Positions 1 through 64,000 of a DNA stretch of 64,000 nucleotides are shown piece after piece (the stretch's first letter is position 1; each line of letters begins with the position of its first letter). Source of the DNA: Scyliorhinus canicula (Eukaryota); assembly GCF_902713615.1 (NCBI RefSeq), contig NC_052152.1, forward strand, positions 41,515,810 through 41,579,809. The letters run 5' to 3'. A model generated the notes under the pieces. That model was not told the DNA's origin. It saw nothing but the letters and a program-made list of their open reading frames with translations, and ran no database searches. The translations under genes and the position numbers were made by a program.

Positions 1-174
1 CAATTTAGTGTGCCCAATCCACCTAACCTGCTCATCTTTGTGTTGTGGAGGTGAAACCCACGCAGACACGGGGAGAATGTGCAAACTCCACACAGACAGT
101 GACCCGGGTCTGGGATCGAACCCGGGTCCTCAGTGCCGTAGTCCCAGTGCCAACCTCTGTGCCACGTGCCGCCC
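1..174 (-). mobile_element. V-SINE (HE1-like), truncated by window edge
   Basis: Reverse complement has the tRNA-like head and V-core (GGAGTTTGCACATTCTCCCCGTGTCTGCGTGGGTTT) seen in the other copies. Confidence 0.85.
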
Positions 175-871
175 CCAAGTTGGGTTTATGTGTTGTTTAT
201 TAAGTTGATCCACAACCACAAAAAAAATTAAGAAATTAATATGGGGATGTTAGCACCTCATGTCTACGAGACAATTAAATGGAGTGGGAGGAGCGAGTGA
301 AGATCCATTTCACAAGTTGAGGTAAAAGTGCATTAATAGGACTCTTTCATCACCTTGGCCTGGAGGCCGGTGGGGAGCCTGCAGCACCTATCCCAAGAAC
401 AAGAAACAAGCCTGAAGAGTGAAAAGGTTTTCCAGGTCCCACCACGTAAGTGTGTAGGCCTCACCAGCCTCGAGTCACACTCTTCACAAATCACAGCCTG
501 CTTTCTTTCCTCCGCAAAAACTGGCATCTACCCTGGGCCTCGTCCTGTCTCACTCTCCACAAATTCCCACTGACTAAAGGGCAGTATTTCATCAACTATC
601 CATTATGCTTATAAACCTCGGGCCTGTTCCAGGGGTTAATTAAAATTTAATTTGTTTGCTTGAGAGCATTCTAAAATCTTGCTTGATAGCTTCATGTTCA
701 GTTACTGCTTCTCAAGCACAATTATTTTCATGTTCTTAACTGAAACAATATAAACAAGAACAGTAACATTTACTTGATTTCAGAAGAAATGTATTAGATT
801 GGTTATCAGATGACCGGATGTTGTTGAAGCCATTAATTCAAAAACCTTCTTGTTATGTGTTTTTATTGCAG

Positions 872-961
872 ATAGTGTATATATATGGGTGGTGGTCGCT
901 TCTGTGTGTGTAATTCTAGTAACTGGGGTTGTCTATTTACTAATAAAGTGTTCAAGAAAAG
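872..961 (+). CDS. Transmembrane exon of a single-pass (probably type I) membrane receptor
   Basis: Acceptor ttttattgcAG (AG 870-871), donor G|GTAAG at 961/962, 90 nt, phase 1-1. Reads (D)SVYIWVVVASVCVILVTGVVYLLIKCSRK: a hydrophobic span followed by basic stop-transfer residues. Confidence 0.85.
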
Positions 962-1242
962 GTAAGATCCAGATTATTCAAATAATTAAAGTTTGGCATA
1001 TGTGGAAATTAAGTCAGTATTACTCTTTGCACAATTTAATCCAGGTTCCAGTAAGTGGATCTATGAAGGCATTGAATTGAATTAATGCACTTCCATAGTC
1101 AACCTTCAGTCTAACTGTGTTACTTGTACAACTGATAGGGTGTAGTGGGTACGAGCACTATCTTCTCATGTCCTAAACTAATATTCTCAACCCCGTTCCG
1201 ACTGGACATCATCCCACAGTATGAAGGTGGCCTTTATTCCCA

Positions 1243-1437
1243 GGGGCTGGTTTAGCTCACTCGGCTAAATCGCTGGCTTTTAAAACAGACCAAGACAGGC
1301 CAGCAGCACGGTTTGATTCCCGTACCAGCCTCCCCGGACAGGTGCTGGAATGTGGTGACTAGGGGCTTTTCACAGTAACTTAATTGAAGCCTACTCGTGA
1401 CAATAAGCAATTTTCATTTTCATTTCATTTCATTCAG
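1243..1437 (+). mobile_element. tRNA-derived SINE with (TTTCA)n tail
   Basis: GGGGCTGGTTTAGCTCA head, GGTTTGATTCCC B-box-like motif, TTTCA repeats at the 3' end; same family at 21477-21645 and 44448-44632. Confidence 0.75.
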
Positions 1438-1789
1438 TGAATGGCTGTCTGCTGTCGGAATTGGAAAATGTCACAATGCAGCAGTGGGAATACTCGTGTA
1501 GCATTGGATTAAAACACAAGCAGTGTAGAATTTATTCTGTATGTCCAATGTTATAATATAACAAAGGAGTACTTCGGACCAAAATTGGCTTCATCTTGAC
1601 GGACACATAATTCATAAAACTGATATTTTAAACAGCATAAGTGGCCGTACCTTCAGCTGTCTTGCTCCTGAGCTCTGGAGTTTCCTCTTTATCTTCCTTT
1701 CCTTCTTTAAGATGCTCCTTAAATTGACTTTTTTGATGAAGCTTTTTGACATTCTGCCCTAATATTGCCTTCTTGAGTCGCAAATAGTT

Positions 1790-2470
1790 GGTTTACAGGT
1801 GCAACAGATGATTAATAAAACGATTGCAGTTTTGTCCTTCATTGCGAGAGAGATGGAGTTTAAGACTAGGGAGGTTATGTTGCAACTGTATGCGGTGTTA
1901 GTAAGGTCACACCTGGAGTATTGTGTCCAGTTTTGGTCTCCTTACCTGAGAAAGGACGTACTGGTGCTGGAGGGTGTGCAGAGGAGATTCATTAGGTTAA
2001 TCCCAGAGTTGAGGGGGTTGGATTATGAGGAGAGGTTGAGTAGACTGGGACTTTACTCGTTGGAATTTAGAAGGATGCGGGGGGATCTTATAGAAACATA
2101 AAGTTATGAAAGGAATAGATAGGATAGATGCGGGAAGGTGGTTTTCACTGGCGGGTGAAAGCAGAACTAGGGGGCATAGCCTCAAAATAAGGGGAAGTAG
2201 ATTTAGGACTGAGTTCAGGATGAACTTCTTCACCCAAAGGGTTGCGAAACTATGGAATTCCTTGCCCAGTGAAGCAGTTGAAGCTCCTTCATTAAATATT
2301 TTCAAGATAAAGATGGATAGTTTTTTGAAGAAGAAAATAATAAAGGGTTATGGTGTTTGGGTGGGAAAGTGGAGCTGAGTTCACAAAAGATCAGCCATGA
2401 TCTCATTGAATGGCGGAGCAGGCTCGAGGGGCCAGACGGCCTCCTGCTCCTAGTTCTTATGTTCTTATGT
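1790..2470 (+). mobile_element. CR1-clade LINE, 3' fragment
   Basis: ORF2 C-terminal motifs LVRSHLEYCVQFWSPYL and RTRGHSLK...FFTQRV..WNSLP; 3' tail (TTCTTATG)n. Confidence 0.9.
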
Positions 2471-2794
2471 TCTCTGACTTGGTGTAGAATTTTGCTTCTT
2501 GAAGCACCTTGGGACATTTTAAGTTAAGGGCACCGTATAAATACAAGTTGGAATCATTGTTGGTTTGATGATGAGAATAATACACAGAGTGTACAAGTAA
2601 AAAAATTGTATATTTGTTTCCTTTTTGGTACTATACAGATATTATCCGCTTGTAAATGCAGCAGCATTGTATAAAAGCAGAAAATGATGAAACTACAACT
2701 AGGGGAAGTTGAAGAACAAATATGCAAGCAGATTCTGGATAGATGTAGAAATAATAGGGTTGTTGCAGTGGGAGACTTTAATTTTGCTCACATT

Positions 2795-3010
2795 GGGGCG
2801 GCGCAGTGGTAGCACGGCTGCCTCACGATGCCGAGGTCCCAGGTTCGATCCTGGCTCTGCGTCACTGTCCGTGTGGAGTTTGCACATTCTCCCCGTGTCT
2901 GCGTAGGTTTTGCCCCCATAATCCAAAGATATGCAGGGTAGGTGGATTGGCCACGGTAAATTGCCCCTTAATTGGAAAAAATGAATTGGGTATTCTAAAT
3001 TTTTTTTTTA
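2795..3010 (+). mobile_element. V-SINE inserted in CR1
   Basis: V-core present; 15-bp target duplication AATTTTGCTCACATT at 2780-2794 and 3011-3025. Confidence 0.9.
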
Positions 3011-4401
3011 AATTTTGCTCACATTGACTGGAAATCCCTTAGGGCTAGGGGTCCGGATGGTCAGGAATTCAAGTGTGTCCCGGAAGGAATTTTGGAACAA
3101 TATATGGATAGTCCGACTAGAGAGGGGTCTATACTGGACCTAGTACTATGGAATGAGCCTTGCCCGGTCATCAAGGTTGCAGTGGGGGAACATGTGGCGA
3201 ACAGTGACCACAATTCCGTAAGCTTTTGGAAACTCATGGAAAAGGACAAATGTTGTCCTAGGGTTAAGGTGCTAAATTGGGGTAAGGCTAACTACACCAG
3301 ATTAGGCAGGATTTGGAGGCTGTTGTTTGGAAGAGGCTGTTTGAGGGTAAATCTACATTTGGCATGTGGGAGTCTTTTAAGGAGCAGTTGATGGGAGTGC
3401 AGGACAGACATGTGCCGATGAAAAGGAAAGACAGGAAAGGCAGGATTCAGTAACCGTGGATGACCAGAGAAATTGCGAGTATAGTCAAAAAGAAAAAGGA
3501 CGCATACGTGAGGTCTAGGCAACTAAAAACAGATGAAGCACTTGAAGAATACAAGAAAAGTGGAAAAGAGCTCAAGCAAGGAGTTAGGAAGGCAAAAAGG
3601 GGTCATGAAATGTCCTTGGCAGAGGATTAAGGAGAATCCCAAGGCATTTTATACGTATATTAGGAACAAAAGGGTGGCTAGGGAAAACGTTGGTCCACTC
3701 AAGGACAAAGGAAGAAAATGATGTGTAGAACCAAAAGAAGTAGGTGAGATCCTTAATGAATATTTTTCATCGGTATTCACAAAGGAGAGGGACACGTTGG
3801 TTGGTGGTGTCTCAGAGGGATATGCAAATACTTTAGAACAGGTTGTTATTACGAAGGAGGCAGTGTTAGGTGTGTTAAAAAGCATTAAGGTAGACAAATT
3901 GCCAGGGCCAGATGGCATCCATTCCAGATTGCTGAGGGAGGGAGACAAGAGATGAAATCGCTGGGCCCCACCAGAAATCATTGTTTCCTTGTTGGCCACA
4001 GGTGAGGACCCAGAGGATTGGAGGATAGTCAATGTTGTCCCATTACTTAAGATGGGTAGCAAGGATAACCCGTGTAATTATAGGCCAATAAGCTTGACGA
4101 CAGTGATAATGAAATTGTTGGAAAAGATTCTCAGATACAGGATCAATGCACATTTGCAAGTGAATGGTCTTATTAGCAAGAGACAGCATGTTTTTGTACG
4201 AGGGAGGTCATGTCTCACTAATTTAATTGAGTTTTTTGAAGAGGTGACAATAATGGTTGATGAGGGAAGGGCTGTGGATGCTGTCTACATGGACTTTAGT
4301 AAAACATTTGACAAGGTCCCTCATGGCAGGCTGGTGTAAAAGATTAAATCACACGGGGTCAGGGGTGAACTAGCTAGATGGATTCAGAACTGCTTTGGCC
4401 A

Positions 4402-4612
4402 TTCATGTGGAGATGATGGCGTTGGACTGGGGTGAGCACAATAAAAAGTCTTACAACACCAGGTTAAAGTCTAACAGGTTTGTTTTGAATCACTAGCTTT
4501 TTGAGCGCAGATCCTTTATCAGGCACTCACCTGATGAAGGAGCTGCGCACCGAAAGCTAGTGATTCGAAACAGAGCTGTTGGACTTTAACCTTATGTTGT
4601 AAGACTTCTTAC
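4402..4612. mobile_element. Penelope-like (PLE) inverted pseudo-LTR remnant with a hammerhead ribozyme motif
   Basis: Two inverted arms; CTGATGA-A-GGAG..CACC-GAAAGCTA-GTGA at 4527-4563; same family as 5564-5771. Confidence 0.7.
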
Positions 4613-5563
4613 CATGGGCATAGAAGACAAAGGGTAGCAGGGGAAGGGTGTTTTCCAAATGGAATATTAGTTTGTAACTAGTGGTTTTTCGCAGGGATCG
4701 GTGCTGAGACCTCTGCTGCTTATAATGTATATATATATAAATGACTTGGAAGAAAACATAGCGGGTCTGATTAGCAAGTTTGCGGGTGATACTAAGATTA
4801 CAGGAGTTGTGGATAGTGATGAAGTTTGTCAGAGAATACAGCAGGATATAGATAGGCTGCAAAATTAGGTGCAGAAACGGCAGATTAAATTTTATCCAGA
4901 CACATGAGAGGTGATGCATTTTGGTAGATCCAATTCAGGTTGGAGCTACAAAATAAATGGCAGAACCATTAGGAGCATAGACACACAGAGAGATCTGGGC
5001 ATGCAGGTCCACAGATCCTTATAAGTGCCAGTGCAGGTGGAAACGGTGGTGGAGAAAGCATATGACATGCTTGCCTTCACAGGACAGGGTATCAAGTATA
5101 AAAGTTCGAAAAATATATAACAGTTATACAGAATGTTGGTTTGGCCACATTTGGAATACTGCGTCTAATTCTGGTCACCACACTACCAGAAGGATGTGAG
5201 GGCTTTGGAGAGAGTACAGAGAAGGTTTACCAGGATGTTGCCTGGATGGAGGGAATTAGCTATGAGGAGAGATTGAATAAACTGCGATTGTTCTCCCTGG
5301 AGAGACAGAGGCTGCGGGGGGGGCGATCTGATAGAAGTTTATAAAATGATGAGGGGTATAGATAAGGTGAACAGTTGGAGGCTTTTTCCCAGGGCGGAAA
5401 TGACAATTACAAGGGGGCACAAGTTCGAGGTGAGGGAGGGTAGGTTCAGTGGAGATGTACGGAGGAGGTTTTTTACCAAGAGGGTGGTGGTGGCCTGGAA
5501 TGCACTGCCAAGTGAGGTGGTTGAGGCAGATACGTTAGCGACCTTTAAGACCTATCTGGATAT

Positions 5564-5771
5564 AGTAAGAAGTCTTACAACACCAGGTTAAAGTCCAACA
5601 GGTTTGTTTCAAACACGAGCTTTCGGAGCACTGCTCCTTCCTCAGGTGAAACCTGAGGAAGGAGCTGCGCTCCGAAAGCTCGTGTTTGAAACAAACCTGT
5701 TGGTCTTTAACCTGGTGTTGTAAGACTTCTTACTGTGCTCACCCCAGTCCAACGCCGGCATCGCCACATCA
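5564..5771. mobile_element. Penelope-like inverted pseudo-LTR remnant with hammerhead motifs on both strands
   Basis: Near-perfect inverted arms; CTGAGGA-A-GGAGC-nnn-GCTCC-GAAAGCTC on both strands; 11-bp duplication TATCTGGATAT at 5553-5563 and 5772-5782. Confidence 0.75.
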
Positions 5772-6036
5772 TATCTGGATATACACATGAACAGACAGGG
5801 TATAGAAGGAAATAGGCGTTGGTCTAGATAAGGCACTTGATTAGCGCAGGCTTGGAGGGCCGAAGGGCCTGTTCCTGTGCTGTACTGTTCTTTGTTCTTT
5901 GCACTCAGCAGAGTATCTGCAGATGGTGTGATCTTCCAAATAGGGAACAAAGTTCCCGAGTGAGCGCGTTTAGCTGCGTATATCCCGGCACTCGCAATGC
6001 CGAGAAGCACATGGTTATTCAACGAGACTCATTTTA

Positions 6037-6282
6037 TTTTTATTTTTTTTTTTTTTTTTTTTTTATTAATTTAGATTAGCCAATTATTTTTTCCAATTAA
6101 GGGGCAATTTTGCGTGGCCAATCCACCTACTCTGCACATTTTTGGGTTGTGGGGGCGAAACCCACGCAGACACGGGGAGAACGTGCAAACTCCACACGGA
6201 CAGTGACCCAGAGCCGGGATCGAACCTGGGACCTCAGCGCCGTGAGGCGGTTGTGCTAACCACTAGGCCACCGTGCTGCCCT
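6037..6282 (-). mobile_element. V-SINE inserted in an older non-autonomous repeat
   Basis: V-core; 14-bp duplication CGAGACTCATTTTA at 6023-6036 and 6283-6296. Confidence 0.88.
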
Positions 6283-6589
6283 CGAGACTCATTTTAAATA
6301 AGGGGTCTAAACGGGGATTGTGGTGGCTGAGGCCGCACATAGCCCCGTTTTTTACAACGGGGAGCTCTGCTCGTCGGAACTCTCCACTGTAGCGAAAGAT
6401 CGGGAAGCCATTTTTAAATGGCGTCCCAATCTCCAAGGCCCACAAAAGAAATCCCCGACCTCCCCTCAGCCCAAATGCAAGGTTGGAGGGTCCCCCGCCC
6501 CCCTCAGATGGAGGTCATTCGGCCCATCTAGTCTGCGCCGACCATTCAAAAGAGCAGCCTACCTAGGCCCACACCCCTGCCCTATCCCC

Positions 6590-6800
6590 ATAACCCCACC
6601 TACCCTTTTGGACATAAGGGTCAATTTAGCGTGGCTAAATCCACCTAACCTAACCACATCTTTGGACTGTGGAAGGAACCTGAGCACCCGGAGGAAACCC
6701 ACACAGACACTGGGAGAACATGCAAACTCCGCACAGACAGTCGGAATCAAACCCGGATCCCTGGCGCTGTGAGGGAGCAGTGCTAACCACTGTGCCACCG
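6590..6800 (-). mobile_element. V-SINE
   Basis: tRNA-like head and V-core on the minus strand. Confidence 0.85.
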
Positions 6801-7166
6801 TGGAGAAAAAACTTCAAACCAAGTAAAACGTTAGCACTTGACGGAAAATAATAATCTATTAGGTAATAAAAAAAGATATGAAACAAATTGACTAGTCATC
6901 CATCAAATTTTTTTCTTCTATAGACCATACACAATTTTCTCTGTTATTAAGCTTACCTGACCTTCCTGGTATCCAATAGGAGGCAACCAATTTCACATAA
7001 ACCTCGAAAATATTGAGCGCTGTGTGATTACTCCCTGAATCCACAAGTTGTTAAGTGGCAGTAGATGACTTATGTGACTTAGAAGTATTCAATCAATCAT
7101 ACATCATCGAGTATTAATTTGTGACTATTTGTACATTATAGTCTTCAGTATAGTGATAATTGGAGC

Positions 7167-7950
7167 ATTCATAGATACATAGATACATAGAAGATAGGAG
7201 CAGGAGGAGGCCTTTTGGCCCTTCGAGCCTGCTCCGCCATTCATCACAATCATGGCTGGTCATTCAACTCAATAGCCTAAACCTGCTTTCTTCCCATAGC
7301 CTTTGATCCCATTCTCCCCAAGTGCTATATCCTGCCCCCTCTTGAATATATTCAAAGTTTTAGCATCAACTACTTCCTGTGGTGATGAATTCCACTCTGT
7401 GGGTGAAGAAATGTCTCCTTATCTCTGTCCGAAATGATTTACCCTGAATCCTCAGACTGTGACCCCTGGTTCTGGACACACCCATCATTGGCAACATCTT
7501 CCGTGCATCTACCCTGTCTAGTCCTGTTAGAATTTTATAAGTCTCTATGAGATCCCCCCCTCATTCTTCTGAACTCCGGCGAGAATAATCCCAACCTAGT
7601 CAATCTCTCCTCATATGACAGTTCCGCCATCCCTGGAATCAGTCTGGTAAACCTTCGCTGCACTCCCTCGAGAGCAAGAACATCCTTCCACAGAGAAGGA
7701 GACCAAAACTGCACACAATACTCCAGGTGTGGCCTCACCAAGGCACTGTACAATTGCAGCAACACATCACTGCTTCTATATTCGAAACCTCTCGCAATGA
7801 AGGCCAACATACCATTAGCCTTCTTTCCCGCCTGTTGCACAAGGACACCCAGGTCCCGCTGCATACTCCCCTCTCCCAGTTTACAACCATTCAGGTAGTA
7901 ATCTGCATTCCTGATTTTGCTTCCAAAGTGAATAACCTCACACTTCTTAA
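7167..7950 (-). mobile_element. CR1-clade LINE, 3' fragment
   Basis: LVRPHLEYCVQFWSP / VQRRFTRLIPG motifs (ORF 7535-7864); (TATGTATC)n-type tail near 7170-7190. Confidence 0.9.
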
Positions 7951-8253
7951 AGCAATTAATTGACAGGCAGCTACAAATTTAAAACTGAGTCTGACAAACT
8001 GTTCTTGATGGCTTAGATGAGTAGTTTCTCAAATGACTAAAACTGAATGACAGTTTTGTCAGGGATGTCAAAACGAGATTCTTCCTGACAGAAGGACAAC
8101 TTCACAAAATTGTAGAATTATAGAATTCACTTTCCGAGTCAGTTTGACACGTGCTTCCCAGCTGTACTGATTTCTCTGTGGCTGCGCTTCCTACAAAACA
8201 GAGTGAATGAAATTACACAAATTAAATTTTAATCTACTTTTCTGTCATTTTAG

Positions 8254-8633
8254 AAAATCCTAAAGTTAATGAGATCTATGTTAATGTTGGCACTGGATCA
8301 AGAAATCAAGAGACTGCCTCAACACGTCGAGACGCAAATCAAAATTTAGATCGATATCAAGGGACTGCCTCAACACGTCAGAATGCAAATCGAAATTTAG
8401 GTCAAAATCAAGGGGCTGCCTCAACACGTCAGCATGCAAATCGAAATTTGGGTCAAAATCAAGGGGCTGCCTCAACACGTCAGCATACAAATCGAAATTT
8501 GGGTCAAAATCAAGGGACTGCCTCAAAATGTCAGAACTCGAGTCGAAACTTAAATCGAAATTCTAATTCTAATTACAGTTTTATTAGACACATTCCATCG
8601 GTTATATATGAAAATACTTTATCCCCAAAATAA
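8254..8633 (+). CDS. Terminal coding exon: cytoplasmic tail of the receptor whose TM exon is at 872-961
   Basis: Acceptor ttttctgtcattttAG (ends 8253), phase 1 matching the TM-exon donor. Open to TAA at 8631-8633: ENPKVNEIYVNV...five 17-aa repeats...SNYSFIRHIPSVIYENTLSPK. AATAAA overlaps the stop. Additional small exons in between cannot be excluded. Confidence 0.8.
8307..8561 (+). repeat. Coding minisatellite, 51-bp (17-aa) unit, about 5 copies
   Basis: Units start at 8307, 8358, 8409, 8460 and 8511; consensus QGAASTRQHANRNLGQN. Confidence 0.95.
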
Positions 8634-8862
8634 AATGGCATTAGTTTAAGAAAGGAGGTTGTTAGTTTATGATTTTATTTTGTTGTTTGTCTTCTCAAAT
8701 TGAACCTGCAGTCTTGGAGCTGGGCTGTGGCTTATCCCTGTGGCCACTGAGTGCACAATCTCGTTAAGCTGTACATAGCAAACGCAGAGATAGAACGCCA
8801 ATGTGTTGCACCGTCCAGGATGCAACTTGTTTACTAATGCTGACTGATTTGTCAGAGAGCTT

Positions 8863-9623
8863 GGGCGGGATTCTCCGTCACGCCGCACCAGGGGCTGGAT
8901 TCTCCGCACCCCGATGCCGAAATCGCGGCCGGCGGAGAATCCATTTTCGCGCACGGAATCTGGACCGGCACTGGTTCCCCGTTTCTCTGGGCCCCGAAAG
9001 GTGGCGTATGGCGTATCCCCTACCTACGGCCATTGTTGGAGGCCCACCCAACCATTCTCCGCCTCCGGCCGGCCGAAGTCCCGTCGGCGTGGATCTAATG
9101 TGGTCCTGCCGGCCGGGATATTAGCGTGGCGGCTGCGGACTCAGTGGGAGGGCAGGGGGGGGGGGGGGGGGGGGGGGGCTTATACGGCACCGGCCTAATT
9201 TTGGGCAGGCAGTCTGGGTCAGGTGCATGGCCGATCGGGGGCACTATTTGGAGGGTCCAGCTCCATGATCTGAGTCCGCCATGGAGCACGGCGCCACCGC
9301 TGGAGGCCACCGCCTTGCGCATGCGTGGCCTCGGATGCGGAAGTGCGGGTGGGGGGGGGGGGGGCGTATCTGCAGCAAAAGCTGCGAGCTTCTCAAAGGG
9401 TCTCTGCTAGCCCCCTGCGTATATCAATATGTGGCCCTTTCATGCCAGTATTTCTGGCATGTGGACATAGTCCCACAAACAGAGAATCCAGCCCCAGATT
9501 TCTGGCGTGGCGCGCCCCCGGGATTCTCCGTCTCGACAGTCGGCCAATGGGATTTCCCACGCCGTCAGAAAACCCCCGGGCTGCCGGCGCAATGGAGAAT
9601 CCCGACAGCGGAGAGTCCAGCCC
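8863..9623. mobile_element. Non-autonomous PIF/Harbinger-type MITE
   Basis: Terminal inverted GGGCGGGATTCTCC / GGAGAGTCCAGCCC, GC-rich interior with poly-G runs; termini resemble those of the Harbinger at 47187-54971. Confidence 0.65.
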
Positions 9624-9794
9624 CATATATTTTTCACCTGTGTTCATTATACAGAACATTTCCATCACATTGATGTTGCTGTTAAGTTATTAATTACGAT
9701 AATGTTTTACTTATTAGGATACTTTTATTCTGTTCGGTATTGCTCAGCGTAATAGCTTACATAGCAAAGAGCATGATCATGTAAAGTTATAGAA

Positions 9795-10514
9795 CAGGGG
9801 TGGGCAAACTACGGCCCGCGGGCCGCATGCGGCCCGACAAAGGTTTTTATGCGGCCCGCCAATGAGGTGCCCGGAATCATAACCGGCATTTTTGAAAAGC
9901 CGCCGGGGAAAAGCCGCTGAAGTAAATGCGCATATTCAATAAGCGCATTTACTTCAGCGGCTTTTCCCCGGCGGCTTTTCAAAAATGCCGGTTATGATTC
10001 CGGGCACCTCATTGGCGGGCCGCATAAAAACGCGCGTAGTGGGGTGGATGAGTGGGGCTGTCTCATTGGTCGGTTTAGTTGGGTGGGCGACCAATAGGAG
10101 TCCAGGTTACAAACAATAAGCCTTATTATTGTTTGTAACCTGGACTCCTATTGGTCGCACACCCAACTAAACCGACCAATAAGGCAGCCCCACTCATCCA
10201 CCCCACTACGCGCGTTTTTATCGTTGACTCGGCTAGGCTGTGCTTCTGTCAGTGTTAAGGATCAGCACAAGCAACTTGACACCTGATTTCAACAAACTGG
10301 TAAATGACTGCAGTCAGATGCATCATTCTCATTGACATTGTTCTGTTACTTACTGATTTACTTTGTTTTTCAAATAAATGTGCTTTTTTTTCTTTAAAGA
10401 CCTTTTATTTTGGCTATTTAAAATATTAATTATTTTACTTAATATACTATGCGGCCCTTTAAAATTGTGAATTTCTGAATGTGGCCCTTGCACGGAAAAG
10501 TTTGCCCACCCCTG
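9795..10514. mobile_element. Non-autonomous hAT (Charlie/Buster-type) element
   Basis: TIR CAGGGGTGGGCAAACT / AGTTTGCCCACCCCTG; perfect 8-bp TSD TTATAGAA (9787-9794, 10515-10522) with central TA; two internal palindromes. Confidence 0.92.
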
Positions 10515-10595
10515 TTATAGAAGTTCGTTCAGAAATGCAATAACGTTAAAAAGCATTCACATAATCTATTACTATAACAATATATAATTACACGA

Positions 10596-10918
10596 GGGCA
10601 GCACGGTAGCACAAGTGATTAGCACTGTGGCTTCACAGTGCCAGGGTCCCAGGTTCGATTCCCTGCTGGGTCACTGTCTGTGCGGAGTCTGCACATTCTC
10701 CCTGTGTCTGTGTGGGTTACCTCCGGGTGCTCCGATTTCTTCCCACAGTCCAAAGACGTGCAGGTTAGGTGGATTGGCCATGATAAATTGCCCTTAGTGA
10801 CCAAAAAAGGTTAGGAGGGGTTATTGGGTTACGGGGATAAGGTGGAAGTGAGGATTTAAGTGGGTCGGTGCAGACTCGATGGGCCGAATGGCCTCCTTCT
10901 GCACTGTATGTTCTATGA
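10596..10918 (+). mobile_element. Full-length V-SINE
   Basis: Head GGGCAGCACGGTAGCAC, V-core, CR1-like 3' tail GGGCCGAATGGCCTCCTTCTGCACTGTATGTTCTATG. Confidence 0.92.
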
Positions 10919-11041
10919 GTTAATCTTCAGCCCAAAGGGACAGCCTCAGCACTAGAGCGTGTCCATCTTTAGTGATAATGGTTCTCTTTGATTGGCTGAT
11001 TCGGAGTGCAACTAAGAAGAGGTAACGTACATAAGTTCCTG

Positions 11042-11704
11042 GGCCGGGATTCTCCCCTACCCGGCGGGGTGGGGGGTCCTGGCGGGACAGAGTGGCGTGA
11101 ACCACTCCGGCATCAGGCCTCCCCAAAAGGTGCGGAATTCTCCGCACCTTTAGGGGCTAGGCCCGCGCCGGAGTGGCTCCCGCTCCGCCGGCCGGCGCGA
11201 ACGGCTTTTGGTGCCCCGCCAGTTGGGGCCGAAAGGCCTTCGCTGGCTGGCGGAAGTTCGCGCATGCGGCGGTGCATCAGCGGCTCCTGACGTCATACCA
11301 GTGCATGCGCAGGGGAGGGGGTCTCTTCCATCCCTGCCATGGTGAAGGCCATGGCAGGGCGGAACAAAAAGAGTGCCCCGATCGCTGGCCACGGTGAGGG
11401 CACCGCCGGGGTCAGATCGACCCCCCCTCCCCCCCACCCCCAGACCCCGGAGCCCGCCCGCGCCGCCAATCACGCCGGTACCAGTGGTGGTTTAAACCAC
11501 ACCGGCGGGAAAGGCCTGTCAGCGGTGGGACCTCGGCCTATCGCGGGCCGGAGAATCGCCGCGGGGGGCCCGCCGACCGGCGCGGCGCAATTCCCAACCC
11601 CGCTGAATCTTGGGGGGGCGGAGAACTCGGGACACAGCGGGGGCGGGATTGACGCTGGCCCCGGGCGATTCTCCGATCCCCCGGGGGGTCGGAGAATTCC
11701 GCCC
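11042..11704. mobile_element. Harbinger-type MITE
   Basis: Termini GGCCGGGATTCTCC ... GGAGAATTCCGCCC, CpG-rich interior. Confidence 0.65.
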
Positions 11705-11719
11705 CTTGTTCCCCAGTGA

Positions 11720-12965
11720 CACATTTGGGGGGTTCCCCAATGATGCGCTGGGGACTCCCTCTAGGAAATTACCACCTTAGGGTTCACCCGGCAATTATCC
11801 AGAAGTGTTAACTTCCTCTGGACAATTGCGCTGGGCTGGGAACCATCCGATAAAAGCTATTTAAATCACTAAGTTTGGGTTGTTCTGTTCTTTTACCCTG
11901 ATAGTTACTCAGAAAGAGTTAGAAGGGAAATAAATCAGTTCTAGCTTTAGATTAACTATTTAAACACCCAGACTCAGCCTCGCATGGCACTGAACATAGT
12001 GGAGAAGAGCTCTGAAGAAGAGTAGGCAATACATCAGTTTAATACAGTCCAATTGAATAAGACAGCTCCGATTGAAAGAGTCTTGAGGGTAAATGGTAGA
12101 CCCATTAAAGTGGAAGTTGACACTGGGGCTTCAGTGACCATAGTGGGTAAGCAGACTTTCCAATAGTTTCCAATATCTTCGTGCAGGAACGCAGTCTTTA
12201 AACCTGAAGAGTACTACAGCCAAGCTCTCACCATATACCGGGGAAATTTTGAAGATCCTCAGAAAAGCCAATATCCCAGTGGCCTACAGAGGGCAGGGGG
12301 CCAATCTGCCTTTGGTTGTTGTGGAAGGACAAAGACCCAATCTGTTGGGAAGAGACTAGTTACAGAAGATGCCTACAGTAGTTAGCACTCCTGCCTCACA
12401 GCACCAGGGTCTCGAGTTAGATTCTGACCTTGAGTGACTGTCTGTGTGGAGTTTGCACTTTCTCCCCGTGTCTGTATGGGTTTCCTCCGGGTGCTCCGGT
12501 TTCCACCCACAGTCCAAAGATGTGCAGCTTTGGTGGATTGGCCATGCTAAATTGCCCTTAGTGTCCAAAAGTTTAAGTGGAGTTACTGGTTTATCGGAGA
12601 TAGGGTGCTGGTCTGACTCTAGGGAGAGTGCTCTTTCAGATGGTCAGTGCAGACTCGATGGGCCGAATGGCCTACCACACTTTAGGAATTCTATGATTCT
12701 ATGAACTGACTGGAAATCTTCAAGATATCTAATGGCATCTTCCAAGATGCCTTAAGGAGGTATGAAGGCGTCTTCCACAAGGAATTGGGCCGTATTAAGG
12801 GTATAAAAGCCAAGATATGTGTCAATCTGGATTCGACGCCCAAGTTCTTCAGAGACAGACCGATGCTATACGCATTGCATCAGAAAGTTGAAGCAGAGCC
12901 AAAGAGATTGGAAGAGCTGGACATAATCAAGCCGGTCCAGTATTCAGAGTGGGCGTCGCCAATAG
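11720..12965 (+). mobile_element. Degenerate Ty3/Gypsy fragment (possible LTR, protease, start of RT), interrupted by a V-SINE at about 12375-12705
   Basis: Protease VDTGAS near 12115; RT start IKPVQYSEWASPIV near 12920-12965; LTR-like AATAAA segment 11720-11985 (uncertain). Confidence 0.7.
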
Positions 12966-12969
12966 TTCC

Positions 12970-13218
12970 TGGCCTCCACCCAATCCCCAAAACCCAGCAA
13001 CCCCACCTAATATTTTTGGGACACTCAGGGCAATTTAGCATGGTCAATCCACCTAACCTGCACATCTTTGGACTGTGGGAGGAAACCGGAGCACCCGGGG
13101 AAAACCCACGCAGACACGGGGAGAACGTGCAAACTCCACATAGACAGTCACCAAGGCCGGAATTGAACCCGGGTCCCTGGCGCTGTGAGGCAGCAGTGCT
13201 CACCAGTGCGCCGCCGTG
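12970..13218 (-). mobile_element. V-SINE
   Basis: V-core on the minus strand. Confidence 0.85.
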
Positions 13219-13224
13219 GTTATT

Positions 13225-14005
13225 GATCCCTCTCCTAAAGGGCAAAGTTTCTTTCTATCTACCCTATCTGTATCCCTCATAATTGTGTACACCTCGATGA
13301 GGTCCCCCCCTCAGCCTTCGCTGCTCGAAGGAAAACAACCTCAGCCCTTCCAGCCTCTCTTCATAACTGAAACGCTCCAGCTCAGGCGACATCCTGGTGA
13401 ATCTCCTCTGCTCCCTTTCTAGCGCAATTACATCCTTGCATATATTCTGGGCCTTGGCTATAATGTGGCGAACAGAACTGCACACAGTACTCTAGCTGTG
13501 GCCTGACGAGCATTTTATAAGCTCCATCATAACCTTCCTGCTGTTATATTCTGGGCCTTGACTAATAAAGGCAAGCATTCCATTTGTCTTCTTAACCACC
13601 TTATTCACCTGTTATGCTGCCTTCAGGGATCTTTGGACATACACCCCAAGGTCCTGCTGGTCCTCTGTACTTCCTAGCATCCTATTGTTCTTTGCATATT
13701 CCCTTGCCTTGTTAGTCCTCCCAAAATGCATCACCTCACATTGTTAAATTCCATTCGCCACTGTTCTGCCATCTGATCAGCCCGTCTATATCAGCCAGTA
13801 ATCTCAGGCTCTCCTCCTCACTATTTACCACACCACCAATGTTTATGTCCCCTGCAAACTTACAGATCATAGCCCCCACATTGACATCTAGATCATTAAT
13901 GTGCATTACAAACACCAAAGGACCCAGCACTGATCTCTGTGGTACACCAGTAGATGCAGGCTTCCAATCACAGAAACTACCTTCAGCCGTTACCCTCTGC
14001 CTGCT
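13225..14005 (-). mobile_element. CR1-clade LINE fragment
   Basis: LGPLVFVMHINDL..KFAGD and QRRFTRM..YEERL motifs on the minus strand. Confidence 0.85.
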
Positions 14006-14062
14006 GCCACTAAGCCAATAATTGATTTACAATTATACTTATAAATATACTTATCGAACTAT

Positions 14063-14490
14063 CGGTTAGCACAGTTGGCCAGTTTGTGATGTGGAGCAAT
14101 GCCAGCAACACGGGTTCAATTCCTGTCCACGTACCAGCTGAGGGAGGGACCTGCCTTCTCAACCTTGCCCCTTGCTTGAAAGTGTAGTAACCCTCAGCTT
14201 TAATTACCACCAGTCAATTCTCTCTCAAAGGGGGAGCAGACTATCCTTGTGGGCTAATTATTAAAAAATTTTTTTTTAGAGTACCCAATTAATTTTTTTC
14301 CATTAAAGGGGCAATTTAGCATAGCAAATCCACCTACCCTGCACATCTTTTGGGTTGTGGGGGTGAAACCCACGCAAACACGGGGATAATGTGCAAACTC
14401 TACACGGACGGTGACCCAGAGCCGGGATCGAACCCGGATCCTCAGTGCCGTTAGGCCGCACTGCTAACCACTGTGCCACCGTGCTGCCCT
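14063..14490. mobile_element. tRNA-derived SINE (+, about 14063-14245) followed by a V-SINE (-, about 14262-14490)
   Basis: The first resembles the SINE at 38685-38910 (CTTCTCAACCTTGCCCC...CTCTCAAAGGGG); the second has the V-core. Confidence 0.75.
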
Positions 14491-14799
14491 CTTGTGGACT
14501 AATTACAGAAAGGAAGAAAGAGCTGGCATTTATATACCCCCCTTCACTACCTCAGGGCATCTCTAAGTGTGTCAAAATGAATGTAGTATTTTTGAAATGC
14601 AGTTCTTCTGTAACATAGCCAAACTTGCATAGCAAGACCCACAAACAGGTGTGTGCTAAATTACCAAACAGGGAGGAAGAAAGGAGAGAAGCAACATATA
14701 ATATCGGGTATAATTTGTAATTTGTAAGAGAGTGCATGAGTGGAGGGATCTCAGTGGGACAGGGGTGGGGGGGGGGGGGGGGGGGGGGGGGGTGCAGTA

Positions 14800-15210
14800 C
14801 ATTTACGCAAATCATTAAAGGTGATGAGACAGGTTGAGAGCGGGTTAATAAAACCGACCAGATCCCGAGCTTTATAAATAGCATCATGGAGTATAAAAGC
14901 AAGGAAGTCAGGGTATGTATATAATGCTGATTTGGCCTCAACTGGAGTAGTGTGGCCAGTTCTGGGGATCACATTTGAAATAGGAAGTGAGGACATTGGA
15001 GAGGTGGCAGAATAGGTTCACATGACTCTTCACAAAGAACATCAGTTACATAGGTTGGAGAAACTGGGGCTATTCTTCTTGGAGAAGCAAATGTTGAAAG
15101 GAGGTTTAATAGAGATACAAAATCGCAAGGGTCTGTACGGGGTCGAAAGGGAAAAATTGTTCCCATTAGGGGGAGGATCGAGAATAAGTGGACATTGGAT
15201 GGAACTCTCC
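14800..15210 (+). mobile_element. CR1-clade LINE 3' fragment
   Basis: Degenerate RLEKLGLFFLE..LKGGLIE..EKLFPL motifs. Confidence 0.75.
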
Positions 15211-15400
15211 CATTCCCCTGCTGGTGGGTTCAATGGAGAGAATTATGCAGGAATCTAAAAATCGGTTTTGTGCTGGTATAAATTTCCTGAGGGATCTTCA
15301 ACTGGTGCCTGCCATGGCGGATCAGGAAACCCACTGATGGCTGGTGAGAAAAGGATTTGCATTCCGTTCATGGGATGCAGATGAGAGTCCGACTGGAGCT

Positions 15401-15434
<34 letters not shown>

Positions 15435-15454
15435 ACGCCGACTCTTCACGACCC

Positions 15455-16300
15455 CAGTACACCTCTCTCCTGTACACCTCTCTCCCAAGCATCTTTATCC
15501 TGTCAATCCATACCCTGTACACCTCTCACCTGTTCACCTCTCTCCCAGGCATCTTTATCCTGTGCTTCCATACCCTGTACACCTCTCTTCCTGTGCACCC
15601 CTCTCCCAAGCATCTTTATCCTGTCCATCCCTACCCTGTGCACCTCTCTCCCTGTATACCTCGCGACTGTACACCTCTCTCCCAAGCATCTTTATCCTGT
15701 GCATCCATACCCTGTACACCTCTCTTCCTGTGCACCCCTCTCCAAAGCATTTTTATCCTGTCCATCCCTACCCTGTACACCTCTCTCCCTGTATACCTCG
15801 CGACTGTACACCTCTCTCCCAAGCATCTTTATCCTGTGCATCCATACCCTGTACACCTCTCTTCCTGTGCACCCCTCTCTCAAGCATCTTTATCCTGTCC
15901 ATCCATACCCTGTACACCTCTCACCTGTACACCTCTCTCCCAAGCATCTTTATCCTGTCCATCCCTACCCTGTACACCTCTCTCCCTGTATACCTCTCAC
16001 CTGTGCACCTCTCTCCCAAGCATCTTTATCCTGTCCATCCCTACCCTGTACACCTCTCTCCCTGTATACCTCTCACCTGTACACCTCTCTCCCAAGCATC
16101 TTTATCCTGTCCATCCCTACCCTGTACACCTCTCTCCCTGTACACCTCTCACCTGTACACCTCTCTTCCAAGCATCTTTATCCTGTCCATCCCTACCCTG
16201 TACACCTCTCTCCCTGTATACCTCTCACCTGTACACCTCTCTCCGAAGCATCTTTATCCTGTCCATCCCTACCCTGTACACCTCTCTCCCTGTACACCTG
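15455..16300. repeat. Minisatellite of mixed 60/61-bp and 76-bp units built from a 15-16-bp CTGTACACCTCTC subunit
   Basis: CAAGCATCTTTATCCTG recurs at 15486, 15546, 15607, 15683, 15743, 15820, 15881, 15941, 16017, 16093, 16169 and 16245. Confidence 0.95.
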
Positions 16301-17136
16301 CTTCTCCCACCTCAGAATGTTGCTGGCACCATGAACTGTGATGTTCTCCACTGCTGTCAATCACATCCAGCCCATCTTCCATTCTGATTCTATCCACACA
16401 CACGCGCTTTGCCAAATGTTGCCAAGAGGGAAATGGTATACCAACTGTAGTAAACAGCAATCTATTCAGATGGTGAAATGGTTAAATACACAACTGGATT
16501 CTGACCCAAACCCATCTCCATTTTACTGCTCAGTTTTCTTAATCTAGGCAAACATATACGACACACGTTCAAATTAAAGATAAGTCAAAATTTATTTGAA
16601 ACAACTTATTGACCTCTCCTGAGGTTAATAGTTGCACAAGTAAGTAGTACAACACTTTCATCACTCCCACCAGCTGCAATAATCAAAACCCACCTTTGGG
16701 GAGTACAATGTACTGAATCCAGAGGTGGCAGCACTGGAGCTGAGTTGCATTCATGATCAATATAGCCTTAATTTTTAGTCCGTGCGCATCCTAACCCACT
16801 CATCATTGGGGGTTCAAATATAATCTTTTAACTTTATGAGGTGGAACGGCCATAGACGACACAAGAACAGGATGTGGTGATTTTAAGCGTTTCGCAGTCC
16901 AACACCTTACACAGGAAACAAGGTTGATGCAGCATGGGTCAGTTGTCCCCTTGAGCTCTCCAGATATAAATGTAAATTTATGAATGGCAGCATTGCTTAA
17001 GTATACCAAGTATACCATGTTTTCAATTGTACAGTCCGTTTAAAACGTACTGCTGATTTCATGAAAGCAAGATTTGACTTTATGAAGATTGATTTTATTC
17101 ATATACGACTGTGTGTGTACAACCATTATGCTACTG

Positions 17137-17470
17137 GGGGCAGCACGGTAGCATAATGGTTAGCACAGTTGCTTCACAGCTCCAGGGTCCAAGGTTCGAT
17201 TATCGGCTTGGGTCACTGTCTGGGTGGAGTCTGCACGTTCTTCCCGTGTGTGCGTGGGTTTCCTCCGGGTGCTCCTGTTTCCTCTCACAGCCCAAAGATG
17301 TGCAGGTTAGGCGGACTGGCTATGCTAAATTGCCCTTAGTGTCCAAAAAGGTTACATTTGGGTTAAGGGGGGTGGGATGGAGGAGGTGCGTGCTTGAGTG
17401 GGGCGCTCTTTCCAAGGGCCGGTGCAGACTTGATGGGCCGAATGACCTCCTTCTGCACTGTAAATTCTAT
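17137..17470 (+). mobile_element. Full-length V-SINE
   Basis: Head, V-core and CR1-like tail. Confidence 0.9.
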
Positions 17471-19959
17471 GATAAGTTTGCAGGATGCTCCCCAATCCTT
17501 TCCCAGTACACCTGGGATACTCTGTGGCTGACCTTCTCAACCATTCCCGACTTCTCCATATTAAAGTATTCGAAGGACTGGTGTGTTTCTGTTTTCTGAG
17601 CACCCTCGTCAGACTCAATTTTCTACGTATTAGTGGCTCAGATTGTCCAGCAGTACCAAAAATACCTGCGTTCAGTCTGTGTTAGTCTCTATGCTTTAGA
17701 ATATTCTCAGCTGTTTAGATTAGATTCACAATATGATATCGTCAACTTCAGCCATTGTTGCCTGTTGATATATTACTCCTTGCAGTGGAGGTCCTCACGT
17801 CAGCCACTGGTTGTATTAACATGGACTTTTGCACTTCTAATTGATGTCAAAATCTCTCGTGGATGTTGCTCCTGATTCCGTTGACCATGAATCCAGCATG
17901 GAGCTATTTCACCATATTTTGCAAGAAGGTAAGTGACTTATTTATTTGAATATGCCCACTCACACAACATTCTCCATCTGAAAATTAGATCTGTAATTTC
18001 AAAGTTTTTGAATGCATTTAGCAAGGTGTGTCGATGTGCTGTTTGCATTGCACAGAAAATTGAACTCTTGCCGGTCCCTTGGAAAATTGTCATATAATCA
18101 TCAGGATCGCACAGCCTGAAAAGGGGATTTACCCAATCTGATTCCGTAACTATTTTAAAGAGGGAGTTGGACGGATGCTTAAGAATGAGGAACTTATGAG
18201 GGTTACTGGCAGAAAATGGGGGTGTGGGAAAGAGCACAGCTGTTCTTTCAAGGAACCAGAAATGGCACATTGGCATCCTTTTGTGCTCTAAGTTTCTATG
18301 ACTCTCTTGATGGGGCGAGAGATCTGACTGCTCAGGGGAAAGTGATTGGTGTTAGGAAAACTAAAGTAGTTTTAAAGGATTTATATTTGTACTGGTAGAC
18401 ATTAAAAATAAGTTTTAGTGTGTTTGATTCAATGTTTCTGTATCTGGAACAGTAAAACCTATAGTTAGATTCATGCTCGACCAAGATGTTTGTATGTGTG
18501 GGGTTGATTAAGCTCTAACTGTGTTTCTATTGTGCTTAGAGTGGGCTAATGCATGAAGAAAAAATAGGCCGGCAGAAATATGCAGGAATTGCTTAGAAAC
18601 TGGAGATCCTTGTGAGGTAAAAAAACTTTGTTTTAGATTTAGCTGGATATATTGCAATTGGAGACAGGACATCAGGGAGTGAACATCTCTCAAATCTGCA
18701 AGAAGACAGACAGCACAGAATAATAATCTTTATTAGTGTCACAAGTAGGCTTACATTCGCACTGCAATGAAGTTACTGTGAAAGTCCTCTAGTCGCCACA
18801 CTCCGGCGCCTGTACGGGTACACTGAGGGCTCAGGGCCTGTTACATGGCCTGTGAAGTATCGCCCTTAAAGGGGCCATGCTCCCATATTCCCCCCCCCCC
18901 CAAGTTCCTTTACAGACCACTTAAATACAAAAAAGAAGCGCTTTTATTTTCAATTATATACAGATAAAGAGTTACAATAAGGGAGCTCAAAACAAAGTTT
19001 ATAAGCTAAGCCTATCAGGTGGCTTCCTACCTCTTGCCGAATGTCTCAACTTGGCAACTGGCTCTTCCAGACTGGAGGTATCTGAGTCTACAGCAAGGGC
19101 AGGCAAATTGGTAGAATCCAAAATAATGGCAACTCTTTCTGAGGGCCCTGGTCCAACATGTAAGGATAGCCCTCTACCGCCCTGCATCAAACAGGCTGGT
19201 GATGATTCCCCTTGAGAAAATCTCGGTTCTAACACCACCGATTTGGCAAATGATATACTGGTAGCTGGGATTGGGTCTACTTACCCCTTTGTGGGGCCGA
19301 CAGTTGCTCTCCTTCTCGAATGATCAAATGTTTTCTCACTTCACAGCCCTGTCGGTCAATGATATAGGATACTGGCCCAGTCGTGGCAACGACTCTCACA
19401 GGTAATATTCTGCTCCTTCACCAAAGTTCCACACATACGCTAAATCTTCTGTTTAGAATGATCAATCCTTCTTGGTTGCATCGTGGTGGCCTTTCTGTGA
19501 GGCTTGCTTAGCCTCCACTCGTCCCGAAAAATTTAGAAAAATTAGGTCAAACCGGGTCCTGAGACGTCTGCCCATTAACAACTCAGCTGAGGTGTCCCCA
19601 GTGGGGTTTAATTTTACAAGAGAAAGAAGTCCTCTCAATGAAGTAGTAGTGGCTCATTAGCTTGTTTTCTTATTGATGCTTTGAAAGTTTGGACAGCTCT
19701 TTTGGCCAGCCTGTTTGATGCAGGGCGGTAGAGGGCTATCCTTACATGTTTGATCCCATTGGACGTAGAAAAGTGTTGAAATTCTTCGGATGTGTTGTCT
19801 AAGGCAATCGCCTCAGGTAGGCCGTGAATGGCAAAGAATTGGTGCAACTTGTCCACTATGGCCATTGCAGTGATCGAAAGCATCGGCTGAACATCCAGCC
19901 ATTTTTGGTGGGCATCAACCACCATCGCCATCAAAAACATCAACCCAAAAAAGTACCTG

Positions 19960-20254
19960 TGTGGTGAATGTAATTCACACTGTATTGTATTGTATAGTAC
20001 TGTGTCCCTGTGGGCTCTGTCTGTGAGCTGTTGCGTGGCTCTGCCCATAGGGGGAGATGAGGAGCTTGTACAGGTCTCCACCCTTGGCTTGCCCATGGCT
20101 CCGCCCATGGTTCCTCCCACTACCGGAAGTATAAAGTGCTGCAGCCGTGTGAGCCTGCCCTCAGTTCTTCTGGTCGCAGGCAGGCTCAGTTGTAAGACTA
20201 TTAAAACCACAGTTTACTTCCAATCGTGTTCCGAGTGAATTGATGATCTCATCA
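19960..20254 (+). mobile_element. Solo LTR of the same family as the Gypsy element at 49030-53560
   Basis: TGTGGTG...CATCA; aligns to the reverse complement of 53254-53560; 5-bp TSD ACCTG/ATCTG. Confidence 0.9.
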
Positions 20255-21476
20255 ATCTGCAAAGTCAATGTGGAGCCTCGTACATGGACGTCCCGGCAAG
20301 GGTGCAATCTTTCTGCAGGCGGAAGGTTTGTTGACACTGCTTTCATCAATTGATCACACTTTCGATGTCCTTGTCGATCCTTGGCCGCCAAACATAACCC
20401 CTGACCAAATCCTTCATCGTAGACTGACCAGGGTGACTGCGGTGTAATTCTGAACTATTACTCTGAAACCCCACAGGAGAGCCCTGTCTTCACAAGTGAT
20501 TTGCTCCCTACGTTGCACATTAGGCCTAATCTGTTCTGACTTCTCAAAATGCCAGCCCGTGAGAACCATCTTTTTAACACTTGACAACACAGAGTCTATG
20601 GCGTAATGTGGCCGGATGAAATAGGTAGAGTATCAAGAAAATGTAGAGCCAGGATGATCTCCTATGGAGTGGGGGGGGCTCAGAAATTGTTTGTGTCAAT
20701 GGAAGCCTGCTCAAAGCATCTTCATTTGATATCTGGATATCAGTGTTGAAAGGTATACAAATATGTGGCCAAGAACACTGCCCATCTTTGCACTCGGGCT
20801 GTGCTAATGACAGGATGGGTTTATCTTCACGAAAAATGCCAAGTAATGGTTTATGGTCCGAGACTATGGTGAAGTGCCGGCCAGAAACATATTGATGGCA
20901 TTTTTTTTTACAGCATAAATGACCATCAGACTTTCTTTGTCGATCTGGGAATATCCCCTCTCAACATCTTCCAGATTTATTTTATGTGAAAGCGACAAGT
21001 CTTTCCACACCATCTTCCATTTTGTGTGAGAGTACCGCACTGATGTCACATGGTGATGGAGTGCAAGTAACCTTGATGGTTTAGCTGGGTTGAAATGAAC
21101 CAGCAAGGTTGACAACTGCAAGGCCTGTTTGACCTGGTCGAGAAAATTCCTTCTGGGAATCTTCCCACTTCCAACATTGGTGCTTCTTCAGCAGTTGTTA
21201 CAGGGGCGCCCAAATGGTAGACAGTTTGACTAAAAAACGGCCGTAGTAATTGCCCATCTCTAGAAAGGACTTTGATTCTTGTTCCTTGGTTCCAGCGCCC
21301 CTTTTTATTGCCTTTACCTTATCTTCAAGTGGGTGGAATCCCTTCGCATCAACTCTGCAACCTAAATGCGTGAATTCATCAGCCTGAAACGTGCACTTCT
21401 TTCGCTTAACTGAATACCGGCTTCTTTAAACCACTTGAGGGCTTCTTCCAAATTTGCTCTGTGTTCCTCTGGTGTT

Positions 21477-21645
21477 GAAAATTGAAATTGAAAATCGCTT
21501 ATTGTCGCTTCAATGAAGTTACTGTGAAAAGTCCCTAGTCGCCACATTCCGGCGCCTGTCCGGGGAGGCTGATATGGGAATCGAACCGTGCTGCTGACCT
21601 GCTTTAAAAGCCAGCGATTTAGCCCAATGAGCTAAATCAGCCCCT
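21477..21645 (-). mobile_element. tRNA-derived SINE with (TTTCA)n tail
   Basis: Reverse complement of the family at 1243-1437. Confidence 0.8.
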
Positions 21646-21823
21646 TTCACTAGGACATCATCCAGATATACGCCAACCTTCGAAATTCCCTGCAAAAGGC
21701 TCTCCATTGTTCTTTGAAAAGGCAGACTCAGATGTTGGAACAAGATTTCATGGGTATTCATGATAACAACCTTCCTTGACTCACCTTCCAGCTGCAGCTG
21801 CTGGTACGCATGGCTTAAATTTA

Positions 21824-22150
21824 GGGGCAGCACGGTAGCATAGCAGTTAGCACTGTCTCTTCACAGTGCCAGGGTCCCAGGTTCGATTCCCCGCTGGGCC
21901 ACTGTCTGCACAGAGTCTGCATGTTCTCCCCGTGTCTGCGTGGGTTTCCTCCGGGTGCTCCGGTTTCCTCCCACAGTCGTAAGACGTGCAGGTTAGGTGG
22001 ATTGGCCATGCTAAATTGCCCTTAATGTCCAAAACATTGAAGAGGGGTTATTGGGTTAGGGGGATAGGGTGGAAGGGAGGGTTTAAGTGGGTCGGTGCAG
22101 GCTCGATGGGCCGAATGGCCTCCTTCTGCACTGTATGTTCTATGTTCTAT
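21824..22150 (+). mobile_element. Full-length V-SINE
   Basis: Head, V-core, tail ending (TGTTCTA)n. Confidence 0.92.
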
Positions 22151-24174
22151 GTAATCCAATCTGGTGCATTTGAGGCCTTCTGACAACGTGGCATATTCTG
22201 GAGATAGGATTTTATCTCCTTTAGCAGCTCTGTTCACCGGCACCTTATAATCACCATAAATTCAGACTGTGCGATCGGCTCCAACACTGGGACAATCTGT
22301 AAACTTTACTGGAGTAATTACACTCAAAAGTGGAGGTGGCGTTGAAGGGTCTGGAAGACCTGGGGGTTGAGCACAAGGCATGAGCCTGGGACAGAAATAT
22401 TTTGATGTTGCTTCTGGCTCCGCATAGATTTCACTCGTTTGATACACACTAACCCTCTCTGGAAGACTCGGTGGTATTTCCAAAGAAGCTTCTGAACAAG
22501 CCTGTCGGTGATGCTGAATATTTCAAACCAATTCAATGTGATTTTCTTCAGCCAATCAAGACCCAATGAGTCTTGGCATCGTTCCCTGCACAACGATCAA
22601 TGGCAGCTGGGCTGACTGCTGTTGGTACGATACCGGTATAGATGCCGCCCTCAATATCTTCAGTGCCTCTCCAGTATAGGTGGTTAAGGTGGCTGGTGTA
22701 CTGCTAAAATTCACAGGCTGCAGCCCTCCCTATAGATACTTACATAAACTTTTACTTGCCCACTATTGTGGCATCCGCCTCTGTGTCAGGCTTCATTTCA
22801 AGTGGATGGCTGTTGACAACAAGGACAATCTCAATGGAGGGGTGTTTTACTTAATCTTAATACGTTAAGCTTGTATACTTCTGATTTTTCTTCAGGGTCT
22901 TCCTCAAGCTTTCTCACTGGACTCACTGTCGTTTTTTGGGGGAACTTGTAGTAGACTGTCTGACTCTGCATTTAGCTCGTAGATGACCTTATTACATCTG
23001 AAACAGTGGAAATCTTTATACTTGCATCTGTCTTGGGAATGCTCTCCCGCACAACGTTAACTAGCCTCTGACCCTTGTGACTGCTGGTCACTTTTCTTCT
23101 TTTCTGGCTTTGCTGCTCCCTCGCTTCGGGAACCTCCCCCGTCATAAGTAGTTCACCTCGCTCTGCATGCTTTGTAATTCGAAAGCATTCTGTTCAGCGC
23201 TTTAAGTCACTTGAGCCAACTCAATCGCTTTGTCCAAGGATATCTTGGTTTCTGCCATCAACTTCTTCTGGATGTTTAAGATGTTATCCCAAAGGCGAAC
23301 CGATCACGCAGCACTTCACTGAGAGAAGTACCAAATTCACAACGTTCCGACATTTGTCGAAGTCTGGCTACCAAAGCGGAAACTGTTTCTCCAGGATCTC
23401 TATGGCAACATAATAATGGAGGGTCGGAGATCATAATGGTCCCTCACTATTTGCACCAATTGATCAAAGGACTTGGAGTCCAGAGCCTCTGGAGATGTTA
23501 AGCTTCACACAAGGTTATATGTTTGTGGGCTGCAAACTGTAAGTAATATTACTTTCTGTTTGTCTTCTTCCGTGATTTAATTGGCAGTGTAAAGTAACAA
23601 AGCCTTTTGACATATTGGCCCCAACTTTCAACCTCCAGATCAAACGGATCAATTTTCCTAAATAGTGCCATAGCTATTTGACTGCTGATGATCTTTTACC
23701 TTTTCCAGGTTCTGAGAGGCCACTCTTCCCCCTTCCCCGAGTTTACTTTGACTGGCTTGATTTATTCTCATCGTCACTGTCGTTGCACGAGGCCAGTGAC
23801 GAGGCAGTGCTTAATCACAAGTGATTTATTCAACTAAGAAGAACTATGTACACCGCACAGTCCAATTATCACCCAGGTCTTCTTCTCACGACTCCCAGGC
23901 TAACTCTGACTAAATCCAAACAGCCAGATCCATGCCTAAACACCGAACGTAAAGTACTCCGTCCCCATGGGCTCAGGGTCTGTCACATGGCCTGTGAAGT
24001 ATCGCCCCATAAAGGGGCCACGCTGCCACACTTGCCTTGAGGGATACTGTGGATGAACAATAAACATTGCCTTACGTATCATCCACTTCTCAGCGGCAAG
24101 TCAAAAGAACACAATTGAATAAGACGTGTGTTAACGTCGTCCAATTTCTGAAATTTGTTTGCCTTTGACACAAA

Positions 24175-24420
24175 GGCACGGTGGCACAGTGGTTAACACT
24201 GCTACCTCACAGCACCAGGGACCCGGGATCAGTTCCAGCCTTGGGTGACTGTCTGTGTGGAGTTTGCATGTTCTCCTCGAGTCTGCCTGGGTTTCCTCCC
24301 ACAGTGCAAAGGTGTACAGGTTAGGTGTATTGGCCATGCTAAATTTCCCCTCAATGTCCAAAGGTTAGAAGGGATTACGGGGATAGGATGGGGGAGTGTG
24401 CCTATGGGATGCTAGGATTC
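24175..24420 (+). mobile_element. V-SINE (diverged)
   Basis: Head GGCACGGTGGCACAGTGGTTAAC and partial V-core. Confidence 0.8.
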
Positions 24421-25056
24421 TGTAATATTATGTAGTTACATAGGCGTCCAGCAGAGGAAGCCTAATCTGTTGGTGATTTTCTGACATTAATGGGTAAAGT
24501 TCTGCTTGAATATATCTGCATTCAGCACATAAGAAAATGCAAGAATAAACGTATTGAATTCAAGCCAAGTTCTGCATGCGTGATTGTTACGAAGGATTCT
24601 TCAGGTTGAATGTGTGCAAGCTGCTGGAGTTACTATTCAGCTCAAACATAATCTGAACATTCTTAAAAACAGCACTCTTGTAGTGACAGCTATTTAATTG
24701 CAATATTGAAACAAATATTACGGCCTGGAGTTTCCGCTCAATTTCAATGTATTTCATTCAACATTAGCTTAACCTGCACAACAGATTGCAGAATTTTAAG
24801 CACAAATGACCTTCAGCACAATTTGAGTTTCTGCGATCTTTTATATTTGTTTCTAAAAATGTTGCGATAGAAGCTGTCTACGGCAACAGGATAAATTAAT
24901 AATAACTGAGAGTTTTCACTGATTGTATTCATTTGGAAGCCTTATCAGGGTGGCTCGAAATATTAAGCTGCAATTGGGTGCAAGGGCACTATTGGGTACA
25001 TTTTGAATGGTTGTTTAGTAATTTACGAAGGAACTGACTATTATACCCCCACCTAA

Positions 25057-25415
25057 GGGGCAGCACGGTAGCATTGTGGATAGCACACTTGCTTCACAGC
25101 TCCAGGGTCCCAGGTTCGATTCCCGGCTTGGGTCACTGTCTGTGCGGAGTCTGCACATCCTCCCCGTGTCTGCGTGGGTTTCCTCAGGGTGCTCCGGTTT
25201 CCTCCCACAGTCCAAAGATGTGCAGGTTAGGTGGATTGGCCATGCTAAATTGCCCTTAGTATCCAAAATTGCCCTTAGTGTCCAAAAAGTGTTGGGTGGG
25301 GTTACTGGGTTATGAGGATAGGGTGGAGGTGTTGACCTTGGGTAGGGTGCTCTTTCCAAGAGCCTGTGCAGACTCGATGGGCCGAATGGCCTCCTTCTGC
25401 ACTGTAAATTCTATG
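25057..25415 (+). mobile_element. Full-length V-SINE
   Basis: Head, V-core, CR1-like tail; short internal duplication AAATTGCCCTTAGT. Confidence 0.92.
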
Positions 25416-26789
25416 ATATAACTGGAAAATGGGTTATATTTATATTGAAAGCCATGCTCAGTCATTTGAAATTGAGTTACTCACAGGCGGTGAATTTAAA
25501 TTGGCACGTAACTTTTGGTTAGTGGTGGGAAACCACGAGACACCGATTCTAAAAGGGTAGAATGAGCACTTACCTCCGCTCGGATACCGCGACGAACCTT
25601 CTGCTCCGTGCAGCAGCCTTGGGCTTCCAGCAGGACTGCCTGCGCAGGCACCAGCGCGGCACAGGAGGAGTGCAATCCGGGGTCAATCCCGGCCATGGGT
25701 GACTGTGTGGAGTTTGTGCATCGTCCCCGTGTCTGCGTGGGTTTCGTCCGGGTGCTCTGGCCACATCCAAAGATGTGCAGGTTAGGTGGACTGGCCAGGC
25801 TAAGATGCCACTTAGTGTCCAGGGATCATAGAATTTACAGTGCAGAAGGAGACCGTTCGGCCCATCAAGTCTGTACCGGTCTTGGAAAGACCCACACCTA
25901 TTACCCTTTCTCCCCTTTGCTTCTCCATTCCCCTCCCCCCACTCTACATCTGTCACTGATGTTAGTTTCTCTGCTGTTTAGCCTTTCACACCTTTTGTTC
26001 TCTCTGGGGACTGCCATTCGCACCCTTTCCCCTTGCTTTCTGTAGCTATTAGCACCCCGTTTCCCAGGGTTTCCGTGGCTATGACTCATCTGTTCTTGAA
26101 AATACAGAAAAATGTGTCATTTGAAAGATGGAAATCTGGCAATATCTGGTCTGAGAGAAACATCAGAGGATACAGGGAAAGATCCCATGAAGGGTTAATA
26201 GCAGCTGCAAAAAGCAGGATTATAAAATGCAGATTCTTTCTCACAAGCAGGCTTAGCAAACACACAGGATCCTTGTATTAAGCTAAAACAATGGCTCACA
26301 CCTTCATTGAATGTAACTATCTTAGGAAGCATCTGGAAAAGCATGGATCAGAGTTTCAATTGAATTAAGTGATGAATGTTTAAAACAGGCAGGTCTGTCA
26401 AGTCATAACCAAGTGAAATTTTAGCATACAGTTAAAAGCAAAGGTTTCACACCTTCATTGAAATTAACTCTCTTAGTAAACAGCTGGAAAGGATGGATGA
26501 TGTTCAGTTGAATTTGGTGTCAATTCTATTGTGAAATTTTACTAACATCAAGTAAATTAAAAGAAAATAGGAGGCAACCTGTATATGAGAAACATAATTT
26601 AAAGTCAAAATCAAAGGCAAAGTTATGAGCTGGGGACAACTGGAAAATTAAACTGTAGAAATGACAGAAATTAAAAGTAACACCTATTAAAACCAAAGCA
26701 TCTTTGAATATCACAAAGGAACTTTGAACATCACAAAGGACAATGTAATCAGATCTGAGAGGTGAGGCCATGCCCAAAATGAATACTTA

Positions 26790-27520
26790 GTTGTATTAAA
26801 ATGTTTGGATCAAAGATACTTTTTAACAATCAAAGTGGAAATAAGTTAATTGACAACATGGTAATAAAAACTTAATAATTGTTAGACAGAGAATATAAAC
26901 CCAGGGAGCAGAACCAAGAGGGGAAGAGAAGGGGAGGAGAACTCGGAGAGAGGAGAGAGGAGAGAAGCATATTCAGCTCTCACAGCTCGGTCATGGGAAA
27001 GACAAGACGAGCAGCCGAGCTTAAACAGCTATACATCTAAGGAAGACTAGAATTTAAACAGGAGTCAGTCAGCTGAGAGATAGCTAGCAGTGCCAGCTCT
27101 TATAGCTCAATACATGGGATCGACAAGACACAGCAACGGAGCTAACCAGCGAACACATCTCAAGAAGACCAGACTTTAAAGAAGATTGATTGTCAAGGTG
27201 GGCCTGAAGGTCCCTTCAACCAACCAGAAGGATCCAGAAGCAAGATCTTTTTACCTTTCTGTAAAGAAAGCGTTTGCAGCTTTTAAAAGAAAAAATATAA
27301 TAATAAAATAACTTAACTTAACCTGAAAAAGTGGGTATTCCTAAAGTCTACTTTACTTACTTAGCAATGCAGGACCCAGGACATCGATGCTACTAAGTGG
27401 TAAGTAGATAAAATCTTCGGTGAAGGTATGAGTTATACCGGGGGATAACTTGAAAATATAGTTTGACCTGAATAGCACCCACCGAAGCCTGCATCGGAGT
27501 CAGGGAGTAAGAATCCCTGT
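26790..27520 (+). mobile_element. Probable solo LTR (family unassigned)
   Basis: GA-rich segment followed by AATAAA (about 27302) and a U5-like segment. No partner LTR or clear TSD found, boundaries approximate. Confidence 0.4.
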
Positions 27521-27619
27521 TCACCATTTAGAATGTCGGCCCTTTTTGTTATTGGGGGAATTCTAAGAATAATGGTGAGTTTTTAAAATCACATCTTTCA
27601 TTCTCACTCCACAGTATAA

Positions 27620-27780
27620 ATATTTCCTACTTTCTCTGCCTTTTAGCTTTGACAAAGGGTCATCTGGAATCAAAACATTAGCTCTTTTCTCTCCCTACGG
27701 ATGCTACCAGACCTGCTGAGATTTTCCAGCATTTTCTCTTTGGTATCAGATTCCAGCATCCGCAGTAAATTGCTTTTATC
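27620..27780 (+). mobile_element. Penelope-like pseudo-LTR remnant with an eroded hammerhead core
   Basis: TTGACAAAGGGTCATCTGGAATCAAAACATTAGC resembles CTGACGAAG...CGAAACG, followed by ACCTGCTGAGATTTTCCAGC. Confidence 0.5.
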
Positions 27781-28084
27781 CAGTCACCTTGCCCCCCCCC
27801 CTCAACTCTCCTCCCAACCCGACCTGACCACATCCCAGATCTGACTACCCCCAACCTGATTACTCATTTACCCACCTGTCTTATTTTTATGCTGCATGGT
27901 GACCAATGCCATTACTGTAAACTAACTTTGTTAAAAACAGAATGTAAATACAAATTGCAGGTTGGTTACAGTTTACATTTAGATGTGCTATTTGAACTTT
28001 GACACCTAGGTCAGGTGACCCCATACTGGAGTCCACTATCACAATGTTATGACATTTCCCATTTTTCAGAAACAAAACCTTCAA

Positions 28085-28575
28085 CAAGGGTGCAGAGGAG
28101 ATTTACCAAAAGGGTGCAGAGGAGATTTACCAGAATGTTGCCTGGTATGGAAGGAAGATCTTATGAGGGAAGGCTGAGGGACTTGAGGCTGTTTTTGTTA
28201 GAGAGAAGAAGGTTAAGAGGTGACTTAATTGAGGCATACAAGATGATCAGAGGATTTGATAGGGTGGACATTAAGAGCCTTTTTCCTCGGATGTTGATGT
28301 CTAACTCGAGGGGACAAAGCTTTAAATTGAGGGCAGATAGATATAGGAAAGATGTCAGAGGTAGGTTCTTAACTCAGAGAGTAGTAAGGGTGTGGAATGC
28401 CCTGCCTGCAACAATAGTGGACTTGCCAACACTAAACGCATTCAAATGGTCATTGGATAGGCATATGGACGATAAGGGAATAGTGTAGATGGGCTTTAGA
28501 GGGGTTTCACAGGACGGCGCTACATCGAGGGCCGAAGGGCCAGTACTGCGCTGTAATGTTCTATGTTCTATGTTC
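28085..28575 (+). mobile_element. CR1-clade LINE, 3' fragment
   Basis: VQRRFTRMLPG..DLIEAYKM..WNALP motifs; tail (TGTTCTA)n shared with the V-SINE tails. Confidence 0.9.
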
Positions 28576-29173
28576 AGACTAATTTATGTTAGAGATAACT
28601 AGGCTATGGGTGTAGCCTACTTGAGTACACATAGGGAGAGATCTCCCGGCTGTTCACGCTGGCGGGATTTTCCTGTCCTGACGAAGGTGTACCCTCGTGG
28701 GTTTCCCGGTGGTGTGGGGTGGATTCAATGGGAAATCCCACTGACAGCGATGGGAACAGAAGATCCTGCTGCCCGGCAACAGCAGGCCACTTCCCGAGAA
28801 ACACGCCACAGGGAGGCCAGGGACGCTCTCCCAAAGACTATTATTTAATCTTTTACCCATCTGTCTGTTTTGTCTTTTCTTCATCTCTGTATTTTCTTTA
28901 CAATTCTCCTTTGAAGCGTGCGCCACTGGTGCTCCATTTGGTAAGAGGACAGCTCCCAGGCTTTTGAAGCATCCACTGATACCGTGACTGTCTGACTGAC
29001 ATCGTAATACTTTAACACGGATGTCTGGGTCAGTGGTCTCTTTAGACTGGTCATTGCTTCTAATGCCATTCCACATCATTTTATAGACGTTCTCTCAGAG
29101 GTGCTGTCTGTTCTGACATGTGTGGAATGAATTTCCTCAGGCAGGTCACCACGGCCATAAACCTCTCCCAGTC

Positions 29174-30284
29174 TTTTTTTTTAAAATAATTTTTATTAAA
29201 AAATTTTGAATTTATACAACAATAACGCACCATAGTAAAATACCAAAAATAACAATAATATTAACAATCATAAACATTCGCCCCACCTCCATGAACAACA
29301 GAGCATTTTAACAACAACGCAAATTAACACAATATAAAGTTACAGAATAGACACCACAATAAGGATCCCCCCCCCCCCTCCCCCCGGGTTGCTGCTGCTA
29401 TTGACCAAGTTACCTATAGCCAGGAAGTCCAGAAAAGGCTGCCATCGTTTATAGAACCCTTGTATTGATCCTCTCAGGGAAAATTTGACCCTTTCCAATT
29501 TAATAAATCTGGCCATGTCACTGATCCAGGTCTCCACACTTGGGGGCCTCGCATCCTTCCACTGTAGCAGAATCCTTCGTCGGGCTACTAGGGACGCAAA
29601 GGCCAGGACACAGGCCTCTTTCGCCTCCTGCACTCCCGGCTCTACCGCAACTCCAAAAATCGCGAGTCCCCATCCTGGTTTGACCCTGGATCCAACCACC
29701 CTCGATACCGTCCCCGCCACCCCCTTCCAGAATTCTTCCAGTGCTGGGCATGCTCAGAACATATGGGCGTGGTTCACTGGACTCCCCGAACATCTGGTGC
29801 TACCTGTCCTCACCCCCGAAGAACCTACTCCTCCTAGTCCCGGACATGTGGGCCCGGTGCAGCACCTTAAATTGGATGAGACTAAGCCTCGCACATGAGG
29901 AGGAAGAGTTGACTCTCTCCAAGGCATCCACCCAAGTCCCGCCCTCTATCTGCTCCCCAAGTTCCTCCTCCCATTTAGCCTTCAGCTCCTCCACTGACAA
30001 CTCCTCCACCTCCTGCATTATCTTCTAGATGTCAGACACCTTCCCCTCTCCGACTCACACCCCCGAAAGCACTCTGTCCATCGTCCCCCGTGACAGCAGC
30101 AGAGGGAATCCCTCTACCTGTCGCCTAGCAAACGCCTTTACCTGCAGGTATCTGAACATGTTCCCTTGGGGAAGGCCAAATTTATCTTCCAGTTCCCCCA
30201 GGCCCGCAAACCTCCCGCCAATAAACAGGTCCCTCAATTTGCTGATGCCCACCCTTTGCCACCTCCTAAATCCCCCATCCTTGT
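29174..30284 (-). mobile_element. 5'-truncated L1-clade LINE
   Basis: ORF2 C-terminus (LIQFKVLHRAH; ARRRILLQWK..PPS..W; FYKRWQPFL); A-rich tail; 16-bp duplication ACCTCTCCCAGTCTTT at 29161-29176 and 30285-30300. Confidence 0.88.
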
Positions 30285-30564
30285 ACCTCTCCCAGTCTTT
30301 CTAACAGTCTGGGGTGGCATGTTCACGACTGCTTCAATTTTACTCTGCTCTGGCTTCAGTCCCCCACTAGTTAGCACATGTCCCAAGTACTTGATTTCAT
30401 GAAGACCTACTTTGCATTTTTTCTTCTTCAACTTTAAGTCCCTTTCTCTAGCTCTTATCAGCACCTGCTCAGACTGTGGACGAGTGCTTCTCATGTGACT
30501 CCCTAGATCAGCACATCAATCTTGATGTTCCTCCTTTTGACAGCCAATTCCCTTGAACACATCT

Positions 30565-31095
30565 TTTTCACGGCGACCCGCGATTCTCCGGCCCGGATGG
30601 GCCGAGCGGCTTGATGTTCCCGACTGGTTCACGCCGGCGGCAACCACACCTGGTCGCTGCCAGTGTGAACATAGCGCAAAAGGTGAGTTTGGGGCCTGTG
30701 AGGGGCCGAGAGGGGATCGAGCACCACGGCTGTGCTCGGGAGGGGACTGGCCCGCGATCGGTGCCCACCGATCATCGGGCCGGCGTCTCCAAGAGACGCA
30801 CTCTTTCCCCTCCGCTGCCCCGCAAGATCAAGCCGCCACGTCTTGCGGAGTAGTGGAGGGGAAGACGGCAACCTGCGCATGCGCGGCTGATGTCATTAGG
30901 CGCCGCCGGCCGCGTCATTCTCGGCGCGCCGCCTTGACACCAGCGTCAAGGCCTGGCGGCCGAGTTGCACAAAACGCCGCTCCTCATCCCCCAGGGGGGT
31001 GGGGGTGAATAGGGTGTGAGGAGCGGCCTCCGACGCCGTCGTGGAACACTCCGGGTTTCACGACGGCGTCGGCCGTTGCAGAGAATTCCGCCCGA
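30565..31095. mobile_element. Harbinger-type MITE
   Basis: GATTCTCCGG ... GAGAATTCCGCCC termini, CpG-rich. Confidence 0.6.
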
Positions 31096-32749
31096 GGTGA
31101 CAATAGTTATTCCCTTGATTAGCTTCAGATTTTCACAAGCTTTGATTCCAAGAATGAGCACTGCGCCTATTTCACTACTATAAATGGAAGTGCTTGAGAC
31201 ACCTTTTTATAGTTCACTTCAAGTTGGCTTTCTCCAGCAATTTCTTCACCTGATTAACTGGACTGCTTCACTTTTCTTTTACTTTGCTCTTTTCCTTTAT
31301 GTATCTTACGTTACAGGCTTATGGGAATGACATTTGCTTGTGCATCTGTGTCAAACTTGCAATTCGCCATCATGGTGCCAATTTTTAAACCAACATTCAC
31401 CTTCTTTCGAATTTGCTGTTACTGCACTAATGGAAAGTTCAGATTCTGTGTCTGCATCATCATCTGCAATCGTGTGCACTTTCTTAGCTTTACACATCTT
31501 TGCAAAATGATTTCGTTTATCACAGTTCCTACACTGGTTTCCGTAAGCTTTACAACCACATGGTAAATTCTCTGTCCCGCACCAACTACAATGAAATGTT
31601 TTTGTAACAGTTATATTCTTTTTACCTTCAGGCTGTGTATTTGTTTCCCCCCCCAGCACTGTTTCTGTTCAGCTGCATCTAACTGCTCGACAGTGTGCGA
31701 CGCAACATCTTCCATCATCCGTTTAATCTGCCATTTTTTTGCCTCTGCTGCTCTGCAGATATTGATTGCTTTCTCCTGCATCAGGTCCACTTCTCTTCCA
31801 AAGCTATTCTCTCAAAGAATCATTTACGAACCCGCAAATATTCTGGAATTTGGTGATTCTTCAAGCTGTCCAAATTCACACACATTAGCTCATTTTCTGA
31901 ACTCAGTTACATGCTGACTAATGTCTCCACTGCCTTCCGTGCACGTAAACAATTTCCATCTTTTAGAGGTGGTAGAATCACTGCTTTAAAACTCACCTGT
32001 GCGATACACCTGCTGGCTCAGGCAGAGATAGCAACTGTAAATTCCTAGAAAGGGAAAATCACATGAGCTGGGTTTAAACGCCCTCAGAACTTTGATCTGC
32101 TAGGCTTTCATTCATATTAACGTGAAACTGATTTCAATAGGCTTTGATTGGCAGCTTGCTTACCCAACTGTCTGGATTGTTTAATCTCATTTTCCTTCAT
32201 GCATGAGTGGATTTCAAGTACTCTGCTGTGAGATTAACCACAATGTTTATAAACATCTAGCTATGGTTGACATCTCTTGGACCACATCAAAGCCAGTTAA
32301 GTGCTCTCACTTCCCCTTTTCTCTGCAGAAAGCAGGTAAGTTTTAAAGCAGTGATTTTTTTTTTCACTGTCTCTGTATAGGCTGCTCTCTAGCTTCCAGG
32401 CAGGGGTCTCTGTAATGGGGGGGGGGGGGGGGTTTCTGGTGTGGGTCTCTCTTAAGGGGTCATTTCTCATGGGGGTCTCTCTGTTAGGGGGGTGGGGGTC
32501 TGGTCGGAGTGAGGCAGGCATTGTGGTGGGGAGGGTGGCCGTCCAATGGGCTTTAGGCATGATTTAACCACGGTGTTGTGCCTGGTGTGGATCTGGGTGT
32601 GCTGAGTAATTAGCAGGAAAGTGAGCAGAAACCAGTTTGCAATTTAACTGGCCCACTCGTGATGGAGAGTTACGGATCCGTCAAAAATGGCGAGCATATA
32701 ATTAAACCTCATTTGTATTCATTTCAATCTCATTAGCGAGAACATAGAA

Positions 32750-33330
32750 CAGAGAACATAGAACGATACAGCGCAGTACAGGCCCTTCGGCCCACGATGT
32801 TGCACCGACATGGGAAGTCAAAAACTAAAGGCCATCTAACCTACACTATGCCATTATCATCCATATGCTTATCCAATAAACTTTTAAATGCCCTCAATGT
32901 TGGCGAGTGCACTACTGTTGCAGGTAGGGCATTCCACGGCCTCACCACTCTTTGCGTAAAAACCCTACCTCTGACCTCTGTCCTATATCTATTACCCCTC
33001 AATTTAAGTCTATGTCCCCTCGTGCTAGTCACCTCCATCCGCGGGAGAAGGCTCTCACTGTCCACCCTATCTAACCCTCTGATCATTTTGTATGCCTCTA
33101 TTAAGTCACCTCTTAACCTTCTTCTCTCTAACGAAAACAACCTCAAGTCCATCAGCCTTTCCTCATAAGATTTTCCCTCCATACCAGGCAACATCCTGGT
33201 AAATCTCCTCTGCACCCGTTCCAAAGCTTCCACGTCCTTCCTATAATGAGGCGACCAGAACTGTACGTAATACTCCAAATGCGGCCGTACTAGAGTTTTG
33301 TACAACTGTGCGGCCGTACTAGAGTTTTGT
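32750..33330 (-). mobile_element. CR1-clade LINE, 3' fragment
   Basis: ORF 32841-33305 LVRPHLEYYVQFWSPH...WNALP; AGAACAT tail repeats; 29-bp tandem duplication at the 5' junction. Confidence 0.92.
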
Positions 33331-34260
33331 ACAACTGAGAAGCAGTGGCTTCCTGAGAATTAACTGACTCCCCAGCGAGAAATCATATAGGCGTCGTTTA
33401 GTGCTCCTTTGCAAAAGAAGTGAAGCTGGCGCAATAGTTGCTATGCAGAAATGAGGAGGTGAGTAGCATGTAGCTCAAGGGTACCGGACCTGCTGCCCCA
33501 CTGCTCGGCAGGAAGGGGGGAGGGCCTCGTGGTTGGGGATGGTCTTTAGATGAGATGGTGGACAGCATGTACTGCAGGAGACTCCGTCTCAGTAAAGGGA
33601 GACAGTGTGGCACTCTGTGGAGGAGGAGGACATCTGCTCCCAGTGGCCATGAAGGTCACTGCAGCCCTCAACATTTATGTAACTCATTTCTGGCACTAAC
33701 TGCTGTTAGATTCGGGCCGTGGTCTTTCCCACATGGCCATTGAGGAACCTCGTCAATCTCACCCAGAATGACACTTAGAAATCTTTCTGTTAAATTACGG
33801 CCTTTGGGGGCAATCCGCGAAAAGAGCTACCCCCTCAGCCCACCATGAGATCTACTGCACCAGGGCCTCGCTGGGAAATGACTGCACCAATTCTCGTCCA
33901 TGTGAATCCCGGCCCAGAGGACCGGAGATTCACACAGGCCTGGAGAGTCCAGTGCCCAGCCCGTTAATACCATGTAAATGGGTCAGTTTGACCCATCTGC
34001 ATCCTCCCACTGGCGTGGGCACAAACATCGATGCTGCTGCCAGTGGGAGACCGGAGCAGCGGCCGACAAGCCAACCCATGTCTTGTTTTTATATTGCAGG
34101 ATGACCAATATCATTATTGTAAACTAACTTTATTAATCCCAGAATGTGAACGTGAAGACCTCTGCAGCCTGGATTCAGTCCACATTTAAATGTGCTTTCT
34201 GACCTTCAACCCCTAGGTCAGGTGACCCCATGAAGGACAGAGTGTACTGTATTATATCCA

Positions 34261-37200
34261 TAAGACCATAAGACCATAAGACATAGGAGTGGAAGTAAGG
34301 CCATTCGGCCCATCGAGTCCACTCCACCATTCAATCATAGTTGATTTCAACTCCATTTACCCGCTCTCTCCCCATAGCCCTTAATTCCTCGAGAAATCAA
34401 GAATTTATCAATTTCTGTCTTAAAGACACTCAATGTCCCGGCCTCCACCGCCCTCTGTGGCAATGAATTCCACAGACCTACCACTCTCTGGCTGAAGAAA
34501 TTTCTCCTCATCTCTGTTCTAAAGTGACTCCCTTTTATTCTAAGGCTGTGCCCCCGCGTCCTAGTCTCCCCTGCTAATGGAAACAACTTCCCAACGTCCA
34601 TCCTATCCAAGCCATTCATTATCTTGTACGTTTCTATTAGATCTCCCCTCAACCTCCTAAACTCCAATGAATATAATCCCACGATCCTCAGACGTTCATC
34701 GTATGTTAGGCCTACCATTCCTGGGATCATCCGTGTGAATCTCCGCTGGACCCGCTCCAGTGCCAGTATGTCCTTCCTGAGGTATGGGGCCCAAAATTGC
34801 TCACAGTATTCTAAATGGGGCCTAACTAGTGCTTTATAAAGCCTCAGAAGTACATCCCTGCTTTTATATTCCAAGCCTCTTGAGATAAATGACAACATTA
34901 CATTTGCTTTCTTAATTACGGACTCAACCTGCAAGTTTACCTTTAGAGAATCCTGGACTAGGACTCCCAAGTCCCTTTGCACTTTAGCATTATGAATTTT
35001 GTCACCGTTTAGAAAATAGTCCATGCCTCTATTCTTTTTTCCAAAGTGCAAGACCTCGCACTTGCCCACGTTGAATTTCATCAGCCACTTCTTGGACCAT
35101 TCTCCTAAACTGTCTAAATCTTTCTGCAGCCTCCCCACCTCCTCAATACTACCTGCCCCTCCACCTATCTTTGTATCATCGGCAAACTTGGCCAGAATGC
35201 CCCCAGTCCCGTCATCTAGATCGTTAATATATAAAGAGAACAGCTGTGGCCCCAACACTGAACCCTGCGGGACACCACTTGTCACCGGTTGCCATTCCGA
35301 AAAAGAACCTTTTATCCCAACTCTCTGCCTTCTGTCTGACAGCCAATCGTCAATCCATGTTAGTACCTTGCCTCGAATACCATGGGCCCTTATTTTACTC
35401 AGCAGTCTCCCGTGAGGCACCTTGTCAAAGGCCTTTTGGAAGTCAAGATAGATAACATCCATTGGCTCTCCTTGGTCTAACCTATTTGTTATCTCTTCAA
35501 AGAACTCTAACAGGTTTGTCAGGCACGACCTCCCCTTACTAAATCCATGCTGACTTGTCCTAATCCGACCCTGCACTTCCAAGAATTTAGAAATCTCATC
35601 CTTAACGATGGATTCTAGAATTTTGCCAACAACCGAGGTTAGGCTAATTGGCCTATAATTTTCCATCTTTTTTCTTGTTCCCTTCTTGAACAGGGGGGTT
35701 ACAACAGCAATTTTCCAATCCTCTGGGACTTTCCCTGATTCCAGTGACTTTTGAAAGATCATAACTAACGCCTCCACTATTTCTTCAGCTATCTCCTTTA
35801 GAACTCTAGGATGTATCCCATCTGGGCCCGGAGATTTATCAATTTTCAGACCTTTTAGTTTCTCTAGCACCTTCTCCTTTGTGATGGCAACCATATTCAA
35901 CTCTGCCCCCTGACTTTCCTGAATTGTTGGGATATTACTCATGTCTTCTACTGTGAAGACTGACGCAAAGTACTTATTAAGTTCCTCAGCTATTTCCTTG
36001 TCTCCCATCACTAGATTACCAGCGTCATTTTGGAGCGGCCCAATGTCTACTTTTGCCTCCCGTTTGTTTTTAATGTATTTAAAGAAACTTTTACTATCAT
36101 TCCTAATGTTACTGGCTAGCCTACCTTCATATTTGATCCTCTCCTTCCTTATTTCTCTCTTTGTTATCCTCTGTTTGTTTTTGTAGCCTTCCCAATCTTC
36201 TGACTTCCCACTACTCTTTGCCACATTATAGGCTCTCTCTTTTGCCTTGATGCATTCCCTGACTTCCTTTGTCAGCCATGGCTGCCTAATCCTCCCTCTG
36301 ATAACCTTTCTTTTCTTTGGGATGAACCTCTGCACTGTGTCCTCAATTACTCCCAGAAACTCCTGCCATTGCTGTTCTACTGTCTTTCCCACTAGGCTCT
36401 GCTTCCAGTCGATTTTCGTCAGTTCCTCCCTCATGCGCCTGTAATTACCTTTATTTAACTGTAAAACCTTTACATCTGATTCTACCTTCTTTCTTTCAAA
36501 TTGCAGACTGAATTCTACCATATTATGATCACTGCTTCCTAAGTGTTCCCTTACTTTAAGGTCTTTTATCAATTCTGGCTCATTACATAACACTAAGTCC
36601 AGAATAGCCTGTTCCCTCGTGGGCTCCATCACAAGCTGTTCCAAAAAGCCATCCTGTAAACATTCAATGAATTCCCTTTCTTTGGGTCCACTGGCAACAT
36701 TATTACCCAGTCCACCTGCATATTGAAGTCCCCCATGATCACTGTGACCTTGCCTTTCTGACATGCCCTTTCTATTTCGTGGTGCATTTTGTGCCCCTGG
36801 TCCTGACCACTGTCAGGAGGCCTGTACATAACTCCCATTATGGTTTTTTTTGCCTTTGTGGTTCCTCAACTCTACCCACACAGACTCCACATCGTCTGAC
36901 CCTATGTCGTTTAGTGCTATTGATTTAATTTCATTTCTAATTAACAAGGCAACCCCGCCCCCTCTACCCACCTCTCTGTCTTTTCGATAGGTTGTAAATC
37001 CCTGGACGTTTAACTGCCAGTCCTGCACCCCCTGCAACCACGTCTCTGTGATGCCTACCACATCATACCTGCCAGTCACAATCTGGGCCACAAGCTCATC
37101 TACCTTGTTCCGTACACTGCGGGCATTTAAATATAGCACCTTTAATTCCCTATTGACTGTCCCTTTTTGTTTTCTTAGTGTGGTGGACCTTGGTTTACTG

Positions 37201-37378
37201 AGCCTTTCCATACACTGTGTCATATTTTGTGAGATGGGGACTATCGTAACCTCTCCTGAGCTCTGTCTTTTCGTGATTTTTTGTAATCCTAAGCAGCTAC
37301 GCTTCCCACTGATTCCTTCACCTCTTGGTTCCCTGACTTTCCCTTCCCCCCCAATCTCTAGTTTAAAGTCCTATTGAA
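34261..37378 (-). mobile_element. Young CR1-clade LINE with nearly complete ORF2, truncated at the end of ORF1
   Basis: (TATGGTCT)n 3' tail; candidate TSD ATATCCA at 34254-34260 and 37379-37385; APE and RT domains. Confidence 0.93.
34347..37150 (-). pseudogene. CR1 ORF2 (APE endonuclease + RT) broken only by two compensating 1-nt indels
   Basis: APE motifs LNARS, GITETWL, YRPP, GDFN, SDH; RT motifs DFQKAFD, GVPQGSVLGP, FADD. ORFs 36813-37223 and 34347-36764 are in the same frame, with 36629-36838 in a shifted frame between them. Confidence 0.9.
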
Positions 37379-37409
37379 ATATCCACTTACGTAATCACCC
37401 TAATATCAT

Positions 37410-37995
37410 GACAGTACCCACCTGCCACCTCACCCACTTATCCACTAACTCACCTCACCCACCTATGCACCTGACCCACCTATCAACTCACCCACCTTCT
37501 CCTGTCACCTACTTACCCACCTCACCTACTTACCCAGGAATTTACCCACTTACCCACCTCACCCATTGACCCAATTATCCACTTACCCATCCACACATTT
37601 ACTCCCGTACCAGCTTACCCCATACCCATTTACCCACCTCACTTACATACCCACATCATTCACTTATCCAGGAATTTACCCACTTACCCACCTCACCCAA
37701 TTATCCAATTACCCACCTACTCACCTCACCCATTTGCTCATTTACCCACCTACACACCTCAGCCAATTACCCATTTACCCACCTACGCACCTCACCCAAT
37801 TACCCACCGTACGCACTCACTCACCTCACCCAATTACCCATTTACCCACCTACTCACCTCACCCAATTGCCCATTTACCCACCTTACTCACTAACCTCAC
37901 CCATTTACCCACCTACGCACCTCACCCATCCCTATCTACTTACCCACCTCACCCACTTACCGATACACTCATTCACCTATTCCTCCATACACCCA
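37410..37995. repeat. Degenerate C/A-rich satellite (ACCCACCTCACCC / TTACCC units)
   Basis: Recurrent TTACCCACCT, CACCTCACCC and CAATTACCC motifs. Confidence 0.9.
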
Positions 37996-52000: not shown

Positions 52001-53560
52001 AGGTCTGGATGCACGAAGCTCTCGGTGCTCCCGGAGTCGAAGAGGCACGGCGTCTTGTATCCATTGACCTGAACGGACATCATCGAGCTCCTGAGGTGCT
52101 TTGGACCAAAGTGACTGCGTTGAGTTGCGGGTAGTCAGTGGCTCGATCAGCAGTGCTGGAGTGGCCCCATGATGACTGCCCACGGAGGTCGTAGTCGTCG
52201 AGGTGAACATCGGGTGATGGCCAAGATGGCGGCCCCCGTTGATCGCACATGGCGGGCGATGAGGAAGGTGGATCGCACGTGGTGGGCGGCAAGGAAGATG
52301 GCGCCCAAGATGGCGGCCCCCATGACTCGCACATGGCCGGCCGCGTGGGGGATGATTGCCAAGATGGCGGCCCCGATGAGTCACACGTGTCGGGCGGAGG
52401 CGGAGTCGGCAGACACGCTGCAACATTACGGGGTCTGCTGGCCAGCGAGTTGGGGGAGCGATTGCTGTGGACTGCGAGGGAGTTAGAGGGTTTCGATTTC
52501 GACAGGCATACTTTAGCATAATGTCCTTTTCGAATGCTGCAGGTCGCGTTGTGGGCTGGGCAGTGCTGCCGTGGGTGTTGGGGCTGACCGCAAAAATGGC
52601 ACGCTGGCGCTCCATAGTGGGTGGGTGGCTGCGTGGCGCAGGTCTGGGGCAGTCGCTGGTCGGGGGTCCACGATGGGGTTGCGTGGTCTGCAGGGAATGA
52701 GTTAAGACTTTGAAATGCGACTTCCATTGAGGTTGCTAGCGCTACCGTGTCCTCCAAGTTCTGGGCCCCTTTTTCGAGGAGGTGCTGGCGCACATAATTA
52801 GACCGAACCCCTGCAACGTACACATCACGGACAGCGAGTTCCATATGCTGGGAGGCAGTTACAGCCTGAAAGTTACATTCCCATGCAAGGGCTTTTAGAT
52901 CCCGCAGGTAGTCTTCTAGCGACTCAGCGGGGCGCTGGCGGCGGGTAGCGAAAACATGCCCCGTGTAGACTTTGTTTACAGGCCGGCCGTATAGTCGGTC
53001 GAGCATAGCGAAGGCCTCGGAGTACGAGACGGTACTGTTGAGTTATGTAGAGATGCGATGGCTCACCCGTGCGTGCGGTAGACTGAGTTTCTGTTCATCA
53101 GTAGTAGCGGAGGTCGTCGACGCAGCCAGGTAGGCCTTGAAGCACCGAAGCCAGTGTAGAAAGGTTTCCTTCGCTTCTGCAGCCTGTGGGTTGAGTTCTA
53201 GTCGATGAGGTTTGAGGGCTGATTCCATGGTGGTTTTCTTAAGTCTATTAAATTGATGTGACCATCAATTCACTCGCGACACGATAGGAGGTAAACTGTG
53301 GCTTTAATAGACTTACAACTGAGCCTGCCTGCGACCAGAAGAACTGAGGGCAGACTCACAAGGCTGCAGCACTTTATACTTCCGGTAGTGGGAGGGGCCA
53401 TGGGCGGAGCCATGGGCAGAGCCATGGGCAGAGCCGAGGGTGGAGCCCTGTACATGCTCCTCATCTCCCCCTGTGGGCAGAGCCGGGCAACGGCTCACAG
53501 ACAGAGCCCACAGGGACACAGTAATGTACAGTGTGAATTACGCAATGTACATTCACCACA
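49030..53560 (-). mobile_element. Full-length but defective Ty3/Gypsy LTR retrotransposon
   Basis: LTRs 53254-53560 and 49030-49324 (TG...CA, about 23 substitutions counted by eye plus a 12-bp indel); TSD CCACT/CCATT; PPT at 49325-49335; gag ATG at 53228. Confidence 0.95.
49367..53228 (-). pseudogene. Gypsy gag-pol remnants (gag with CCHC knuckles, protease DSG, RT YLDN, RNase H, integrase)
   Basis: ORFs 53043-53228, 52080-53006, 50722-52083, 49896-50861 and 49367-49801; motifs LFDSGS, VVDYSQTINRF, PYLDNVTICG, ESDAS, VHSDRG, GKVERENA; frameshifts and deletions. Confidence 0.92.
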
Positions 53561-53619
53561 CCATTTCCATCCCACTACCCTCCCCCCCTCCAGTGTTTGC
53601 GCCCGTGGCCAGTAGCCCC

Positions 53620-54507
53620 ACCCCTTACAGTCGGTTAGCCTGAAGGTGATCAGAGCGTCCCATGTGCGTTGGCCCTGGCGCACATGTTGTACCGCCTCCC
53701 ATGCCTGCCTGGACCCCATGTCCTGTAAATCCTCACCCTCCCCCGCATCCTCCTCATTGGACCAGGCCAGACATTCATTCTCCTCCTCCACCATGTCGCC
53801 CCTCTGCTGCACGATGTTGTGGAGGATGCAGCAGGCCACCACGCTACGGGCGACCCTGCCAGCATCACATTGGAGAACCCTCCAGAGGAGTCTAGGCACC
53901 TAAACCACATCTTTAGGATGCTGAAGCATCGCTTGATCACACCCCTGGTCGCTGCGTGGGCATTGTTGTCATGGGTCTCCGCATCAGTCTGTGCCCTCTG
54001 GATAGGCATTTTCAGCCACAATCTCAGTGGAGGACCTGTCACCCAGAAGCCAACCACCAACCGGGGGGCATCTTGAACATGTTCGGAATCGTCGAGTGAG
54101 CCAGGATGAAGGTATCATGCACACTGCCCGGGTATTGGGTGCAGATGTGCATGCTGTGCATTTGATGGTCACACACTAACTGCAAGTTCATTCCCTGGAA
54201 CCCCTTTCGGTTGTTGGAGAGCGGCCTATCATCTGCAGATGCTCGTAGGACGTCATGTATCCCATCGATCACCCTCTGGACTTGGGGCATCTTCGGCGCT
54301 GGCAGCAAACCCCGCTGCCCGGGCAGTCTGGTTGGCTCTGTCTACAATGAAATGGATGTATTGTGCGGACTGGACATACAGGGCCTCTGTGATGTCGCGG
54401 ATGCACCTGTACACCGAGCTCTGTGAGATCTCGGACAGGTCCCCACCCGGCACCTGGATGGACCCTCTGGCGTAAACGTTCTGGGCAACTGTCACCTTGA
54501 CAGGCAC
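53620..54507 (-). pseudogene. Harbinger DDE nuclease (HARBI1-like), frameshifted
   Basis: Motifs across frames: GDLSEISQSSVYRCI, VIDGIH, NRKGFQGMNLQLVCD, YPGSVHD, LLGD, HAATRGVIKRCF..LK..FRCLD, VACCILHN. Confidence 0.88.
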
Positions 54508-56470
54508 CGGGAGCGGATGTTACTCTGCAGAACCAAAGCCAAGGTGAGTGGTCAGCGGGGTGCGCAAAAGATGGCTGCCTTGCAGGCTGCGCCAATAGTG
54601 GTCCATGCCTGGATACCACCCCAGTGCCATGGGGAATCACCCTGGTCCAACCCTGGTCCCTCCATAACCCCCCCCCCCCCGGTCCAGCCAGCCTGGCTAG
54701 AATGTAGCCCGGCAGCCCACGGTCGCGCATCTCCGCGTCCTACCTCCTCCCTCTCCCTCAACAGCCACAGCACCTGTACCTCAATTTTTGAAAGCACAAG
54801 TGAACCTTGCTGTCGGGAATTCCCCCCAGTGAAGGTGGAGAATACCAGGCTAATGATATGCCAACCGCATTTACAGTACTTGCAGAGTGGAACATATTGA
54901 CACACCTTGACACGATTCTCCGCCCAATCGCGTTTCCCGAATCCGGCATCAGCCGGCGGAGAATCCCGCTCCAGTACTTTTAATTCAGAACCAATGAAAA
55001 TTATATCCATTTAACTCAAAGCAGTTACAAACAGCTTTTGATACTGACATTTGTCGATCGGAATAATTTAATTTCATTGCAGTTACCATTCCAGCCCATG
55101 TAAAGCTTCAATAGAAATGGAAGACTGGTCTACTAAATTGCATAGCAACATAATGGGACAGGATTCTCTGGTCCTCGAGCCGCATGTTTCTCACCGACAC
55201 ACCGATTCTCAACTCCCCCTGCTTGTCAATGAGATTTCCCATTGAAGCCACTGCACGCTGCTGGGAAACCTGCGGGAGGGGTGTGCTGGCGGTGGGAACA
55301 GGGAATCTCGACGGCCGGAAAATCCCTGGCCAACATATCTGATTCGGAGAGCACATTTGATTAAATACACAATGATCAAAACCGCAGCTGACTTTCCAGA
55401 AATTAACAAAAATCCAAGAGGCCATTGTCTTGAAAGATTGCATCAAATAAATGAAGCACATATTCTGATAGAATCTGTTGTACCTGATTCAACGTCTGAA
55501 ATAAGAACAGTAAAATTCAAACTCAACATCTGGTGCTGTGCAAGTGTTGCCCCATAACCATAACTGTTCGAATTCTACGCCGACACAGCAAATCTAGCCC
55601 TTTAAAATAAGAATATAAGGGCGTTTTTGGATGTCCCTTGATGTTTGAAGCAATATGCCAACCCCACTGATCTCTCAATATGTTCAGAGAATCATGCAGT
55701 GGTGGAAAAAAATGATACCTAGTGTGAAAATGTTGAATTGCATTTATCTGAAATGATAGGGAGGAAACCTATATCAAGCGGGAGAAAGGACTGGGGCATA
55801 AATAGCAGGTATCCCCTGCTGCAAATAAATAATCAGCACGACAGCCAATTCATGTGTTATTTTGCTGCATCTGCCACTTTTGTGATTCTGTTTCAACTTT
55901 GAAATGAATATTAAGTAGTTGTATCTGTGCGCTGAGATGGTAAGATAAAGAGATCAGATAACTGCACACTGGTGTCACTTTGGAACAATCCTTATCACCG
56001 AAATGTACTTGTGAAATACACACTGCAATGCTGGAGGAGGAAGGAAGTAAACACTGCCATATTACATCACCAGTGCTCTAGTTTTGCCGCAACACTTCAC
56101 AAATGTAGTTTTAAAGGAAAATTTGAGCCCAACACATCGTGTGCATTTCTTCTACGCGTGAACTACCTTCAATGCCAGAACTTTAAAGAGATTCCAGGGG
56201 TTTGCAGGACAGCAGGACTAAGTTAACGGCCAGCCAGTGGTTCCTGCTGCCTTTTCCTTCTTCGGTGAAGATCAAACATCTGGCACTGGAATTCAAAAGT
56301 GTAAGTAGCATGATTTATTTCCTCAATGATTTTTGTGCTTGTCTACCTCAGAGCTAGGTATATGTTGGCACCAGCCCGTCTTCGCTGTAGGCCACACCAG
56401 CTTCAGAGTGAGCATCGAAGAAGTTAGCCATTCCCACTTTTTGCTGGTCATTGGAATGTCACATGTAGTA

Positions 56471-56730
56471 CAGCAAATTTCTGGCCATGGACTATGCATG
56501 GTCCATTAATCGGAATTTAGCGAACAATGCTCTACCTCCAAAATCAGCAGGTCCACTTGATAATGCTTCAGAGAAAAGCAACAAAGATGGTTACAGTTGA
56601 ATTTGCGTTTGTTGGGAGTTTTCATCTTTTTAATTTACTGATATACCTCCTGCTGATTTTGGAGGTAGAGCATTGTTCGCTAAATTCCGATTAATGGACC
56701 ATGCAAAGTCCATGGCCAGAAAATTTGCTG
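56471..56730. mobile_element. Fold-back MITE, about 81-bp TIRs, possibly Tc1/mariner-derived
   Basis: 56471-56551 is the near-perfect reverse complement of 56649-56730; termini CAG...CTG, flanked by TA on the left and TG on the right. Confidence 0.7.
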
Positions 56731-56842
56731 TGGCTTATTTAGCTGTGGCTGTCAAAAAGGGTAACGGATAAGCACCTGAATGGCCAACACGGATGAGTGG
56801 TGTTGCACGTTTTACTATGGGCGTAAAACGCGTTTATTGGGG

Positions 56843-57796
56843 TGTATTAACTTCCAAGTGCTTAACACCACTAGGCTCTGTCTTATGTATTTATTCAGCT
56901 TAGGAGTCGCCAGTTGCCGTATAGACAGCGTCACGAGTATTCCAAGGTCAAGTTCAAAGTAATAAAGACGATACACCGATTAGTAAGGTCCAAACGATAA
57001 TATTTATTATACAGTAATAATAAATATTCATGCACACACTAAGAGACTAAGTTATGACTAAACTAAAGTAATCAGAATACTTATCTAACAGGAACAGGCA
57101 AGGTCAGGGAGCGAGGCCTTCGTCCTGGTCTTGGGCTGCAACCTTCAGCAAGCGTTCTAGTCACTGGGGGTTCTAGCGGGCTTAGTTCGCGTAGCGAGCG
57201 TCGTACTGGCACTTACGGTTCGGCGGCTGGTGCTCAACGGCTGGAGTCAGAGTGGATCTTCAAGTTCTTGGTCAGGGCCGGAGCACGGAATAACAGACCT
57301 TGACCGAAGTTGAGCCGGAGCACGGAAAACAGACCGGACAACACGAGGTCCCTGTCTTTTATAGGGATCCCATTGTCCTTCCCTCTTCTTGGGCGGGCTT
57401 TAACCTTTGGATATCTATTGGGTCAATTCCTCATCGATACTGTTTTAATTCCCCAATGCGAGGGGGTCTCCGTGATGGGGGGGGGGCGTTTCTTATGCCC
57501 TTTTGTTTGGAGGTTTCTGGTGCCTCGATGTCTGGGCCTTGATTCAAATGTGTCCATTCAGAATCAAATGTTTCTATTGTGTGGGTGTTCAGGTCTGATT
57601 GCCTCATTAGCATGCAAAGCGTTTTGCCATTTGCACCTAGCTAAGGTCTTCTCACCTGAGCCCAAACTGGTTTCTGTTACTTGCAGAATGCAAAATGCTC
57701 TCTTTGCAGACTGCTGTTCTGGCTAAACTGTCTGTTTCCCTGCAGACTTAGCGCTTGGCTTATTTTGTAGCTTAGCGTCCATTTTAGGTGGCTACA
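56843..57796 (-). repeat. 3' LTR of the retrovirus-like element (about 950 bp)
   Basis: Begins TGTAGCC right after the PPT AAGGAGGGAA (57797-57806); TATAAAA at 57357-57363; AATAAA at about 57005. Distal end TACA at 56843 is inferred, because the 5' LTR is not in the window. Confidence 0.75.
57352..57363 (-). promoter_or_regulatory. LTR TATA box (TATAAAAGACAG)
   Basis: Preceded on the minus strand by CCAAT-like and GC-box-like motifs in U3. Confidence 0.65.
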
Positions 57797-58159
57797 TTCC
57801 CTCCTTGTGATCCTCACAATCAAAATATTGTGAAGGATCACCTATGTACGTCGCCTTGAGTGCATCTGGGTTGCCTTCTTTGTGTCCCCTGACCTCTTGC
57901 CAGTTCCTGGGCTACTCTATCTTAAACTATGGGAAGAAAATTTTTACCTTACATTTCTACTTGGCGCTATGTCAAAGGGGACATGCATTACCATAAACTG
58001 GGAACCTCTACCTATCACAATTATCCTTAACTTAACTTAAACATTTCCTCACACTCTAAAACCTTAACCATTCACACCACAACATCACATTTCCTAACTC
58101 GGCAGTCGAATATAGGACAATACAATACAGGGTCGAATTTTTATTCATTACACAGTTCT

Positions 58160-58501
58160 TTATTCATCATGGGGCAGAGGGGATTGATGAAATCGGAAAA
58201 TCGGAGATCGAACTCCATAGACGGAAGGGCAAGAACGGGAGGCTCTCCTCTTCCACTTCCTCAACCTGAGGGTCTGTACAAGGATAACGAGGATCGCAAT
58301 CACCAGTAGTGATTCGATTACGTATGACATGGAGTACCATGTCATAAATTTTGTGCACCAGGTCTGAACCTCACTGATCAGAGCTGAGCACTGGGGAGTG
58401 GCTGTAAGGGAAACATTTACTGTGGGGGTTGTGGGGGAAACGTGTCTTGCTTCCACACAAACAGATATAACAGTTAACAACAATAGGTGAGCTTCCATCA
58501 T
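58160..58501 (-). CDS. Small transmembrane protein, 113 aa (signal peptide, short ectodomain, TM, polybasic tail), in the env position
   Basis: Intact ORF from ATG 58501; the second ATG has a strong Kozak context. MMEAHLLLLTVISVCVEA / about 40-aa ectodomain with an NVS sequon and 2 Cys / YVIESLLVIAILVILVQTL / RLRKWKRRASR. Confidence 0.75.
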   Translation of the reverse strand: MMEAHLLLLTVISVCVEARHVSPTTPTVNVSLTATPQCSALISEVQTWCTKFMTWYSMSYVIESLLVIAILVILVQTLRLRKWKRRASRSCPSVYGVRSPIFRFHQSPLPHDE

Positions 58502-59498
58502 CTTCAACTTGGTTTTCCTTCTTTCTTCCTCCTGTATGGACAATCCTTGCTTCGATCCCTGTCTCGTCCTTCGAAAGCTATGGGATCAAGCATAGTATCT
58601 GTCAATACACAGTTTAAGATCTTTACTTGTTAGTGCATCTGTCTTTTATATTCCGATTGACCCTTTAAAAATGACTGGCCAAGTCACACCCTGTGACTCC
58701 CCTCATTTTTTTTTTTCAAAAGCGAATTTGAAGACCAGAATACACCTAACAATCCTTCTTCTGCGACCCGTCTCGCAGGCTTTGCTAGTTTACCATCCGA
58801 ATGTTCCTGGATGTAAATAGCATGTGGGATGGCGGCCTAAGGGCTGCCTAACGAAAAATGAAAACAAAATTTTGAAAGAAACGTCCGAATGAGTTGCGTA
58901 TGGGCCGCTACGGGTACGAGTTGGATGGGGTCCCCGGGTAGGGCGTGCTGTGCCATACCCGAGCTTGGCTGACCAAAGTGGGTTCTCAGACAGGGCGGGT
59001 CCTCAGTGCCATTTGTCCACTGCCTGAGTAACCTGGATTAAAACGGGTACGAATGTGTTAACCGTGACTTGCAGCCTCCATTCGCCGAATAGAGGGGCAC
59101 CTAAAAACAAGGGAGCCAAGATGCTCCTTTTGGGAAATGAGCTGGGCTTCAGACATTTCAGACGATACGGTGAGCTGCTCACCATAGAAGTTCTCAGAGG
59201 TTTCGGCAGAGAAACTATTGTGCGTGTAAGGTGGTCACAAGCCTTACAACTTTGAAAAGATCTCCAATCAAACTGGTGTTTTGGAACCGAAGTTCTCAAA
59301 GGTATCTGCGGACAAACTAACGTGTATGTGAGGTGGTCACAATCTTTTCAGCTGAAAAGAAGATGTCCATCCTCCAGCTGAACCATTTACAGTACTGAGA
59401 CAAAACAAACATAAAACGAAGACAAACATACGTGCAGGTTCCATCAGAAAGGACATCGTTTCCCTCAAACGATTCCTATTTTACATCATCTGGACACC

Positions 59499-62400
59499 TC
59501 ACTTTTCCTCTGTCTCTGTGAACAGGGTCACAAAGGGGTTGCCGTGTCGGGATTCAGACACCGTGTCGTCCTGCTCTCCCGGATCCCACACCCTTGTGTG
59601 GATCTGGCATGATATTTTCGAATTGTGTGACCGGGGGTCACTTTCATCATTGCGGACAAGTCTGTATGAATTGTCCCTGTGCCATAGTGTTGTGTCAAGT
59701 GTGTTGTCGGGGTAGTCGGGGTCGGGTGGTGGGTCTGGGTTTTTAAGGTAAGTGACTTCCATGGGGTCACTGGAGTCGGGGTCGTAGTTGGTGCAGTGTG
59801 GGCTGTATGGCTGTGTGCTGTCGCTGTCCTCAGAGTCAGTGTCTGTCCTGCTGTCTCTGCTGTGGCAGCTTGTGGGCGTTTCGGGGCGTGGTCTGTCGTG
59901 GTCTGTGGGCGGAGTCGTGGGCGAGTCCGTTGATGAACTGGTCTGTGAGGGGGATGGTGGAAAAGTGTCTCTAGTGGGCGGGGTGAAGTGTTCTGCTGCA
60001 TCTAGCAGTACATGATGAGCATGGTTAGACTGTGTTCCATATGCTTTAAGCTGGTTAATATGGAACCACGCGGTCTTCCCATTAGAATATTTTATCCTGA
60101 CAACTGAGGGGCTAATTTTATCCGAAATTGATTATGGGCCGGAATATTTTGGAGCCAAAAAAACTGCTGGGGTTGTAAACAGATAACATTACCTGTTGCC
60201 CAACCTGGAATTCTGTGGGGTGTACGGTCTTATTAAAACAAGCTGTGCGTTGTTGACGGCGTTTGCCTAGCTGAACTGCGGCTGCAATCTGTGCAGACCT
60301 CACAGTCTCAACCAAGTCTTTAACCGTCTTTTCGTGTGTGAGGGCCGTCACTTCGGGGCTGGTCATGTCCAGTCCTAAAAGGAATTCTGTCCCTTTCATA
60401 GGGCGTCCGGTCATGAGTGTGTGGTGTGTAGCCTGTGGAAGTGGAAACAGTGTTCCTTATGAACATGAGTGCAAATGGGAGCACTGAATCCCATGTGGAG
60501 TTATTCTCCTGAACCATTTTTCTAAGGGTAGTTTTTAGAGTCCGATTCATGCGCTCCACAATCCCGCTGGACTGTGGATGATACGCAATATGAAAATTTT
60601 GTTTTATTCCGAATATTGTCAGGACGTTCTTCATGACCCGTCCTGTGAAGTGAGATCCCTGGTCCGAATCAATACTTCGGGGTAAACCCCATCTCGTGAA
60701 GATGTGGTGGGTCAGGATCTTTGCAGTTGTCTTGGCTGTATTTGTTCTAGAGGGGAATGCCTCTACCCATTTGGTGAAGGTGTCGATGACCACCAGAACG
60801 TATTTATAGCCATTCCTACAAGGGGGCAATGGTCCTATGAAATCGATCTGGAGGTTTGTCCAGGGGCCGTTGACTGGGCGAGTATGCCGAAGTTGTGCTT
60901 TCTTAGAATACCTCTCCGGGTTATTCTGAGCACAAATAAGGCAATTCTCAATATAATGTGTGACATCAGTCCTGAGATTAGGCCACCAACAGAGTTGCCT
61001 GAGGTGCCTCGTTGTTGCATCAATTCCCTGATGCCCGTGGTTATCATGGAATAAAGCAATCATTGTATTCCTGTCCTGCTGCGGGACCACATAAAGTTGT
61101 TCCTTTATGATCACACCCTCATGTGTGGTCAGTGCGTGTTTAAAGCTCTCGTACTCTGGCACAAAGTTGCCTTTAAAAACCTCCCGGAGGTCCTTATCCT
61201 GCTTCTGTGCTGCTACAAGATCTTTAATATCTGTCTGTGAGATTTGGACTGTGCTCACAGGGGCGCTAGCTGGTGCGCTAGCTGGGGGGGTCCATAAGTG
61301 TCCTCGCCTGGAACCTGCCTTAGCCAATGCGTCGGCCTTTACATTCCCAGGGGGGGATGACCTATGGTGGCTTCTTACTTTTATTATTCCGAAGGTCCTG
61401 TCCTTCGCTTTTTCTAAAATATGCTGGAGTAGAGGGGCTGATGGAAGGGGTTTCCCGTCTGCGGAGACAAAACCTCGTGTCCTCCACAGGGGCAGAAAAT
61501 CGGTCAAACTGTTGCAGACATATAAGCTGTCTGAATATATGTCTGCTGGGCTGGGGAAAGAAGCGGGGTGGTCCACTATATACGCTATGGCCGCGAGCTC
61601 TGCTGCCTGCGCGCCTAAGTGACCTGGTAGTTTTAGAGCGATTTCTTCGAGAGCGCGCCCCTGCGCGTCCTCTACATAGATGCCGCATCCTGTGATACGC
61701 TCACCATTTAAAACTGTGGAGGAACCGTCCACGTAAATCCTCAGGGGTCCACACGCGTCTGTGGGTTGGGGACTTTGTTTTGGGTTCCCTATCTTCCTGG
61801 GGGGTGTTTTTGCGATAAAGGGTCCTGTGTTATGCAGGGGAGCTACAATTTCACAGTCATGGGGCTGTCCTGGGTATTGGAGGTTGTCTGCTAAATATGT
61901 GTGTGTGCGGGTCCGTTTTACTGTAATGTCCCGTCCTTGTAAGAGTAGTGTCCATCTAGCTGCCCTAATCTGGCTAACTGAACCGTCCTTCAGTCGACCG
62001 TCTAGGAGTAGCTGTGTGGGTGTGTGTTCGGTCAGAATAGTAATGGGGTTGAGTCCGGTAATGTATGAGAAGTATTGTACTGCCCAGAAGACAGCAAGGA
62101 GGTGCCTCTCACAGGCAGAGAATCCTTGTTCTACCGGGTCTAACAGTCGGGAGGCATAAGCCACTGGTCTTAGCTGCTCGTGCCGTTCCTGAAGCAACAC
62201 GGCCGACAGGGTCAGATCGGTGCTCGCTACCTCTATTGCGTAGGGGGAAAGTTGGTCTGGGACTAGCAGCGCGGGTGCTGCGCTAAGGGCTCGTTTTAAC
62301 TCTCCCACAGCCTCTGTATGCTGCGGAAGCCATTCCCAGGGGGCTCCTTTCTTAAGGAGGTCTGAGAGTGGGGCGGCTTTTGTCGCGAATCCGTCGATGT

Positions 62401-63724
62401 GGTTCCGACAATAGCCAACCAGTCCTAAAAACGACCGGAGGGCCGAAACATTTTGGGGAAGGGGCAATTTGACAATCGAATCAATTCTTTTGAATTCGAT
62501 CTCGCGTTTGCCATGTGTGATGACTGTTCCCAAATACATCACTTTATTTTCCAAAATCTGGGCCTTTCTTGGGTTAACTTTACATCCAATTGAAGTCAAC
62601 AGTTCCAGGAGTTCGGCCAGAAGCGTAATGTGCTCTGCCTTTGTGTCTGTCTGCAGTAGTAGGTCGTCTACATACTGTACCAGACATTCGGGGCGGGAGA
62701 ATTTCTCTAAACCACTTGCCAACTGTCGGTGGAAAATGGAGGGGGAATTGTGGAATCCTTGTGGAAGGCATGTCCACGTATATTGCTGTGATTTGAAAGT
62801 GAAGGCAAATTTGTACTGGCACGCTTTTGCCAATGGTATTGACCAGAATCCGTTACTGATGTCCAATACCGTGAAGTATTTGGAGTTGAGTCCCTGCTTG
62901 AGCATGGTCTCGGGACTAGTAGCTACCGTTGGGGCTACTGCAGGGGTTACTTTGTTGAGTTCCCGATAATCGATGGTCAGACGCCATGATCCATCGGGCT
63001 TCCTCACTGGCCAAATAGGGGCATTATTGGTCGAGGCTACTGTTCTAAGCACACCTTGCTCCAATAAGCTTCCTATCACCTTTTCTATTTCCACCTCTGC
63101 TTCCAGGGGAAATCTATACTGTTTCTGTGGTCGGGGGTCCTGTCCGGTAACGTGAACTGGTCCAGTCATTCTGCCACAGTCATGACGGTGACTGGCAAAT
63201 GCTGTCCTGTGTTTGTTCAGTAGGGCTTTTATTTGTCTGTCGGAGTGGAGTGTAGTCAGGTCAAATGAGTACTCTCCCACTGCGCTAATCCGATTAGCGT
63301 AGTCTCCTACTGTGAGGGTGGCTGGTGCTCTGTCTGATCTAGCCATTCGCCAGACACACTGGTTCACTGGGTCGAACGACAAGCTATGAGCGTTCATAAA
63401 ATCTATCCCCAGGATGTGTTCTGCTGTCCGGGGAAGATTTACTAAAACAACGGGGTGTTTGGTTGAGATGTTCCCTAGCTGGATCGCTACGGGTGCGGTG
63501 ATATGTCCCTGCTGCGAGTGTCCGGTGAACCCGCTAAGTGTAATGGTGGATGTGGTCGGCCACGTGTCTGCGTGTGCCGTGGTCGTAGAGTTAATGGTGG
63601 TGCGGGAGCCTCCTGTGTCCCACAGTAACTCTATGGGCTTCCCTTTTACTCTCGCTGTGACTACGGGTCTCCCTGATGGATCCCATAGTGTGTCACAGAC
63701 CCAAGTGGGGGAGCCCGAACACCG
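59499..63724 (-). pseudogene. pol: Retroviral-type pro-pol (protease, RT, degenerate RNase H tether, RNase H, integrase with GPY/F motif and acidic tail)
   Basis: LLWDTGGS; LDISNGFWS, LPQGFHNSP, YVDD; YVDGSS..AELAA..YSDS..ADALAK; HHCC and D,D35E. Open from 63724 to about 60420, then a 1-nt deletion (about 60418), an extra T (about 60160) and a TAA in GPY (about 60133). Confidence 0.93.
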
Positions 63725-64000
63725 TCAGTTCGTCTCGTCCACATTGGTGGGTCCTGACTGTACTGCTATATTTTGGATGGGTTTTGCCTTACTGCGGTTC
63801 AGAGTGCCTGTCTGCTGGCCTCTCTGAGATCGCTGGGGTGCATTGCATTCTTTTGCCCAACGCCCTAACTGTCCACAGTTATAGCATTCCTGTCCTTTCT
63901 GCTGTGGGCTGCTCTTCCCTTCATTTACCCATGCGGGTTTCTGGTGCTCTCTCACTGCCTGAATATCTGCGGCAGCCTGAGCCTCTTCTGGGGATTGAAC
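63725..64000 (-). CDS. gag: Gag C-terminus (partial) with a zinc knuckle, ending in UGA in frame with pol
   Basis: ECYNCGQLGRWAKEC (CCHC with His replaced by Arg); TGA at 63727-63725, and the same frame continues into the protease. Confidence 0.85.
   Translation of the reverse strand, partial: VQSPEEAQAAADIQAVREHQKPAWVNEGKSSPQQKGQECYNCGQLGRWAKECNAPQRSQRGQQTGTLNRSKAKPIQNIAVQSGPTNVDETN

Follow-up and report, generated by a model that had tools for sequence, protein, structure and literature searches.

A small membrane-protein gene under selection occupies the env position of a catshark endogenous retrovirus family

The window analysed here is one 64-kb stretch of the genome of the catshark Scyliorhinus canicula (G000), and an endogenous retrovirus (ERV) on its minus strand raises the question of what a short uninterrupted ORF is doing where an env gene would be expected. 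The first-pass annotation proposed a small transmembrane protein of FAST-like architecture, after the reovirus cell-cell fusogens. Whether the ORF is a gene, whether env is missing from the family as a whole and what a protein encoded in this position might do are taken up in turn.

The element, its family and the env position

The element is env-less and about 10 kb long, with its 5' LTR lying outside the 64-kb window. The following parts were located:

56801..57796, minus strand: 3' LTR of about 995 nt, with its twin 5' LTR at G000:C7:41581615-41582608
57797..57806, minus strand: polypurine tract (PPT), abutting the LTR, which starts at 57796
58160..58501, minus strand: small membrane-protein gene of 113 aa in the env slot, identified from the ORF list, the family copies, dN/dS and the homologue P0283
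59499..63724, minus strand: pro-pol, with PR, RT, tether-type RNase H, second RNase H, IN and a Ser/Thr/Asp/Pro-rich tail
63725..64000, minus strand: 3' end of gag (CCHC knuckle) and in-frame TGA-CGG junction

The LTR pair is 99.5% alike over 386 nt and 99.2% alike over 610 nt (about 99.3%), as in a young element, with a 4-bp target duplication (GTGG) at both flanks and a primer-binding site that starts TGGCGAC five bases past the LTR. Gag starts with MAMQ, without the Gly2 needed for myristoylation, and has one CCHC zinc knuckle and, by eye, a coiled coil. Three lesions had originally been counted in pol. Two are real, as the window pol spans three frames owing to one frameshift near 60420 and another near 60150, both within the integrase part. 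The third is the TGA-CGG between gag and pol, which was found in 40 of 40 subfamily-A copies and is therefore the normal gag-pol junction of the family and not a lesion; given the precedent of class III elements and of the snakehead retrovirus (SnRV) this stop is most likely read through (PMC8278194, PMC2717909). After the integrase SH3 domain pol carries a Ser/Thr/Asp/Pro-rich tail of about 200 aa (59499-60100), one that the older subfamily has as well.

A second full-length copy (L023, G000:C7:41584801-41594800) lies in the same orientation about 2.3 kb past the 5' LTR of the window element, with pol about 91% alike, U3 20-29% different and its own LTRs 99.3% alike. Elsewhere the 64-kb window holds many SINE-like copies and tandem arrays, together with near-perfect inverted repeats at 9843-10221 (arms of 94-96 nt) and 56470-56731 (arms of 83 nt). 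Short minus-strand frames at 53650-54290 may be pieces of a PIF/Harbinger transposase.

The family is abundant without env, with thousands of candidates in G000. An integrase DNA query gave 3,783 first-look candidates (40 scored) and the ORF protein gave 5,975, of which the 150 scored were all 96-100% identical and stop-free. A distant query recovered an older copy, L146, with pol DNA 76-78% alike and its own LTRs 95% alike, and the L146 ORF used in turn as query led to subfamilies B and C. The ORF is thus shared by three subfamilies that have diverged from one another (A, B and C), the B and C copies carrying a bias toward intact ORFs since they were found by protein query; C copies with LTR pairs have LTRs 94-95.5% alike. 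Two individual copies depart from the usual layout. L150 (G000:C16:82922000-82928600) is internally deleted, with 5.5 kb between LTR starts, and retains gag sequence and an intact ORF in the absence of pol, and in another copy a nested ERV (L046 / L213) sits just upstream of the ORF; it is unrelated, belongs to class I (epsilon-like) and has an env-like frame of 447 aa.

None of 19 candidate homologues was confirmed with the window protein as query. A C-type query confirmed one of six, P0283, an uncharacterised 204-aa protein of Scyliorhinus torazame with 58% identity over 97% of the query and 47% identity to the window protein over 92 aa. A 336-aa RT fragment (P0009), 81% identical, is sister to all G000 subfamilies and indicates that the lineage is present in another host.

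Both a pol end and the ORF were present at 96 loci, which represent about 81 distinct copies, and at every one of them the stretch between the two has no stop-free frame longer than 159 aa. The initial observation that the interval from the pol stop (59499) to the PPT lacks an env-sized ORF therefore holds for the window and for the copies sampled, and no related copy among these loci has a full-length env; a further 14 loci lack the pol end, and as the sample comes from thousands of copies a rare env-bearing copy is possible. The layout is common to A, B and C, with a spacer after pol of mostly 770-990 nt and the ORF about 710-750 nt before the PPT, outlying spacers being the product of deletions and insertions. 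The spacer contains a 74-nt imperfect direct repeat (78%) at 59187-59360, from which the subfamily-A spacer classes of about 870 and 980 nt perhaps stem.

In the 560 nt upstream of the ORF pN/pS is 0.74-1.29 across the three frames, with no sign of coding, in agreement with the earlier view that this region is not a lightly decayed env. That the ORF is the remnant of a recent env deletion was rejected on the grounds of this non-coding stretch, the 96 of 96 env-less loci and the dN/dS values given below. A longer ancestral ORF, suggested by long upstream frames in the C copies L249 and L250, was also rejected, as only one of 35 motif-bearing C copies exceeds 200 codons and the upstream region shows no coding signature. 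Two other features stand out upstream of the ORF:

58760..59060, minus strand: conserved non-coding block, for the most part 75-85% alike from one subfamily to another, exceeding the ORF
58847..58864 (site 58848), minus strand: acceptor-like polypyrimidine tract and AG, about 350 nt upstream of the ORF

The block is a candidate splicing, export or translation element. Folding of the 601-nt leader gave a z of -2.5, with none of 20 shuffles equally good, and an Rfam search returned no matches. The site at 58848 has the best acceptor-like score in the 1 kb upstream and is present in most A and B copies, the same pattern finding no match in subfamily C, and five short upstream ATG frames lie between it and the ORF. 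Four presumed-RNA runs covering all 30 bins contained no long splice joint among the joints listed, and multi-copy contigs of this kind cannot settle splicing. The A-run before ATGAGGG(G)AGTCAC (58706-58720) is kept at variable length in most A and many B copies and is not a product of decay.

Anatomy of the protein and selection on its gene

The uninterrupted 113-codon ORF runs from 58501 to 58160 on the minus strand, between the pol stop and the PPT (57806-57797), in the env position as first described. The encoded protein can be divided as follows:

58448..58501, minus strand: signal-peptide-like segment, aa 1-18, from hydrophobicity, presumably cleaved
58409..58417, minus strand: sequon N29-x-S31 (N-V-S in the window copy) in a Thr/Pro-rich variable linker
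58322..58360, minus strand: aromatic membrane-proximal segment W48-Y60, with C49, from residue conservation in A, B and C
58268..58330, minus strand: putative transmembrane (TM) helix, about aa 58-78, with invariant E63, from Kyte-Doolittle values and conservation
58235..58267, minus strand: juxtamembrane polybasic patch R79-R89 (RLRKWKRRASR), with R79, K82, W83, R85 and R86 conserved
58184..58222, minus strand: cytoplasmic tail motif V94-Q106, with conserved Y95, S99, P100, I101, F102 and F104

The sequence of aa 1-18 varies, yet hydrophobicity is retained in 87 of the 89 copies (a stop interrupts the segment in the remaining two), and this combination is as in signal peptides. Apart from the N-terminus there is a single hydrophobic peak of TM length (Kyte-Doolittle, 19-residue window, 2.45 at aa 57; stretch 57/58-78). 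The sequon is held at 0.97-1.00 for both N29 and S31 in all three subfamilies and is found in P0283 too, which also partly retains the tail motif. Residues conserved in A, B and C comprise N29, S31, W48, C49, F52, W55, Y56, Y60, E63, L65-L66, Q76, R79, K82, W83, R85-R86 and the Y95/S99-F104 motif. The architecture first read from the window copy (hydrophobic N-terminus, N29-V-S, C38, C49, TM and RLRKWKRRASR) thus stood as described except that its cysteines are not equivalent: C38 (missing in 30 of 30 B and 17 of 17 C copies) and the tail cysteine C91 occur in subfamily A only and, like the Thr/Pro linker, are unconserved across subfamilies, whereas C49 is the sole invariant cysteine (1.00 in A, B and C). 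The proposed ectodomain of about 40 aa holds provided that the signal peptide is cleaved, as its sequence suggests. With a signal peptide, a sequon, one invariant Cys, a TM Glu, a polybasic patch and a tail the protein looks like a type I glycoprotein.

A single-sequence AlphaFold model has helices at 2-20 and 36-89 with modest confidence (pLDDT 66, pTM 0.32) and an unstructured tail, a homodimer prediction scored 0.02 and is evidence neither way, and Foldseek against viral structures returned no matches at E 0.001. The hydrophobic moment of the ectodomain is modest (0.2-0.38), the highest moments in the protein coinciding with the basic patch. Pfam gave weak matches only (E 0.035-0.13, among them adenovirus E3A at E 0.13) and an atlas search found nothing at 0.9, its leads below that value being TMIE, TMEM213, influenza M2 (0.82) and DAP10. 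By eye the tail (Y95-G-V-R) has neither an ITAM nor a YxxPhi motif. Three queries against 69 F-like envs and the env of the nested ERV gave best E values of 0.28-0.78, and P0283 had one weak TM-tail match (E 0.001) among 77.

In order to follow selection we used pairwise Nei-Gojobori estimates over 88 codons in 89 of 97 copies, eight being left out as absent, broken or frameshifted. Between subfamilies dN/dS is 0.18 (A-B), 0.24 (A-C) and 0.20 (B-C) at dS of 1.48, 1.43 and 0.76, with bootstrap ranges (eight copies per group) of 0.09-0.31, 0.13-0.40 and 0.14-0.37 from 88, 97 and 100 usable replicates of 100, respectively. Within the old subfamily B the bootstrap range of 0.23-1.05 is indistinguishable from 1, and integrase is under tighter constraint than the ORF (dN/dS 0.03-0.06). 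Uncorrected pN/pS is 0.29-0.44 in the ORF frame against 0.86-1.50 and 1.68-2.95 in the shifted frames, third codon positions vary most and the ORF alignment has hardly any gaps. Protein-query bias favours intact B and C copies, yet it cannot create the third-position excess. These values indicate that the ORF is a protein-coding gene that was under purifying selection, in its own frame only, during replication of the family. The B-C synonymous distance is 0.76 in the ORF and 2.5 in integrase (L193-L228, L146), a mismatch that suggests recombination between the 3' end and pol, or saturation.

The evidence for selection is dN/dS and not intactness. The first-pass annotation had given weight to an ORF that is intact although pol is broken, and this argument fails when copies are chosen independently of the ORF. 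Among 38 copies ranked by frog Pol the ORF is intact in 33 (one of them behind a nested ERV), broken or frameshifted in four and not found within 20 kb in one, while a full pol frame is present in 31 and a gag-length frame in 19. From the 19 of 38 gag frames simple arithmetic predicts about 87% intact for 342 nt from length alone, which is what was found, so intactness is uninformative about selection; after insertion the ORF decays neutrally in the copy.

Placement of the family and comparison with known systems

The nearest Pol proteins are those of frogs, Xenopus, coelacanth and turtle (37-52% identical) and the best PDB match is foamy Pol. In RT trees with a Gypsy-type outgroup (the careful tree took 54 of 149 rows and its bootstrap is not fully settled) the family and walleye epidermal hyperplasia virus 1 (WEHV1) share a clade with 100/99 support, and the family lies outside a 15-row class I-like group. 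With 100/99 support it also lies outside the clade of L063 (1-10252), a metagenome contig used here as reference for an F-env lokiretrovirus (PF00523 E 1e-5). Uniting the family with the F-env clade was rejected by an AU test on 32 rows (p 0.018), whereas uniting the F-env clade with the family plus its amphibian, coelacanth and turtle neighbours was not (p 0.063). The L063 env has no matches in G000 and neither does PF00523, the latter in a search run without a positive control. Our first reading of the family as lokiretroviral was abandoned on the RT trees, which separate it from the F-env clade, and the AU test. Lokiretroviruses share with it a dual RNase H, common to all retroviruses, and overlapping hosts of the nearest Pol matches; they differ in their paramyxovirus-F-like env, and Wang and Han 2021 report them in none of six chondrichthyan genomes (PMC7947760).

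Viral-contig scans for labelled relatives yielded one distant locus and no labelled SnRV. The family is likely class III and SnRV-like. Like SnRV it has a non-myristoylated coiled-coil Gag with one zinc finger, and its gag and pol share one frame, separated by a stop (PMC2717909), and both have ORFs at the 3' end, which in SnRV are accessory, are expressed from spliced RNA and include a 3'ORF whose protein is nearly dispensable in culture (PMC12193657). SnRV differs in carrying a full env, which the shark family lacks. SnRV-like ERVs are the main ERVs of the coelacanth and occur in the elephant shark (PMC4422223, PMC4977317), matching the nearest Pol relatives of the shark family. Another catshark ERV, ERV-Spuma.0-Sca, was called spuma-like by Song et al. 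2023 and is annotated with 866-nt LTRs, a 2,946-nt pol and a 1,326-nt env CDS (PMC10699275). The present family, with a 4.2-kb pol and a 342-nt ORF, differs from that annotation, and a peptide search of the supplements of that study gave no matches, which is uninformative if they hold DNA only. The nested ERV (L046 / L213) has a layout resembling the ERV-Spuma.0-Sca annotation.

A close comparison can be made with insects. A report of small TM proteins in env-less Drosophila MDG1 elements had been mentioned in the first-pass annotation and does exist (Voichek et al., bioRxiv 10.1101/2025.03.14.642691). Its subjects are Metaviridae of insects, together with nackednaviruses and picornaviruses, and the words 'signal peptide' and 'shark' are absent from its main text. 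In it the MDG1 protein sORF2 co-localises with capsids in protrusions. As in the shark family, an env-less LTR element there encodes a short, sense-orientation, single-TM protein with a juxtamembrane polybasic patch, and in seven of 22 lepidopteran elements sORF2 lies downstream of pol. The sORF2 proteins belong to insect Metaviridae, measure 63-107 aa and are often N-myristoylated, with an ectodomain of about 30 aa and a Tyr right after the TM, whereas the shark protein has a signal-like segment and a sequon, lacks Gly2 and comes from a vertebrate retrovirus. The N-myristoylation motif MGxxxS/T, a filter used by the same authors and missing in two of their six fly proteins, is not present in the ORF protein.

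The reovirus FAST proteins (p10, p14, p15) are likewise of 100-200 aa with a small ectodomain, one TM, a polybasic motif and a short tail, and their fusion peptide is either myristoylated or built as a cystine loop (PMC7830690). As the first-pass annotation itself cautioned, they have no signal peptide, using a reverse signal anchor, and they are not glycosylated (PMC3952855). An amphipathic endodomain helix is a further FAST feature; the shark protein has its highest hydrophobic moments on the basic patch and a tail modelled as unstructured. The shark protein differs in its signal-like segment and conserved sequon, with cleavage and glycosylation probable from sequence, and in the absence of both Gly2 and a conserved C38/C49 pair that could form a p10-like cystine loop. 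The FAST-like architecture originally claimed is thus reduced to size, one TM and a polybasic patch, and as two defining features failed the protein should not be filed as a FAST protein. This mismatch lowers the case that it is a FAST and not the case that it works like sORF2. Retroviral Env of gamma type or F-like type has a large ectodomain, a furin site and a fusion peptide, in contrast to the shark protein with its ectodomain of about 40 aa and no env similarity.

Possible roles of the protein

The reading we tentatively favour, at rather less than even probability, is that the ORF stands in for Env and aids cell-to-cell spread of an env-less class III (SnRV-like) family. The protein would be made from a subgenomic, probably spliced, RNA, and its signal peptide would direct it through the secretory pathway, where it would be N-glycosylated, to the plasma membrane, with export aided by the polybasic patch. 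Once there it could oligomerise through its invariant Cys and TM Glu, and the conserved tail would gather capsids, built from a Gag without Gly2, or host cytoskeletal adaptors at cell contacts. Capsids would pass straight into the adjoining cell (say, a germ cell receiving them from the soma), in the way proposed for insect sORF2, with the ORF protein either fusing membranes or only building the contact. True FAST-like fusion carries about half the probability of the Env-substitute reading, and we regard it as unlikely. It is similarly unlikely that a retroviral lineage swapped its envelope for an unrelated fusogenic glycoprotein of about 95 aa and entered the shark germline by direct cell-to-cell fusion.

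A stand-in for Env is suggested by the frame-specific selection, the constant env slot and the lack of an env alongside in the copies examined, and by the precedent of sORF2 with its capsids in protrusions and its position downstream of pol in 7/22 elements. The homologue in Scyliorhinus torazame, the success of the family without env (full pol in 31/38), the L150 copy that keeps gag and an intact ORF without pol, and the Gag start MAMQ, without Gly2, are also in its favour. Since copying within germ cells alone should need no surface glycoprotein, a cell-surface role in passing capsids is preferred, and a role in cell-to-cell spread is plausible on these grounds. Against it stand the missing FAST hallmarks together with the modest hydrophobic moment of the ectodomain, the lack of a splice joint among those listed, the five upstream ATGs that follow the best acceptor, and the acidic residue within the TM, which also fits receptor-binding accessory proteins. 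Further points against it are that env-less ERVs can multiply inside germ cells without any surface protein (cited in bioRxiv 2021.11.23.469661) and that the SnRV 3'ORF protein is nearly dispensable in culture (PMC12193657).

Ranked close behind, and possible though somewhat doubtful, is an accessory, host-modulating type I glycoprotein that would bind a host membrane protein through its TM Glu and a Cys-linked dimer. It would counter restriction or immunity or drive growth of the expressing cells while the element multiplies inside germ cells, and may be a 3' accessory gene kept after env loss. Vpu, papillomavirus E5, SFFV gp55 and mimics of DAP10/DAP12 offer analogies. The invariant C49 and E63, the conserved sequon and the signal-like segment suit such a protein, and the weak leads (TMIE, TMEM213, influenza M2 and DAP10, all below 0.9, and E3A in Pfam at E 0.13) are of this kind; there is no significant homology to any of these proteins and no ITAM or YxxPhi is evident by eye in the tail. 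The presumed relative SnRV does have 3' accessory ORFs made from spliced RNA (PMC12193657), but an accessory role leaves unexplained why env is absent, with its slot filled, from every copy examined.

It appears improbable that the protein is an ancient Env cut down by internal deletion to signal peptide, membrane-proximal region, TM and tail, which would anchor capsids during budding and depend for entry on env-bearing class I ERVs elsewhere in the genome. The order of signal peptide, aromatic segment, TM and basic tail does equal the two ends of an Env, the ORF sits in the env slot behind an acceptor-like site, and G000 is rich in gamma-type env genes (1,386 candidates, of which 78 were scored), one such ERV being nested in L213. 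The protein is nevertheless without similarity to the 69 F-like envs or the nested env (E 0.28-0.78), save for the one weak P0283 match at E 0.001, and the deletion would have to predate the split of A, B, C and Scyliorhinus torazame, at which synonymous sites are near saturation (dS about 1.4). An oligomeric viroporin, a small channel aiding particle release, is very improbable: its size, its single TM with a polar residue and the weak M2 atlas lead (0.82, below 0.9) would fit, but viroporins do not typically have a cleavable signal, a glycan site or an ectodomain segment that is both long and conserved. A non-functional frame, conserved through the youth of the copies or an overlapping RNA signal, is hardly tenable, since the length-predicted decay after insertion (33/38 intact), the range of 0.23-1.05 within subfamily B and the finding of B and C by protein query are set against a dN/dS of about 0.2 that is specific to the ORF frame, with dS reaching 1.5, an excess of third-position changes, an almost gap-free alignment and conservation in a second species, Scyliorhinus torazame.

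The mostly openly readable literature that we searched contains no description of a small TM gene replacing env in a vertebrate ERV. The ORF is real and selected, and such a gene is apparently undescribed in this setting. Env-independent small membrane proteins of LTR elements are already known, and the present case concerns a vertebrate retrovirus and a different build. Searches for env, or for PF00523 next to pol, would miss such elements, and two surveys required env in their searches (PMC4422223, PMC10435555). Env-less ERVs are thought to multiply inside germ cells, where no surface protein is needed. A surface glycoprotein selected across deep subfamily splits and in a second catshark suggests that some step in the life cycle takes place at the cell surface, and raises the question of whether a vertebrate retrovirus can spread without Env. 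Should the protein fuse cells, it would add a new small fusogen, of a mini-fusogen class with a signal peptide, and give insect sORF2 its first counterpart among vertebrates; otherwise it would represent a new family of retroviral accessory proteins.
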